Below, piece by piece: positions 1-56,822 of a DNA stretch of 56,822 nt (within the stretch, counting starts at the first letter, position 1; every line of letters starts with the position of its first letter). The notes under the pieces were generated by a model. It searched no databases and was not told where the DNA came from. It worked only from the letters and a program-made list of their open reading frames with translations. Source of the DNA: an uncultured Candidatus Saccharimonadales bacterium (lineage in GTDB: Bacteria > Patescibacteriota > Saccharimonadia > UBA4664); assembly GCA_964505035.1 (NCBI GenBank), contig CAZDGK010000002.1:1-56822 (forward strand). The letters run 5' to 3'. The position numbers and the translations under genes are program-made.

Positions 1-54
1 CCGGCGATCTCCTCCGTGACAGGGAGGCATGTTAGGCCTCTACACCACGAGCCC
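1..54 (-). tRNA. tRNA-Asp(GTC), 3' part cut by window edge
   Basis: Reverse complement reads GGGCTCG-TG-GTGT-AGAGGCCTA-ACAT-G-CCTCC-CTGTCAC-GGAGG-AGATC-GCCGG. This gives the acceptor 5' arm, D arm, an anticodon arm with GTC, and the start of the T stem. Confidence 0.8.
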
Positions 55-284
55 GGGTGTGAGTAACCGCCATATGGTAGCAGGTTAAGCCAGCCCACGC
101 AAGGCTTGAGTGGGGAATGTGCACGTCCGATGAGTGCCGAAATGACCGAGTACAGAAAGTGTTCGAGGGTCGTTTTGAGGCCTAGGGCAGGGATTATTTG
201 AATATGGGAAATCGGGTTTGGCTTTTGAGCATAAGCTGTTTGAGGGTGTGCTATGATGTGGGGAGATAATATGGGTGGAAGGTT

Positions 285-668
285 GTGGAGCAAGAGCAGA
301 AACCAGCGCGACGCATGAGCGACATCGGTCCGCGGCGACCGATGGACATGGTGCGGCGTCCGGCAGCCCAGCCGGCTCAACCAGTCCGGCCTCAGTCAAT
401 GGATCGGCCCCGGATGGAGCCTCGTCCCCAGCCCGTGCCGGCACCTGAGCCGGTGATACGCTCCGAGCCGTTGCCGCAACCAGTACATCAGCCGGCTCCT
501 CAGCCAGCCCCACCGCAGCCGGCGCCTGAGCCGAGGGTGGCCGCGCCGGAACCGGCTCGGGGTCGCCGCAGGGGATGGTGGATTGTGCTGCAGTTTGTGA
601 TTGGCTTGGCGATTATTGCGGGAGTGGCGGCGGCAATCGTGGTGCTTTATATCCGTTACTATCAGTAG
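285..668 (+). CDS. Pro/Gln-rich protein with C-terminal TM anchor (hypothetical)
   Basis: GTG 285 (ATG 315 is an alternative start). Repeated QPAPxP-type motifs and a hydrophobic tail, WWIVLQFVIGLAIIAGVAAAIVVLYI. Confidence 0.5.
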   Translation: MEQEQKPARRMSDIGPRRPMDMVRRPAAQPAQPVRPQSMDRPRMEPRPQPVPAPEPVIRSEPLPQPVHQPAPQPAPPQPAPEPRVAAPEPARGRRRGWWIVLQFVIGLAIIAGVAAAIVVLYIRYYQ

Positions 669-675
669 GAGCAGG

Positions 676-1104
676 GTGGAGCGCGCGGTTTACACAATAG
701 TCGGCTTGTTGGTGATCGTACTGGTGGCGGCCGGTTTGACGGGAGCTACGTACGTGATGGCTGGTGGCCGGGTGGCAGTACTTGATGGCTTGGTGGGGAC
801 GGCTGGGCCAACACCGACGGCGACCGTGAAGTCGACTGCTACGCCCGTGCCCACGCCGACAGCTACACCGACACCGACACCGACGGCTACGGCTACGCCC
901 GAGGTGACGCCGGCAGCCCGGACGGCTCGGGCGGTGTCATATGTGCGGCTGCGGCAGGGGCCGTCGACCAATACGGCCGTACTGACGCAGCTATATGGTG
1001 GCGAAATCGTGACGCTAGGGGGCTATAGCGACGCTCAATGGCAAGAGGTCTACTACAATGGCTTTCACGGTTATATCTACAAAACCTATCTGCAGTACCT
1101 GTAG
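676..1104 (+). CDS. Membrane-anchored protein with Thr/Pro linker and SH3b-like C-terminal domain
   Basis: GTG 676 is in frame with track ORF 601..1104 and preceded by AGGAGCAGG. It has an N-terminal TM (IVGLLVIVLVAAGLTGA), a TPTPTAT linker, and a C-terminus (VRLRQGPSTNTAVLTQLYGGEIVTL...YYNGFHGYIY) typical of bacterial SH3 domains. Confidence 0.6.
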   Translation: MERAVYTIVGLLVIVLVAAGLTGATYVMAGGRVAVLDGLVGTAGPTPTATVKSTATPVPTPTATPTPTPTATATPEVTPAARTARAVSYVRLRQGPSTNTAVLTQLYGGEIVTLGGYSDAQWQEVYYNGFHGYIYKTYLQYL

Positions 1105-1120
1105 AGACTAGTAATATACC

Positions 1121-1135
1121 GAACAGATAGCGAAC
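1121..1135. promoter_or_regulatory. GAAC-N7-GAAC direct-repeat box (third copy of the motif)
   Basis: ccGAACagatagcGAACag in the intergenic region. The minus-strand reading ctGTTCgctatctGTTCggta shares flanks with the boxes at 11365 and 40042. Confidence 0.35.
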
Positions 1136-1271
1136 AGACCCGCTGGAAAAAACAATAGCGCTATCCTCCAAAAGTGACAAAACTAACGCTTTAAGCTTTG
1201 GAATAACCGCTGATGTGCCAACCCTGTTACGGGCCGCATACTGCTGCCATAAGGATAACGAGGGTATACCC

Positions 1272-1448
1272 ATGGGTAGATCAAGAACGCAAAAGATCAA
1301 GAGGTCGCATAGTCCGCAGCCGCAGGTTGACGTGCAAGACATTTTCTACATGAGTCTCGAAGAGGCCAAGGCTGCACTAACCGACAAATACGAATTCCTG
1401 GCTGACCGCTATGAGCAGAAATTTCCGAAGCACAAAGGCCTGAGCTAG
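1272..1448 (+). CDS. Small hypothetical protein (58 aa)
   Basis: ATG 1272 preceded by GAGGG. The ORF is followed by a strong intrinsic terminator. No family recognised. Confidence 0.35.
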   Translation: MGRSRTQKIKRSHSPQPQVDVQDIFYMSLEEAKAALTDKYEFLADRYEQKFPKHKGLS

Positions 1449-1467
1449 CATAACAATTTGGCACCCG

Positions 1468-1498
1468 AACAACGGTCTGGTAAAGGCCGTTGTTTTTT
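1468..1498 (+). terminator. Rho-independent terminator
   Basis: Stem aacaacgg/ccgttgtt, 11-nt loop, then a T6 run. Confidence 0.75.
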
Positions 1499-1520
1499 GG
1501 TAACCTAACGGGGTTGATAA

Positions 1521-1596
1521 GCCGATGTAGCTCAGTTGGTAGAGCAGCACTTTCGTAAAGTGAAGGTCATGGGTTCGAGTCCCCTCATCGGCTCCA
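1521..1596 (+). tRNA. tRNA-Thr(CGT), CCA encoded
   Basis: GCCGATG-TA-GCTC-AGTTGGTA-GAGC-A-GCACT-TTCGTAA-AGTGA-AGGTC-ATGGG-TTCGAGT-CCCCT-CATCGGC-T-CCA. The discriminator is U. Confidence 0.9.
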
Positions 1597-1618
1597 GGAA
1601 TTATTCGGTAATAAGGCG

Positions 1619-1647
1619 AAACCCCCGGCGAATGGACCGGGGGTTTT
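1619..1647. terminator. Bidirectional terminator hairpin
   Basis: aaacccccgg / ccgggggttt with an 8-nt loop, lying between tRNA-Thr (+) and ORF 1662..1961 (-). Confidence 0.7.
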
Positions 1648-1661
1648 GGGTGGGGGAGCGG

Positions 1662-1961
1662 CTAGAGGCCAGTCCCCATGGCCGCCAGAACGGCGGTGAC
1701 CAGCGCCTCATTGCCACCAGCGGCCGCGAGAACAGCCTTGGCTTTGGCGAGGTACTCGTCGCGGGGGTCCAGCGGACGGTCCCAGCTGCCGTAGTGCCAG
1801 CCACAGCTGTCCGTGTGGTTCCACCGGCAGAGCTGGCGGTGGAGCAGTTCGGCGACACGCTGCTCGGGCGTGAGGGCGGCCTGCCGGGCCTCCTCAGCAT
1901 CGAGGACGGCGGCTTGAGCGTTGAGCTCAGCCCGTTTCCGGGCGATTTCGTCCCGGTCCAT
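1662..1961 (-). CDS. Hypothetical protein (99 aa)
   Basis: Trimmed to ATG 1961 (MDRDEIARKR), which has SD GGAAGGAG upstream. A TTGAAG-17-TATCAT promoter lies at 1998-2026. Confidence 0.5.
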   Translation of the reverse strand: MDRDEIARKRAELNAQAAVLDAEEARQAALTPEQRVAELLHRQLCRWNHTDSCGWHYGSWDRPLDPRDEYLAKAKAVLAAAGGNEALVTAVLAAMGTGL

Positions 1962-2070
1962 GGTGCTCCTTCCAGAGTCGGAATTGCGGGATAGCCTATG
2001 ATATAATTTTTGAAGTAAAACTTCAAGCTTTGGACTTCTGAGCGAGTTTGTATACAATCTGGAATGTTAT

Positions 2071-2144
2071 GCGGGTATAGTACATCGGTAGTATGTGACC
2101 TTCCCAAGGTTGAGAGGTGGGTTCGATTCCCGCTACCCGCACCA
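2071..2144 (+). tRNA. tRNA-Gly(CCC), CCA encoded
   Basis: GCGGGTA-TA-GTAC-ATCGGTA-GTAT-G-TGACC-TTCCCAA-GGTTG-AGAG-GTGGG-TTCGATT-CCCGC-TACCCGC-A-CCA. Confidence 0.9.
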
Positions 2145-2220
2145 AGGATTTATTTGGCATTGTATTTGACGGCTACTGTGGGTATGGTACGCACGGGCGA
2201 TTTCGCACACGGACGGAGGT

Positions 2221-2577
2221 GTGATGATGCGAGATGCACGCACCCAGAGTGGCCAGTGGGTTAAGGATGCTCAGGTTCGGGTAGAAGGCGATCTTAGCGC
2301 ATTGGCCGACCGGTCGACCTGGAAGATCATGGCGGTGCTAGAGGTTCATCCTCGAGACGTGCCGTTCCTGATCGGCTGGCGGACAGAGCAATTTGGGCTG
2401 GCTGAGTTTTATACTGAGCCGGCGCAGACCGACAATGCGCGTCTGGCTATGGAAGTAGGCGACCAGCCGGTCTGGTTTGTGGCTCGGTCGTTGGATGGCG
2501 CTACTCAGCTTGTAATAGAGCTGGTGGAGCTAACTGTTCAGAGTGATCCGCGGTATAGCGATACACCGCGGTATTGA
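2221..2577 (+). CDS. Hypothetical protein (118 aa)
   Basis: SD GGAGG lies upstream of GTG/ATG 2221-2226. The ORF is followed by a 10-bp hairpin. No family recognised. Confidence 0.5.
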   Translation: MMMRDARTQSGQWVKDAQVRVEGDLSALADRSTWKIMAVLEVHPRDVPFLIGWRTEQFGLAEFYTEPAQTDNARLAMEVGDQPVWFVARSLDGATQLVIELVELTVQSDPRYSDTPRY

Positions 2578-2592
2578 GCCCTGGGCAGTTCG

Positions 2593-2622
2593 AGGCCCTC
2601 TCGGCGATCTGAGAGGGCCTTT
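2593..2622 (+). terminator. Hairpin terminator (weak T tract)
   Basis: aggccctctc / gagagggcct with an 8-nt loop, followed by TT only. Confidence 0.5.
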
Positions 2623-2637
2623 AAGTCAGATAACGCA

Positions 2638-3087
2638 ATGCGGGCGGTGGACGACCTAGAGCGTGATATAATCTCTCCTATGAACGCCCTGCTATCGCTT
2701 GGCTCTGTGCGCCAAAAATTTGGAAGCAAACTAGCGGAGGTGCGCCAGTCGCGCTTTTTTCATGACCGCATTAGCGCGGGCTTGTTGGTGCTGGCGCTGG
2801 TGATCAATGGTGCTAATCTGGTGTGGTTGATACTGCATGTACCGGCGGTGCCGGCGGATATTCCGGTGTGGTACTCGAGCTTACACGGGTTTGACGGCCT
2901 GGGGCCGTGGTACAGCCCGTTTTTTATTGCGCTGTTTGGGCTGGCAGTGACTGGTGTAAACGGGACTTTGAGCTATCAGGCGTTTGGGCGCAGCCGGCTG
3001 GCGTCGTTTTATCTGTTGGCCGGATCGGTGGTAGTGGGCGTGCTGTGCTTGGTGATATCTAACGCTTTTGCGACGGTGGGGCTGTGA
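2638..3087 (+). CDS. Small polytopic membrane protein (hypothetical)
   Basis: Hydrophobic segments LLVLALVINGANLVWLIL, FFIALFGLAVTGV and FYLLAGSVVVGVLCLVI. The stop overlaps the next gene's start (GTGA). ATG 2680 is an alternative start. Confidence 0.5.
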   Translation: MRAVDDLERDIISPMNALLSLGSVRQKFGSKLAEVRQSRFFHDRISAGLLVLALVINGANLVWLILHVPAVPADIPVWYSSLHGFDGLGPWYSPFFIALFGLAVTGVNGTLSYQAFGRSRLASFYLLAGSVVVGVLCLVISNAFATVGL

Positions 3088-4772
3088 ACGGGATACTGGC
3101 GCAGACCCGGGCGATGAGCTGGGTGAACCGGCGATGGTTTGAGCGGCTGCTGGAAATAATCCCGGGTGTGGTGAGCTGGTCTATCCTGATTGCGCCGATC
3201 CCTCTGAGTATGGTGGACCCGCTGGCGGTGGCATACTTCATCATCGCGTTTGACCTGTATTGGATGCTTAAGTCGTTCCGGCTGAGCTACTACCTGGTAC
3301 GGGGCTACCACCGGCTGCATGTGTCGCAGCGGATTGACTGGCAGGCACGTCTGGAATGGCTGAAGGAGCCAGCTAAGCATTTGGTGGTGACCAATCAGGC
3401 GCTGACGGAGCTGAAGGCGCGCTACCCGTTGGCCTGGTGGGGGCCGACGAAGGTGCGCCGGCGATACCGCCAGCTGCGCGAGGACCAGCATCTGCTGGCG
3501 GCGTTGTGTGCGCATGACAGCCTGGTGATGAGGCCGGAGGAGATTTATAACGCGGTGATCATGGCGGTGTCAGTGGAGCCGCAGGAGATTGTCGAACCAT
3601 CGGTGAAGGCGCTGACACATGCTGAGTATCCGGGCAAGCAGATGATGCTGGTGATTGCGTATGAGGAGCGGTGTGGCGAGGAGGCGGAGCGGATCTCGAA
3701 GCTGATGATTGAGCGGTATGGCGAGCATTTCGCGCTGGCGATCGCGGTGAAGCACCCAGACGGTGTGCCGGGCGAGGTTCGCGGCAAGGGACCGAATATT
3801 AGCCACGCCGGCCAGGTGCTGACTGAGGAAGTGCGCAAGCGCGGGCTGCACCCTGAGCAGGTGGTAGTGACGACGTTTGACGCGGATCACCGGGCGTCGG
3901 GCAACTATTTTGCCTGCCTGGCGTTTACGTACGCGAGCGACCCGAACCGAGTGCGCAAGAGCTTCCAGCCTATCCCCATGTTCTACAACAATATTTGGGA
4001 CGCGCCGGCGCCGATGCGGGTGATCGCGGCTGGTAACTCGTTTTGGCTCCTCATGGAGACGATGCGGCCGCGGCGGCTGCGCAACTTCGCGGCGCATGCC
4101 CAGAGCCTGGCAGCCCTGATAGCGACCGACTATTGGAGCCGGACGTCGATCGTGGAGGATGGCCATCAGTTCTGGCGGACGTACTTTACCTATGACGGCG
4201 ACCACAGTGTGGTGCCGCTGTATGCTTGTGTGTACCAGGATGCAGTGCTGAGCGACACATACATCAAGACGATCAAGGCGCAGTACAAGCAACTGCGCCG
4301 GTGGGCATGGGGTGCGAGCGATTTCTCGTACGCGGTGCGCAACGCGATCCTGAACCGGCAGATCCCGTGGAGCAACAAACTGGTGCAGATTGGCCGGCTG
4401 TTTGAGAGCCATGTGTCGTGGGCGACCGCCCCGCTACTGCTGACGTTTGTGGGCTATCTGCCACTGGTGCTGAGCCCCCGTAACAGCATTGATACGCTGC
4501 CGCATTTGCTGCCGATTATTACCTCGCGGATCATGCAGATAGCCTCGGTGGGAATTGTGGTGACGATTTTCATCAGCATGATCTCGCTGCCGCCGCGGCC
4601 GGAGCGCTACCGCCGGACCAAGAATGTGTTTATGGTGCTGCAGTGGCTGCTACTGCCGGTGACGTCGATCGCGTTCTCGTCGTTTGCGGCGATCGAGTCG
4701 CAGACGCGGCTTATCTTCAATCGCCGGCTGGAGAGCTTTGACATTACCGACAAGGCGGTGAAGAAACCGTGA
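3084..4772 (+). CDS. Membrane GT2-family (processive-type) glycosyltransferase
   Basis: TTFDADH (DxD), SIVEDG and a QxxRW-like KQLRRWAWG motif, with TM segments at both ends. Confidence 0.75.
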   Translation: MNGILAQTRAMSWVNRRWFERLLEIIPGVVSWSILIAPIPLSMVDPLAVAYFIIAFDLYWMLKSFRLSYYLVRGYHRLHVSQRIDWQARLEWLKEPAKHLVVTNQALTELKARYPLAWWGPTKVRRRYRQLREDQHLLAALCAHDSLVMRPEEIYNAVIMAVSVEPQEIVEPSVKALTHAEYPGKQMMLVIAYEERCGEEAERISKLMIERYGEHFALAIAVKHPDGVPGEVRGKGPNISHAGQVLTEEVRKRGLHPEQVVVTTFDADHRASGNYFACLAFTYASDPNRVRKSFQPIPMFYNNIWDAPAPMRVIAAGNSFWLLMETMRPRRLRNFAAHAQSLAALIATDYWSRTSIVEDGHQFWRTYFTYDGDHSVVPLYACVYQDAVLSDTYIKTIKAQYKQLRRWAWGASDFSYAVRNAILNRQIPWSNKLVQIGRLFESHVSWATAPLLLTFVGYLPLVLSPRNSIDTLPHLLPIITSRIMQIASVGIVVTIFISMISLPPRPERYRRTKNVFMVLQWLLLPVTSIAFSSFAAIESQTRLIFNRRLESFDITDKAVKKP

Positions 4773-5827
4773 ACTATCTGCTGGGATTTGGCCTGGCATT
4801 TGCGGTGACGGCAGCGGTGACACCTCTGGTGCGCCAGATAGCATTGCGTTACGGCATCGTAGACCGGCCTTCTGAGGCTCGCAAGATTCATCGCTGGCCG
4901 ATTGCCTACCTTGGCGGATCGGCTATCTTCGTGGGCTTCCTGGCGGCCGCAGCAGGCCTCCTGCCGCTGAGTCGGCAGTTGGTGGCGCTGATTCTGGGCT
5001 GCGTGATTTTGGTGGTGGTGGGCGTGCTAGACGATGTGCGCGGGCTGTCGCCGTGGACCAAGCTGGCGGCGCAGTTTGTGGCGGCTGGGGTGGCGCTGGC
5101 TGGCGGCATTGGGATTACGGCGGTGACCAGCCCGTGGGGCGGAGTGATTGACCTGAGCTGGGGTCGTATCGGGGTGGATGTGGCTGGACTGCATTTTCAT
5201 ATCATGCCGATTGCTAATGCGATTAGCTTGCTGTGGATGGTGGGCCTGGCCAATACGGTGAACTTCTTGGACGGTCTGGACGGACTATCGAGCGGAGTGT
5301 GTGGGATTGCGGCGCTGATAATCTTTGGCCTGGCAGTGGGTCCACATGTGAACCAGCCGGTGGTGGCGATGCTGGCGATTATCCTGGCGGGGGCGGCATT
5401 GGGATTCTTGCCATATCACTTCTATCCGGCGCGGATTTTCATGGGAGACTCGGGGGCATACTTCCTGGGACTATGCTTGGCGATGCTATCTATCTACTCT
5501 GGTGCCAAGCTGGCGACGGCGGTGCTGGTGCTAGGGTTTCCAATCCTGGACGCGGTGTGGGCGGTGGTGCGGCGGCTAGCACGCGGGGTCTCGCCGTTTA
5601 AGGCTGACCGGGGGCACTTTCACCATTTGCTACTGGATGCCGGTTTGTCCCAGCGACAGGCGGTGCTGGTGATGTATGTGGTGTCGGCAGCCTTGGGTTT
5701 GTCGGCTCTGGTGTTGGGAACGGTGGCCAAGCTGGTGGTGTTTGGCCTGCTGGTGGTGCTGATGGGGGTAACGATTGCTACATTGCTGCGGATTGGTGCT
5801 CAGCGCCGGAGTGTCCACCGGACGTAG
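4769..5827 (+). CDS. Polyprenyl-phosphate HexNAc-1-phosphate transferase (MraY/WecA family)
   Basis: Motifs NTVNFLDGLDGL and FMGDSGAYFLG, about 10 TM segments, GTGA overlap with the upstream GT2. Confidence 0.85.
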   Translation: MNYLLGFGLAFAVTAAVTPLVRQIALRYGIVDRPSEARKIHRWPIAYLGGSAIFVGFLAAAAGLLPLSRQLVALILGCVILVVVGVLDDVRGLSPWTKLAAQFVAAGVALAGGIGITAVTSPWGGVIDLSWGRIGVDVAGLHFHIMPIANAISLLWMVGLANTVNFLDGLDGLSSGVCGIAALIIFGLAVGPHVNQPVVAMLAIILAGAALGFLPYHFYPARIFMGDSGAYFLGLCLAMLSIYSGAKLATAVLVLGFPILDAVWAVVRRLARGVSPFKADRGHFHHLLLDAGLSQRQAVLVMYVVSAALGLSALVLGTVAKLVVFGLLVVLMGVTIATLLRIGAQRRSVHRT

Positions 5828-5899
5828 CCCCGGTATTTGACCAAGAGTTGGTGGCGGGGCGCTTCCAATGCTAGAATGAAGGTGTAACGGGGAGGTGCC

Positions 5900-6229
5900 A
5901 TGCAGCCACGATACCTACAAGAGTTAATCAAAAACTTGCAGGAGTTCTATAAGTGCCCCTCGTGCGAGACCAATTATCACTTTGATGATATCCGGTTCCT
6001 GGGGGAGATTGATCTGTACTGCTTTGTGCAGCTATCGTGCCATAATTGTTCACTACCGGTTCTAGCGACGGTGAGTGTAAATGGCAAGGGCGGGGCAAAG
6101 CGCAAGAGCGATCTCAAGCAGAGTGAGGAGGCCAAGTTTGCCTCCAAGGGGGCGATCAGCGCCTCGGAGATCGCGGAATTCCACCGGTGGATCGCTAAGT
6201 CAAAGTCGCTAGTGAGGCGGGCTAAATAG
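5900..6229 (+). CDS. Zinc-ribbon-like small protein (hypothetical)
   Basis: Two CxxC pairs (CPSC, CHNC). SD GGGGAGG upstream and an extended -10 TGcTAGAAT at 5869-5877. Confidence 0.5.
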   Translation: MQPRYLQELIKNLQEFYKCPSCETNYHFDDIRFLGEIDLYCFVQLSCHNCSLPVLATVSVNGKGGAKRKSDLKQSEEAKFASKGAISASEIAEFHRWIAKSKSLVRRAK

Positions 6230-6259
6230 AGTAATCGGAACAAGGGGAGAACGGATAGT

Positions 6260-6928
6260 ATGGATAAGATTATGATCGAGGCCCGCAAGCGAAAGGCTGG
6301 CGGCAAACAGGCAGCTAAGCTAAGGGCGGCTGGTAAGGTGCCGGGCGTAATGTATGGTCACGGCGTCCAACCGGAATCATTGGAACTGGATTCTCGTGAG
6401 CTGGAGCGGGTCTATGACCGGGCTGGCGGGAATAAGATTGTTGGCTTGAAGGTGGGTGACGGTGCCGTGACCAACGTACTGATCTATGACGTTCAGCGCG
6501 AGCCAATGCGCGGCCGCCTGACACACGCTGACTTCTATCTGGTGCGCATGGACGAAGAGCTGAGGGCGGAAGTGCCGATCCACTACGTGGGTGAGTCGAC
6601 GGCTGTGTATCAGGATGAGGGTACGCTGGTGAAGAATCTAGAAGCCATTGAAGTGGAGTGCTTGCCTGATAGATTGCCAGAGAACTTCGAGGTAGATATC
6701 TCAGTGCTGGATGACTTTGAGAAGACCATTACGGTGGGTGACCTGAAGGTGCCCGAGGGTGTGAAGCTGATGATCGAGGATTTGGACACGCTGGTGGCGA
6801 AGGTAGACCCGCCGCGCAGTGACGAGGAATTGGCTGAGCTCGAGGAGGCTGTAGCCGAGGCGCTGCCAGAGGGCGTCGAGGAAGGGGAAGCGGCGGCTGG
6901 CGAGGCGGCTGAAGAGGACAAAAAGTAG
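6260..6928 (+). CDS. rplY: 50S ribosomal protein L25/Ctc
   Basis: N-terminal KLRAAGKVPGVMYGHG... L25 fold signature, plus a Ctc-type C-terminal domain and an acidic tail. Confidence 0.9.
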   Translation: MDKIMIEARKRKAGGKQAAKLRAAGKVPGVMYGHGVQPESLELDSRELERVYDRAGGNKIVGLKVGDGAVTNVLIYDVQREPMRGRLTHADFYLVRMDEELRAEVPIHYVGESTAVYQDEGTLVKNLEAIEVECLPDRLPENFEVDISVLDDFEKTITVGDLKVPEGVKLMIEDLDTLVAKVDPPRSDEELAELEEAVAEALPEGVEEGEAAAGEAAEEDKK

Positions 6929-6950
6929 TCGACTGCCAATTGACCATGAC

Positions 6951-6978
6951 AAAAAGAGGCTCTGCGGAGCCTCTTTTT
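6951..6978. terminator. Bidirectional rho-independent terminator
   Basis: aaaaagaggctc-tgcg-gagcctcttttt between convergent rplY and nrdR. Confidence 0.85.
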
Positions 6979-6986
6979 GATGAGCG

Positions 6987-7430
6987 CTAGTATTTGCCGA
7001 GCTCTTTTTTGAGCTGGGCATCGCTGGCGAGGTCTGTCTGGTAGGCCAGGTAGCGGACGAAGGCGGCGGTGTTGAAATGCTTGAGCGTGGTGAGGGTAAG
7101 GCGGGCAATCTCCGAGGAGGCGAGCTCGCGCTGCCTGGTATCCAGAAGCTTGGCCTCGATGGTGTCGGTGACGGCGTCGACGGTAGTTTCCTTGGCGGGG
7201 ATGGAGAGGAAGGCGCCATAAATGCCGGAATAGAGCTTGGCGCGGGAGTAGCGCTGCTTTTTGCCGGACTTCTTGATGACCTTGAGAAAGCCAAGATCGG
7301 GGGCTTCGTAGGTGGTAAATGACTCGTGACAGTGGCTGCAGCGGCGACGGCGCCAAATCTGGGTGCCAAATTTGGTGGTGCGAGAATTATAAACCTCGGT
7401 GGTGTCTTCGCGACAAAACGGACATTTCAT
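6987..7430 (-). CDS. nrdR: Transcriptional repressor NrdR
   Basis: MKCPFC...CSHC zinc ribbon followed by an ATP-cone-like region. The length (147 aa) is typical. Confidence 0.9.
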   Translation of the reverse strand: MKCPFCREDTTEVYNSRTTKFGTQIWRRRRCSHCHESFTTYEAPDLGFLKVIKKSGKKQRYSRAKLYSGIYGAFLSIPAKETTVDAVTDTIEAKLLDTRQRELASSEIARLTLTTLKHFNTAAFVRYLAYQTDLASDAQLKKELGKY

Positions 7431-7583
7431 GACTAGATATTGTCATATGACTGTAGATTTGGCCAGTGGAAAACCTGTGGGCAAATCGAGAAGGCTGGTG
7501 GGTGGCATGGCGATATATGGGGCTATGATTTAGTTTTTGGCTTGGTAGAGTGCAAATATCCCTGTTATTGAAAGGATCATGCA

Positions 7584-8132
7584 ATGACCAACTGGGAGAC
7601 GGTAGATCGCCCCGGGTACTTTGGAAGGCACCGGGACGAGCGAAGGGCAGCCTACGACGCACAATACGGGCGGGGCCAATGGCGCATCGTGTGGGAGGCG
7701 GACGGCCGGCTGTTTGGCTTTGAGCAGATGGTGCTTCTGTACGAGGATGCCTATGTGGCCTATCTGGGGAGCAGTCAGGGATTGCCCTGGCTGGCTCAGC
7801 TGGTTGAATCGGCCTCGGATGTGTATGACGATGCACCGAGCAATGTGGCCAGTGGGCTCGACTATCTGAAGCAGGAGACCAGCCGGACGCATGTGCAGGA
7901 CGTGGCCATCCGGCGAGCGGTGGTGCGGCTGCGGGAGACTTTCCGCGGTCAGCAGCTGATTCAGATTCGGGATTCGCAGGGGTCGCACGTGCTAAGCATG
8001 GTGCTGTCGCCAGGCCAGGTGCCATTCCACCGGCCGGAGTTGATCCTGAAGCCCTTCCTGGAAGGCTGGTGGGAGCCGGGCAGTGTGGAGTGCTTCTACC
8101 AATCAAATAAGCTGCTGCAGGTGCAGCGGTGA
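7584..8132 (+). CDS. Hypothetical protein (182 aa), first gene of a coupled trio
   Basis: SD AAAGGA upstream. The stop overlaps the GTG of the next gene (GTGA). No family recognised. Confidence 0.55.
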   Translation: MTNWETVDRPGYFGRHRDERRAAYDAQYGRGQWRIVWEADGRLFGFEQMVLLYEDAYVAYLGSSQGLPWLAQLVESASDVYDDAPSNVASGLDYLKQETSRTHVQDVAIRRAVVRLRETFRGQQLIQIRDSQGSHVLSMVLSPGQVPFHRPELILKPFLEGWWEPGSVECFYQSNKLLQVQR

Positions 8133-8746
8133 GTGCGGGCCGGCCAGTTCTGATAGGACTAGCCGGCCCGAGTGCGTCTGGTAAGAGTACTCTGGCGCGG
8201 TGGGCTCAGGCAGAGTTGAATTATCTGGAGGTGGTGAAGTTGGATGCGTTTTTCCGGGAAGCGGTGGAGTTCCCGATGGTGGGCGGGTGGCGCAACTGGG
8301 AATTGCCGGAGAACATCCGGTGTGACGAGCTATGCCAGTGCTTGAGCGAGCTGCGAGCAGGCCGGGAGGCGGAGGTGCCGATTTACTCAAAGCCGGAGGG
8401 GCGGCGGACAGGCAGCCGGGTCGCGCAGCCGGCGCCGATTGTGCTGGTAGAGGGGTTTTTGCTGTATGCCGAGCCGAGGGTGAGAGACCTACTTGATTGT
8501 CGGGTGTATCTGGAGACGAGCGTGGTGGCGCAGCGGCGGCGGCGCGAGGAGAGGGATCCGGCGGGGTTTGACGGCGAATACTTTGACCAGGTGGTGGCGC
8601 CAGGATGGCGGAGGTATGGAGCGGCTGGTCGGGACTACGCTCAGGTGGTACTGGATGGAGATCGTGAGCTGGAAGCGGTGGGCCGGGACTTTCGGGTAGT
8701 GCTTGAGCAGGCCTATAATGGGGTATGGATTCGGTTGGACGAGTAA
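8129..8746 (+). CDS. Uridine kinase/PRK-family nucleoside kinase
   Basis: P-loop GLAGPSASGKST, LVEGFLL, and RRRREERD near the C-terminal third, as in the Udk family. Confidence 0.65.
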   Translation: MSAGRPVLIGLAGPSASGKSTLARWAQAELNYLEVVKLDAFFREAVEFPMVGGWRNWELPENIRCDELCQCLSELRAGREAEVPIYSKPEGRRTGSRVAQPAPIVLVEGFLLYAEPRVRDLLDCRVYLETSVVAQRRRREERDPAGFDGEYFDQVVAPGWRRYGAAGRDYAQVVLDGDRELEAVGRDFRVVLEQAYNGVWIRLDE

Positions 8747-9279
8747 TTGCTATTGCTGGGCCACCCAACTCGGGCAAGAGCTCTCAGGGTGAGCGACTGG
8801 CTGAGCGGCTGGGGGCGGTGTATCTATCGACCGGCCAGCTGCTGCGCGACGAAGCCAACCCGCAACTAATGGCAACGATGGGCCGGGGCGACTTGGTGCC
8901 GGCAGCACAGTTGGAGCGGCTGCTGGGCGCGGCGATCGCGGCGGTGCCTGCTGCGCAGATGATTGTGATGGATGGCCCAAAGAAGCCGCAGGAGGCAGAC
9001 TGGCTGATGGCTAAGCTGCCAGAGCTAGGCCGCCGGCTTGAGCGGGTGGTTTTGCTGCAGATTAGCGAGGCAGTGGCACGGCGGCGAAGCCTGAAGCGCG
9101 GCCGGTACGATGAAGCGGGTGAGGTGCTCAACGAGCGGTGGCGGCGCTACCGGGAAGAGACGATGCTTGGCATTGAGCGCTACCGGTCGGCCGGCTTGGT
9201 GACTGAAGTGGATGCATATGGATCGCCTGGTGAGGTGGCTCGGCGGATTGCTTTGGCGTTGGGTTTGAATGAGGTCTAA
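8725..9279 (+). CDS. Adenylate-kinase-family NMP kinase (short LID)
   Basis: P-loop GPPNSGKSS and NMP-binding STGQLLRDE. It overlaps the upstream gene by 22 nt. Confidence 0.6.
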   Translation: MDSVGRVIAIAGPPNSGKSSQGERLAERLGAVYLSTGQLLRDEANPQLMATMGRGDLVPAAQLERLLGAAIAAVPAAQMIVMDGPKKPQEADWLMAKLPELGRRLERVVLLQISEAVARRRSLKRGRYDEAGEVLNERWRRYREETMLGIERYRSAGLVTEVDAYGSPGEVARRIALALGLNEV

Positions 9280-9288
9280 CCAGCTCGA

Positions 9289-10599
9289 TTAGCGGGGGTC
9301 CTGGGTGAGCAGGTAGCGGGTGCTGCCGAAGGCAATTTTATCGGCTACATAGCCCTCGGTGCCGATAAGACGGGCCGGGATGAGGGTGAGGTCGCCATAG
9401 CGGTCGTTGACGACTTGCAGCGCCTGGTCGACACGCTCGTCACGCTGGGCGAGGGTTTCGTAGAGGTGAAGCTGTTCGTGGTGGCGTGGTTCGAGCAGGT
9501 AGGTGGACAGGCTGAAGCTGAGGACGGTTTGGCCCGCCGGACTTTGATTGAATAGCCAGATGGTGCGTTCGAATAGGTCGTGTAGGTTGGCGGCTGGCGC
9601 GCCAAAGACATGGCGGCGAAACCAGCGGTTGGACCAGCGCCTGGACCAACCATCGGTGAAGCGGCCGGTGCCGGCACTGGGTGGCGAGACGTAGTTGATG
9701 TTGAGGTGGACACCTCGGGCGGCTAGGTCAAACTTGCGCAGGCGCCGGCTGATGTAGTAGCAGAGCTTGTAGAGGACCTGGCCGAGCTCCTCTGGGTCGG
9801 CTGTGCGGTGGTGTAGGACATATTGCTTGCCGACCTGGCGCATACCGAAGGTGATGTCGTCGACTTCGTAGCCGCGTAGGCGGTAATACCAGTGGCGGCC
9901 ATGGATGCTGCCAAAGACCTGCTTGCTAAGGACTCGCTCGGGGGTGTGCAGGAATTCGTAGGGGGTAGCGATACCATTGGCCATGAGCCTGGCTCGCAGG
10001 CGGTGGTTGATGCCGTTGAGATCCATGAGCTTGGTGTAGTGATAGACGCCTTCTAGGTTGTGCTGAGTGATGACGTCGAGGCCATCTGGCTTGTTGAGGC
10101 CGGCGGCGAGCTTGGCCAGGAACCAATTAGAGGCTAGACCGACATTGATAGTCATCCAGCTCCCGAGAGCTTCCTTGACGCGGTCTTTGATCTCGTACCC
10201 AATGTCCTCGAGCGACCGGCCTCGTCGAAGCGTAGTGGTGCCGCGGAAGTCTAGAACGCCTTCGTCGATGGACTTCATCGTGACACGGGGCGCATAGTCC
10301 TCGAAGATGCCCTTGATGACGCCATGGACGTAGCGGTATTTGGGTGGGTCGGTTTCGACGATGGCGATGCCAGGGGCGAGCTGCCTGGCTTCATGCACGC
10401 TGGTGCCGCAGCGGACGCCAAGCCGCTTGGCCTCGTAGGATGGAGCGATGATGGTGCCCCACTCACTGCCGGCGCGGTTGGTGACGCCGACTGGCCGGCC
10501 TCGAAGCAGGGGATTGGCTTGCTGTTCAGTCATGGCAAAGCAGGCGTTGAGATCAATGTGCATGATCTCGCTGGGCGCGGGGTTGATGGGTAACTCCAT
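9289..10599 (-). CDS. Y-family DNA polymerase (UmuC/DinB-like)
   Basis: MHIDLNACFAMTEQ (D-x-N as in UmuC) and SIDEGVLD catalytic motifs. Trimmed to ATG 10599. GGAGG lies 13 nt upstream. ATG 10563 is an alternative start. Confidence 0.85.
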   Translation of the reverse strand: MELPINPAPSEIMHIDLNACFAMTEQQANPLLRGRPVGVTNRAGSEWGTIIAPSYEAKRLGVRCGTSVHEARQLAPGIAIVETDPPKYRYVHGVIKGIFEDYAPRVTMKSIDEGVLDFRGTTTLRRGRSLEDIGYEIKDRVKEALGSWMTINVGLASNWFLAKLAAGLNKPDGLDVITQHNLEGVYHYTKLMDLNGINHRLRARLMANGIATPYEFLHTPERVLSKQVFGSIHGRHWYYRLRGYEVDDITFGMRQVGKQYVLHHRTADPEELGQVLYKLCYYISRRLRKFDLAARGVHLNINYVSPPSAGTGRFTDGWSRRWSNRWFRRHVFGAPAANLHDLFERTIWLFNQSPAGQTVLSFSLSTYLLEPRHHEQLHLYETLAQRDERVDQALQVVNDRYGDLTLIPARLIGTEGYVADKIAFGSTRYLLTQDPR

Positions 10600-10618
10600 G
10601 GGTTTGTAAGAGCCTCCG

Positions 10619-10897
10619 TTAGGCTTCGGTGCTGAGTCGCAGCAGCTGCCAGGTGAGGGCTTCGGCGTCAAACTCTAGCTCAAAACAGGAGCCGTTGTGA
10701 CTGAAGGTAAACCGGTGTAGCATCCGCCGGCCTTTGCTCGTGGGCCAGCGCAGGCCCGTGTCGGTGATACGGTAGCGGCGACCACGCCACTCCATGACTT
10801 CGGGTTTGGCAAGGCTACCGCCCCGGCTGGCGTGCCGGAAGGAGGCTAGGACGTGGACTGGCTCGTTAACCTCTTCGGTATTCAGGTCGGTGCTCAT
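10619..10897 (-). CDS. 92-aa orphan protein between the 4HB and polymerase genes
   Basis: Trimmed to ATG 10897, with AGGAGG 4 nt upstream. The gaps to its neighbours are 17 and 19 nt. No family recognised. Confidence 0.55.
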   Translation of the reverse strand: MSTDLNTEEVNEPVHVLASFRHASRGGSLAKPEVMEWRGRRYRITDTGLRWPTSKGRRMLHRFTFSHNGSCFELEFDAEALTWQLLRLSTEA

Positions 10898-10914
10898 GAG
10901 GCCTCCTGAGGGGC

Positions 10915-11322
10915 TTAGATGGCGGCTGAGGCCATTTCTTCTTTGGCAGTGATCTCGGTTTTTTCTTGGCGCTCGGCTAGCTTGGTTTTGAGCCACTTGC
11001 TGAGACCCCAGGATTGTTTGATAACACCGGTATACTCGTTGAGTAGCTCGGTAGTGGCGCCGAAGGCACGAGCAGTCTCTAGATGCTTTTGGGTAACCTC
11101 GGCTTCGCGGCGGGCAGCAGCTAGGGAGTCGAGCTTGAGCCGGTAGCTGAAGAGACGGTGGGTTTCCATGATATGGTGGGAGACGGCGGCGCTGGAGCGG
11201 CGGAGATCGTTGCCCAGGCCATAGAACTGCTCGGCCGGAAGGTTTTTAACCAGCTCGTAGACTTGGTCTTCGAGTCCGCGGGCGGTTCGGTAAATGCGTA
11301 ACTGTTCGATTGATTCAGACAT
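10915..11322 (-). CDS. Four-helix-bundle protein (23S rRNA IVS / Avd-like family)
   Basis: Trimmed to ATG 11322 with SD AAGGAGG. The stretch LPAEQFYGLGNDLRRSSAAVSHHIMET matches the FP..E.YGL..Q.RRAA.S...NIAEG signature of this family. Confidence 0.75.
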   Translation of the reverse strand: MSESIEQLRIYRTARGLEDQVYELVKNLPAEQFYGLGNDLRRSSAAVSHHIMETHRLFSYRLKLDSLAAARREAEVTQKHLETARAFGATTELLNEYTGVIKQSWGLSKWLKTKLAERQEKTEITAKEEMASAAI

Positions 11323-11356
11323 GTGTAATCCTCCTTGATTATCACCCTCCGTAGGT

Positions 11357-11385
11357 AGGATACCGAATATAAACCGAACAGTCAA
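11357..11385 (-). promoter_or_regulatory. Promoter of the 4HB/orphan/polymerase operon, with a direct-repeat box in the spacer
   Basis: Minus strand reads TTGACT-17 nt-TATCCT. The spacer contains GTTCggtttatATTC (plus-strand coordinates 11365-11379). Confidence 0.55.
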
Positions 11386-11390
11386 GCCTT

Positions 11391-11416
11391 GAGAAAACCC
11401 GCTGATAGGGCGGGTT
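11391..11416 (-). terminator. Rho-independent terminator of ORF 11427..11675
   Basis: Minus strand reads aacccgc-cctatca-gcgggtt followed by TTTTCTC. Confidence 0.7.
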
Positions 11417-11426
11417 CCTCAGGGAT

Positions 11427-11675
11427 TTAGACGGAATGAGCGGGCTTAGCGGGGAACAGAGTCTGTTCCTGAGGCCGCTGGTGAGGGTAGCGCGGGCTGT
11501 GGCCGAGGGAGTCCTCGGTGATGCGGGCGACTTGGTCCTCGTTGAGGCCGGGTTGCCTTGAGTAGGGGGCTTCCAAGGCTTCCTGAGCCTCGGGGTCCAT
11601 GCTACTTAGCGGATCGTTTGTGGTGTGAGTTTCCAGATAGGAAAGCTCATATTCGTCCCATTTTTCTTCTTGCAT
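11427..11675 (-). CDS. Acidic hypothetical protein (82 aa)
   Basis: ORF bounded by its own terminator and by an upstream extended -10 (TGgTAAAAT on the minus strand). No family recognised. Confidence 0.45.
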   Translation of the reverse strand: MQEEKWDEYELSYLETHTTNDPLSSMDPEAQEALEAPYSRQPGLNEDQVARITEDSLGHSPRYPHQRPQEQTLFPAKPAHSV

Positions 11676-11726
11676 ATATACCTCACTTACATTGCCTCAC
11701 CACAGGCTGTCGGTGTTCCGCGGCAG

Positions 11727-11761
11727 CCTGAATGACGTTATTTAAAATAGCGTCATTCAGG
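11727..11761. repeat. Perfect 11-bp inverted repeat with a 13-nt A/T loop
   Basis: cctgaatgacg-ttatttaaaatag-cgtcattcagg. A third half-site, tagcgtcatt, lies at 11771-11780. Confidence 0.8.
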
Positions 11762-11833
11762 GCTAACAGGTAGCGTCATTTTACCAAAATTGACAAGGTT
11801 GAATAACGCTTTGCTTGTGATATAACACCAATG

Positions 11834-13024
11834 CTAGACGGTTTCGGGGGTGTCTTGATAGAACATGAGACCCAACTTGATCTGCAGAGCGTCGTCGAAA
11901 TGGCGTGGGTCCAGACCGATGAGCTTCTTGGTCTTGTCGAGACGGTAAATGAGAGTATTGCGGTGGATGTGGAGCTTGTCGGCGGCTTCGGTGAGGTTGA
12001 GGCCGCTAGCTAAGAAGGCCTGGACGGTTTTGAAGAGCTGCTCGTCGCGCAGGAGGGGCGAGAGAATTTGATGGGCCAGCTCGGCCTTGCGGTCCTGGCT
12101 GGTGTTGGCCAGGGTGATGAACATGCCGACGCGCTTGATGTGATAGGTGCGGCCGAGCCCCCAGACTTTGCTGCCGACTTCCAGGGCGAGTTTGGCATCC
12201 TGGTAACTTTTGCGCAGGCCGCGCAGATCTGGATAGAACTGACCGATGCCGATGGTGACGGAGTACTTTAGTTGTAATTTTTGCAACAATTCAAACAGGT
12301 AGTCGCTTTTTTCGGTAAGGTAGCGGATGGTGTTGAGGGTGGTTAGATTGTCGCCGGTGATGCCTTTGAGGAGGGCAAACTGATCTGAGCCGACGTAGGC
12401 CACGAGGTTTTCGGGGAGGTTCTGCAGGCCTTCACGAATGCGCTGGCTGAGACTCTCGGTGACCTGGTCGAGCTGGAGCTGTTGCTCTTCGGAAGAGAGA
12501 TGGGAGTGGTCCTTGCGGACGCGGTTCTCGAGCCCGTCGAGATGGATAATGACGGCGGCTTGCGGGGTGCGGAGGTTGAGCTGCAGGATGTCGGCCTGCC
12601 GGTAGATGTCGTCGACATCGACGGAATTCTCGGTGAGAGCATGGTGAATGAAGTCGGCTCGGACGCGCTCGGCAGACTGGATCTTATCGAGCAGGAAATG
12701 CTGGTAGACGATGACCTCGGCTAGCCCTTGCAGCAGAGTGGTGGCCTCCTGGGTGATGGGGCCGGTATCAAGTGGCAGACCAAACACGGCAATGGTTTGG
12801 TCTTCGTAAACGAATGGCCACCACTTGGTCTGGCGCTCCTCGAAATCGCCGGTCAGGGCGTGGCCGGTTTGGGCGACATTGAGGGCTTCGGGGACGAAGA
12901 CGCGCTTCTGGCCGTTGTTGCTGGCAATGAGCTGGCCGGCGAGGTCGCACAGAATAATGTCACGCTTGAGGATAGAGTGAGCTTTGTCGACGATTTGCTT
13001 GGCGAGGGCGCTATTGAGTAACAC
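11834..13024 (-). CDS. CdaR/PucR-family transcriptional regulator (paralog 2)
   Basis: C-terminal PucR-type HTH LNLTEAADKLHIHRNTLIYRLDKTKKLIGLDP. GTG 13024 gives MLLNSALAKQIVDK, which parallels the paralog's N-terminus. TTG 13039 is an alternative start. Confidence 0.8.
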   Translation of the reverse strand: MLLNSALAKQIVDKAHSILKRDIILCDLAGQLIASNNGQKRVFVPEALNVAQTGHALTGDFEERQTKWWPFVYEDQTIAVFGLPLDTGPITQEATTLLQGLAEVIVYQHFLLDKIQSAERVRADFIHHALTENSVDVDDIYRQADILQLNLRTPQAAVIIHLDGLENRVRKDHSHLSSEEQQLQLDQVTESLSQRIREGLQNLPENLVAYVGSDQFALLKGITGDNLTTLNTIRYLTEKSDYLFELLQKLQLKYSVTIGIGQFYPDLRGLRKSYQDAKLALEVGSKVWGLGRTYHIKRVGMFITLANTSQDRKAELAHQILSPLLRDEQLFKTVQAFLASGLNLTEAADKLHIHRNTLIYRLDKTKKLIGLDPRHFDDALQIKLGLMFYQDTPETV

Positions 13025-14147
13025 GGCCGGGCTCCACAAAACGGTTATAGAGGATAGCTAGCTTGATCTGGATGGCGTCATCGAAGACTCGGGGGTCGAG
13101 GCCGAGGGTTTCGGTAATACGGTCGAGGCGGTACACGAGCGTGTTGCGGTGGATGCCGAGCGTCTCGGCGGTACGGGTGAGGGACATATCGAAGGCGAAG
13201 AAGGCTTCGAGCGTCTGGATGATTTCTTGGTTTTCGCCCAGGCGCTCGAGAAGCTCACGGGAGAAGTAGATGTTGGACTCGTCCACGCCGGAGAGCAGTG
13301 GCGCGACGACGCCGAAATCGTCGATATGGTAGATGCGGTCTTGGTCCCAGGTCTGGGCGCCGAGCTCGATGGCCGAGATGGCTTCATGGTAGCTCTGGCG
13401 CAGGCCTTCGAGGCCGGGGTGATAGTTGCCGACGCCGACGGTGGCGGGGAGCTTGAGTTCACTCTTGAGGATGCCGTAGATGGCGCTGAGAGACTTCTTG
13501 AAGGCTTCGAGATGCGTGGCTAACTCGCCGCCCTCTTCGGGTAGCAGATCTTTGAGAATGCAGAAGCTGGTGCCGCCCAGGTAGCTGACAACGTTTTCGC
13601 GACTGGAGGTGTAGAACGAATTGAGTGCGCGGGTGATGCCGAATTTGTAGCGGGTGAGGCGGACTTCGCGGTCGCCGGCGGGGTCGCGCAGGCGACTGGT
13701 GAGCTGCGGATCGTCGATCTGGATGACGATGGCAATGCGCGGCCGCTCGAGCTGGATGTCGAACAGGCGGGCTTCGGCGGCCAGCAGTGGCCAGTCGGGC
13801 TGTGGTTGGTTGAGCAGGTCGTAGATGAACTTGTCGAGCCGCTCGTCGGCGCGGGGGATTTGCTCGAGCACGAGGGACTGGTGCATGACAAGCTCGGCGA
13901 TGGAGCGGATGAGTGGGGCGATCTCGGCATGGTTGGACATCTCGGCCTCGAGAATGATGTAGCCGACGACATTGCCGCCGTAGGAGAAGGGGATGGCCCA
14001 GGGGAAGTCAGCTAGCTTGACGGCTTCGGAGCTGAGGGCGGGAGTGGCGGCGAGGGTTTGGCCAGTGGCGTCGACGATACGCAGCTCCTGGCTGACCAGG
14101 GCGCTGACTTTGGCGCGTATCTTGTCGGCGATTTGCTGACTCAGCAT
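13011..14147 (-). CDS. CdaR/PucR-family transcriptional regulator (paralog 1)
   Basis: HTH TRTAETLGIHRNTLVYRLDRITETLGLDP. Trimmed to ATG 14147 (MLSQQIADKI). Confidence 0.8.
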   Translation of the reverse strand: MLSQQIADKIRAKVSALVSQELRIVDATGQTLAATPALSSEAVKLADFPWAIPFSYGGNVVGYIILEAEMSNHAEIAPLIRSIAELVMHQSLVLEQIPRADERLDKFIYDLLNQPQPDWPLLAAEARLFDIQLERPRIAIVIQIDDPQLTSRLRDPAGDREVRLTRYKFGITRALNSFYTSSRENVVSYLGGTSFCILKDLLPEEGGELATHLEAFKKSLSAIYGILKSELKLPATVGVGNYHPGLEGLRQSYHEAISAIELGAQTWDQDRIYHIDDFGVVAPLLSGVDESNIYFSRELLERLGENQEIIQTLEAFFAFDMSLTRTAETLGIHRNTLVYRLDRITETLGLDPRVFDDAIQIKLAILYNRFVEPGRVTQ

Positions 14148-14304
14148 GCTTCCAAACCTCTTACGCTGGCACTTCACACAATACAATTACTAGCCTAACG
14201 CGGCTGACGTTTGGCCCGCAAGCATTAGCGGAATGTATTTTTGTGGCCCTGGTAAGAGGAAAGCACAAACCCCGCAGGCGCGGGGTTGGCTGGGGAATAA
14301 TATC

Positions 14305-14381
<77 letters not shown>

Positions 14382-14474
14382 ACGACTTTGAGATGATAGC
14401 GTATTTTGGGCCGCGAAGAAAGAGGAAGGCCTGCTGGCAATGTGCAGCAGGCCCGGTGTGCTTGGGTTGTGGTG

Positions 14475-14939
14475 TCAGGCGGACGGCTGGTCGGCGCTGA
14501 GCTCCTCGTAGGCCTGCCGCACTGCTGTGCGACGGTTTTCGAGGTCCTGGCGCCAGTCGGCGCTGGACTTGACGGCTGCCGAGGCCCGGAAGTTGCCCGG
14601 CTGCTCGCGCATCTCCTTGAGGATCTTGAGCACAATCGCGTACTCGGTGACGACCTCGTCAGTGCGGGGCTTGACGCGCCGCAGCTTGACCAGCCGCCAG
14701 ACGGCCTCGTTGATGTCGCTGGACAGCGGGTTCCGGCGGTCGGCGTAGTAGAGCTGCAGGTTCTTGGCCACGATGAAGGCCAAGAGCGGCACGGACACGA
14801 GGGGGAGTGCGATCATGATGATGCAGCCCACGGTCGTGTAGCGCTTCTTCGACAACTCCAGGTGGAAACGGTTCGTCGGGATGATGAGATCCAGGACGAG
14901 CGCGCCTGCGCCGGCAGCGAACCAATAGAGCCAAAACAC
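14475..14939 (-). CDS. Membrane protein (hypothetical, 154 aa)
   Basis: Two N-terminal hydrophobic segments followed by a charged helical C-terminus. The hairpin ggcctgctg/cagcaggcc lies downstream. Confidence 0.5.
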   Translation of the reverse strand: MFWLYWFAAGAGALVLDLIIPTNRFHLELSKKRYTTVGCIIMIALPLVSVPLLAFIVAKNLQLYYADRRNPLSSDINEAVWRLVKLRRVKPRTDEVVTEYAIVLKILKEMREQPGNFRASAAVKSSADWRQDLENRRTAVRQAYEELSADQPSA

Positions 14940-15027
14940 AGTTGCCTCCCGAGGGATAGGCGGGTAGTGGACTTGGTAATTGTATAATAAATTGATCTAT
15001 AGGTCAATAGATTGGACGAATAATTCC

Positions 15028-15104
15028 TGGTGGATCCTAGAGGATTCGAACCTCTGACCCCTTCAACGTCAATGAAGTGCTCTAGCCAGCTGAGCTAAGG
15101 ATCC
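15028..15104 (-). tRNA. tRNA-Val(GAC), CCA encoded
   Basis: Reverse complement GGATCCT-TA-GCTC-AGCTGGCTA-GAGC-A-CTTCA-TTGACGT-TGAAG-GGGTC-AGAGG-TTCGAAT-CCTCT-AGGATCC-A-CCA. Confidence 0.9.
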
Positions 15105-15166
15105 GGGTACTACAAGGGAGAACTATAGCGTAAAATGATGATCAATTCAATATTTTAGGGGAGGCT

Positions 15167-15976
15167 ATGGCGGAGCAAGATCTGAAGTCGAATGTGGAAC
15201 CGGAAGCGGGATGGGAACAGGCCAAGCTGAGCAGCGCGCTTGGTGCTGAGCCTGAGACTACCGAGCGGGCTGCCTATACTCCTACTCCGGCGGCGCGGCT
15301 GATTATCGAAAGCTTTCGTTTTAGCCAGGGTGGATTGGCAGTCCAGGTGGGGTGGCTGAGCTACCTGCGGACGGCTCATCCGGAATGCATGACGCTCGAA
15401 AAGGTATTGGCAGCCAAGGAGACGGTGATCAAGCTAGCTGAGGAGTATACCAGGCCAGATAGTCACATGAAGTTCACGGCTGTTGAACATCATGAAGCGG
15501 TAGCGGGGATGGTAAACACCGTTTATGGTCAACTAGAGTCTTTATTGAATAGGCGGCCCCAAGAGTCGACGCCGGAAAATCTGAGGAATATGAGGCTCAG
15601 TCTGATGATGTCGATGATTGGTGGTGACTACGACTATTTGCGTGCGAATGCGACGGGTAGAAAGCGGTCGGTTGACGACAGTGGAGGTGAGCCAACAACA
15701 AACAGTCGCTACCTCAGCCAGTTTGCCTTTTATGGGCTGGAGGGCCATCCGACTCCAGTTGAGTACCGGGAAGTGTTTGAACAGTTTCCGCAGTTGCTCG
15801 GGGAGTGTTGGGATGAGGAAATCAGACTACGCGAGGGTGGTTATGATATGCGAACGACAACTGTCGGGCTAGCGGCTCAGGCGGTGGTGGGGCGATACTG
15901 GCAGGTTTACCCGTCGGCCAGAGAGAATACGCCGGCCGAGCTGAGGGAGCTGATCGAACACGGACCCGTCGCGTAG
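15167..15976 (+). CDS. Hypothetical protein (269 aa)
   Basis: SD GGGGAGG upstream of ATG 15167. No family recognised. Confidence 0.5.
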   Translation: MAEQDLKSNVEPEAGWEQAKLSSALGAEPETTERAAYTPTPAARLIIESFRFSQGGLAVQVGWLSYLRTAHPECMTLEKVLAAKETVIKLAEEYTRPDSHMKFTAVEHHEAVAGMVNTVYGQLESLLNRRPQESTPENLRNMRLSLMMSMIGGDYDYLRANATGRKRSVDDSGGEPTTNSRYLSQFAFYGLEGHPTPVEYREVFEQFPQLLGECWDEEIRLREGGYDMRTTTVGLAAQAVVGRYWQVYPSARENTPAELRELIEHGPVA

Positions 15977-15982
15977 AGCGTT

Positions 15983-16011
15983 TTGACTTGAGCGTGAGCG
16001 TGGCGTATACT
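15983..16011 (+). promoter_or_regulatory. thrS promoter
   Basis: TTGACT-17 nt-TATACT. Confidence 0.7.
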
Positions 16012-16018
16012 CGGGCTA

Positions 16019-16170
16019 GTCCAAGAGAGTGTTGACCGGGCCTTACCACCCCGCGAGCTCCGCTGCCGGTGGCGCACATCGGCGAAGAAAGTGCCGTCTC
16101 TATGACGGAAGTCTGGTGGAACCGCCCGATACGATGGGCCCAGACGCGCGGAAGACCGGCGCGTCTTTTG
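16019..16170 (+). promoter_or_regulatory. T-box leader (Thr) with intrinsic terminator
   Basis: AGAGAG near the 5' end. The T-box-like sequence cuGGUGGAACCGCC lies at 16113-16126. The terminator agacgcgcgg-aaga-ccggcgcgtct plus TTTT lies at 16141-16170, directly upstream of thrS. Confidence 0.75.
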
Positions 16171-16191
16171 CGTATTAAGGGAGAGAGTTCG

Positions 16192-18042
16192 ATGAGTAAG
16201 GACAATTCAGCAGAGCAACTGTATGCGATGCGCCATTCGCTGGCGCATATCATGGCGACGGCGATTCAGGAGTTGCACCCGAAGACCAAGTTTGGGATTG
16301 GGCCGGTGGTGGAGCATGGTTTCTACTACGATGTGGATGCCGAGCCGAAGCTGACTGACGAGGATTTGGCTACTATAGAGGCAAAAATGGCCGAAATCGT
16401 AGCGGCTGATTACCCGTTTGAGCACTCACATATGAAGCTGGATGAGGCCATTGAGTACTTTGGCAAGCGGAGGCAGACCTACAAGCTTGAGCTGCTGAAG
16501 GACCTCAAAGAGCACGGCACGACGGTGGCGAAAGAAATTGATCGGAGCCAGCTAGGCCTGGATGAGGGGTCGAAAGTGGATGAGGTGAGCATTTACACGG
16601 ACGGGCCGTTTACTGACCTGTGCCGCGGGCCGCATGTGGCGAGCACCGGCAAGGTAGGTGCTTTCAAATTGATGCGCATATCTGGTGCGTACTGGCGCGG
16701 TAATGAAAAGAACGCTCAGTTGCAGCGGGTCTATGGTGTAGGATTTACAACAAAGGCCGAGCTGGATGAGCATTTGCATATGCTGGAAGAGGCCGAAAAG
16801 CGCGACCACCGCAAGCTGGGCAAGGAGCTGGATTTGTTTGTGTTTAGCGACCTGGTGGGGCCGGGGCTGCCGCTGTTTACTCCGAGAGGAACCATCATTC
16901 GCGAGCAGTTGAACAACTATGTGCAGGAGCTGCGGCAGACGATTGGCGGCGGGTATGACGCTGTGACGGTGCCGCACATTACCAAGAAGGACCTGTACGA
17001 GAAGAGTGGTCACTGGAAGAAATTCTCGGAGGAGTTGTTTAAGATCAACACCCGCGAAGGGCATTTGTTTGCGATGAAGCCGATGCAATGTCCGCACCAC
17101 ACTCAGATCTATACTAGCCAGGTGCGGAGCTACCGCGACCTGCCGATCCGCTACCGCGAGACTACTATGGCCTACCGTGATGAGCAGAGCGGCGAGCTGA
17201 GTGGACTGAGCCGGGTGCGGGCGATTACTCAGGACGATGCGCACGTGTTTTGCCGGCCAGCCCAGGTAGAGGGCGAGGTCAGTCGGATTTGGGATATCAT
17301 CACCACGTTTAACCGGACGTTTGGTTTTGAGCTGCAGGTGCGGCTCTCGCGGCACGATCCCAACCAGATGGACAAGTACCTTGGGACGCCGGAGATGTGG
17401 AAGAAGGCCGAGGCACAGCTCCAGAGCGTAGTGGAGGCCAAAGGCGTTGAGTATGTCGACGGGCTGGGCGAGTCGGCGTTTTATGGGCCAAAGCTGGACT
17501 TTGTGGGCCGCGACGTGCTGGGCCGGGAGTTTCAGGCCGGCACGGTGCAGATCGACTTTGGCCAGCCGGAAGGCTTTGACCTGACATGCGTGAATGAGGC
17601 CGGCGAGAATGAGCGGATTGTGATGGTGCACGCGGCCATTATGGGCTCGATTGAGCGGTTTATGGTGCTGGTGATCGAGTCGACGGCCGGGGCCTTCCCG
17701 CTGTGGCTGGCGCCCGAGCAGGTGCGGCTGGCGCCGGTGAACGACACCAAGGAGCTGGCTAAATATACCGAGAAGGTGCGGGCTGAACTGGCCGGCGCCG
17801 GATTGCGCGTGGGCGTGGATGCTAGCGCGGAGAGCGTTGGCAAGAAGATCCGGGCGGCGGGTGTGGCCAAGGTGCCCTACACGCTAGTGATTGGCGAGAA
17901 GGAGCGGGAGAGCGGCCGGGTGAGTCCGCGGCTGCGTCAGGGTCACGGTGAGTTTGAGGGTGAGATGACGGTCGGTGAATTGGCCGAGGCGCTACAGCTT
18001 GAGGTGAAGGAGCGCTCACTGCGGAGTATGCTGAAAGCATAA
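16192..18042 (+). CDS. thrS: Threonyl-tRNA synthetase (no N-terminal TGS domain)
   Basis: Starts at ATG 16192 after SD AAGGGAGAG. The editing-domain motif HSLAH sits at residues 15-19. Class II motifs include FRGEQ-like YRDEQSGELSGLSRVRAITQDDAHVF, and an anticodon-binding domain follows. Confidence 0.9.
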   Translation: MSKDNSAEQLYAMRHSLAHIMATAIQELHPKTKFGIGPVVEHGFYYDVDAEPKLTDEDLATIEAKMAEIVAADYPFEHSHMKLDEAIEYFGKRRQTYKLELLKDLKEHGTTVAKEIDRSQLGLDEGSKVDEVSIYTDGPFTDLCRGPHVASTGKVGAFKLMRISGAYWRGNEKNAQLQRVYGVGFTTKAELDEHLHMLEEAEKRDHRKLGKELDLFVFSDLVGPGLPLFTPRGTIIREQLNNYVQELRQTIGGGYDAVTVPHITKKDLYEKSGHWKKFSEELFKINTREGHLFAMKPMQCPHHTQIYTSQVRSYRDLPIRYRETTMAYRDEQSGELSGLSRVRAITQDDAHVFCRPAQVEGEVSRIWDIITTFNRTFGFELQVRLSRHDPNQMDKYLGTPEMWKKAEAQLQSVVEAKGVEYVDGLGESAFYGPKLDFVGRDVLGREFQAGTVQIDFGQPEGFDLTCVNEAGENERIVMVHAAIMGSIERFMVLVIESTAGAFPLWLAPEQVRLAPVNDTKELAKYTEKVRAELAGAGLRVGVDASAESVGKKIRAAGVAKVPYTLVIGEKERESGRVSPRLRQGHGEFEGEMTVGELAEALQLEVKERSLRSMLKA

Positions 18043-18767
18043 TGGCTGACTTTGACGAGCAACGCTGGGCCGAGGTTCTGCGCCAACCGGACTGGTATGT
18101 ACAGATGGCAGACGAGTTGCAGGCATTGCGGCAGCGGTCTGAGGAGGTTGGGGGCGAAGAGGGGCGGCTCATGCGAAGGACGTTTCGTGACTTCGTAGCT
18201 GAGCGACTGGAGGTTGGCGAGGTGGCGCTGGCTGATCATGGCGACAACCTGGACGAGCAGCGGCTGCCGGTAGACACGGTGGTGATTCATCACACTAGCG
18301 CTGAGCCGGGCTACTCGTTGAGCTATATGAACGCGGTCCATTTGCTGAACGTGTATGTGCCGTACTACCTGAAGCCGAGCGTGCCGGGTGAGGAGCATTT
18401 GCAAGGCCAGCCGATCTGGAGCAACCACTTCGATCAGCAGGGTCGGCAAACCTTCCATGCTTATCATTGGTTTGTGCGGATGGACGGCTCGTCGGAGCGA
18501 CTGCTGGCGGATGATCAGATCGGCTGGCAGGCGGGTAACTGGGAAGTGAACCGGCGGAGTGTGGCCATTTGCTTGGACAACGACTATGAGCAGCGAGACC
18601 CGGAGCGGGTGGTGCTGGAGGTGGTGGCCGGGCTGATCAAAGAGCATTACCCGCAGGTGCTGGCCGAGCGGGTAATTGGTCACTGTGAGGCTAATCCGAA
18701 GACGGTTTGTCCGGGCGGGGGTTTCCTGGGTGGCTGGAAGGAGCAATTGTTGGAGATGCTGGGATGA
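18042..18767 (+). CDS. N-acetylmuramoyl-L-alanine amidase (Amidase_2/PGRP type)
   Basis: VVIHHTS, HAYHWFV and GHCE...CPG motifs. TAATG overlap with thrS. Confidence 0.8.
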   Translation: MADFDEQRWAEVLRQPDWYVQMADELQALRQRSEEVGGEEGRLMRRTFRDFVAERLEVGEVALADHGDNLDEQRLPVDTVVIHHTSAEPGYSLSYMNAVHLLNVYVPYYLKPSVPGEEHLQGQPIWSNHFDQQGRQTFHAYHWFVRMDGSSERLLADDQIGWQAGNWEVNRRSVAICLDNDYEQRDPERVVLEVVAGLIKEHYPQVLAERVIGHCEANPKTVCPGGGFLGGWKEQLLEMLG

Positions 18768-19546
18768 ATCTGAAACCGATTATTGAGCGATACCAATTGG
18801 ATGTGAATGGCGTGCGGTTTTGGACGCCGTACTGGCGCAACCGAGACAATCATCTGTACTGGCTAGACGCACCGTACCGGGGTAAGGGGACGCCAGCGCA
18901 GCTGGAGCGGGTGCTGCGCCGACGATTGGGTGTGGTGCCGCAGGCGGAGTGGCCGCAGACTGAGCAGGGGATGCGTGAGCAGATGCGTAAGTATGGTCTA
19001 GGCGTAGACTGCTCTGGGTTTGTTTACTATGTGCTCGATCAATGGTTGCAGCAGCGTGGCCAGCGACTGGCGCAATACCTGGTGTTTTATCGGAGTGAAG
19101 TGATCGAGACGCTCAAGTATGTGCCGGCTCGGAAGACGCTGACGCCGGACTTGGGACGATTGCCGGAGGCGGTAGCGCTGAGCGAGGTCTGCCGGTGGTG
19201 GCGACGGGATCCGGTGAACCATGTGAATGTGCGACGGTTGACGGACCCTATCGTGGCGGACCGAGTGATGAGTCTAGACCAGGTGCGGGCAGGGGACATG
19301 ATCAAGACTACCGGGGTGGAGGGAGATCACGTGGTGCTGGTAGTGGAGGCTTTGCCCGACCGGATCGTGTATGCGGAGTCGGGCAACTTTACCAGTGGGC
19401 TGGGTGGGGTGAAGTATGGCACAATTGCGATCCTGGACCCGCAGGGCACGCTAGCGGAGCAAGATTGGGAGCGGCGGACGGATGTGAGCCCAGATCTTGA
19501 GACGCGTGACGGGGTGTGGCGGCTAAAGGCTGTGGCGGAGGGTTAG
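18764..19546 (+). CDS. NlpC/P60-like cysteine peptidase (putative cell-wall hydrolase)
   Basis: Trimmed to ATG 18764 (ATGA overlap). GVDCSGFVYYV gives the catalytic-Cys context, and GDHVVLVV lies downstream. Confidence 0.6.
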   Translation: MNLKPIIERYQLDVNGVRFWTPYWRNRDNHLYWLDAPYRGKGTPAQLERVLRRRLGVVPQAEWPQTEQGMREQMRKYGLGVDCSGFVYYVLDQWLQQRGQRLAQYLVFYRSEVIETLKYVPARKTLTPDLGRLPEAVALSEVCRWWRRDPVNHVNVRRLTDPIVADRVMSLDQVRAGDMIKTTGVEGDHVVLVVEALPDRIVYAESGNFTSGLGGVKYGTIAILDPQGTLAEQDWERRTDVSPDLETRDGVWRLKAVAEG

Positions 19547-19894
19547 GTGGAGCGACCGGAGGCTGAGTTTGCCGAGCGGGTGTACGCGTACGTGGCCCAG
19601 ATCCCGGCGGGCCGGGTGATGACGTACGGCCAGCTGGCGGCGCTCAGTGGCAGTCCGCGGGCAGCTCGGATTGTCGGCGGTGTGGCCCACTACGGCCCGG
19701 AGTCATTGCCGTGGCACCGAGTAGTGAATAAGCAGGGTGGCTTGGCGTCTGGGTACTATGGCGGGCGGAGCGAACAGGCGCGCCGGCTGGCTGAGGAGGG
19801 AGTGGAGATTGATGAGCAGGGTAATGTCGATGTTGAGCGGTTGCTATGGTGGCCTCCTGGTGAAGAGCCATCGCAAATGGGACTAGGTTTGTAG
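19547..19894 (+). CDS. Alkyltransferase-like protein (Atl; MGMT DNA-binding domain without the acceptor Cys)
   Basis: IPAGRVMTYGQLA followed by PWHRVV, in place of the PCHRV active site. Confidence 0.75.
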   Translation: MERPEAEFAERVYAYVAQIPAGRVMTYGQLAALSGSPRAARIVGGVAHYGPESLPWHRVVNKQGGLASGYYGGRSEQARRLAEEGVEIDEQGNVDVERLLWWPPGEEPSQMGLGL

Positions 19895-19908
19895 ACTTAT
19901 TTACAACA

Positions 19909-20796
19909 ATGATCGATCCAAATGTAAAACTTATTGCCATTGTTGGGCCGACTGCTTCGGGTAAGACTGATTTGGCTTTGGCTTTGGCAGAGCGATTTAA
20001 TGGCGAGATTGTGTGTGCGGATTCGCGGACGGTGTACCGCGGCATGGATATTGGTACCGCCAAGCCGACGGCAGCCGAGCAGGCGAAGGTGCCCCACCAT
20101 CTGCTGGATGTAGTGGACCCGGGCGAGGTGCTGAGCGCAGCGGCATTTAAAGATTTGGCGGAGGCGGCGATACACGATATCTGGAGTCGGGGACGGGTGC
20201 CTTTCCTGGTGGGAGGGAGCGGTTTGTATATTGATGCGGTGCTATTTGATTACGAGTTTCCGGCGGCAGCCGATGCCGAGAGGCGCGCTCAGCTTGAGGC
20301 GCTGACGGACGATGAGCTGCGGGAGTTGTTGGCGGCTGAGGACCCGGAGGCGGCGGGGACGGTTGATATGGCCAATCGCCGGCGGGTGATTCGAGCGCTG
20401 GAAACGGCCGGCCAAGGGCGAGGCCGGCGGACTGATGTGCGACCAGGCATTTTGTGCCTGGGTATGAGTCTGAACAAAGAAGTTATTCAAAATCGCATTG
20501 AGCAGCGCGTCGAAAAAATGCTTGCCAGAGGGTTTATTGATGAGGTGCGACATATTGGTGAAACCTACGGCTGGGAGTCAGAGGCCATGAGCGGTATCGG
20601 CTACCGAGCCTTCAAGGACGTCGTCTTGGGTACCGAAACGGTGGAGCAAGGCGCCGCGGATTTCGTGCGGGGAGACCAGCTGCTGGTGAAGAAGCAGCTG
20701 ACATGGTTTCGGCGCAACCCGGCTATTCGCTGGCTTGACCGGCCAGAAGAGGCCGAGCGATTGGTAGGTGCGTTCTTGAGGAATGAATTGATATAA
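19909..20796 (+). CDS. miaA: tRNA dimethylallyltransferase
   Basis: P-loop GPTASGKT and CADSRTVYRGMDIGTAKP. Confidence 0.9.
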   Translation: MIDPNVKLIAIVGPTASGKTDLALALAERFNGEIVCADSRTVYRGMDIGTAKPTAAEQAKVPHHLLDVVDPGEVLSAAAFKDLAEAAIHDIWSRGRVPFLVGGSGLYIDAVLFDYEFPAAADAERRAQLEALTDDELRELLAAEDPEAAGTVDMANRRRVIRALETAGQGRGRRTDVRPGILCLGMSLNKEVIQNRIEQRVEKMLARGFIDEVRHIGETYGWESEAMSGIGYRAFKDVVLGTETVEQGAADFVRGDQLLVKKQLTWFRRNPAIRWLDRPEEAERLVGAFLRNELI

Positions 20797-20803
20797 TGCA
20801 GGT

Positions 20804-22174
20804 ATGCGTACCGCCGCGACATTGCTGATTGCCAAGACCACTCAGAAACTGAGTCAGGTCCTGGCGCGTGGTGGTGGTGCAGCGCTGCCGGGGCTGGTGG
20901 CAGAGCGAATTGATCCAGGTCTTGGCCGCCGGCTGGTGCGGCAATTGCCCAAGGGTGTGATCCTGGTGACTGGGACCAATGGCAAGACTACGACCACGAA
21001 GCTGCTCGTGGCGATGCTAGAGGCGGCTGGTGAGCGAGTGCTGACCAACCGTACTGGTTCGAACCTGAAGCGCGGGGTATTGTCGGCGCTGATCGCGAGC
21101 GTCAATCTGAGGGGCCATACCCGCGCGACCATGGCGGTGTTTGAGGTGGACGAGGCTAGCTTGCGGCGGGTGGCTCCCGAGCTGCAGCCACGGCAGATAG
21201 TCGTGACGAACCTGTTTCGCGACCAGCTAGACCGCTATGGCGAGCTGGATACGACGGCTGCACTGATAGGCCAAGGCATCGCGGCGACGTCGGCGCATCT
21301 GTACCTCAACGCTGATGACCCGCTGGTGGCTAGCTTGGCCAAGTACGCAGTGCCCGAGCGGGTGACGTACTTTGGCATTGAGGGCCTGCCGTCGGCTAGT
21401 GCGTCGGCACTGATGACGGCGACTGACTCGGACCGGTGTCCGCAGTGCGGTGAGCGACTGACGTTTAGCCGGACGTTTTATGGTCATATTGGGCATTATC
21501 ATTGTGCTCATTGCGGGCTGAGTCGGCCACAGCCTAAGGTGGCGGTGACGAGTGTGCGGGAAGCTGGCTTGGATGGCACGCGGTTTACGGTGTCGGTGGA
21601 AGGACACCGGCACGATCTGGAGTGGCCACTGCCGGGTACCTACAATCTGTACAATGCACTAGCCGCAATAGCGGTGGCGGCGGGTTCGGGGCTGGAAGTG
21701 GCGGTGATGGCCAAGACGTTGGCTCAGACTGGCGCGGCGTTTGGGCGGGTGGAGAAGGTGATGGTGAAAGGACGCACACTGTATCTGCTGCTCATTAAGA
21801 ATCCGGCCGGGTTTACGCAGGTGCTTGAAACGTTTCTGATGGGGCAGAAGGCGCCGGTAGCGCTGATGGTGGTGAATGATAAGTTTGCCGATGGCCGGGA
21901 TGTGTCGTGGCTATGGGATGTGCCGCTGGAGGCCTTGGCTCGCCTGCAGCCGCGGGTGTGGACGGCTGGTATCCGGGGAGCTGACATGGCTCTGAGGCTG
22001 CATTATGCCGGGGTGGATGCTAAGGCCGCGCCGAGTCTGGACCAGGCGCTGGAGGCGGTGGTGGCGGCTACCCCCGAGGGCGGGCGGGTGTTTATATTGC
22101 CGACCTATACGGCGATGCTGGAGGTGCGGCAGCGGCTAGGCCGCTTGGTGGAGCTAGAGGTGGTGCGAGCATGA
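20804..22174 (+). CDS. murT: Lipid II isoglutaminyl synthase, Mur-ligase subunit MurT
   Basis: VTGTNGKTTTT P-loop, a Cys4 ribbon CPQCG...CAHCG, and a C-terminal DUF1727-like region. ATGA overlap with gatD. Confidence 0.85.
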   Translation: MRTAATLLIAKTTQKLSQVLARGGGAALPGLVAERIDPGLGRRLVRQLPKGVILVTGTNGKTTTTKLLVAMLEAAGERVLTNRTGSNLKRGVLSALIASVNLRGHTRATMAVFEVDEASLRRVAPELQPRQIVVTNLFRDQLDRYGELDTTAALIGQGIAATSAHLYLNADDPLVASLAKYAVPERVTYFGIEGLPSASASALMTATDSDRCPQCGERLTFSRTFYGHIGHYHCAHCGLSRPQPKVAVTSVREAGLDGTRFTVSVEGHRHDLEWPLPGTYNLYNALAAIAVAAGSGLEVAVMAKTLAQTGAAFGRVEKVMVKGRTLYLLLIKNPAGFTQVLETFLMGQKAPVALMVVNDKFADGRDVSWLWDVPLEALARLQPRVWTAGIRGADMALRLHYAGVDAKAAPSLDQALEAVVAATPEGGRVFILPTYTAMLEVRQRLGRLVELEVVRA

Positions 22175-22893
22175 GAGGGCACCGGCTGGTGATCGCGCAT
22201 TTGTATCCGCGCGAAATGAACATTTATGGTGACCTGGGCAATATTTTGACTTTGCGCAAGCGGTTGGAGTGGCGCGGCTATGAGGCGGAGGTGGTGGCTG
22301 TGGAGCCAGGAGCTGCGGTGGACTGGGCTCGCGTAGACCTGGTATTTGGCGGTGGTGGCCAGGATTCGGGCCAGCTGGTAATTGCGCAGGACTTGCTGCG
22401 GCATGGTGAGGATTTGAGGCAGATGGCAGCCGAGGGTGTGCCGATGCTGACGATTTGCGGAACGTACCAACTGTTTGGCCGTGGCTTTACTACCATGGAA
22501 GGCAGCGAGCTGCCGGGCATTAATATTTTCCGCGCCAGCACGGTGGGAGGCCGCGTGCGGATGATTGGAAATGTTGTAATAGATACTGCATTTGGCCGAT
22601 TGGTGGGATTTGAGAACCATTCTGGGCAGACGATGCTGGAGCCTGGGCAGGAGCCGCTCGGTAAGATACGGAAGGGTTACGGCAATAACCCATGGAGCAA
22701 GCGCGAGGGAGCGGTGGCCAACCAAGCGATTGGCACCTACCTGCATGGTCCGGTGCTGCCAAAGAACCCGCGCCTGGCTGACCACTTGTTGCTGGAGGCC
22801 TTGCGACGGCGGTACAGTGTAGATGAACTGGAGACACTGGATGACGCGCGCGAGCATGAAGCGGCCAAGGTAGCGATGGGGAGGCCGCAATGA
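22171..22893 (+). CDS. gatD: Lipid II isoglutaminyl synthase, glutaminase subunit GatD
   Basis: CobB/CobQ-type GATase fold. Nucleophile context TICGTYQLFG, with YLHGP near the C-terminus. Confidence 0.85.
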   Translation: MRGHRLVIAHLYPREMNIYGDLGNILTLRKRLEWRGYEAEVVAVEPGAAVDWARVDLVFGGGGQDSGQLVIAQDLLRHGEDLRQMAAEGVPMLTICGTYQLFGRGFTTMEGSELPGINIFRASTVGGRVRMIGNVVIDTAFGRLVGFENHSGQTMLEPGQEPLGKIRKGYGNNPWSKREGAVANQAIGTYLHGPVLPKNPRLADHLLLEALRRRYSVDELETLDDAREHEAAKVAMGRPQ

Positions 22894-23645
22894 GTTTGAG
22901 TATTCATTCGCAGCTACTGGCGAGCACCGGACAGCTGGTTGAGGGGATCTCTACGGCGCAGGCTGGCAATATGTCGCCGCTGTATGGGCCGACTGATGAG
23001 GTAGCGAAGGCGCGACGAGTGTTCTTGCGTGACCTTGGGACAAGTATGGACCACGGGATTTATTTCCGGCCCTATAACCGCGATGTGATCATGGATGTGG
23101 ATGCCGGCTTCGCTGGTATCGGGATGGAGAGCGGGCTGCCGGTGATGGCGGACGCGCTGGTGACGCGGACGCCGGGTGTGGGCTTGTTTGTGCTGTTGGC
23201 TGATTGCCAGTCGATCTCGCTGTTTGATCCGCGCGCCATGGTGATTGCTCTGATCCATGCTGGGCGGTTTGGCCTGCAGGAGCAGCTCGTGACCAAGGTG
23301 ATTGAGCACCTGCATCATCATTACGGCTCGTTGCCAGAAAACCTAATGGCCTATCTGGGTCCGCGCCTGTCGGCTGAGCATCATGTGTTTGAGCCGTGGA
23401 TTACGCAGGAGGTGAGTGGCTGGGGCAAGCACATGAAGATCACGGCCAATGGGCGCTATACGCTGGATATCCGCGGCTACGCACTGGAACAGCTACGGGT
23501 GGCCGGTGTGCGGATCAAGAATATCGAGGAGACGCCGATTGATACATATTCGTCGCCGGTGTTTTACTCGCATGTGAGGTCGGCTCGTGAAGGCCTGACT
23601 GAAGCCCGGTTCGGGGCGTACCTGGAGATGAAACGGCAGGGCTAG
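22890..23645 (+). CDS. pgeF: YfiH/PgeF (DUF152) family protein
   Basis: LLADCQSISLFD and LIHAGRFG motifs. ATGA overlap with gatD. Confidence 0.8.
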   Translation: MSLSIHSQLLASTGQLVEGISTAQAGNMSPLYGPTDEVAKARRVFLRDLGTSMDHGIYFRPYNRDVIMDVDAGFAGIGMESGLPVMADALVTRTPGVGLFVLLADCQSISLFDPRAMVIALIHAGRFGLQEQLVTKVIEHLHHHYGSLPENLMAYLGPRLSAEHHVFEPWITQEVSGWGKHMKITANGRYTLDIRGYALEQLRVAGVRIKNIEETPIDTYSSPVFYSHVRSAREGLTEARFGAYLEMKRQG

Positions 23646-23649
23646 CGAG

Positions 23650-25011
23650 ATGGCACTGATGGCCTATGAGGCAATTACCGAGAGTGAGCTAGCGGCGACC
23701 GAAGCGCCGCCTGGCTCATTGCGGCGCTCGGAGCAGAAAGGGTTTGGCCGGTTTTGGCGAATCCTGGGGCCGGGAGTGATTACGGGTGCGGCGGACGACG
23801 ACCCGTCGGGGATCGCGACGTATTCGCAAGCCGGCGCCCAGTTTGGCTGGTCGACGCCGTGGATGATGCTGTTTACGCTGCCATTGATGATCGCGGTACA
23901 GGAGGCCTGTATGCGAGTGGGGGCGGTGACGGGTAAGGGCTTGGCGGCGGTGATTAGCCGGCATTATGCGCGCTGGGTGCTGTATGCCATGGTGATGCTG
24001 GTGGTGGTCGCCAACACTCTGAATATCGGTGCTGATATCGGTGCGATGGCGGCTTCGATGCAATTACTCGTGCCGCTGCCGCTACCCGTGCTGGCGGTCG
24101 GGTTTGCGGTGCTGATGCTGGTGCTCCAGGTGTTTATCGCCTACAAAGCTTACGTGAAGCTGCTGAAGTGGCTGGCGCTCGTGCTGTTTGCGTACTTTGC
24201 GACGGCTTTTATGGTGGGGGTGCCATGGTTGGAGGCGCTCAAGGCGACACTCGTGCCGCACATTCAGCTGACGCCGGAATATGTGTATCTGTTTGTGGCG
24301 ATACTGGGCACGACTATTTCGCCGTACCTGTTTTTCTGGCAGGCGAGCGAGGTGGTGGAGGACGAGATCGCTTCGCACCGACTAGCGCAGCGGGGTGGCG
24401 TGCCGCGATTGAGCCGGCCGTATCTGCGCAATCTGCGGCTGGACAATGCTGTGGGCATGGTGTTTTCGAATGTGACAGCCTGGTTCATCATTGTGGTGGG
24501 CGCGGTGGTGCTAAACCGTGGCGGCGTGACCAATATCGCCTCGGCGGCGGACGCGGCACATGCCTTGGAGCCATTGGTGCGGGGCTTCCCCGACGCTGGG
24601 CTGTGGGCCAAGGCGATATTTGCGCTGGGAGTCGTAGGTATTGGCTTATTGAGTGTGCCGGTACTAGCTGGGTCCTCAAGCTACGCGATTGCGGAGACGT
24701 TTGGCTGGAAGGAGGGCCTGTACCGTAAGTTTGCGAATGCCCGGGCGTTTTACTTGGTCATCATTGCCTCGACGCTGGTTGGGCTGGTGATGAACTTCCT
24801 GGGGCTTGACCCGATCCACGCGCTGATCTTTGCGGCGGTGTGTAACGGTGTGGCAGCGGTGCCGCTGATTTTCCTCGTGGCCTTGATCAGTAGCCGGCGG
24901 GATATCATGGGTGAGTACCGGAGCGGAACATGGAGCCGGATCGGCCTGTGGCTGGCGTGGCTGGTGATGCTGGCGGCCGCTCTTGGCCTAGGTGTGAGTT
25001 ACCTGATATAA
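23650..25011 (+). CDS. Nramp-family divalent metal transporter
   Basis: GPGVITGAADDDPSGIATYSQAGAQFG signature and about 11 TM segments. Confidence 0.85.
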   Translation: MALMAYEAITESELAATEAPPGSLRRSEQKGFGRFWRILGPGVITGAADDDPSGIATYSQAGAQFGWSTPWMMLFTLPLMIAVQEACMRVGAVTGKGLAAVISRHYARWVLYAMVMLVVVANTLNIGADIGAMAASMQLLVPLPLPVLAVGFAVLMLVLQVFIAYKAYVKLLKWLALVLFAYFATAFMVGVPWLEALKATLVPHIQLTPEYVYLFVAILGTTISPYLFFWQASEVVEDEIASHRLAQRGGVPRLSRPYLRNLRLDNAVGMVFSNVTAWFIIVVGAVVLNRGGVTNIASAADAAHALEPLVRGFPDAGLWAKAIFALGVVGIGLLSVPVLAGSSSYAIAETFGWKEGLYRKFANARAFYLVIIASTLVGLVMNFLGLDPIHALIFAAVCNGVAAVPLIFLVALISSRRDIMGEYRSGTWSRIGLWLAWLVMLAAALGLGVSYLI

Positions 25012-25049
25012 TATGGCTACATTCGTTATAAGAGTGGTGAGAGAGCAAT

Positions 25050-25670
25050 ATGGTCGAGCAACTGTTTGGTTCGAAGACACGGGTCAAGCTCCTGAGCCTG
25101 TTTTTTAATAATCCAGGCCGGCCATTTTATGTGCGCGAGATTACGCGCAAGATTGATGAACAGATCAACTCGGTGCGGCGCGAGCTGGCCAATTTGCTGA
25201 GCATCGGCATTATTGGCTCGGAGGGATCGAACAACCGCTTGTACTACGAGGTAAATGCTAAGTACGAGTATTACGAGCAATTGCGGGGGATCTTCACGGC
25301 GATGCCGGCCAAGAGTGCGGATCCGGTTATCAAGGAGACCCGCGAAGAGGATCAGATTACCAAGAAGATTCGTTCGACGGGAAGCGTGCAACTGGCGTTT
25401 TTGACTGGCAGCTTTTCGAACGAGCGGGGGGTAAATATCGATATCTTTGTGGTGGGTGACATCAACAAAGCGCGGCTAGCTCGGGTGGTGGCGGAGCTGG
25501 AGCAGGATATGGGTCGTGAGCTCAATTACTCGGCGCTTACGCCAGAGGAATATGACTACCGGGTGAGTTTGAATGACCGGTTTGTGACCAGCATTCTGGC
25601 GGCCAAGAAAATTGTGGTAGTAGATGGTCAGCAAGAGCAGTCACTAGCGCATAGCAACATCAACGAATAA
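25050..25670 (+). CDS. Winged-helix (ArsR-like) DNA-binding protein with C-terminal domain
   Basis: N-terminal KTRVKLLSLFFNNPGRPFYVREITRKIDEQINSVRRELANL, typical of a wHTH. Confidence 0.55.
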   Translation: MVEQLFGSKTRVKLLSLFFNNPGRPFYVREITRKIDEQINSVRRELANLLSIGIIGSEGSNNRLYYEVNAKYEYYEQLRGIFTAMPAKSADPVIKETREEDQITKKIRSTGSVQLAFLTGSFSNERGVNIDIFVVGDINKARLARVVAELEQDMGRELNYSALTPEEYDYRVSLNDRFVTSILAAKKIVVVDGQQEQSLAHSNINE

Positions 25671-25684
25671 AACGGAGAAACGCT

Positions 25685-26311
25685 TTGGACATTACGTATT
25701 TGGGCGCGGGAAGTGTAAAGCTGTCAGGTAAGAACATCACGGTCGTGTGTGATCCTTATACTGAAGAGGCCGGCCTGGGTAAGCTGAATGTGAAGGCTGA
25801 TGTTGTAACTTTATCAACAATGGAAGGCTTGGCGTCATCTGCGGCGGCTATGGTGATTGACGGGCCGGGTGAATACGAGGTGAAGGGCGCGATGATCACG
25901 GGCGTGCCGGCGCAATTGCACATTGATGAGGATGGTACTCGCGCAACGGTGTATGGCATCATGATCGATGGAATTAACGTGGTGGTGACTGGCAACATCG
26001 CCGGCAAGCTTGGCAATGAGCAGACGGAGGCGCTGGGTAACGTGGATGTGCTGGTCGTACCAGTGGGTGGTACGGGTCTGACGCTGGACGCAGCGGGTGC
26101 CGCTGCGGTGGTCACGCAGTTGGAGCCGAGCTACGTGGTGCCGGTGCACTATGGTGACGGCAAGACGAAATATGCGATGCCACAAGACGGCGTGGAACTT
26201 TTTCTCAAGGAGATGGGCGCCAGCCCTGAGCCCGAGCCGAAGTTGAAGTTGAGCGGCCGGGAAGAAACCGGCGAGACGCAGGTAGTGGTGCTGAAACGCT
26301 CTGGCGAATAG
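25685..26311 (+). CDS. MBL-fold (UPF0173-like) protein, metal-binding motif not evident
   Basis: TTG start. ITYLGAGSVKL...VVCDPY resembles UPF0173 hydrolases, but the expected HxHxDH position reads LSTMEG. Confidence 0.5.
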   Translation: MDITYLGAGSVKLSGKNITVVCDPYTEEAGLGKLNVKADVVTLSTMEGLASSAAAMVIDGPGEYEVKGAMITGVPAQLHIDEDGTRATVYGIMIDGINVVVTGNIAGKLGNEQTEALGNVDVLVVPVGGTGLTLDAAGAAAVVTQLEPSYVVPVHYGDGKTKYAMPQDGVELFLKEMGASPEPEPKLKLSGREETGETQVVVLKRSGE

Positions 26312-26320
26312 GCGATTTTG

Positions 26321-26380
26321 GATATGAAATGGGCGCCGTACCTCTAATGTGAGGCCGGCGCCCTTGGGGTTTGCCACCCG
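26321..26380. repeat. 60-nt repeat copy A (hairpin element)
   Basis: gatatgaaatgggcgccgtacctctaatgtgaggccggcgcccttggggtttgccacccg. It is 59/60 identical to 27009..27068 and contains the hairpin gggcgccg..cctc..gagg..cggcgccc. Confidence 0.9.
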
Positions 26381-26391
26381 GAGCGGCCAGA

Positions 26392-26940
26392 CTAGCCGAA
26401 CTTGACCTTGACGATATGGTCATACGGCGGGGCCTTCAGAAGGTCCGGGATGAGTCCCTCGACCAGCGCGGTTAGATCGTCCGACCGGGTCGAGACATGG
26501 ACACTGTGCCCGGACTGCTGCAGTACGATGCGCTCGCCATCGTCGGCAAGAAACACCACGGTGCTGGGCACTGCCGGGTCGAGTTGGGCGCAGCGGAGCC
26601 GGGCGACTTGCTGGTCGAGCAGCCGAGTGAACAGCTCGTTGTAGCCGTAGCGCGCCTTGCTGAACTCATCGTGGCGCTGCGCCTCCTGCCGCTGGTTGAC
26701 GCGGCTGGCGAAGATGCAGAAGGCGATGATCAGAGCGATGGCACCGCCACTAATGACCACGGCTCCAGCGGTGCTGAGATCTGGCTTGCCGACGGTGATG
26801 TAGATGGCGCCGAGCAGCCAGAGCGCGAGCAGGCTGCAGCCAATGATTCTGGCTGTGAGCAGCAGGCGGCTGGTCCGCTTGCGATAGGCCGCGTCGATGA
26901 CCCGTTCCTCGGTGGGTGGCAGGGGAATAGCGATACTCAT
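26392..26940 (-). CDS. Two-TM membrane protein, paralog 1 (hypothetical)
   Basis: Shares LPPT, V(I/V)DAxYRKRT, LLGA, ARYGY, QLxPAV, VFxxxDG and APYDxI with ORF 27070..27633. Confidence 0.65.
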   Translation of the reverse strand: MSIAIPLPPTEERVIDAAYRKRTSRLLLTARIIGCSLLALWLLGAIYITVGKPDLSTAGAVVISGGAIALIIAFCIFASRVNQRQEAQRHDEFSKARYGYNELFTRLLDQQVARLRCAQLDPAVPSTVVFLADDGERIVLQQSGHSVHVSTRSDDLTALVEGLIPDLLKAPPYDHIVKVKFG

Positions 26941-26971
26941 CTGACCTCGCTTTCGGTTGAGTGGACAGATG
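26938..26971 (-). promoter_or_regulatory. 5' hairpin sequestering the SD and AUG of paralog 1
   Basis: mRNA reads CAUCUGUCCACUCAACCGAAAGCGAGGUCAGAUG. CAUCUG pairs with CAGAUG (which contains the AUG), and CC/C pair with the GAGG SD. Confidence 0.55.
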
Positions 26972-26979
26972 TAATTATT

Positions 26980-27008
26980 ACTATATACTTTTGTATGATT
27001 ATAGTCAA
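26980..27008 (-). promoter_or_regulatory. Promoter of paralog 1
   Basis: Minus strand TTGACT-17 nt-TATAGT. The predicted TSS is 1-2 nt before the hairpin. Confidence 0.65.
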
Positions 27009-27068
27009 GATATGAAATGGGCGCCGTACCTCTAATGTGAGGCCGGCGCCCTTTGGGTTTGCCACCCG
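27009..27068. repeat. 60-nt repeat copy B (hairpin element)
   Basis: Identical to copy A except for one G/T difference. It lies immediately 3' of paralog 2. Confidence 0.9.
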
Positions 27069-27069
27069 A

Positions 27070-27633
27070 TTATGTGTCTGGGTCCATCTCGTACTTCAGG
27101 ATGTTGTCGTACGGGGCTGCCCTGAGGATCTGGGGCTCGAAGTACGCCACGAGACTCTGCAGGGCCTCGGACTTGGTCCAGGCCGTGATGTGCGTGTCGC
27201 CGAGCTGGACGATGACCTGTCGGCCGTCCGGCGTGACGAAGACTGTGGTGTCCAGCACCGCCGGAGCGAGCTGGATGCGGCGCACGGGGATCTCCTGCTG
27301 CTCGGCCACCTTGGAGCAGATCTCGTCATAGCCGTAGCGCGCCTGGCTGCACATGTCCATGTACTCCGCCTGCTTGCGCTTGCGGAGGCGGTTGTCCATG
27401 ATCAAGAAAATGATCATGACGACCAGGCTCACTCCGATGAAGGTGTAGGCGGCCTGGTCGCTGACATGGACATGCTTGGGAGCATAAACGAAGGTGAATG
27501 CACCGAGCAGCGTGGCGCCCAGCATTGTGAAGCAGATGATCTTGCAGGCCAGGAACAGCTGGGCAGTCCGCTTGCGGTAGGTCGCATCGACCACGGGTCC
27601 CTTGGTGGGTGGCAGTTCGGTAGTGGTGCTCAT
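27070..27633 (-). CDS. Two-TM membrane protein, paralog 2 (hypothetical)
   Basis: Same architecture and shared motifs as ORF 26392..26940. Confidence 0.65.
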   Translation of the reverse strand: MSTTTELPPTKGPVVDATYRKRTAQLFLACKIICFTMLGATLLGAFTFVYAPKHVHVSDQAAYTFIGVSLVVMIIFLIMDNRLRKRKQAEYMDMCSQARYGYDEICSKVAEQQEIPVRRIQLAPAVLDTTVFVTPDGRQVIVQLGDTHITAWTKSEALQSLVAYFEPQILRAAPYDNILKYEMDPDT

Positions 27634-27664
27634 CTGACCTCACTTTCGGTAGGGTAGGCAGATG
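27631..27664 (-). promoter_or_regulatory. 5' hairpin sequestering the SD and AUG of paralog 2
   Basis: mRNA reads CAUCUGCCUACCCUACCGAAAGUGAGGUCAGAUG. Differences from copy 1 fall at unpaired positions, or change C-G to U-G. Confidence 0.55.
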
Positions 27665-27672
27665 TCGGGTAT

Positions 27673-27701
27673 ATTCTGAACGATTTTGACTATTTAGTCA
27701 A
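27673..27701 (-). promoter_or_regulatory. Promoter of paralog 2
   Basis: Minus strand TTGACT-17 nt-CAGAAT. Confidence 0.45.
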
Positions 27702-27714
27702 TATTTTGGGGTAT

Positions 27715-27736
27715 CAAAAAAGGCCCGGGCGGGCCT
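27715..27736 (-). terminator. rpmB terminator
   Basis: Minus strand aggccc-gccc-gggcct followed by TTTTTG. Confidence 0.85.
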
Positions 27737-27757
27737 GTTTCTGACGAGTCAGCTGGC

Positions 27758-27997
27758 TTAGACGGTGGCTTCGACTGGCTGCTCGGCGATAGCGGCCTTG
27801 GCGGCGTCCTGGCGCTGGTACTTGGCCAGGGTGCGGATGCAGCTGGTGCAGAGCTTAACCTGAATACGGGTACCGCCCAGGTTTAGGCGCTGCCGTTGGA
27901 GATTGGGCTTCCAGACCTTTTGGGTCTTCTTTTGCGAGAACGGCACGTGGTTGCCGTACTGCTTGCCCTTATTGCAGATGTCGCAGGCGTAGGCCAT
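27758..27997 (-). CDS. rpmB: 50S ribosomal protein L28
   Basis: MAYACDICNKGKQYGNHVPFSQKKTQKVWKPNLQ... is typical of L28. It carries a short C-terminal extension. Confidence 0.9.
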   Translation of the reverse strand: MAYACDICNKGKQYGNHVPFSQKKTQKVWKPNLQRQRLNLGGTRIQVKLCTSCIRTLAKYQRQDAAKAAIAEQPVEATV

Positions 27998-28022
27998 GGC
28001 GGTTTCCTAAAATAACTTCGTA

Positions 28023-28051
28023 AGTGTAGCTCAAGGCGACAGATTAGTCAA
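28023..28051 (-). promoter_or_regulatory. rpmB promoter
   Basis: Minus strand TTGACT-17 nt-TACACT. Confidence 0.6.
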
Positions 28052-28066
28052 CGGGTTGCGGGGCAT

Positions 28067-28102
28067 AAAAAGTTTACGGCCGCAAAAATCCTTTGCGGCC
28101 GT
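28067..28102 (-). terminator. Terminator of ORF 28118..28498
   Basis: acggccgcaaa/tttgcggccgt hairpin, followed on the minus strand by AAACTTTTT. Confidence 0.8.
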
Positions 28103-28117
28103 CAGGGCGGGGCTTGG

Positions 28118-28498
28118 TCAGGCACATTCCTGAATTGAAGCCAATGTGTCGGTAGTAACCCAGCCGCTGGACGTGATGTTCAGCTTGAGCCAATCGGGAG
28201 TGCAGCCCCCGAAGGCGCGCTGGATGGCGCCGTGGACTTGCAGGCCAATGAGATCTCCACTGAGGTCGGCGGTTACGGTGCCATACCTGAGCGTGATGGT
28301 CACGCTGGGGCGGGTAGGTGAGCCGACATGATATGGAAGGTCCAGGACCGCTCCGCGCTGGATGCCGTCTTGCTGTGGCAGCCAGCTGGTGAGTTCGAAG
28401 TCGCCCTGCTTGAGTTGACGCAATGCCAGGTTGAACCGGGCTTGTGGCCGGGTCAACGCGGGCAAACGGTACCGGTGACTTGGTAAGTGCCAATTCAT
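28118..28498 (-). CDS. Hypothetical protein (126 aa)
   Basis: Trimmed to ATG 28498 so that it does not overlap the divergent M50 gene. No family recognised. Confidence 0.45.
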   Translation of the reverse strand: MNWHLPSHRYRLPALTRPQARFNLALRQLKQGDFELTSWLPQQDGIQRGAVLDLPYHVGSPTRPSVTITLRYGTVTADLSGDLIGLQVHGAIQRAFGGCTPDWLKLNITSSGWVTTDTLASIQECA

Positions 28499-28532
28499 GG
28501 GAAGCTCTTTTCGGGGGAGGGATCCCAGGTAT

Positions 28533-28561
28533 CGGACATATTTTACGCTGCCTGATACAAT
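28533..28561 (+). promoter_or_regulatory. Promoter giving a leaderless M50 protease mRNA
   Basis: CGGACA-17 nt-TACAAT. The -10 ends 6 nt before ATG 28568, and there is no SD. Confidence 0.55.
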
Positions 28562-28567
28562 AGAGCA

Positions 28568-29203
28568 ATGGGACTTGATATTACGACTGTTGTGGCTTTG
28601 CTGCTGGCGCTCGTGCTGGCATTGACCTTGCACGAGTTTGCGCACGCGCTGGTGGGGCATTATTTGGGTGATGTAACGGCGGCGCGACAGGGGCGCCTGA
28701 CGCTCAATCCGCTGGCACACGTTGATCCTTTTATGACGCTCCTGCTGCCGACGATGTTGATATTGCTTGGCTCCCCGGTGGTGTTTGGCGCGGCCAAGCC
28801 GGTGCCGTTTAATCCGTGGGCGCTGCGGGGTGGCCGGTGGGGTGCGGCCCTGGTGGCGGCGGCTGGGCCGTTGACCAACCTGCTGCTGGCGGTGTTTTTC
28901 GGGGCTTGGCTGGTGTTTGGGCCGAGCACGGTGTTGTCTACGCAGATACTGGGGGCGATCGTGACGGTCAATGTGGGATTCTTTGTCTTTAATATGATCC
29001 CGTTCCCGCCGCTAGATGGGTCACGACTGCTGTATGCGGTGGCACCTCCGGCGCTGCGGGAGGCCATGGACAAGCTAGAACGGTCAGGGATGGTGGTGCT
29101 GTTTTTGGTGCTGTTTCTCGGGTACCCGATCATCTCGCCGGTGATCGCGGCGGTGACGAGGACGATTATCAACCTGATTGTTCCGGCTGGACCGCTGCCG
29201 TAG
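28568..29203 (+). CDS. Site-2 protease family (peptidase M50) membrane metalloprotease
   Basis: HExxH in a TM context (LHEFAHALVGHYLGD) and a downstream FNMIPFPPLDGS motif. Confidence 0.8.
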   Translation: MGLDITTVVALLLALVLALTLHEFAHALVGHYLGDVTAARQGRLTLNPLAHVDPFMTLLLPTMLILLGSPVVFGAAKPVPFNPWALRGGRWGAALVAAAGPLTNLLLAVFFGAWLVFGPSTVLSTQILGAIVTVNVGFFVFNMIPFPPLDGSRLLYAVAPPALREAMDKLERSGMVVLFLVLFLGYPIISPVIAAVTRTIINLIVPAGPLP

Positions 29204-29214
29204 AATAGAAGTAA

Positions 29215-29361
29215 CTCTGCGCCACGCGACGCGGCTGATCATTTTTCTCTGTAAGACTACCAACGGGAGCCCTAGAGCGCCCTGGTCCGTGGACCGAGTG
29301 GCTGCGGGCACCCACCTGCTTATAGCAGGGAAAAGTTGGTAAGCCTGACGGTGGCGCGGAG
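29215..29361 (+). ncRNA. Candidate structured RNA / 5' leader of the MOSC gene (class unknown)
   Basis: The closing helix is 11 bp (29215-29225 with 29351-29361, including one U-G that is valid only on the + strand). Inside it are a nested 7-bp helix (29258-64 with 29335-41), a 7-bp helix (29265-72 with 29306-13), and hairpins at 29284-95 and 29315-29. Confidence 0.3.
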
Positions 29362-29426
29362 CTGGAATTATTTGGATACGCATGCTATGAATTGGTAGCT
29401 TGTCCGTTCGAGAGAAGGGAGGACAA

Positions 29427-30194
29427 GTGGACCGTTTGGTTGGGCAGGTGGCGGAGATGTTTCGCTACCCACTCAAGTCGACCCTGGGGGAACGTCTCGA
29501 CCAGGTGGAGGTGAGCTGGCATGGCCTGATGGGCGACCGGGTGGCAGCGGTGCGGTGGAATGACACTGGACTGGTGGTGACCGGAAAGCTGACCGAAGGC
29601 CTGCCGCTGCTCCAGCTCAACTCGACCTACGAGTACGAGCAGGAGAGCTTCAGCGTCTGGACGCCCGAAGGCGAGAGCTACTACGCTGGCTCGATTGAGC
29701 TGCCGAAGATGCTGGGAGCGCGACTGGGTCGTCCGGTAAATGTGGTGTGGGCTCGCCGTCATGGTGGCGCTCGCTCATATGAGACGACTAGCAAGTTCTC
29801 AATGCATCCGGGCGTGCTGGTGGACTCCAGCCCCGTGCATCTGCTGAGTACGGCATCGCTGGCTACCCTGGCTCGCTTGTCGGGCTCGGCTGACGCTGCT
29901 AACTACCGGCGTTTCCGTCCCAATTTCCTGATCCGCTCAGCGGAGGGAGATGAGGGTTTTGTGGAGGACGAGTGGGTAGGGGCTCGCTTGCGGATTGGCG
30001 AGAGCTTTCAGGGCCTGGTACGTGAGGCCACTAGCCGGTGTGCGCTGACGACTCGTCAGCAACGGTCGGTTGGCGCCAACCCTGGCGCTCTCCAGGCACT
30101 GAGGAAGTTCAACGGCAGCCATCTCGGCGTCTATCTGGCAGTGATCAACCCTGGCATCGTGCGGACGAATGATGCCGTTTGGCTCGAATACTGA
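29427..30194 (+). CDS. MOSC-domain protein (N-terminal beta-barrel plus MOSC)
   Basis: GTG 29427 follows GGGAGG. FRYPLKS...GDR at the N-terminus and SRCALTT in the C-terminal MOSC region. Confidence 0.75.
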   Translation: MDRLVGQVAEMFRYPLKSTLGERLDQVEVSWHGLMGDRVAAVRWNDTGLVVTGKLTEGLPLLQLNSTYEYEQESFSVWTPEGESYYAGSIELPKMLGARLGRPVNVVWARRHGGARSYETTSKFSMHPGVLVDSSPVHLLSTASLATLARLSGSADAANYRRFRPNFLIRSAEGDEGFVEDEWVGARLRIGESFQGLVREATSRCALTTRQQRSVGANPGALQALRKFNGSHLGVYLAVINPGIVRTNDAVWLEY

Positions 30195-30205
30195 TACGGG
30201 CCTTG

Positions 30206-30241
30206 GGCCGCCTCTGATATTACGAGGCGGCCTTTCATCTT
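30206..30241 (+). terminator. Rho-independent terminator
   Basis: ggccgcctc-9 nt-gaggcggcc followed by TTTCATCTT. Confidence 0.75.
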
Positions 30242-30279
30242 GCCTAAGTGTCAATTTTGGGGCATAATTCATGGGTCGT

Positions 30280-30355
30280 CGGGGTGTGGCGCAGTTGGTA
30301 GCGCGTACGGCTGGGGGCCGTGAGGCCGCAGGTTCGAGCCCTGTCACCCCGACCA
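30280..30355 (+). tRNA. tRNA-Pro(GGG), CCA encoded
   Basis: CGGGGTG-TG-GCGC-AGTTGGTA-GCGC-G-TACGG-CTGGGGG-CCGTG-AGGCC-GCAGG-TTCGAGC-CCTGT-CACCCCG-A-CCA. A TTGCCT-17-CATAAT promoter lies upstream. Confidence 0.9.
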
Positions 30356-30364
30356 GGAATTATT

Positions 30365-30814
30365 ATGCTTGAGAAGCAATTAGATGAGCTGAGGCGTCAG
30401 GGATATTTGTTCCATGGCTCGGCTGCGCTGGTGCATGGTGCGCTGGAGCCGCGCCTGGCTAACGACTCGGCCAAAGATAGCGGCAACCGCCGGGCGATCT
30501 ATCTGACAGAAGTGCCAGTGGAGGCGCTGTTTTTTGCTCTAGCCGGGGGCCGGGAAGTGGGCTTGTTGAAAGTCCATCTAAGCTACGAGATTGATGAGAC
30601 AAATGATGACCTGCGGTACTCGTTGGTTGAGCTGGGGGTGGAGCACCCGGAGGCCTTGGCTGACCGGGGTTTTGTGTATGTGTTTGACCGGGAGCAGGCG
30701 GATGCATTGGTGGATGGGGAATGGCTGGCGTACCGGCCAATCATGCCAAAACAGGTTCTGAAGGTGCATGCGTCAGATTTAGGCTATCCTGTGGCTCGAC
30801 TAGACCAGGTGTAA
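30365..30814 (+). CDS. Hypothetical protein (149 aa)
   Basis: Trimmed to ATG 30365, downstream of tRNA-Pro, with AGGAA 5 nt upstream. No family recognised. Confidence 0.5.
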   Translation: MLEKQLDELRRQGYLFHGSAALVHGALEPRLANDSAKDSGNRRAIYLTEVPVEALFFALAGGREVGLLKVHLSYEIDETNDDLRYSLVELGVEHPEALADRGFVYVFDREQADALVDGEWLAYRPIMPKQVLKVHASDLGYPVARLDQV

Positions 30815-30846
30815 CGCGTAAGCTTAGGGTAAGGAGTACGCTTCGT

Positions 30847-31323
30847 ATGGCTGACCAACTTTTGCCGGGTTCATATGGATTGGATTACCCTGGCCTGGCT
30901 GATTTTTTGAGTAGAGAAACGGCAGCGGTGCTGGCTGTTCCGATTGATGAGGCGGGTACTGTGCATGCTGCGGGAATTTTGTACTACCACCAGGCTACGC
31001 CATTGCGATTTTACTTTGTAACGCCTCGGTCTAGCGATAAATGCACGTTGTTGAGGGCCGGGGGCAAGATTAAAGCTGCCTGTGTCGTGGGAACAATCAA
31101 GGGGGTTGATTTTACTCTGCAAATGCGAGGGACGTTGGAGATTTGCGATTATGCCCAGCTTCCGGCGGTGGTGGATGCGTACTATGAGAAGCGAGGCAAC
31201 CGAGATATGGATGTGCTGGGCGAGGATGATTATGTGTTGCTGCAGTTTGTGCCTACCTGGGGTCGTTTTACTGATTACACAAGCGGGTATGATCACCGGA
31301 TGTTAAGAATTGAGGACTCCTAA
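30847..31323 (+). CDS. Pyridoxamine-5'-phosphate-oxidase-like (FMN-binding split-barrel) protein
   Basis: Trimmed to ATG 30847 with SD TAAGGAG. The sequence pattern (AVLAVPIDEAGTVHAAGILYY...LRFYFVT) resembles the PNPOx-like fold. This is a weak call. Confidence 0.5.
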   Translation: MADQLLPGSYGLDYPGLADFLSRETAAVLAVPIDEAGTVHAAGILYYHQATPLRFYFVTPRSSDKCTLLRAGGKIKAACVVGTIKGVDFTLQMRGTLEICDYAQLPAVVDAYYEKRGNRDMDVLGEDDYVLLQFVPTWGRFTDYTSGYDHRMLRIEDS

Positions 31324-31745
31324 TGGCTGAACAAATTAATGAACTGAAGTTCTTTACGGATGGTGGATCACGCGGGAATCCGGGCCCAGCAGCTAGTGGT
31401 GTTGTGATTCTTACAATGAACGATGAAGTGCTGGAGGCTTTTGGACTGTTTCTAGGCACCGATACTAATAATGTGGCCGAATGGACAGCCGTCCGCCTGG
31501 CACTGGAGGCGGTGGCGAAGTACCAGCCCAAGCGAGTGCATGGGTTTATGGATTCGGAGCTGGTATGCCGGCAGCTTAATGGCCAGTACCGGGTCAAACA
31601 TCCTGGACTGAAGCCAATTTATGAAGCAGTGGTGGCGCTAGCCAAGCAATACGATGTGACATATCAACATGTGTACCGCGAGAAAAACAAGCTGGCGGAT
31701 GCCGAGGTGAACAAGGCGATTGACGCCGCGTTGGCAAAGAATTAG
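31323..31745 (+). CDS. rnhA: Ribonuclease HI
   Basis: FTDGGSRGNPGPAA, NNVAEW, DSELV and KNKLAD motifs supply the DEDD catalytic residues. Confidence 0.85.
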   Translation: MAEQINELKFFTDGGSRGNPGPAASGVVILTMNDEVLEAFGLFLGTDTNNVAEWTAVRLALEAVAKYQPKRVHGFMDSELVCRQLNGQYRVKHPGLKPIYEAVVALAKQYDVTYQHVYREKNKLADAEVNKAIDAALAKN

Positions 31746-31793
31746 CCGGCAGGTCCACGAGGGGCCTACCGGCTAGTCAGGGCGTGAACGGCG

Positions 31794-32123
31794 CTAGCCG
31801 GCGTCTTTGATGGGCCGGCCGATCCAGCTTCGGATGCTACGCCAGGCGGCGTAGAGCACCCAGGAGGGGGCGTAGAAGATCAGAAAGATCAGCCCTCCCC
31901 AAAGGCGCTGCCACCAGCGTAGGCCACTGGAGTCGTCGAAGGGGCTGACGCCGAAGAACCACGAGGTTGTGACACGGGTTCGGAGATTCGGCCGGTAGAA
32001 GGCGGCGGTGTCGCTCTGCGCACCGAGCTCGGTTTTGAGCCAGGCCCGCCATCCGTTCACGGTTGATGATATGGTCAACTCGATCAGCTCCAATCTGGTA
32101 AGTGGTCCGTCGAGTAGATGCAA
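31794..32123 (-). CDS. Hypothetical membrane protein (109 aa)
   Basis: Trp-rich, with one clear hydrophobic segment (GGLIFLIFYAPSWVLYAAW). Weak support. Confidence 0.4.
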   Translation of the reverse strand: MHLLDGPLTRLELIELTISSTVNGWRAWLKTELGAQSDTAAFYRPNLRTRVTTSWFFGVSPFDDSSGLRWWQRLWGGLIFLIFYAPSWVLYAAWRSIRSWIGRPIKDAG

Positions 32124-32138
32124 GTATACCGTTTGATA

Positions 32139-32167
32139 TTGTGATAAGCAAGCTTTGGTTGTATAAT
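32139..32167 (+). promoter_or_regulatory. rnpB promoter
   Basis: TTGTGA-17 nt-TATAAT, about 6 nt upstream of the RNase P RNA 5' end. Confidence 0.6.
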
Positions 32168-32171
32168 AGTG

Positions 32172-32535
32172 AGGTCAGACCACAAGATGATCGCGGCGGC
32201 TCAAAAGGCCGACGAGGAAAGTCCGGACAGCACAGAGCAGGACGGTTGCTAACGGCAACCGCGGGTGACCGTAGGGAAAGTGCCACAGAAACGAAACCGC
32301 CCGCAAGGGTAAGGGTGAAACGAGTGGGGTAAGAGCCCACAGCCAATCCGGGTGACCGGTGCGGAAGGTAAACCCCGTCTGCTGCAAGGCAGCTCCATCA
32401 AGCCCCGTAAGGGGTGGGTTGCTCGCCCGATGAAGCGTACGCGCCGCTGGAGACTGGTGGCAACACCAGCCCTAGAGAGATGATCATCCACCCAGCAATG
32501 GGGGACAGAATCCGGCTTACCAGTGGTCTGGCAAG
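32172..32535 (+). ncRNA. rnpB: RNase P RNA, bacterial type A
   Basis: GAGGAAAGTCCGG, AGGGAAAGTGCCACAGAAA and ACAGAATCCGGCTTAC conserved blocks. The P1 pairing is 32174-83 with 32523-32. Confidence 0.9.
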
Positions 32536-32563
32536 GAATTATCAACTATGCTAGTCAATAGAT

Positions 32564-34018
32564 ATGCGTAAGCGTAGCGAGCTGGTCTTTAGCCTTATTT
32601 TGGTGCCGCTGGACTTCTTGGCGCTGCTGAGTGCGTTTGTGGCTGCCTTCATTATCAGAGTGAGGTTTGAGATGCGGCCAGTAGCGCACCCGACTCCGGG
32701 TCATGAGTTCCTGCAGGTGTTGCTGGTGGTGCTACCAGTATGGATTTTGATCTTTGCCCTGACTGGGCTGTACTCGCAGACGAGTTTGCGGGGACGACTG
32801 CAGGAGGCTGGCAAGGTGTTTGTGGCGGTGAGCGGTGGCGTGATGTTTACGATCTTATTGGACTTTTTCCAGCCGGTTACGATCTTCCCGTCGCGGGCGA
32901 TTCCAATTATTGCCTACGGCCTGGGGCTGGTGTTTGTGTTGCTGGGGCGGACGGTAGTACGGGCGATCCAGCGGTGGCTGTTTAACTATGGTGTGGGGGT
33001 GCACCAAGCGCTACTAGTGGGTAGTGGTGAGGTAGCACAGCGGATCGCGCATGACTTGTCGAACGTGCGGTCGGGGTACCGGTTGCTGGGGACGATTGAT
33101 ACGGCTCAGGGGGCAAGCAAACGGCTACGTGGGGTGACGGTTTATAACTCATTGAACAAGGCATTGAGTCGGGTGGGAGCGCGGCAGATTGACGAGATCA
33201 TCCAGGCTGATTCGGCACTGAGCCAGGAGGCAGTGCTGGAACTAGTGAATTACGCGACAAACCATCACATAACCTACCGGTTTGTGCCTAACCAGTTCGG
33301 GCTGTATGCCACAAACTCGGAAGTGAGCAGTTTGGCAGGTGTGCCGATGATAGAGATTAAACTCACGCCGCTGGATGGCTGGGGAAGGATAGCAAAGCGG
33401 GTTTTTGATGTAATTGGCGCAACATTTGGCCTGGTGATACTATCTCCGGTGTTTGCGCTGGTAGCTTTGGCACTGAGACTGACTGACCCAGGCCCGGTGT
33501 TTTACCGGCACCGGCGACTGAGCCGCACCAGCCACGAGCTGCGGGTGGTAAAATTTCGAACGATGATTTGGCGCTATTGTGATGGTCCTGATCGCCCATA
33601 CAAAAATGCCTCTCAGACACTTAAGGCCATGGGGCGGGAAGACCTGATTCCGGAATTTGAGGAGCATCAGAAGCTGGAGGATGACCCGCGTGTCAGCCGG
33701 CTTGGGCGATGGCTGCGGCGAACCAGTATCGACGAGCTGCCGCAATTGCTGAACGTACTGAAGGGCGACATGAGCTTGGTGGGGCCGCGGCCAATTGTGC
33801 CGCATGAGCTGGAGCGCTATGGCGAGCAGAGCGCTAGCTTCCTGGCTTTGAAGCCTGGTATGACAGGGCTGTGGCAGATCTCGGGACGCAGCGACATTAG
33901 CTATGACGAAAGAGTGAAACTGGATATCTACTATATTGAAAATTGGAGCTTGCTGCTCGATGTAAAGATTTTGCTCAAGACGGCGGTGGCATTACTGTTT
34001 AGACAAGGGGCTTATTGA
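32564..34018 (+). CDS. Polyprenyl glycosylphosphotransferase (bacterial sugar transferase, WbaP/EpsL type)
   Basis: Four N-terminal TM segments, a central Rossmann-like region, and a C-terminal domain with RVFDVIGA...PVFYRHRRL...KFRTM...DELPQLLNVLKGDMSLVGPRP. Confidence 0.85.
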   Translation: MRKRSELVFSLILVPLDFLALLSAFVAAFIIRVRFEMRPVAHPTPGHEFLQVLLVVLPVWILIFALTGLYSQTSLRGRLQEAGKVFVAVSGGVMFTILLDFFQPVTIFPSRAIPIIAYGLGLVFVLLGRTVVRAIQRWLFNYGVGVHQALLVGSGEVAQRIAHDLSNVRSGYRLLGTIDTAQGASKRLRGVTVYNSLNKALSRVGARQIDEIIQADSALSQEAVLELVNYATNHHITYRFVPNQFGLYATNSEVSSLAGVPMIEIKLTPLDGWGRIAKRVFDVIGATFGLVILSPVFALVALALRLTDPGPVFYRHRRLSRTSHELRVVKFRTMIWRYCDGPDRPYKNASQTLKAMGREDLIPEFEEHQKLEDDPRVSRLGRWLRRTSIDELPQLLNVLKGDMSLVGPRPIVPHELERYGEQSASFLALKPGMTGLWQISGRSDISYDERVKLDIYYIENWSLLLDVKILLKTAVALLFRQGAY

Positions 34019-35151
34019 TGGCTGAACCACGAATAGCATTAGTGCATCATTGGCTGGTCTCGAGGGGTGGAGCTGAAAAAGTGTTGTATGAATTACATCA
34101 AATGTATCCGAACGCACCGATTTATACCGCGGCGTACACTCCGGAGAAATTTCCGGACTTGAAGGATGCAGATGTGCGTCCGACCTGGCTCGACCGAGTA
34201 CCTCTGGCCAAGAAGAAGCATCAGTTTTTCCCGTTGCTGCGCGGTTTGGCATTTCGAATGCTTGATTTGAGTGAGTACGATCTGGTGATATCGTCGTGTA
34301 GCGCCGAGGCTAAGTATGTCCGCACCGGACCGAATACGCTCCATATTTGCTACTGCCATACGCCGATTCGCTACTATTGGAGTGACTACGAATGGTACCT
34401 GGCCCATCCGCCGTTTGGCAGGCTTAATGGGCTGGTGAGGCTGCTGCTTCCGCTAATGATTGGTTGGTTGAAGCGGGCTGATTACCGAGCGGCACAGGGG
34501 GTGGACGTATATGTAGCAAACTCGCGGGCGGTGCAGGAGCGGATCAAAAAGTACTACCATCGGGATTCAGTGGTGGTGTATCCCTGTGTGGACACGGAGT
34601 CACTGACGAAGCTCGAGCGGGTGCAGGGTGATTATTATTTGATAGTGGGCCGCCAGGTGGCCTACAAGCGGCTGGATTTGGCGGTAGAGGTGTTTAATGA
34701 GCTGGGTCTGCCACTGAAGGTGGTGGGCGAGGGCGAGGAGATTGCTCGTCAGAAGCCCCTGGCCAAGCACAATATTGAGTTCCTGGGGTGGCAGGATGAC
34801 GCGGAGCGTAACCGTCTGTTTGCCGGCGCCAAAGGCTTTGTTTGGCTACAGGAAGAAGACTTCGGGATCACGGCAGTGGAGGCGCTGGCGGCTGGTGTGC
34901 CGGTGCTCGGCTATGCCAAGGGCGGTACGCTGGAATACGTGACGGATGGTGAGACTGGGATTTTGGTTAAGGAGCAGACGAAGGCGAGTGTGCTCGATGG
35001 TATGAAGCGGATGGAGGCGACGAAGTTTGATGTGGCGAAGCTCCGGGCGAAGGCAGAAGAATATAGCACGGCTAAGTTTCATGAACATATGCGCGAGCTG
35101 GTGAATCAGGAATGGAGTCGATTTAGCGGCTCCAGGGATGAGACTAGGTAA
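34018..35151 (+). CDS. GT4-family glycosyltransferase
   Basis: ATG 34018 overlaps the upstream TGA (TGATG). The C-terminal EDFGITAVEALAAGVPVLG motif is the GT4 E-x7-E region. Confidence 0.8.
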   Translation: MAEPRIALVHHWLVSRGGAEKVLYELHQMYPNAPIYTAAYTPEKFPDLKDADVRPTWLDRVPLAKKKHQFFPLLRGLAFRMLDLSEYDLVISSCSAEAKYVRTGPNTLHICYCHTPIRYYWSDYEWYLAHPPFGRLNGLVRLLLPLMIGWLKRADYRAAQGVDVYVANSRAVQERIKKYYHRDSVVVYPCVDTESLTKLERVQGDYYLIVGRQVAYKRLDLAVEVFNELGLPLKVVGEGEEIARQKPLAKHNIEFLGWQDDAERNRLFAGAKGFVWLQEEDFGITAVEALAAGVPVLGYAKGGTLEYVTDGETGILVKEQTKASVLDGMKRMEATKFDVAKLRAKAEEYSTAKFHEHMRELVNQEWSRFSGSRDETR

Positions 35152-35170
35152 ACGACTATTGATGGGTACT

Positions 35171-35196
35171 AAAAAAGAGCCTGACGGCTCTTTTTT
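35171..35196. terminator. Bidirectional rho-independent terminator
   Basis: aaaaaagagcc-tgac-ggctctttttt between the GT4 gene (+) and rplT (-). Confidence 0.9.
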
Positions 35197-35210
35197 AGTA
35201 GTCCAGGAGG

Positions 35211-35561
35211 CTACTTGGCCGGTTTGGCGGCCTTGACGACGGCCTCGAAGGCCTGGGGCTGATTGACGGCGAGCTCAGCGAGGATCTTGCGGTCCAGAGT
35301 GATGCCGGAGGCCTTGAGGGCGCCCATCAGCACGCTGTAGCTGGTGCCGGCCAGTTTGGCGGCGGCGCTGATACGGCTGACCCAGAGAGCGCGGAAGTCG
35401 CGCTTCTTGTTGCGGCGGTCACGGTACTGGTACTGAAGAGCCTTTAGGATGGCCTGGCGGGCCATCTTGATGCTGGAGCGACGGACGAGCTGGTAGCCCT
35501 TGGTCTGCTCGCGCAGGGCTTTGTGCTTGGCGTGGGTAGTTACGCCTCTCTTAACGCGCAT
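35211..35561 (-). CDS. rplT: 50S ribosomal protein L20
   Basis: MRVKRGVTTHAKHKALREQTKGY... is canonical L20. Confidence 0.92.
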   Translation of the reverse strand: MRVKRGVTTHAKHKALREQTKGYQLVRRSSIKMARQAILKALQYQYRDRRNKKRDFRALWVSRISAAAKLAGTSYSVLMGALKASGITLDRKILAELAVNQPQAFEAVVKAAKPAK

Positions 35562-35757
35562 TGTGGGTTCCTAACATTTTCTTAACGTTGGGGAGGTCGC
35601 CACCGGCAATCTGGAACTCTTTCACGTATTCACGCTTGAGAGAGGCCTGCTTGTGGGCGAGAAGATGGCCGCGGTAGGCGCGACGGTGCAGTAGCTTACC
35701 GGTGCCGGTGAGCTTGACGCGCTTGGCGATTCCTTTGTGAGTCTTAAGCTTTGGCAT
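35551..35757 (-). CDS. rpmI: 50S ribosomal protein L35
   Basis: MPKLKTHKGIAKRVKLTGTGKLLHRRAYRGHLL is canonical L35. Confidence 0.92.
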   Translation of the reverse strand: MPKLKTHKGIAKRVKLTGTGKLLHRRAYRGHLLAHKQASLKREYVKEFQIAGGDLPNVKKMLGTHNAR

Positions 35758-36262
35758 CTTTCTTCATCCCTATAATCATATTAAGGTCGCGACCGGAGAG
35801 GATAGGGGCCTGCTCTTGCGTGGCGACATCGGACAGCTGTTCCATGACCTTGGTAAGGATATCATGTCCTAATTGCGGGCGCGAGATTTCGCGTCCACGG
35901 AAGAGGAGACTGATCTTGACCTTGTGGCCGTCTTCGAGGAACTTACGAGCTCTGTTGAGCTTGACCTGGAGATCGTGGTCACCGATCTTCAAGCCGAGCC
36001 GGACCTGCTTTACTTCAACCTGCTTCTGGTGTTTCTTGGCTTTCTGGAGCTGTTTGGTCTGTTCGTACTTGTACTTACCCCAGTCCAGAATTTTGGCCAC
36101 CGGTGGTTGGGCGCTAGGAGCAATTTCCGCCAGATCCATATTCGCTTCCTCGGCGAGCTCGAGGGCTTCACGCAGACTTACTACGCCGATTTGTGAGCCG
36201 TCAGCACCCACCAAACGCAAGGTTTGGGCAGTAATCTCACGGTTCACACGAATTTTGTTTAT
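35744..36262 (-). CDS. infC: Translation initiation factor IF-3, probable non-canonical AUA/AUU start
   Basis: N- and C-terminal IF3 domains are present. The frame is open upstream of GTG 36247. ATA 36262 lies 8 nt after AGGAG and gives MNKIRVNREI. ATT 36253 is an alternative start. Confidence 0.8.
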   Translation of the reverse strand: MNKIRVNREITAQTLRLVGADGSQIGVVSLREALELAEEANMDLAEIAPSAQPPVAKILDWGKYKYEQTKQLQKAKKHQKQVEVKQVRLGLKIGDHDLQVKLNRARKFLEDGHKVKISLLFRGREISRPQLGHDILTKVMEQLSDVATQEQAPILSGRDLNMIIGMKKDAKA

Positions 36263-36318
36263 CTGGCGGTCTCCTAATGAAAAGCTCCCCGGTACTATAG
36301 CAGTTTGAGGCTAGAGGG

Positions 36319-37218
36319 TCAATATCGGATTTTGACAGCTTGTTGGAATTCGCCCATGACCTTTTCGGTAATGAAGCGGACGTGCTGGCCAGTGAGGCGG
36401 ATGGCTACTGGTGTGCGGCCGGTGACTTTGCCATCGACCATGATACTGGTGGAGGGATCGGTCTCGAGAACGACTCGCTCGGCGGTAAAGCGGGTGGTGG
36501 CGACATCCTCGGTGGCGGCGTCGTTGTGATGCCGGATAAGCTGCCAGAGGTATGCGCCAAGCTGTAGACGGCGGCCTGGGTGGCCGGCCAATGACACAAC
36601 AAGACGGTTGTCTAGGGTGGGGTTGAGAAATTTTTGATTGGCTATCTGGCAAGAGAAGAGGTCGCACTCGATGGTGTATTGCTCGTCGACGGTCAACCGC
36701 GCACGCAGGCTGGTGTAGTCCTTGGCCTGGCTCCAGCCGGCCCAGAGCTGGGCCAGGCGGGCCTGCCAGCCACTGCGCGTGGTGTCGACTGACTTGTCTA
36801 ACTCGGTTTCGAAACCCAGGGCTAGGTTGGAGAGGAAGAACTTCTGGCCGGCGGCGATCAGTGAATAGGGAGTGATCCGCCGAGCGGCTAGGACCTCACA
36901 GGCTTGTTGCCAGCCCCGGATGCCCAGCTGGGTGGCGATACGGTTGTTTTTGCCGAGCGGCAGGATGCCGATGGCGATCTGCTCATTGGAGGCTAGCCCG
37001 TTGATGACTTCATTGACGGTGTCATCACCACCTACGGCCACGATGGTAGTGTGGCCACTAGCGGCCGCCGCCGCGGCCATTTTGCCGGCCTCGCCTGGGC
37101 CGGTGGTCTTGGCCCATTCGCCGCGGATGCCGAGCTCGTCGAGCCGGGCGCGGATCTTCTCCTGGAGCCCACGTAGCTGGCTGTGGCCGGCGGCGGGGTT
37201 GACGATGTAGTAGTACAT
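36319..37218 (-). CDS. Diacylglycerol-kinase-family lipid kinase (YegS/BmrU-like)
   Basis: Trimmed to ATG 37218 (MYYYIVNPAAG) with SD GAGGAG. Carries GGDDTVNEVINGL and LPLGKNN motifs. Confidence 0.8.
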   Translation of the reverse strand: MYYYIVNPAAGHSQLRGLQEKIRARLDELGIRGEWAKTTGPGEAGKMAAAAAASGHTTIVAVGGDDTVNEVINGLASNEQIAIGILPLGKNNRIATQLGIRGWQQACEVLAARRITPYSLIAAGQKFFLSNLALGFETELDKSVDTTRSGWQARLAQLWAGWSQAKDYTSLRARLTVDEQYTIECDLFSCQIANQKFLNPTLDNRLVVSLAGHPGRRLQLGAYLWQLIRHHNDAATEDVATTRFTAERVVLETDPSTSIMVDGKVTGRTPVAIRLTGQHVRFITEKVMGEFQQAVKIRY

Positions 37219-37240
37219 GGCCGGCTCCTCAGATGATGGT

Positions 37241-37627
37241 TTAGGTCTGGTCTGATGGCTCGGTGGGTTCGAGCACGTCAGTTTTGCGGATGGTATTGCG
37301 ACCATTGAAGAGGCCGCCAGGGGTGATCGATAGGCTGGCGGCGGTAATGTTGCCCTGGACACGACCGGTTTCGCGGATGCTGACGTCACCTTCGGCGGTA
37401 ATATTGCCACGGACTGAGCCAATGATAATGACATTTGAGCCTTTGAGGTCGGACGTGATTTCGCCATTGACGCCGATGGTGATGTCTCCGGTAGTCTTGA
37501 TGTCGCCTGTGACGGTGCCGTCGATGACCATGTCGCCGTCACCGTGGAGCTGGCCCGACACCGCGACACCGGCGCCGATGAGGGTCTCGGCTCCAGTCAC
37601 ACCTAATATGTCGTCTTTTCTGGCCAT
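37241..37627 (-). CDS. Bactofilin
   Basis: Repetitive beta-helix pattern: IDGTVTGDI..GDITIG..GEITSDL..IIIGSVRGNI..GDVSI..GRVQGNI. Confidence 0.8.
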   Translation of the reverse strand: MARKDDILGVTGAETLIGAGVAVSGQLHGDGDMVIDGTVTGDIKTTGDITIGVNGEITSDLKGSNVIIIGSVRGNITAEGDVSIRETGRVQGNITAASLSITPGGLFNGRNTIRKTDVLEPTEPSDQT

Positions 37628-37629
37628 GA

Positions 37630-38127
37630 TTATTCCTTACTAGCCTTGTCTGAGGCGGAGAGTTCTTGAGGGACCCGGGCAATTGCTTGGCGCAGGGCCT
37701 GTTGCTCCTCGTCTGACAGGGTATATTTGCTCTTGGCGTAGTCGATAGGTTTGACGTAGACGCGCGTGCCTTCGCGGCCGTGGATGCTGGTGAGCACATA
37801 GCCGGAATCGTGAGCGTCTAGAACGGCCAAGGTGAAGCTCTGATCGCCTCCAGTATCGCCGAAGGGATTGAAGCGCACAATGGAAATCTTCTGTGAGGCT
37901 AGACTGGCAGCGACTGATAGGGCGTCGTAGCGCTGATCAAGCTCTGCTAGGCGATGGTCGACTGTCTCTACGCGCTTCATGTGGCCTGCTAGCACGGCTT
38001 CCAGGGCATCTGGGGCGGTGCCGCCGAGCACGGCGTTTAGCCGCTTCTGGAGCAAGGCCATCCTGAAGACGGCCGTTATGGCGATTGCTAGCGCAGTTAG
38101 CGCTAGAGCCAGGACCAGGTAGAGCAA
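37630..38127 (-). CDS. DUF4446-like membrane-anchored protein
   Basis: TTG start with GGAGG 8 nt upstream. An N-terminal TM, then the VRFNPFGDTGGDQSFTLAVLD...GYVLTS core typical of DUF4446. Confidence 0.6.
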   Translation of the reverse strand: MLYLVLALALTALAIAITAVFRMALLQKRLNAVLGGTAPDALEAVLAGHMKRVETVDHRLAELDQRYDALSVAASLASQKISIVRFNPFGDTGGDQSFTLAVLDAHDSGYVLTSIHGREGTRVYVKPIDYAKSKYTLSDEEQQALRQAIARVPQELSASDKASKE

Positions 38128-38204
38128 GTGTAGACCTCCACTTAGCGAACGTTCTTAGTATAGGACCTGGTGGTGGCGCCAATCAATGCTCGCCATCTGG
38201 AATG

Positions 38205-38213
38205 TGATAGAAT
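38205..38213 (+). promoter_or_regulatory. Extended -10 giving a leaderless mRNA for ORF 38221
   Basis: TGaTAGAAT ends 7 nt before ATG 38221. Confidence 0.5.
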
Positions 38214-38220
38214 GCGGATT

Positions 38221-38514
38221 ATGGCAAAGAAGTCTAAGGCAACCAAGAAGCATAAATTTAAGCATGTTGAGGCTACACGGACGATTGAGACGGTAGTCAG
38301 CCGGACCGAGGTTGAGGTAGCGGAGGCTAGTAGCGAGGCGGCGAGGCCAGCTGCCACGGTGCTAGTGGCTAATCCAGCCGTTGTGTATCTTACAACGGAT
38401 CTGCGCCGTATTAGCTTATTGATCGTAATCTTAGTGGCGCTGCAGCTGCTGTTGTGGTTTGTGTTCAATACTACGACGCTGGATGATCAGATTTATCGCG
38501 CGCTAAAAATTTAG
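38221..38514 (+). CDS. Small Lys-rich protein with C-terminal TM (hypothetical)
   Basis: MAKKSKATKKHKFKH... followed by ISLLIVILVALQLLLWFVF. Confidence 0.45.
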   Translation: MAKKSKATKKHKFKHVEATRTIETVVSRTEVEVAEASSEAARPAATVLVANPAVVYLTTDLRRISLLIVILVALQLLLWFVFNTTTLDDQIYRALKI

Positions 38515-40016
38515 CTCAGTGGTGTGCGTGAGCGATACTGCAGAGCTTCGGAGAAGTGTGCCAGCGTAATAGATTGACTGCCAGCCAGGTCGGCGATGGT
38601 GCGCGAGACCTTGAGCAGGCGGTTGAAGGCCCTGGCCGATAGCTTGAGGTGGGCGGCTGCAGAGCGGGCGAGCTGGCGGGTTTGGTTGTCCAGGCCGCAA
38701 TACTCACGAATTTGAGCGGTGGTTAGATGAGCGTTGAGTGTGGCTGAGCCATGACGACTGACCTGGATGAGTCTAGCAGCCGCGACGCGCGCCCGAATTG
38801 GTGCGGTAGGCTCACTGAGTTGGGCCTCGGTCAGTTCGTCGTGAGCCACTGGTGCTACGTCAATGACAAGGTCGATGCGGTCGAGTAAGGGGCCGGATAA
38901 TCGGCGCTGATAGAGATTGACCTGGTGCCGGCTGCAGGTGCAGCGGTCGTCGCCGTTGTAGCCGCAGGGACAGGGGTTGCGGGTGGCTACAAGCATGAAC
39001 CGAGCAGGGAAGGTGGCGACGGCTGAGGCCCGGGCGACAGTGACCTCGCCGTCTTCGAGGGGCTGGCGGAGGGCTTCGAGCACGTCATGGGAGAATTCTG
39101 GCATCTCGTCGAGGAAGAGGATGCCCTGGTGGCTCAGGCTGACTTCTCCCGGGCGGGGGATTGAGCCACCACCGATAATGGCGGTGGCTGAGGCACTGTG
39201 ATGGGGCGAGCGGAGCGGTCTTGAGCGCATAATACCGGAATGGTTCAGGCCGACTACACTATAGAGCTTGGTGATTTGGATCATTTCCTCGTAGGTGGGA
39301 GCTGGTAGCAGGCTGATCAACGCACGCGACATCAGAGTTTTACCTGAACCGGGAGGCCCAGACAGGAGAATGTTGTGGCTACCAGCGGCGGCAATCTCGA
39401 GAGCTCGTTTGGCGTATTTCTGGCCGCTGATGAACTGGAAGTCGATATCTGAAGCAGCGACTTCGCCAGTTAATTTTGTGGTATTTTTCACAACGGCTAG
39501 CGGCTTGATGCCGCGCAGATGATTGAATAATTCTTGGAGTGAGCTGACGCCAATGACCTTGAGACCTTCGACCATGGCGGCTTCCTGGGTGTTGTCTGGC
39601 GGAAGGTAGATATGTGTGAAGCCACGCCGGAGGGCAAGCTCGGCGCCAAGCAGAGCGCCTTTGACCGGCCGGAGCTCGCCGTTGAGTGACAACTCGCCGA
39701 AGAATAGCGCACCGGTGGTCATTTCGGTGTCGAGCTGGCCGCTGGCAACGAGGACCGAGACGGCCATCGCGAGGTCGTAGCCGGTGCCGTCCTTGGGCAG
39801 ATCGGCGGGTGCGAGGTTGAGAGTGATGCGGCGCTGAGGCAGGGCGAGGCCACTGTTTTTGATGGCACTGCGAATGCGCTCGCGGGCTTCGTCGACAGAT
39901 TTGTGGGCTAGCCCGACTATGACGAAGCCGGGAAGGCCATTGGCAAGATCGCATTCGACTTGGACAAGCGCACCTTCGAGGTGGCAGAGGGCTGGCGTGT
40001 AGATTTGTGATAGCAT
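38511..40016 (-). CDS. comM: Mg-chelatase-like AAA+ protein ComM/YifB
   Basis: Trimmed to ATG 40016. Lon-like N-terminal domain, Walker A GPPGSGKT, FLDEMPEF, and a Cys cluster CPCG...C.C. Confidence 0.9.
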   Translation of the reverse strand: MLSQIYTPALCHLEGALVQVECDLANGLPGFVIVGLAHKSVDEARERIRSAIKNSGLALPQRRITLNLAPADLPKDGTGYDLAMAVSVLVASGQLDTEMTTGALFFGELSLNGELRPVKGALLGAELALRRGFTHIYLPPDNTQEAAMVEGLKVIGVSSLQELFNHLRGIKPLAVVKNTTKLTGEVAASDIDFQFISGQKYAKRALEIAAAGSHNILLSGPPGSGKTLMSRALISLLPAPTYEEMIQITKLYSVVGLNHSGIMRSRPLRSPHHSASATAIIGGGSIPRPGEVSLSHQGILFLDEMPEFSHDVLEALRQPLEDGEVTVARASAVATFPARFMLVATRNPCPCGYNGDDRCTCSRHQVNLYQRRLSGPLLDRIDLVIDVAPVAHDELTEAQLSEPTAPIRARVAAARLIQVSRHGSATLNAHLTTAQIREYCGLDNQTRQLARSAAAHLKLSARAFNRLLKVSRTIADLAGSQSITLAHFSEALQYRSRTPLS

Positions 40017-40041
40017 GGCAGATCCTGTAAAGTGATGATGC

Positions 40042-40056
40042 GAACGTAAACCGAAC
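40042..40056 (-). promoter_or_regulatory. GTTC-N7-GTTC box overlapping the comM -10/TSS
   Basis: Minus strand TTGACA-17 nt-TATGTT promoter (40054-40082), with tatGTTCggtttacGTTCgc spanning the -10 and downstream. Confidence 0.5.
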
Positions 40057-40088
40057 ATAATCTGCCTGTACAGTGTTGTCAATATGTA

Positions 40089-40117
40089 TTGACGGCGCTG
40101 ATTACCTATTCTACGAT
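40089..40117 (+). promoter_or_regulatory. Promoter giving a leaderless TrmB-like regulator mRNA
   Basis: TTGACG-17 nt-TACGAT. The -10 ends 6 nt before ATG 40124. Confidence 0.55.
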
Positions 40118-40123
40118 GAGGGC

Positions 40124-40909
40124 ATGAATGAACAGCAGCTGATTTCTCATATCGAAGAGTTAGGTCTGAGTAATAAAGAGGCCAGAGTCTACGTGGGCTG
40201 CTTGAAGGTGGGTCCGTCACCCGTGCAGCGGATTGCTGACCAGGCCGGGATTAAGCGGGTGACTGCGTACGTAGTGCTGGAGTCGCTGGCTGGTCTAGGG
40301 CTGGTCTCTCAGAGTGTAAAGGGCAAGAAGACGTTCTTTGTAGCAGAGGACCCGAGTAACCTTGAGCGCTTGCTTGAGAGGCGTGAGGATGAACTGAAGG
40401 ATCAGCGCAGCAACTTTGAGCAGGCTTTACCCGAGCTGACTAAACTGAAGGCGATCCCGAAAGAATTGCCAGAGGTGAAGTTCTTTGACGGCGCGGATGG
40501 CGTGAGGTCGCTGTTTGCGAGCTTCTTTGGCCTGTACAAAGGCGAGGAGAAGGACATTTACGTGCTGAGTAATGCCGACCAGCTGCACGCTTTCTTCCCA
40601 GAGCGGCGTACGGCCAAAGGTAACCCAGAGCGGATTCGGCACGGTATTCGCAGCCACTTGCTCTATACGAGTACACGCGGGGCAATTTATCAGGACAGCG
40701 ATGAGTCGAGTATTCGGGAGTCGCGATATGTGCCGTCCGATAAATATCCCCTGAGCGGTGATATTAGCGTGATTGGCGACTATGTGATCATGATTTCGCT
40801 CGTGGGTCCGCGGCCAATGGCGGTAACACTTCGCAACGAGGATATGGCACGAGCTATGAGAGCCTTCTTTAGCATGGCCTGGGAAGCGGCTAGCCAATAT
40901 AACAAGTAA
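40124..40909 (+). CDS. TrmB-family transcriptional regulator
   Basis: N-terminal LGLSNKEARVYVGCLKVGPSPVQRIADQAGIKRVTAYVVLESL wHTH, typical of TrmB. Confidence 0.7.
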   Translation: MNEQQLISHIEELGLSNKEARVYVGCLKVGPSPVQRIADQAGIKRVTAYVVLESLAGLGLVSQSVKGKKTFFVAEDPSNLERLLERREDELKDQRSNFEQALPELTKLKAIPKELPEVKFFDGADGVRSLFASFFGLYKGEEKDIYVLSNADQLHAFFPERRTAKGNPERIRHGIRSHLLYTSTRGAIYQDSDESSIRESRYVPSDKYPLSGDISVIGDYVIMISLVGPRPMAVTLRNEDMARAMRAFFSMAWEAASQYNK

Positions 40910-40983
40910 TACCGCTTGCCCCTAGGATGGACTTGGAGGTTTCCGAATTGACACTAAACTGGCGGTAGCAGGATAATTGTGTC

Positions 40984-41056
40984 GCCATCACGGAGGAGGA
41001 AGGGTCTGATGGATTAGGAGCAATTCAAAAAGACCGGTAATTTACCGGTCTTTTTT
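40984..41056 (+). ncRNA. Candidate small RNA (orphan promoter-to-terminator unit)
   Basis: TTGACA-18 nt-GATAAT at 40948-40977. A hairpin ccatca/tgatgg presents the loop CGGAGGAGGAAGGGUC. It is followed by GGAUUAGGAG and the terminator aaaaagaccggt-aattt-accggtctttttt. Confidence 0.3.
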
Positions 41057-41072
41057 GATGACTTCGGGCGGG

Positions 41073-42053
41073 CTAGTCGGCTTCGCCCTTGTACCACAAT
41101 GTGGCGTATTCTGGCGGCACAGGGTTAATGATAACACCAGTACCGAGCTCAGCGCCGGCCCAGCGGAAGGGGCGTGGTTCAACTTTGATGAGCATGTGGT
41201 GATCCTGGTGGGCGATGGCCTCTTGCAGGAAGTAATTGAAGCTAATATTGGACTGGTCGAGGCGGGCGGTAATGCGCTTGAGAATGACGGCCAGAGAATG
41301 TAGCTCGGTGCGGTTGAGACCGGTGAAGCTGCGCTCGTGGCGGCGCGGCATGAGCCAGACCGCGAAGCCTTGCGAGGGCGCGTATGGTGAGATGGCGACG
41401 AAGTGCTTGTCGCTAAAGATCACCCGAACCTTTTGAGCCTCCTCCCAGACAATAATGTCGCATAGGGCACAGCTATTATGCTCGTCTTGGTAGGTCTTCA
41501 TGTGGTTGCTTTCGGACTCAATGTGCGGTGGGATAAGCGGGAGCGCAATAATCTGACTGTGGGCGTGTGGCACACTGGCGCCGGCTAGTGGGCCGTCATT
41601 TTTGAACACTAAAACGTAACGAATTCCCTCAATGTTGTTGAGGCTCGTGAGACGCGATTGGTAGGCGGTGAAGACTTCCTCGATGTGATCGAGGGGGAGT
41701 TCGGAGAACTCAACCTGGTGGTCTGGGGTCTCGATAATAACTTCCTGGGTGCCGAAGGCGTTGGGGTTATCCAGGCTGAGCGCAGGGAAGGCATTTGGTA
41801 TGACTTTGACTCGCCAATGACGGCTGCCGGGTAGGCTCAAGATGGGGGTTTCAGTGTTGTTGCAAAAATGACAACTGGGATTGGCGAGCTTGTGAGCCTC
41901 GCCAGCATGCGAAAAGGAGTCCGGCCGGAGATTGCGGCCGGGCGCAATGATAACGTAGCGGTCCATATAGTAGTGCTTGCGGATCTCGCTAACGGGTTTC
42001 GTGGGGCTGGTTTTGAGCTTTGAACTGGCCATGATGATGGATGGTTTCTTCAT
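41073..42053 (-). CDS. GalT-like HIT-family hexose-1-phosphate nucleotidyltransferase
   Basis: RYVIIAPGRNLRP, CHFC, VIPNAFPAL and the histidine triad region VPHAHSQIIALP. The start is uncertain (42053 or 42032). It overlaps the upstream GT4 gene. Confidence 0.7.
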   Translation of the reverse strand: MKKPSIIMASSKLKTSPTKPVSEIRKHYYMDRYVIIAPGRNLRPDSFSHAGEAHKLANPSCHFCNNTETPILSLPGSRHWRVKVIPNAFPALSLDNPNAFGTQEVIIETPDHQVEFSELPLDHIEEVFTAYQSRLTSLNNIEGIRYVLVFKNDGPLAGASVPHAHSQIIALPLIPPHIESESNHMKTYQDEHNSCALCDIIVWEEAQKVRVIFSDKHFVAISPYAPSQGFAVWLMPRRHERSFTGLNRTELHSLAVILKRITARLDQSNISFNYFLQEAIAHQDHHMLIKVEPRPFRWAGAELGTGVIINPVPPEYATLWYKGEAD

Positions 42054-43278
42054 ATAAGCGTAACAACTTTGTGGTTTGGTGGCTAGTTGTGTAGTCGGCG
42101 GCGATGTCCTGACTGCGCTGACCCATCTGTTGCTGGAGTTTGGTGTTGCGCAGGATGGTGAGGATGGCGGAGGCAAATTTGGTGGCTTGTGGCTTCGTGA
42201 TGTAGCCGTTCTGGCCATTTACGAGCACGTCGGTAATGCCCTGATCGACGATGACCAGAGGCTTAGCGGCCTGGGCCGCTTCGTTGAGCACTAAGCCCTG
42301 GGTGTCGGCGACCGACGGGAAGGCAAAAAGGCTGCAGATTTCGAAGGCGGCGCCAACTTTGGCGCGGTCGCTGATACGTCCGGCAAAGATGATGCGGTCT
42401 GCGTGGCCGGTGCGGTCGGCGGCTTCCCGGAACTGGTCAAGATCTTCACCGGTGCCAACGCAGAGTAGCTTGGCATTGGCATTCTGGCGAGCGATGATCT
42501 CGAAGGCACTGATGAGTAAGCCGAGATTTTTCTCGGTACCGATACGGCCCACGTAGAGGATGACTTCATCGGATTCAGATAGGTGGTATTCACGGCGGAA
42601 GGCGGCAATTGTTTGCGGAGTTGTTGTAATTTTATCAACACCAGTTGGTAGGATGGCGATCCGCGATTTGGTTTTCCAGCTGCGTAGCTGCTTGGCGATC
42701 TTTTCAGACGGGGAGATGACTAGGTCGCATTGATTATGAACCATGGTTACACCGCGCTCGACGATCTTTTGATTCCATTTGTCGACACTGTGCTCGGGTT
42801 TGATGGAGCTGAGACTGTCGCGGTACTCGGCCATACCACCGCCAGTGACGGCGGGGACGAGCATGGTTAGGGCGATCACGCCAGGCAGGACAGCCGGGTA
42901 GTGGCGGACATACTCGTAGAGGTCGGTGTGGTAGGTCGTGACCAATGGAATGTCGTGCTTGATGGCATAGTAGGCGCCGAACAGGCCGACTTGACCGGGG
43001 GTATGGAAATGCACCAGGTCCAACTTGAGCCGGTCAATCTTGCGCATTACCTGAGGCGGGAAGAAGAATGTTGTGAGATAGTCTTCAAAGAACAGTCCTT
43101 TGACCGCGGGGAAACGGATGATGTGCGGGCTGGGGTCGGTATAACGCAGGTTCGGCTTGGGGGCAAAGATGTAGACTTGATGACCACGCTTTTCGAGCTC
43201 TTGGCGGAAGCTTTCGATGGAGACGGCCACGCCGTCGGTCATGGGTAGGTAGCGGTCGCTAAAGAAACCAATACGCAC
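41989..43278 (-). CDS. GT4-family glycosyltransferase
   Basis: GTG start overlaps the upstream TAG by 1 nt. MRIGFFSDRYLPMTDGVAVS at the N-terminus and the ADTQGLVLNEAAQAAKPLV E-x7-E region. Confidence 0.8.
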   Translation of the reverse strand: MRIGFFSDRYLPMTDGVAVSIESFRQELEKRGHQVYIFAPKPNLRYTDPSPHIIRFPAVKGLFFEDYLTTFFFPPQVMRKIDRLKLDLVHFHTPGQVGLFGAYYAIKHDIPLVTTYHTDLYEYVRHYPAVLPGVIALTMLVPAVTGGGMAEYRDSLSSIKPEHSVDKWNQKIVERGVTMVHNQCDLVISPSEKIAKQLRSWKTKSRIAILPTGVDKITTTPQTIAAFRREYHLSESDEVILYVGRIGTEKNLGLLISAFEIIARQNANAKLLCVGTGEDLDQFREAADRTGHADRIIFAGRISDRAKVGAAFEICSLFAFPSVADTQGLVLNEAAQAAKPLVIVDQGITDVLVNGQNGYITKPQATKFASAILTILRNTKLQQQMGQRSQDIAADYTTSHQTTKLLRLYEETIHHHGQFKAQNQPHETR

Positions 43279-44450
43279 TAGGATGCCTCCTGGATAGCAC
43301 GCTTGTAGGCCTGCTCGTAGTTGTGGAACATGACCTGGGTAGTGTGGTGCTCTTGAATAATTCGTTTGCTCTCGGCGCCGAAGCGCTTCATGAGGGCTGG
43401 GTCGGCCAGGAGGCGCGTGAGCCGATCGGTGAGAGCTGGAACGTCGTTTTCGGGAAAGAGGAAGCCATTCTCACCGTCGTGGCAGAGCTCCTTGAGAGCT
43501 GCCACATCGACGGCCACAACGGGCAGGCCGGTAGCCATGGCCTCGAGCGTGACAATGCTCTGGAGCTCGGCTGGCGACGAGATGATAAACACATCACCGG
43601 TGTTGTAGACGGCTGGCTTGTCGGCCTCGTCGAGGTAGCCAGTAAACACTACGTCTGACTCGATACCGAGCTGGGCGGCCTGGGCTTTGAGCTGATCCAT
43701 GCTTTTGCCGAAGCCACAGAGCACAAGCTGGGCGGGATGTTTGGCATGCACGGCAGCGAAGGCTGAGATGATTAGATCAATGCGCTTCTCGCCATCGAGG
43801 CGGCCAATGTAGAGCAGAACTGGTTTATCAGTAGCGATGTGGTACTTGGCCTTGACGTCGCTGGTGGGGATGCCGGAGTGGAAGATGGCAGTATCGATGC
43901 CATTGGAGATGGCTTCAGCGCGGGTCTTGAGGCCGTGGTCGACCAGTAGCTTGACGGCAGTGGGGGTGGGGGAGGTGACTAAATTAGCCCGGTTGTGGAA
44001 CCATACCAGATAGCTCCAGATGAGGCGATGGAGCGGTCGGTAGAGGACCTCGGTGCCACGCAGGTTGAGCAGGGCGTTTTCGGGCATGAAGTGGTTGGTG
44101 GCGAGGACGGCGATGCGGTAGCGGCGAGCCCAGAACATGGCAGCCAGACCCATCCAATAGCAGTTGTGGATGTGGATGATGTCGGGGCGCTGAGCTCGAA
44201 TGAGGGTGCGGGCGTGCCAGAAGGGCAGGAAGCTGACCTTGTATTTCTGATTGGCCCAGAAGGTGACGGCGCGCTCACGGTGGATCTCGTAGGGGCCGTC
44301 GGTTTCGGTGTAGCTGGCGAACTTGGTGGCTGGCGCCCAAACGCTGACTTCATGGCCGTCGGCGGCTAGCCCCAAGACTAAGCGGCGCTCAAATTGAGCC
44401 CCGCCGTCGGCATTGGGCCAGTAGCTTTCAGTGACCACAAGGATTTTCAT
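43278..44450 (-). CDS. GT4-family glycosyltransferase
   Basis: Trimmed to ATG 44450 (MKILVVTESYWPNADGG). C-terminal AELQSIVTLEAMATGLPVV region. Confidence 0.8.
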   Translation of the reverse strand: MKILVVTESYWPNADGGAQFERRLVLGLAADGHEVSVWAPATKFASYTETDGPYEIHRERAVTFWANQKYKVSFLPFWHARTLIRAQRPDIIHIHNCYWMGLAAMFWARRYRIAVLATNHFMPENALLNLRGTEVLYRPLHRLIWSYLVWFHNRANLVTSPTPTAVKLLVDHGLKTRAEAISNGIDTAIFHSGIPTSDVKAKYHIATDKPVLLYIGRLDGEKRIDLIISAFAAVHAKHPAQLVLCGFGKSMDQLKAQAAQLGIESDVVFTGYLDEADKPAVYNTGDVFIISSPAELQSIVTLEAMATGLPVVAVDVAALKELCHDGENGFLFPENDVPALTDRLTRLLADPALMKRFGAESKRIIQEHHTTQVMFHNYEQAYKRAIQEAS

Positions 44451-44457
44451 CCAGCCC

Positions 44458-44466
44458 ATTATACCA
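44458..44466 (-). promoter_or_regulatory. Extended -10 giving a leaderless GT4 mRNA
   Basis: Minus strand TGgTATAAT ends 7 nt before ATG 44450. Confidence 0.55.
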
Positions 44467-44532
44467 AAAGCAACCCATAAAGCAGAAGCCGCTTGGCAGG
44501 AGCGGCCTCTGAGAAGGGTAATGGTTGGGTGG

Positions 44533-44811
44533 CTAACTACGGTCTGATTCGTAGTCCTGCTCAGCCTCGCGCTGGAGGTCCTCGTCGTCAAACTGGTCTG
44601 ATTCGTTGAGTGACTCACGGAAGTCAGTTTCGTTGACATCAGACTTGGTCTGGGTGGTTTCATGGTCCGCACCAGCCTCTTCCATGTCGTAGTCGTCTAG
44701 CTCGTCGGCCTCATCCATATCACCGGCATCGGTGCCGGCTGGGTCGATGCGCTCGCCAAAGTCCCGATAGTACGGCTCGTTTTCCCACAATTCTCTGTCC
44801 ATGTGATCCAT
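44533..44811 (-). CDS. Highly acidic small protein (hypothetical, 92 aa)
   Basis: 36 Asp/Glu residues in about 91. SD AAAGGGAG upstream. No family recognised. Confidence 0.5.
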   Translation of the reverse strand: MDHMDRELWENEPYYRDFGERIDPAGTDAGDMDEADELDDYDMEEAGADHETTQTKSDVNETDFRESLNESDQFDDEDLQREAEQDYESDRS

Positions 44812-44952
44812 CGTCTAGTCTCCCTTTAACACCCTGCATGCTAGTCTTGCTGTACTGCTCCAGCTTCGGCGGGAGTACCAAAAACAAGCCAATAATAAGC
44901 AAACTTTTTCGCCAAAGTGTTGATTTCTCTACAACATGCTTATGCTTATTTA

Positions 44953-44981
44953 TTGCTAGTTTGAGGCTGAACAGGTATAAT
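44953..44981 (+). promoter_or_regulatory. ssrA promoter
   Basis: TTGCTA-17 nt-TATAAT, 10 nt upstream of the mature tmRNA 5' end. Confidence 0.65.
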
Positions 44982-44991
44982 ACATGGGTAC

Positions 44992-45370
44992 GGGGCTGAT
45001 CAGCTTCGACGTTGGGATCTTTGATAGCTCAAGCACGCAGGTCGTAGGCACGCGTTAGCTTCCAACAAGTTAGCTTAACTGCCAACTTCATTTCGCGGGT
45101 GAAGGCTGCTTTTAGCATGCCGTCGTTCGCTCCCGCTTTCGCTTAATCGCGAAAGCCATCGGCGCCTGACACCAGATGGGGTTCCGCCGGTGCCATATTA
45201 TCTGGCTGCTCCTAGCTGTAGGCCTCTGCAGTTAGGCTAAGACTAGAGGCTGCTCATCCGGCGGTTTTGTTCGTTCACATGCCGGGTGCTAAGACTGCCA
45301 GACGGACTAAGCCTGTAGTGTGCTAGCGTCAACCTAGCGGACCGGGGTGCGATTCCCCGCAGCTCCACCA
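44992..45370 (+). ncRNA. ssrA: tmRNA
   Basis: The 5' GGGGCUG pairs with the 3' CAGCUCC-ACCA, including G3-U. A T-arm GGGGTGCGATTCCCC is present. The tag ORF is GCC AAC ... GCT TAA, with the stop in the loop of hairpin gctttcgc/gcgaaagc. Confidence 0.92.
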
Positions 45371-45402
45371 AAAAAGCCTCAGCTTGTAGCTGGGGCTTTT
45401 TT
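45371..45402 (+). terminator. ssrA terminator
   Basis: gcctcagc-ttgt-agctggggc followed by a T6 run. Confidence 0.85.
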
Positions 45403-45480
45403 GGTGGGCAGTGCTTGTGCTATAGTCAGCAGCACCCAATCCATTGCGCCCTCGAGGCGCACGATCCTTAAGGGGTACCA

Positions 45481-46365
45481 ATGTTGCGAAACCGGCGCGG
45501 CCGGAGGGGGCGCCGGGAGTACCTGGCGCCTGGACACATTGGAGTCGACCACTATGTCGGCAACGAGAGGAACGTACGGCTGGTGCTGCTTCCGGGTCTG
45601 GGCGCGGAGGGCAAAGTCTTTGTCCCCGTAGCGCGCAGACTGCAGGAGCTGGGCCTGACCTGTACGATCCTGGAGCTACCGGGTTCTGGCTACCGGCATC
45701 CGGCAGATAGCCGGGTGAGTGTGACGAAAGCAGCCGAAACGCTGATTGAGTCACAGATCTTGCCGGATGGTCCCATCGTGTATGTGGGCCACTCGGCGGG
45801 TGGGATGCAGGCCATTGAGGCGGCTAAGCTGGATGACCGGGCGGTTGGTGTGGTGTTGCTCAATGCGGTCCTGGACCACGTGAGCGACGTCATTCACCAG
45901 CCCTGGCGTCACGCTTGGCGGCATCCCGTGAAGGCGGTTTCACTAGCGTCACTGCTGGTGTTTCTGAAAGCGCCAGGGCCTGAGTGGCTCGTGCGACGGT
46001 ACGAGCGCCCGCGTCATCCGCTGACGTTGACGTTCTGGCCGATGATTGCCCGGCCGTGGAGGCTGTCGGCTGAGGATCTGCGCTGCCTGATGCGCCACGG
46101 ACGCTGTCCGGGGGCCTGGAAGGCGCTGATCCACAACCGGCACTACGACCTGGCAAGCCATGCCAGCGAGGTGAAGGTACCGATGCTGGTGGTGTGTGGC
46201 AAGCGTGACCCATTGGGCACCAAGCCGCACCAGAGCCGCTTCCTAGCGGCTTGTGAGGCGCGTACGGACGTGCTGGAGATTGACTGCGGTCACTGCAGCA
46301 CACTGGAAGCGCCCGAAGAGGTAGCACAGGCCTTGATGGCCTTCGTGACCTCCCTGGCGGCTTGA
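45481..46365 (+). CDS. Alpha/beta hydrolase
   Basis: LLPGLG N-terminal motif and the nucleophile elbow GHSAGG. Confidence 0.75.
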   Translation: MLRNRRGRRGRREYLAPGHIGVDHYVGNERNVRLVLLPGLGAEGKVFVPVARRLQELGLTCTILELPGSGYRHPADSRVSVTKAAETLIESQILPDGPIVYVGHSAGGMQAIEAAKLDDRAVGVVLLNAVLDHVSDVIHQPWRHAWRHPVKAVSLASLLVFLKAPGPEWLVRRYERPRHPLTLTFWPMIARPWRLSAEDLRCLMRHGRCPGAWKALIHNRHYDLASHASEVKVPMLVVCGKRDPLGTKPHQSRFLAACEARTDVLEIDCGHCSTLEAPEEVAQALMAFVTSLAA

Positions 46366-46442
46366 GAGTCGCTTGTCCCGCTGGAAGCATTCGTGAATAA
46401 CGGGTGCTCCCAGCGGGACGTTTGTATGCTGGGGCTTGAGCG

Positions 46443-46448
46443 TATAAT
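46443..46448 (+). promoter_or_regulatory. -10 box giving a leaderless LCP mRNA
   Basis: TATAAT ends 6 nt before ATG 46455. Confidence 0.45.
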
Positions 46449-46454
46449 GGAGCT

Positions 46455-47510
46455 ATGAAAGCACGCAACGAGCCTGACGTCGTGGTATACGAGGATGGCG
46501 CAGAGCATCAGATCCAGCCGGCACCGCCGCGGAAGAAAGCTGGCTGGGGCCGGCGAATCGGTCTGGGCTTGGTTTGGCTGCTGGCGTTGCTGGTGATTGG
46601 CGTGGTGATCTACGCGGCATTGCTTATCTATAACGTTGTAGGAATTTCAACAAAACCCCTAGATTTTAGTAGCTTGGCAGCTGACGCCAACGGCCGGACA
46701 AATATTCTGATACTGGGGGAGGGCGACCCCGGTCATGCCGGCGAGAATCTGACTGACACGATGCTGGTGGTGAGCTTTAATCGAGCGAGTAAGCAGTACG
46801 CGGAGATTAGCGTACCGCGGGATTTGCGAGTGGAAATTCCCGGCCATGGTGAGGGTAAGATTAATTCGGCCAACGCAGCCGGGGGTGTTGGGCTGGCTGA
46901 AGCTACCGTAAGCCAAACTCTGGGCATTCCGATCCACTATTATGTTCAGACTAACTTTTCGGGTTTGAAGGATATGGTCGACGCTGTAGGTGGTTTGGAC
47001 GTGGACGTGAAGGCCGCACTGATTGACCCTGATTACCCTTGCGATGATAACCAGTACAAGGCCTGTGGCTTACATATCAATGCTGGATTGCAGCACATGG
47101 ACGGGGCGACGGTGTTGCGCTACACCCGGTGCCGTAAGGGCACCTGCGGCAATGACTTTGGCCGGGCCGAGCGTCAGCAAGAGGTGATCGGCCTGCTGAA
47201 GGCCAAGGTGGTGAGGTGGGATCTGCTGTGGCATCCCAATCAACTGCTGAGCTTGGTCCACGCGGTCAACAATGCAGCCCAGACGGACATTGGGCCAATC
47301 CAGATGGGATACCTGGGATTGGCCTGGAAGCAGACGGAGGGTCATGACCCGATTAGGCTGGTGCTGAGTACGGGTAATGGTGGCTATCTGCGTAGTAGCG
47401 GTGACTCGAGTGATCTGGTGCCGGCGGCTGGAGACTTTAGTGCGATCCAAGACCGGGTGGAGAATATCTTCACTGAGCCAACACGCCCAGGCGATATACC
47501 AAAGAGCTGA
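46455..47510 (+). CDS. LytR-CpsA-Psr (LCP) family protein
   Basis: An N-terminal TM, then TNILILGEG...TDTMLVVSFN...ISVPRDL, the LCP core. Confidence 0.85.
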   Translation: MKARNEPDVVVYEDGAEHQIQPAPPRKKAGWGRRIGLGLVWLLALLVIGVVIYAALLIYNVVGISTKPLDFSSLAADANGRTNILILGEGDPGHAGENLTDTMLVVSFNRASKQYAEISVPRDLRVEIPGHGEGKINSANAAGGVGLAEATVSQTLGIPIHYYVQTNFSGLKDMVDAVGGLDVDVKAALIDPDYPCDDNQYKACGLHINAGLQHMDGATVLRYTRCRKGTCGNDFGRAERQQEVIGLLKAKVVRWDLLWHPNQLLSLVHAVNNAAQTDIGPIQMGYLGLAWKQTEGHDPIRLVLSTGNGGYLRSSGDSSDLVPAAGDFSAIQDRVENIFTEPTRPGDIPKS

Positions 47511-47566
47511 GCTTCCGTATTTACATCGTAAGTGGCGAATCCTATGCTAGAGCATAAGGATTACAC

Positions 47567-48910
47567 ATGAACGCAGAACTTGAAACAGCGGTCCATGCGC
47601 CGCACTTTACCCCAGAGCGAATGGGGACAGCCCTAGGCTATATCGAGGCTTATTGGAAGGTTTTGGAGCGCTACCATCCCAGGGATGACGGTACGCTGGT
47701 TGGCCTGCCCAAACCGTACTTTGTACCGAGCGCCGGCCATGACACTCATCTGACGTTTGATGAGCTGTACTACTGGGACACATACTTTATGGCCCAAGGC
47801 TTTGTGGGGACGCAGCGCGAGCGACTGATTAAGGGCATGACGGAATCGCTGATGGCCATGATGGCTAGATTTAAGGTTATTCCTAATGCTGGCCGGACCT
47901 ATATGACCTCGCGCAGTCAGCCGCCATTGCTGACCAGCTTGATTATGCAAGTGTACGGCTTCAACCGGGACAAGCGGTGGCTACGGGATAGCATGGATAT
48001 TGCCAAGGAAGAATACCGCACGGTCTGGATGGGTACGATGCATCCGCACTGGCGGCAGGTGTTTAGTGGCCTGTCGCGGTGCTATGACGTGAACGTGCTC
48101 AATGATCTGGCTGAGTGTGAGAGTGGCTGGGATATGACGACCCGGTTTGAGCGAGAATGTCTGAACTACTTGCCGGTGGACCTGAATGCATTGCTGTACA
48201 AGTACGAGACTGATTTTAGCGAGGCAGCGACCATTCTGGGTGATCGTGACGAGGCGCTGGAGTGGCAGAAGCGAGCAGCCAAGCGCAAGCAGGCCATGCA
48301 CCAATATATGTGGGCTGAAGGCCGCGGGTTTTACTTTGACTACAACTTTATAGCCGGACGACGAGGACGAGTGTGGTCATTGGCGGCGTTTTTCCCGATG
48401 TGGGTAGGTATGGAAGACGAGGACAAGGCGGCTCGAATCATGGAGCAGCTGCACCGGTTTGAGTTTGAGGGTGGCCTGACATGCACGGCAGAGCGGCCTC
48501 ATGTAAGCTCGTCGGTTCCGACTCAGTGGGCGTATCCGAACGGCTGGGCACCGCTGATATTGGTGGCAGTGGAGGCAATGGAGCGGTATGGGTACCATGA
48601 GGAGGCTGAGCGAATAGCGCGGAAATGGCTTAACGCCAACCTGGTGCAGTTTGAACGGACCGGGCTGTTCCTGGAGAAATACAATGTGGTGGCGATTGGT
48701 CAGCCGCCGGCGGACGGAGTCTACCCGTCGCAGGTGGGATTTGGCTGGACCAATGCGGTGTTTGTGAAGCTGGCAAAGCGCTATCTGAAGGCCGGAGAAT
48801 TGCCAGAGCAGTTGGCTGATGCGGCAGTTCGTCCGGCTGACTATCTGGACCAGATGTGGCGGGGGTCGCAAGTACATTTGCAGCGGTTGGCTCAGCGGAT
48901 ACGGCCATGA
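47567..48910 (+). CDS. Trehalase (GH37), cytoplasmic type
   Basis: FDELYYWDTYF and QWAYPNGWAPL match the two GH37 signatures, and ESGWDMTTRF is also present. No signal peptide. Confidence 0.85.
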   Translation: MNAELETAVHAPHFTPERMGTALGYIEAYWKVLERYHPRDDGTLVGLPKPYFVPSAGHDTHLTFDELYYWDTYFMAQGFVGTQRERLIKGMTESLMAMMARFKVIPNAGRTYMTSRSQPPLLTSLIMQVYGFNRDKRWLRDSMDIAKEEYRTVWMGTMHPHWRQVFSGLSRCYDVNVLNDLAECESGWDMTTRFERECLNYLPVDLNALLYKYETDFSEAATILGDRDEALEWQKRAAKRKQAMHQYMWAEGRGFYFDYNFIAGRRGRVWSLAAFFPMWVGMEDEDKAARIMEQLHRFEFEGGLTCTAERPHVSSSVPTQWAYPNGWAPLILVAVEAMERYGYHEEAERIARKWLNANLVQFERTGLFLEKYNVVAIGQPPADGVYPSQVGFGWTNAVFVKLAKRYLKAGELPEQLADAAVRPADYLDQMWRGSQVHLQRLAQRIRP

Positions 48911-49575
48911 TTAGCCCGACAGCTTCGCGCAGCTGGTCGCGGGGTGGCGTGTTGTATTGGGATGAAGCGGGGTCACCGGTGGGGCGGTTGGCCGGTGCGG
49001 TTGACTTGGCCATACTCCCTTTTGATGCGGCGACTTTTGGCAGCTTTCTGGCTGAACATCATCAGAACTTAGCCAAGGACGAGCCGGTGCATTATGTGCT
49101 TCATGGCGGTGAAGGGTGGCGGCATACTGATGATGAGGCACTTATGTTGACTTTTTTACAACTATGCCTGCCGGGCATACCAGTATTGAATACGAATAAC
49201 AGATACGGATACCGTGAACACGCCTTGGCTTATGAGTTGACTGATAGTGGGCGGCGGACTGATGTGCAGCGCGAACTAGCTCACTTGCGTGCGACTAGCC
49301 GTGCATTGGGGGAGGGAGACTTTCGGGTGGTACATATGGCTGATGATGTGCTGGTGATCGGGCGGGATAGCGCCTGGCATCGGTACTATGGAGTGCTCAA
49401 CTTTGCTCCGGAAGAGAGCCAAGTTGAGCTAGGCGCAGTTGGCCAGTGGATTGCGGGTACTCACGAGCTGCACGGCGACGGCTCGGTGCACTCTGGTGGG
49501 CCGATGCGACTATCCCCGTATGAAGCGCGGTTGTATGAGCTGAGGCGAAGGCCAGCGGATGTACCTGCTGTTTGA
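48907..49575 (+). CDS. GH13-like C-terminal fragment (possible gene remnant)
   Basis: ATGA overlap with the trehalase. LQLCLPGIPVLNTNNRYG and a C-domain-like tail resemble the last third of GH13 enzymes. The regions carrying the catalytic Asp/Glu are absent. Confidence 0.45.
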   Translation: MISPTASRSWSRGGVLYWDEAGSPVGRLAGAVDLAILPFDAATFGSFLAEHHQNLAKDEPVHYVLHGGEGWRHTDDEALMLTFLQLCLPGIPVLNTNNRYGYREHALAYELTDSGRRTDVQRELAHLRATSRALGEGDFRVVHMADDVLVIGRDSAWHRYYGVLNFAPEESQVELGAVGQWIAGTHELHGDGSVHSGGPMRLSPYEARLYELRRRPADVPAV

Positions 49576-50347
49576 TGTCGGCGGCACTCATACGCGAGTG
49601 GCGATGTCGATGGGTGCTGAGCTCGGCAAGGTGGAGCGGTTTGAGACGGACCCGAGTGAGGCTGGAGTTGGCAGGCTGGTTGACGAGTTGCGAGGGCTCT
49701 GCCGGGGCGAGCGACTACAGGCGGTGATAGGTGGCTTGCCGGGGCACCTGGAAGCTGGTGGGCGACTGCGTCACGCACCAAACCTGCCAGGTTGGCTAGG
49801 TCGGAAGGTGGCCGGGGAGCTCGAGTCGGCGCTGGATGCACCGGTGGTGATAGAAAACGACGCCGCGATGGCTGGGCTAGGGGAGGCGGTGTACGGTGCT
49901 GGACGCGGCAAGTCGCGGATCTTGTACCTGACTGTGAGTACCGGGGTGAACGCCAGTCGGATCATTGGCGGTGAGATTGATGAGGCTACCAGGGGCGTGG
50001 AAATTGGCGAGATGATGATCGCGGATGATGCTGGTCGCCGGGTGAGGCTAGAGCAGCTGCTGGGCGGAGCAGCGATGCAGCGGCGCTATGGCAGGCCGCC
50101 TGCGGAGATTGATGACAAGACGGTATGGGAGACCGAAGCGCACTACGTGGGCATAGCACTGGCTGAGCTAGCCCGGCGCTGGCGACCGGAGCTGGCGGTG
50201 CTGGGCGGGGCGATGATGCGCGACATCCCGATGCCAAAGGTGCGGCAACTGCTGGCGGCTGCTGGGCAAAGCCTAGCGGTAAAGCCAGCGGCTTTGGGTG
50301 ATCTGGGCGGCCTATACGGCGCTTTGGCGCGCTGCAGGGCCTTGTAG
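49559..50347 (+). CDS. ROK-family sugar kinase (glucokinase-like)
   Basis: LLFDVGGTHTRVA N-terminal ATP motif and ENDAAMAGLGE. Confidence 0.75.
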   Translation: MYLLFDVGGTHTRVAMSMGAELGKVERFETDPSEAGVGRLVDELRGLCRGERLQAVIGGLPGHLEAGGRLRHAPNLPGWLGRKVAGELESALDAPVVIENDAAMAGLGEAVYGAGRGKSRILYLTVSTGVNASRIIGGEIDEATRGVEIGEMMIADDAGRRVRLEQLLGGAAMQRRYGRPPAEIDDKTVWETEAHYVGIALAELARRWRPELAVLGGAMMRDIPMPKVRQLLAAAGQSLAVKPAALGDLGGLYGALARCRAL

Positions 50348-50374
50348 GGCCGCTAGGACCTTACTGAAGAGGCT

Positions 50375-51958
50375 CTATTCTCCGACGGCTGCGTAGACTT
50401 CTTCGAGCGTCGTCTTGCCTTCTATGACCTTGAGAATGCCGTCCTGAAGCATGGTGACCATGCCTTCGGTGGCGGCGGCTTGCTCGACGGCTTGTGTAGT
50501 GGTGGCGGCGGTGGCGTGGGCGATGAGGTCTTGCATCTTGGGCGTGACATCGAGCTCCTCAATGAGGCAGATGCGACCCTGGTAGCCAAAATGGTGGCAG
50601 GAGTCGCAGCCAACGGCCTTCATGAGCTTGAGGTTGTCGTAGTCGGGTTGCTGGTTGGGTGGCAAATTGTGCAGGACGGTTTTGATCTGCAGCAATTCTT
50701 GCTTGTTGGGTTTGCGGGGCTGTTTGCAGTCTGGGCAGAGCTGGCGGACGAGGCGCTGGGCGATGATGAGCCGCACGGCTGAGGCTAGGAGCGAGTTTTG
50801 GCCGGCCATATCCATGAGGCGAGTGATGGAGGCGGAGGCGGAGGTGGCGTGGAAGGTCGCCAGCACTAGGTGGCCAGTAAGGGCGGCTTGGAGGGCGGTT
50901 TTGGCGGTGTCGGCGTCGCGGATCTCGCCGATCATGATGATGTTGGGGTCTTCACGCAGGACTGCTCTGAGCTCCTGCATGAATAATTCTTGGTTATCGG
51001 AGCGGACGGGGACTTGTGAGACGCCGTCTAGCTCGTATTCGATGGGGTCTTCGAGGGTAACGATCTTGGTTTCGGGTGTGTTGAGGTGGTTCATGATGGA
51101 ATAGAGCGTGGAGGTCTTGCCGGAGCCAGTGGGGCCGACAGCCAGGACCATGCCGCGGGGGTGAGAAATCGCTCTGACCAAGACCTGCCGCTGGGCGGAT
51201 GTGAGCTGTAGATTGTCGAGGGTGAGGTACTTATTGCTGAGGTTGAAGAGTCGGATGACGACGTCCTGGCCATGCAGGCTAGGGACGGTCTCGAGGCGCA
51301 TGTTGAGTAGCACTGGATCGCCGTCTTGGTTGATGGCGTTAACATTGATGCGGCCGCCTTGGGGTTGGTCGGCGCCCCATTTGACGCCAGCTCGGATCTG
51401 GAGGTCTGAGGTGAGGAGCTCGTAGCGGTCTGAGCTAAGCGTGAGTAGGGGGTGGAGGGTGCCGTCGATACGGAGCCGGACCCGGGCTTCTTTGGGGCCT
51501 GGCTCGATGTGAATGTCGGTGGCACCCAGCTGGTAGGCGAGCTGAGCCAGCGGCTCGAGCATGAATTTGGGTTCGATGTTGGCTAGCTCGGTAGCCAGGT
51601 CGGCAAAATTGCCCTTTTCGAGAGTGGCGGCATGCTCGGCCAGGGTGTAGCGGTTGAGGAGGCGCTGCCAGCCGAATGACGAGATGTACTTGAACACGAC
51701 CTGGTAGCCGCTGCCGGAGAGGCGGGCAGCGAGGGGTTGAAGCAGTTCTTGCTTGGTGTGCTCGCTGATGCCGAGGATGAGCTTGGTTTTCTCGAGGCTG
51801 AGTGGCACGATGCCATAGGCTTTCATACCCTCGACGGTGAGTTTGCCGACGAGCGGCTTGATGTCGAGAGATGGGCGGGTGTCGAAATATTCCAGGCCCA
51901 TCTGGGTAGCGAAGTTCTGGGCGGCGGTTTCTACTTGGTTGCGTTCATCATCAGTCAT
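50375..51958 (-). CDS. pilB: GspE/PilB-family type IV pilus / T2SS assembly ATPase
   Basis: T2SSE N-domain, Walker A GPTGSGKTS, Asp box, Walker B IIMIGEIRD, and a tetracysteine CPDC...CDSC. Confidence 0.9.
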   Translation of the reverse strand: MTDDERNQVETAAQNFATQMGLEYFDTRPSLDIKPLVGKLTVEGMKAYGIVPLSLEKTKLILGISEHTKQELLQPLAARLSGSGYQVVFKYISSFGWQRLLNRYTLAEHAATLEKGNFADLATELANIEPKFMLEPLAQLAYQLGATDIHIEPGPKEARVRLRIDGTLHPLLTLSSDRYELLTSDLQIRAGVKWGADQPQGGRINVNAINQDGDPVLLNMRLETVPSLHGQDVVIRLFNLSNKYLTLDNLQLTSAQRQVLVRAISHPRGMVLAVGPTGSGKTSTLYSIMNHLNTPETKIVTLEDPIEYELDGVSQVPVRSDNQELFMQELRAVLREDPNIIMIGEIRDADTAKTALQAALTGHLVLATFHATSASASITRLMDMAGQNSLLASAVRLIIAQRLVRQLCPDCKQPRKPNKQELLQIKTVLHNLPPNQQPDYDNLKLMKAVGCDSCHHFGYQGRICLIEELDVTPKMQDLIAHATAATTTQAVEQAAATEGMVTMLQDGILKVIEGKTTLEEVYAAVGE

Positions 51959-51964
51959 GGGCTC

Positions 51965-51973
51965 ATTTTAGCA
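51965..51973 (-). promoter_or_regulatory. Extended -10 giving a leaderless pilB mRNA
   Basis: Minus strand TGcTAAAAT ends 6 nt before ATG 51958. Confidence 0.55.
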
Positions 51974-51997
51974 TGGAGCACGAGCGGAATGATGGGA

Positions 51998-53881
51998 TTA
52001 AGGCAGGCGGTAGATGCTCCAGCTGGGGTTTTGGTAGACCAGCGTGGCAGCGCGGCCAATGGCTGTAGGGTCGACTAGCCACTCGGAGGGTTCGTACGCG
52101 GCAACGGCTAGATACTGGGCGCCGATAGCAGTGACGGCGGGGTCGTGGAGGTTGCCCTGGAGGGCAGCAGCCACGGCAGCTTGGCGAGGAGCGTAATTTA
52201 GGTGGTAATTGTACAGCCAGCCACGATAGCCAAACACGATAGCCCGCCCGGCGATGGTGGCTATGGGTTGGTTGGGCTTGTCGGTGGTGAGGAAGACAGT
52301 GCTTGGTGCGGTGTGGGTCTGGACCCACTGGCTGAGGGCTAAATCGTCCGGGCTGGCGAACTGATCGTGGAGCTGGAATTCTCGGGTGACGGTGAGTGCC
52401 CCGGGAATGGTGACGGCTAGGATGATCGGCGCAAGATATAGCAGATGGCCGGCATGGCGTCGGACGAGCTGGGCGATAAAGGCGCCTGCCCAGAGGCAGG
52501 CCATGAGGTAGACATAGAAGATGAGCTTGAGGTCGTCGTACTCGAATGGCTGGAGCGAGTAGATTTGGCTGAGCAAGAGCAGTGCCAGCATGGGGGCATA
52601 CCAAACGAGCTGCGGGCGCCAGCGCGGGTTGAGCAGAACCCAGGGTAGCAATATCAGGAAGGGTCCGGCGAGGCCGAAGTTGGCCCACCAGAAGCTGGTC
52701 AGTGATTGGCCGGACTGAGCCATCCAGCCGACGGCGAGGTGGCCACCGCTGCCGTGTGGGCTAGCTAGCTGCTGCCAGGCGAGCTGCGGGATGGCAAGGC
52801 TGGCAGCGGCGATGGCGGCGGGCAACCAGTGGCGCCAGTGGTTGGGCCGGGTCCAGACGTCGGCTAGGCCAAAGGCGGCTACCAGGAAGGCAGCCGCGAC
52901 GAAGCTGTGGGCGTGGGCTAATGGCATGAGGCCGAGGATGACACCAGTAGCGAGGCGCCAACGGCTGGTGAATGGCGAGCTGGGGTGCTGGCGGATAGCG
53001 TGGAGGAGGACGGCGATGGCCAGGAAGGCGCCAAGGCCAAACAGGAAGCCGCGCTGGGGTAGCAGAATGTCGGCCGTGAAGTTATTGAAGTGGGCGTTTA
53101 GATTGTTGACGGCACTAAAGTTGGCCGGCAGGTGGGAGAGGAACTGACCGAGGCTGAGGCCGCTGGAGCGCCACATTTGCCAGGCCGCGTCGAGTCCGGC
53201 AGCTGAGCCGTTGCAGAGGAAGAGGCACAGGCTCATGGCCGCCGCTGGCAGGCTATTGAAGAGACGCAGACTGAGGCCAATAAACAACTGAAGGGCGGCT
53301 AGAATCAGTAGCAGGCTCGGCCAGAAGATGGCGGCGTGCAGACTCCAGCCGGCGCGGACAAGCAAGGCGGAGGTGAAGTCGATGAGAAAGGGATAGGTGA
53401 GGTGTGTACCTGACGCTAGCGGTAGGTCGAGCGGTAGCTGGGCGGGGGCGGCCTGGTGGGTGATGAGGGCTGAGTGGAGGCCGAGGTCGGCCCAAGTGGA
53501 TCCGGCCGAGAAGAGACCGTCTGGGGTGGCTGGGAGACTATGCGTCCATAGTAGCCAGCCAAAGCCGAGGCTAAGCCCGGCCGTGAGGACGCCCCAGCCG
53601 ACCCAACGGCGTGGACTAGCGGTGAGACGGACGTGATCTGGGTCGGGGCGGTAGCGCCACCACAGCCAGACGCCACTGACGGCGGCTAGAGCGGTGGCAA
53701 TTGGGACGCTGAGCGTATAGGGTGCAGCGATGGACAGGAGGCAGGCTAGCCAGGTCCAGCCGAGCAGGCCGAGGATGATACTTAAGGCCGCTACCTCAAA
53801 CGGATAGAGCGGCAGCCGCAGGAGCCGCACGAGACCCCAGCCCAACGCCAGGGCGGAGGCGAGTAGTAGTAAGCCGATCAT
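51998..53881 (-). CDS. Large polytopic membrane protein, GT-C-like (putative glycosyltransferase)
   Basis: More than 10 hydrophobic segments over about 480 aa, then a soluble C-terminal domain of about 140 aa. The family is not recognised with certainty. Confidence 0.45.
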   Translation of the reverse strand: MIGLLLLASALALGWGLVRLLRLPLYPFEVAALSIILGLLGWTWLACLLSIAAPYTLSVPIATALAAVSGVWLWWRYRPDPDHVRLTASPRRWVGWGVLTAGLSLGFGWLLWTHSLPATPDGLFSAGSTWADLGLHSALITHQAAPAQLPLDLPLASGTHLTYPFLIDFTSALLVRAGWSLHAAIFWPSLLLILAALQLFIGLSLRLFNSLPAAAMSLCLFLCNGSAAGLDAAWQMWRSSGLSLGQFLSHLPANFSAVNNLNAHFNNFTADILLPQRGFLFGLGAFLAIAVLLHAIRQHPSSPFTSRWRLATGVILGLMPLAHAHSFVAAAFLVAAFGLADVWTRPNHWRHWLPAAIAAASLAIPQLAWQQLASPHGSGGHLAVGWMAQSGQSLTSFWWANFGLAGPFLILLPWVLLNPRWRPQLVWYAPMLALLLLSQIYSLQPFEYDDLKLIFYVYLMACLWAGAFIAQLVRRHAGHLLYLAPIILAVTIPGALTVTREFQLHDQFASPDDLALSQWVQTHTAPSTVFLTTDKPNQPIATIAGRAIVFGYRGWLYNYHLNYAPRQAAVAAALQGNLHDPAVTAIGAQYLAVAAYEPSEWLVDPTAIGRAATLVYQNPSWSIYRLP

Positions 53882-53962
53882 GGCCGGAAACTCATCATGG
53901 CATAAGCTTACCGAATTTTTGGGACTTTGGCTTTTGGGCCGGGCCGGGGTATGCTAGCGGGG

Positions 53963-54676
53963 ATGAGTAAAATTTCTAGCCTGAGCTTGTTTTTCCCAAT
54001 GTATAACGAAGCAGCGGCCATTGGCGGCACTGTCGAGCGAGCCCGGGCCGCACTAGATGAGATGGGGATTGGGGACTACGAGATTATTCTGGTGGATGAT
54101 GGCAGCCGGGATGGGACTGGTGACCTGGCCGACAGCTTGGCGGCGAGGCTACCCAAGCTCAAGGTAGTGCACCATCCAAAGAACTTGGGCTATGGCGCGG
54201 CGCTGTCGAGCGGGTTTGCGGCTGCTACCAAAGATTGGGTGATGTATACCGATGGAGATGGCCAGTTTGACGTGTCGGACTTGGCGAAGTTTTTGCAGTA
54301 TACGGATGATTATGAGGTGCTGCTAGGGTACCGACTCGAGCGGCAGGACCATGGCGGCCGCAAGCTAAATGCAGCGCTGTGGGCCTGGCTGGTGTGGCTG
54401 CTGGTGGGCTTGCGGGTGCGGGATCTGGACTGTGGCTTTAAGCTAATGCGCCGCCGGGTCTTGGAGCGGGTACTGCCGCTGGAGGCCGGCGGGGCAGTGA
54501 TCTCGGCGGAATTGTTGCTGAAGCTGAAGCGGCTGGGTTACGAGTTTAAGCAAATTGGCGTGAATCACTTTGCCAGGACTGGTGGCAAGTCGACTGGAGC
54601 CAACCTGGGGGTGGTAGCGCGGGCGGCGCGGGAGCTGTGGCAATTGCGGCAGCGTCTGGGCAAGCCGCTGACTTGA
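53963..54676 (+). CDS. GT2 polyprenol-phosphate glycosyltransferase (Dpm1/Ppm1/GtrB-like)
   Basis: LSLFFPMYNE, ILVDDGSRDGT, NLGYGAA and YTDGDGQFD motifs. ATG 53951 is an alternative start. Confidence 0.8.
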   Translation: MSKISSLSLFFPMYNEAAAIGGTVERARAALDEMGIGDYEIILVDDGSRDGTGDLADSLAARLPKLKVVHHPKNLGYGAALSSGFAAATKDWVMYTDGDGQFDVSDLAKFLQYTDDYEVLLGYRLERQDHGGRKLNAALWAWLVWLLVGLRVRDLDCGFKLMRRRVLERVLPLEAGGAVISAELLLKLKRLGYEFKQIGVNHFARTGGKSTGANLGVVARAARELWQLRQRLGKPLT

Positions 54677-54685
54677 GCCTAGCGG

Positions 54686-56089
54686 CTAGCGCCAGGTGGG
54701 TAGCCAGATGTGGTGCATGAGGTCAGCCTGGGAGAGGGGCCAGCCGTAGCTGAGCGGGGCAAAATAGCAGAAGCCAGCGAGGGCGGCAGTGGCGACGCCA
54801 ATATAGATCAACATGGACTGGCGGCTAGAGAAGTGCCAGAACTTGGTGCTGGGCTGGTCCCAACCGGTCATGACAGCTAGTGCCAGGACGGCAGCGGCCA
54901 GGCTGAAGATGAAAGCGTAGAGATAGTGATAGAGGAACATCACCCGGTCGATTTGGCTGAAGGGTAGAAAATTGGCTAGGTAGGCAACCCCGAGCAGCAG
55001 CCAGACCCCACGGTAGCGCCGGAAGCGGCCCGGTTGGTAGGCGTAGGCGAGGGCGCCCAGGATTAGCGTGACGAGAATGCCCCACCAAATGATGGGATTG
55101 CCGAGTAGGTAGATGTTGCCCTGGCGACCGTTGGCTAGGCTGGGGCCTTGCCAGTAGTAGACGTCGCGCTGCATGAGCGGCCAGGTGTCCCATTTGGAGC
55201 CGTAGGGGTGGGTGGCGCCGCGAAGGCTGTTTTCGGCATCATGCATGGCCCGGTTGAGGTCGACGAATTTGCCGATGAATGACAGCTTGGCGTGGGGGTC
55301 GTAATAAGGGCTGCCGATGAGGGTGGATTGGAAACGCTGCGACATGAAGGCGTCGCCTTGGCCGGTGCGCGTGAGGAAATGAAAGTGTACGGCAAAGACA
55401 CTGACGTAGACGAGGGCAGGGATGACAAGCAGGGTGGCGCCTTCGGTGAGGAAGCGGCGGCGAGCAGTGCGGAGCGGTGGGTACTCGACGAACCAGGCGA
55501 GACCGATGATGCCCAGAATTGCCAGGCCGGTCCACTTAGTGCTGGCGGCTAGGCCGGCGCAAAATGCGGCAGCGGCCATAAACCGCCAGCGCGGCCAGCC
55601 CTGGCGGCGGCGGGCGGCCAGGTAGAGCGTGATGGCGGTGAGGCCGAAGAGGATGAGCATGCTGTCGATGAGAATGAAGCGGGATTCGACGAGCAGAGCG
55701 TTGTCAAGCAGTAGCAACAAAGCACCAAGGGCGGCAACAGCCCGGCTTGCCTTGAGCTGGCGCAGGAGTATGTAGAAGACGGGGATGATGAGGGTGCCGG
55801 CTAGAGCAGGCAGGAGGCGCAGGACCACGGCGGGGTCGGTCCCAGCCACGGCTGGGCCGCTGAGATGAAACAGATAGGCTAGCCCGCCGAGTAATAGCTT
55901 GCCGAGTGGTGGGTGAGGGTCGAAGTAATACGAGCCGGTGAGATAATCGCCGGCGTAGGTCTTGAAGTAGACCTCATCGAAGACGATGGCGTTGGGCTGG
56001 AAGAGGCCCCAGAACCGCGTGAGAGCGGCTAGGGCGGTCAGAATGATGAGTTCTGGCCGGTACAGCAGTAGGCGCCAAGACTTGGGCAT
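54686..56089 (-). CDS. GT39 (PMT-family) protein O-mannosyltransferase-like
   Basis: Loop-1 motif IVFDEVYFKTYAGDY...FDPHPPLGKLL and more than 10 TM segments. Confidence 0.8.
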   Translation of the reverse strand: MPKSWRLLLYRPELIILTALAALTRFWGLFQPNAIVFDEVYFKTYAGDYLTGSYYFDPHPPLGKLLLGGLAYLFHLSGPAVAGTDPAVVLRLLPALAGTLIIPVFYILLRQLKASRAVAALGALLLLLDNALLVESRFILIDSMLILFGLTAITLYLAARRRQGWPRWRFMAAAAFCAGLAASTKWTGLAILGIIGLAWFVEYPPLRTARRRFLTEGATLLVIPALVYVSVFAVHFHFLTRTGQGDAFMSQRFQSTLIGSPYYDPHAKLSFIGKFVDLNRAMHDAENSLRGATHPYGSKWDTWPLMQRDVYYWQGPSLANGRQGNIYLLGNPIIWWGILVTLILGALAYAYQPGRFRRYRGVWLLLGVAYLANFLPFSQIDRVMFLYHYLYAFIFSLAAAVLALAVMTGWDQPSTKFWHFSSRQSMLIYIGVATAALAGFCYFAPLSYGWPLSQADLMHHIWLPTWR

Positions 56090-56107
56090 GACGGTATTAT
56101 AGCGGGC

Positions 56108-56764
56108 TTAGTAAATGTATTTGAAGTCGGTGGCTTTGACCCAGCGCTTGTCGAGTCGGCCCAGGCCGAGGTAGTTCATCTCAGAGATGAGCACTTGACC
56201 GGTAGTGGGGTCGACGTCTTCGACGAGGGCGACGTGGCCAAAGTAGCCCTGCGGCGTCCAGGCGATGGCGGCGACGGCCGGGACGGTGCCGGTGTTCCAG
56301 CCCATGGCAACGGCGTGGCCAAACCAAGTACGGGCATTGCCCCAGTTGCTGGGGATGGGCCGCCGGCCGGCGACATACCAGGTGCACTGGCCGCGGGCGT
56401 ACCCATTGATGTAGGTGCCCTGAGGGGCCATGGTGCCTGGTGGCAGGAGCTGGCCGCTGGGGCCGCCGGGCAGAAACTCGGCCTTGGTGGACGAGACCAG
56501 CCGGGCAGTCGCGGCGGGCTTGGTTGGGGCATTGAGCAGGGCCAGGCTGGGCACTTGGCGGTGAGTATAGCCGTAGGCCCCGATGCTTAGGATTACTACC
56601 CAGCAAGCTAGGCCAGCCCAGGTCAGGGGCTTGAGGGCTGGGACTAGCCGCGACAAGATGCGGACACGATTGCGGGTGCGACTACCACGCGAAGCTGACT
56701 TGACGGCTGCGGGAGTGGCATCAAGGTAGGCTGACAGATAGGGATGTGGGTTTGGTAAGCTCAT
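56108..56764 (-). CDS. Membrane-anchored CHAP-domain peptidoglycan hydrolase
   Basis: An N-terminal TM, then GQCTWYVAGRR (catalytic Cys) and GHVALVEDV (His). Confidence 0.8.
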   Translation of the reverse strand: MSLPNPHPYLSAYLDATPAAVKSASRGSRTRNRVRILSRLVPALKPLTWAGLACWVVILSIGAYGYTHRQVPSLALLNAPTKPAATARLVSSTKAEFLPGGPSGQLLPPGTMAPQGTYINGYARGQCTWYVAGRRPIPSNWGNARTWFGHAVAMGWNTGTVPAVAAIAWTPQGYFGHVALVEDVDPTTGQVLISEMNYLGLGRLDKRWVKATDFKYIY

Positions 56765-56822
56765 ATGCGTTCCATGGTCGATTTTTGGGCAATAGACGAT
56801 AGTACACCCTGAGGCTGAGGTT

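Follow-up and report, generated by a model that had tools for sequence, protein, structure and literature searches.

The systems nearest to the locus analyzed in this study pair a Y-family polymerase (PolY) with a small protein of the ImuB-C type. GSU0042-like proteins were defined as standalone ImuB-C, encoded mostly beside DinB and LexA (PMC3765255). In Geobacter, the lexA–imuB-C–polY genes form a damage-induced single transcript (PMC6511836, Timinskas and Venclovas 2019), and AlphaFold models exceeding the stated ipTM thresholds were reported for representatives of each of 11 association-module types, including PolY + ImuB-C (PMC12926913, NAR 2026). Here, we analyzed a 56,822-nt stretch of DNA (referred to as the window), in which a three-gene operon on the minus strand ends with an ImuB-C-type gene and a polymerase gene. 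Considering the gene content, homologies, synteny and operator conservation observed for this locus, together with the presence of the same operator before lexA genes, we regard it with good confidence as a LexA-type (SOS) controlled translesion-synthesis cassette of Candidatus Saccharibacteria, whose core is ImuB-C plus PolY and whose four-helix-bundle (4HB) gene is a separate member of the regulon. As the ImuB-C–PolY module has been described before in the literature, it does not represent a novel type of mutasome. To our knowledge, this putative ImuB-C–PolY(–RecA) mutasome class is widespread and has never been biochemically characterised.

A three-gene operon behind a single promoter

The source contig belongs to Candidatus Saccharibacteria, and the PolY encoded in the window is 68–70% identical to the PolY of Saccharibacteria/Saccharimonadia MAGs. 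The operon consists of the 4HB gene (10915..11322), the ImuB-C-type small gene (10619..10897) and the PolY gene (9289..10599), all on the minus strand, with gaps of 17 nt between the first two and 19 nt between the last two, and an SD-like AGGAGG or GGAGG lies 5′ of each of the three starts. A promoter scan of 9000..11900 revealed two promoter-like sites only, namely a sigma-70-type promoter, TTGACT-17-TATCCT (11357..11385, minus strand), and a weaker site overlapping it, and the scan detected neither promoter-like nor terminator-like sites on the minus strand between the three genes. The promoter is conserved in Saccharibacteria loci, an alignment of four of them showing no variation in the −35 hexamer or in the first positions of the −10 hexamer. 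Thus, the arrangement described in the initial annotation, three close minus-strand genes behind one TTGACT-17-TATCCT promoter, was reproduced in its coordinates, gaps, SD sequences and promoter.

On the upstream side, a terminator-like hairpin read from the sequence (AACCCGC-loop-GCGGGTT followed by TTTCTC; 11390..11416, minus strand) closes an upstream 82-aa gene and separates the operon from a block of PucR-type regulators; an alignment showed its equivalent in the related locus L004, and it was not called by the automatic terminator scan because its T-run is short. The neighbourhood of the operon in the window comprises PucR regulators, the acidic 82-aa protein and kinases, and the two PucR/CdaR-type regulators adjoining the 4HB gene are conserved in the lineage. 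No lexA, recA or dnaE was found in the window by tblastn, and PADLOC returned zero defence-system matches.

The small protein belongs to the ImuB-C/DUF6504 family

The 92-aa product of the second gene had been taken for an orphan with no recognisable family, which is refuted by its 132 representative relatives at E < 1e-3 and by its affiliation to the GSU0042-like ImuB-C family. PF20114 (DUF6504) was matched by 31 of 80 relatives at E < 0.01 (best 6e-8), and NCBI gives the name DUF6504 to some of the relatives; the window protein itself matched weakly, with 19.4 bits, below the gathering cut-off of 24.2 bits. The small protein of a lexA–small–PolY operon (P0290, from locus L009) matched the family profile A2 at E 2e-15, and those of Geobacter anodireducens and Pelobacter propionicus scored 76–99 bits against the family profiles A2/A4 and 24–25 bits against the Saccharibacteria-only profile A1. 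Alignment A4 has W83, W37, P32 and G56 as invariant positions, together with a W-x-G-R-x-Y-R motif that contains conserved basic residues. The AF2 model of the small protein (pLDDT 88.6) is all-beta with seven strands and had no match with E < 0.1 among PDB folds; such an all-beta model without a PDB neighbour fits the published description of ImuB-C. Likewise, searching PDB sequences with the small-protein profile gave insignificant matches only, led by an Sso7d-derived affitin (E 0.21).

Taken by sequence and model, a length within ~80–100 aa, an all-beta fold, a conserved C-terminal Trp with basic residues and the lack of a catalytic pattern indicate that the 92-aa protein is a standalone ImuB-C (GSU0042-like, DUF6504-related) member of an already described family. 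None of the three operon proteins matched Peptidase_S24 at E ≤ 1, in agreement with the earlier statement that no UmuD/S24 gene is present, and none of the three matched YolD (PF08863) at the same threshold either. That the family is related to the C-terminus of ImuB proper is taken from PMC3765255. In our own comparison, neither hmmsearch with A2/A4 nor a Pfam DUF6504 scan matched the ImuB of locus L031, and hhalign of A4 against ImuB C-termini gave a probability of 0.4 for a sample of two Gemmatimonadota-type ImuB sequences only; a tblastn search of ImuB against plasmids yielded one record. A literature search for the name DUF6504 found nothing. Three long phmmer matches (P0156, P0192 and P0215), considered as ImuB-like fusions, were rejected as spurious, being VWA, surface-repeat and similar proteins. 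For annotation, these results mean that the "hypothetical" genes of 80–90 aa lying 5′ of Patescibacteria Y-family polymerases can be named ImuB-C/DUF6504-like.

The polymerase is catalytically intact and nearest to Pol IV

The third gene encodes a 436-aa protein with IMS (PF00817, 100.8 bits) and IMS_C (PF11799, 34.7 bits) domains, both of which were also matched by 65 of 65 homologs. The intact catalytic motifs HIDLNACFA and SIDEGVLD noted in the initial annotation are present, and their acidic residues, D16 (HIDLN) and D112-E113 (SIDEG), are invariant in the 65 homologs (alignment A5), so that, judged by its motifs, the protein is a predicted active Y-family polymerase. The accompanying label "UmuC-like" could not be kept: the UmuC model NF002955 scored 65 bits (cut-off 431), whereas the highest-scoring Pol IV model, NF003015, gave 166 bits, itself short of its cut-off of 367. 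The best PDB match was Pol IV (7yll, 1.3e-34), and no UmuC chain occurred among the top 60 PDB matches. By sequence comparison, the window PolY is nearest to Pol IV, yet it forms a distinct PolY group.

Two motifs were recognised in the PolY tail. QLHLY (9460..9474, minus strand), a putative beta-clamp-binding-like motif, retains Q376 and L379 in all 65 homologs and is in register with the QLSVF and QLSLF motifs of a Listeria PolY and of UmuC. It is followed by a RecA-NT-like segment, R-VDQALQVVNDRYGDLTLIPA (9373..9435, minus strand), identified by weak profile alignments, in which N398, D399, Y401, G402, P408 and A409 are conserved or invariant among the 65 homologs. The PolY-tail profile matched a Listeria plasmid PolY with a domain E of 1.5e-5 in a 4-sequence search and aligned weakly with UmuC, the conserved QLxLY and NDRYG-x-x-TL-x-PA of the tail being in register with the Listeria PolY and weakly so with UmuC. 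Pfam DUF4113 gave a weak match in 1 of 65 PolY members and none on the isolated tail, and searching the tail against PDB sequences returned nothing.

The small gene is paired with the polymerase gene across phyla

Within Saccharibacteria, a homolog of 86–92 aa was found directly upstream of the polymerase gene, often overlapping it, in every one of the 10 distinct contexts (the window, three contigs from JGI, L001, L002, L003, L004/5, L138–141 and L142–144). Outside Saccharibacteria, the small gene–PolY pair occurred in four contexts, including one in Patescibacteria (L006), a lexA–DUF6504–PolY operon of an unclassified bacterium (L008) and the lexA–small–PolY operon of a Geobacteraceae MAG (L009), the fourth being L010. 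On a Geobacter anodireducens plasmid (L145), the small gene follows lexA, and a polymerase gene was neither annotated nor recovered. Related polymerases with the box described below and without an adjoining ImuB-C gene were also found (L100 and L101), which implies that not every member of this polymerase family requires the small protein. Conservation of the pairing across phyla makes it very probable that the small protein serves the polymerase as an accessory partner. The idea of accessory subunits put forward in the initial annotation is therefore upheld for the small protein, and is not upheld for the 4HB protein as a constant partner, since the 4HB gene is convergent or absent in relatives.

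The same evidence bears on the original Aravind proposal, according to which the small protein would be an independent damage-sensing DNA-binding protein and merely an operon-mate of the polymerase. A non-catalytic DNA-binding or damage-recognition role was proposed for the family, whose genes also occur, with no polymerase alongside, next to those for Ku/ligase, SplB photolyase and SRAP (PMC3765255), and the basic residues conserved in alignment A4 are in keeping with such a role. However, the protein is just mildly basic (pI 8.0), in many lineages the small gene and the polymerase gene overlap or almost do so, pointing to translational coupling and a fixed stoichiometry, and the homologous domain of ImuB is fused to a polymerase-like body and was modelled as a protein-binding barrel (PMC12926913). 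We consider an independent sensor unlikely and favour an accessory partner of PolY.

A putative LexA-type operator fills the promoter spacer

The spacer of the operon promoter is filled by a putative LexA box, the direct repeat TGTTCGG-TTTAT-ATTCGG (11363..11380, minus strand), with its GTTC-N7-ATTC core at 11365..11379. The consensus of the conserved box is TGTTCGG-N5-(G/A)TTCGG, the window copy having A for G in the second repeat. The window holds 7 copies of GTTC-N7-RTTC where 1.9 would be expected, and 0 of 100 shuffles reached 7. The box does not vary among the orthologous promoters of L001, L002 and L004, whose flanks diverge, and it lies upstream of ImuB-C–PolY in L003, L004 and L142–144, with a variant before the pair in L138. 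In L004 and L142–144, separate copies precede the 4HB gene and ImuB-C–PolY, suggesting that both units apparently belong to one LexA-type regulon.

Beyond these loci, an identical box (21-nt pattern) is located directly upstream of lexA in 14 of 124 metagenomic occurrences, in low-GC contigs, which is the classic signature of LexA autoregulation. Other metagenomic boxes precede same-family PolY, comM (the L079 arrangement) and a 4HB gene, and the box also stands before an imuA–imuB–dnaE2 cassette in L031. The Geobacter LexA palindrome was not found upstream of the lexA of L009. GTTC-N7-GTTC direct repeats are one of the known classes of LexA motif (PMC8565304), and a direct-repeat LexA motif was reported for Patescibacteria, according to the citation of Sanchez-Osuna 2017 in PMC7739468. 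The initial annotation had pointed to a GTTC-N7-ATTC box common to the operon and comM as a sign of damage-type regulation; indeed, a second operator copy outside the operon, TGTTCGGTTTACGTTCGC (40040..40057, minus strand), was found just upstream of a ComM/Mg-chelatase-like gene (38511..40016), overlapping the −10 of the comM promoter, and it marks comM as a putative member of the same regulon. By its conserved operator, also found before lexA, the operon appears to be a member of the LexA (SOS) regulon, in which case LexA of this organism would bind the box and DNA damage would induce the genes.

Could the box be the operator of another regulator, for instance of the adjacent PucR/CdaR-type pair, responding to a signal other than DNA damage? 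The window has no lexA, and the two PucR-type regulators are conserved beside the 4HB gene in the lineage, both of which would suit such a reading. We nevertheless find it highly improbable, because the box precedes ImuB-C–PolY in L003 with no PucR gene nearby, recurs in the window before comM, 29 kb away, and stands before the 14 lexA genes and the L031 cassette, and because the genes behind it have typical SOS functions. The consensus TGTTCGG-N5-GTTCGG(TAT) can be used to predict regulons in CPR genomes.

The four-helix-bundle gene shares the operator and varies in its position

The first gene encodes a 135-aa protein containing LPAEQFYGLGNDLRRSSAAVSHHI, and its earlier assignment to the four-helix-bundle family was confirmed by PF05635 (48.5 bits, cut-off 33.8) and TIGR02436 (41.9 bits, cut-off 24). 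A low-confidence single-sequence model (pLDDT 63, indicative only) showed four helices, and its top Foldseek matches were 2GSC (Xcc0516; TM 0.6–0.7) and 2RLD, with Avd chains ranking below both. The Avd protein of diversity-generating retroelements (DGR) forms a subfamily of PF05635/TIGR02436, and we know of no function for PF05635 four-helix-bundle proteins outside DGR Avd. The link to Avd drawn in the initial annotation was not borne out: the protein had no bAvd-like PF22296 match, and neither a reverse transcriptase nor template/variable repeats were found nearby.

These observations, together with the synteny, bear on the proposal of a non-canonical ternary mutagenesis complex that has both the 4HB and the small protein as accessory subunits, the 4HB protein serving the error-prone polymerase in an Avd-like manner. 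In the clade of the window, the operon is tight, with gaps of 17 and 19 nt and no internal promoter or terminator, and elsewhere the 4HB gene and the pair carry the same operator even as separate transcription units, and the 4HB gene adjoins the pair in two arrangements. Moreover, the 4HB protein is strongly conserved (75–79% identity to the proteins of L001, L002 and L004), and the box also precedes a PF05635 gene in an unrelated low-GC contig (L075). On the other hand, the 4HB gene lies on the opposite strand, convergent to the pair and under its own promoter, in L004/L005 and L142–144, is absent within 3–4 kb of the pair in L003 and L138–141, and is absent in every non-Saccharibacteria context. 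Its evolution is also uncoupled from that of the pair, since between the window and L004 the 4HB proteins are 79% identical whereas the members of the ImuB-C–PolY pair are 34% and 51% identical, and its nearest structural match is the uncharacterised Xcc0516, not Avd. A ternary complex is therefore decidedly unlikely in our judgement, and any physical role of the 4HB protein in a polymerase complex is speculation.

We instead favour the 4HB gene as a separate regulon member, the operator shared with ImuB-C–PolY being an observation. That PF05635 four-helix-bundle proteins are bona fide SOS-regulon members working with ImuB-C–PolY in Saccharibacteria and other CPR bacteria, which would make the three-gene operon a genuine functional fusion, is an unlikely extension of this reading. 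In that case, the 4HB protein could, for instance, bind nucleic acid or the polymerase, much like Avd with the reverse transcriptase of DGR. The link of the 4HB gene to SOS is possibly the sole new lead of the locus, and an operator recurring before a PF05635 gene gives a lead that can be tested for this very large, functionally uncharacterised family.

Proposed mechanism and comparison with known systems

In the proposed explanation, the core would consist of the last two genes, encoding a standalone ImuB-C beta-barrel and a catalytically intact PolY whose tail carries QLHLY followed by the RecA-NT-like motif. In line with the models published for modules of this type, the small protein would bind PolY as a regulatory or targeting subunit, and PolY would also dock on RecA and the beta clamp, so that the protein complex of ImuB-C and PolY would extend to a PolY–[ImuB-C]–RecA lesion-bypass complex. 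At the single promoter, a LexA-type repressor would occlude the spacer operator until DNA damage occurs. The 4HB gene would be a separate member of the same regulon, which in relatives stands under an operator-promoter of its own, convergent to the pair, and a local inversion in the clade of the window would have put the pair directly behind it, giving one three-gene operon.

The nearest counterpart is lexA–imuB-C–polY of Geobacter sulfurreducens (GSU0041-0043 type; PMC3765255, PMC6511836, PMC12926913), in which a homologous small beta-protein gene lies directly upstream of an active Y-family polymerase gene, as in the window. Both are under SOS-type control, putatively so in the window, and UmuD, YolD, ImuA and DnaE2 are absent from both; furthermore, to judge from weak alignments, the tail of the window PolY may carry the clamp-like motif and then the RecA-NT-like motif of the PolY + ImuB-C (+RecA) class. 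Unlike the Geobacter operon, the window operon contains no lexA, uses a direct-repeat box in place of the Geobacter palindrome and has a PF05635 4HB gene fused in front of the pair. Its host also differs, as the reduced-genome Saccharibacteria are not named in the surveys of PMC3765255, PMC6511836 and PMC12926913.

In the ImuA–ImuB–DnaE2 system, ImuB is described as fusing a Y-family body to a RecA-NT motif and an ImuB-C barrel, and the window would hold the same parts in two genes. It differs in that the catalytic residues of the Y-family are kept and no ImuA or DnaE2 is encoded in the operon, and its small protein has no detectable similarity to the two Gemmatimonadota-type ImuB C-termini. 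UmuC-type systems follow the logic proposed here for the window, a small accessory gene being placed directly upstream of a LexA-controlled Y-family polymerase gene with a RecA-binding-type tail, and the first active-site motif of the window PolY is D-x-N, as in UmuC; in contrast to these systems, the small protein of the window is neither an S24 peptidase nor YolD, and its predicted fold has no PDB neighbour.

The operator consensus has a core identical to that of the direct-repeat LexA boxes of Alphaproteobacteria (GTTC-N7-GTTC), and like them it lies in or beside the −10/−35 hexamers and before lexA, comM and translesion polymerase genes, whereas the Saccharibacteria/CPR version is extended to TGTTCGG-N5-GTTCGG(TAT), with ATTCGG as the second repeat in the window. 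The 4HB protein has its sequence family and four-helix fold in common with the PF05635/TIGR02436 proteins Xcc0516 (2GSC) and BT_0352 (2RLD); it is unlike Avd in lacking the bAvd-like signature, reverse transcriptase and template/variable repeats, and its gene has a LexA-type operator instead. The retention of an ImuB-C–PolY cassette under a recognisable LexA-type operator by the ultra-small, host-dependent Saccharibacteria offers a compact natural system for testing the role of ImuB-C. Overall, the locus adds a member to the known ImuB-C–PolY type, with one small twist, namely that its LexA-type promoter drives a 4HB gene first.

Organization of the operon

The operon lies on the minus strand and consists of a four-helix-bundle (4HB) gene (10915..11322; 135 aa), a small gene of ImuB-C type (10619..10897; 92 aa) and a Y-family polymerase gene, PolY (9289..10599; 436 aa). 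This arrangement, with gaps of 17 and 19 nt and a Shine-Dalgarno-like site for each gene, was reproduced from the sequence as the initial annotation had described it; AGGAGG or GGAGG stands shortly 5′ of each start, and every peptide motif cited there was found in the window proteins. A consensus scan of 9000..11900 recovered the proposed TTGACT-17-TATCCT promoter at 11385..11357, together with one weaker promoter-like site overlapping it, and on the minus strand detected neither promoter-like nor terminator-like sites in the two intergenic gaps. Since, in addition, a hairpin followed by T's, read from the sequence at 11390..11416, closes the upstream gene of an 82-aa protein, the three genes appear to be transcribed as a single unit.

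The window, which comes from a Candidatus Saccharibacteria bacterium, has a GC content of 58.5% and also encodes ordinary housekeeping RNAs identified with Rfam, namely a class A RNase P RNA (32175-32535), a tmRNA (44992-45370) and five tRNAs. A 182-aa ORF at 7584-8132 (+), between nrdR and a uridine-kinase-like gene, had no Pfam match.

The polymerase resembles Pol IV more than UmuC

The polymerase contains IMS and IMS_C domains and is 68-70% identical to polymerases of Saccharibacteria/Saccharimonadia MAGs. Residues D16, D112 and E113 are invariant across 65 homologs, and the enzyme should therefore be catalytically active. It had been called UmuC-like, which holds for the D-x-N of its first motif; the UmuC model, however, scored just 65 bits, against 166 bits for the top NCBIfam model, a Pol IV subfamily whose own cut-off was not reached. 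The closest PDB sequence match was likewise a Pol IV (7yll, 1.3e-34), and no UmuC chain appeared among the top 60 such matches. By these comparisons, the polymerase is closer to Pol IV.

Two features are conserved in the C-terminal tail among the 65 homologs, a QLHLY motif with invariant Q376 and L379, and an A-x-x-x-x-N-D-R-Y-G-x-x-T-L-x-P-A segment. In a four-sequence search, the tail profile aligned in register with both the QLSxF clamp motif and the RecA-NT-like region of a Listeria plasmid PolY (E 1.5e-5); its alignment with UmuC was weak, and Pfam DUF4113 matched one of the 65 members only, and weakly. A RecA-NT motif in the tail is likely but not proven.

The small protein belongs to the ImuB-C/DUF6504-like family

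The 92-aa protein had been regarded as an orphan of no recognisable family, a view that did not hold: it has three close homologs, and the search of a 1.8-billion-protein library returned 132 representative relatives at E < 1e-3, nearly all of 80-90 aa. The window protein itself reached 19.4 bits against Pfam DUF6504, a weak match below the cut-off of 24.2, whereas 31 of 80 relatives matched it at E < 0.01 (best 6e-8), and some carry the NCBI name 'DUF6504 family protein'. Geobacter and Pelobacter proteins scored 76-99 bits against the family profiles, and still 24-25 bits against a profile of the eight Saccharibacteria sequences alone. The standalone 'ImuB-C' family was founded on such Geobacter-type small proteins. 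The GSU0042-like proteins were reported to lie mostly next to DinB, often with LexA; they were predicted to be all-beta, and a Trp near the C-terminus as well as basic residues were noted as conserved (Aravind et al., 2013; PMC3765255). ImuB-C has been described as a beta-barrel without close PDB relatives, in a study that modelled representatives of all 11 types of association module with AlphaFold and obtained ipTM values above its thresholds (PMC12926913).

The present family fits these descriptions: W83, W37, P32 and G56 are invariant, a W-x-G-R-x-Y-R motif was found, the AF2 model has seven strands (pLDDT 88.6), and Foldseek returned no PDB match with E under 0.1. A thin test of the family against a Gemmatimonadota-type ImuB was negative by HMM, Pfam and hhalign, and kinship to ImuB's own C-terminus rests on the literature.

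The ImuB-C–PolY pair is the conserved unit

A homolog of the small gene lies immediately 5′ of the polymerase gene, often overlapping it, in all 10 distinct Saccharibacteria contexts. The pair also occurs in a Patescibacteria contig outside Saccharibacteria (L006) and in another MAG (L010), and the orders lexA–DUF6504–PolY and lexA–small gene–PolY were found in an unclassified bacterium (L008) and a Geobacteraceae MAG (L009), respectively. On a Geobacter anodireducens plasmid (L145), a gene for an 84-aa 'hypothetical' protein comes right after a LexA gene, and neither annotation nor an ORF scan gave a polymerase behind it. In L006 (5445-5930), a Bro-N domain gene, typical of phages and mobile elements, comes after the pair. 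Two metagenomic contigs, L100 (7258-8488) and L101 (3675-4902), carry same-family polymerases (190-200 bits) directly behind the operator described below with no ImuB-C gene between, so that not every member of this PolY family comes with the small subunit.

Synteny in relatives thus held for the small gene and the polymerase; the 4HB gene was not a constant neighbor, being absent near the pair in L003, in L138-141 and in all non-Saccharibacteria contexts examined. As a functional unit, (operator)–ImuB-C–PolY is what is conserved, and putative translesion or mutagenic modules of this class are already known.

The four-helix-bundle gene and its neighborhood

Membership of the 4HB protein in PF05635/TIGR02436, the 23S-rRNA-IVS family, was confirmed. 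The suggested likeness to Avd found no backing: the protein gave no bAvd-like Pfam match, no reverse transcriptase lies near the gene, and a low-confidence single-sequence model, which has four helices, was nearest to Xcc0516 (2GSC) and BT_0352 (2RLD), with the Avd chains of diversity-generating retroelements ranking lower.

The window, L001, L002 and three JGI contigs make up the window clade, in which the genes follow on one strand in the order PucR–PucR–small acidic protein–4HB–ImuB-C–PolY. The tandem PucR/CdaR-type regulators (Diacid_rec–GGDEF_2–HTH_30) and the fast-evolving acidic 82-aa protein (pI 4.6), at 11427-14186 (-) in the window, are kept 5′ of the 4HB gene throughout this Saccharibacteria lineage. 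In the 5′ leader of the 4HB gene of relatives there is a conserved segment of ~45 nt (…GTTTTAGGTTAGGTCTGCGAGCAAAGGAG…; L001 ~4160-4225, L002 ~4180-4240, L004 ~5850-5915, -), which the window lacks.

The pair is inverted in L004/5 and L142-144, so that the 4HB gene is convergent with it; relative to the window (9289-10897), it is inverted in place between kinase genes and the 4HB gene (L004 3748-5302, L142 2732-4284). When the window is compared with L004, identity is 79% for the 4HB and PucR proteins, as against 34% for ImuB-C and 51% for PolY. Divergence of the pair is uncoupled from that of 4HB and PucR. The pair behaves like a separate, replaceable cassette, and its divergence and inversion in place suggest either cassette replacement or accelerated evolution.

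A putative LexA-type operator precedes the 4HB gene, the pair and comM

Of all features of the locus, the GTTC-N7-ATTC box proved the most informative. Alignment of four genomes revealed, 5′ of the 4HB gene, an invariant TTGAC-TGTTCGG-N5-(G/A)TTCGG-TAT block with diverging flanks. The box stands directly 5′ of ImuB-C–PolY in L003, twice in L004 and L142-144 (once ahead of the pair and once ahead of the 4HB gene), and, with one mismatch, ahead of the pair in L138. A second window copy overlaps the −10 of the comM promoter. The mechanical ORF of comM (38511-40220, -) begins at 40220; its start is likely the ATG at 40016 (MLSQIYTP...), just 3′ of the TTGACA-17-TATGTT promoter that the operator overlaps. 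A third good copy (TGTTCGCTATCTGTTCGG) lies at 1119-1136 (-), with the direct repeat at 1121..1135, and has a −10-like TATATT behind it. It is directed, in antisense, into the 3′ end of the plus-strand ORF 601..1104 and has no credible ORF downstream; an antisense or small RNA may be transcribed from it, or its target may be the plus-strand gene that begins near 1272.

Scanning public metagenome contigs for the exact pattern yielded 124 occurrences in 120 stretches. Fourteen were directly 5′ of lexA genes, all on low-GC contigs, two 5′ of same-family polymerases, and one each 5′ of comM, a strong PF05635 gene and an imuA–imuB–dnaE2 cassette. The PF05635 case (L075, a low-GC contig of 1116 nt), with operator and TATAAT 101 nt 5′ of a strong PF05635/bAvd-like gene (Pfam E 9e-33), is an independent instance of a LexA-type box ahead of a 4HB gene. 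In several of the boxed lexA genes (L039, L015, L066 and L095; 487-502 aa), the LexA product is fused with a DNA methyltransferase of the N6/N4 type; in L039, Pfam placed LexA_DNA_bind, Peptidase_S24 and N6_N4_Mtase in one box-strand ORF of 502 aa.

A LexA operator is typically recognized by the autoregulation of lexA. Among LexA motifs, direct repeats of the form GTTC-N7-GTTC are an established class (PMC8565304), and PMC7739468 cites a direct-repeat LexA motif in Patescibacteria. The box is therefore read as a putative LexA-type operator, and the 4HB gene, the ImuB-C–PolY pair and comM as one putative SOS regulon. The copy at comM and the occurrences of the box before lexA genes point to damage-type regulation, as had been proposed for the box shared by operon and comM. 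As neither lexA nor recA lies within the window, LexA binding in this organism is what we infer.

The role of 4HB and comparison with known systems

At this locus, the 4HB gene is a further unit, boxed independently of the pair. In the window clade, an inversion would have put the pair, which has no box of its own there, directly behind the 4HB gene, giving a three-gene, single-promoter operon. Of the proposal that 4HB is an accessory of the module, the evidence supports co-regulation with the polymerase but not a physical role in a complex, and the linkage is not constant. That the 4HB family is genuinely tied in function to SOS translesion synthesis seems improbable.

Earlier literature already covers this type of module, the family of the small protein and the class of operator. 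Modestly new are the presence and exact anatomy of the module in Saccharibacteria, the extended operator consensus, and the recurrent placement of this operator ahead of a PF05635 four-helix-bundle gene.
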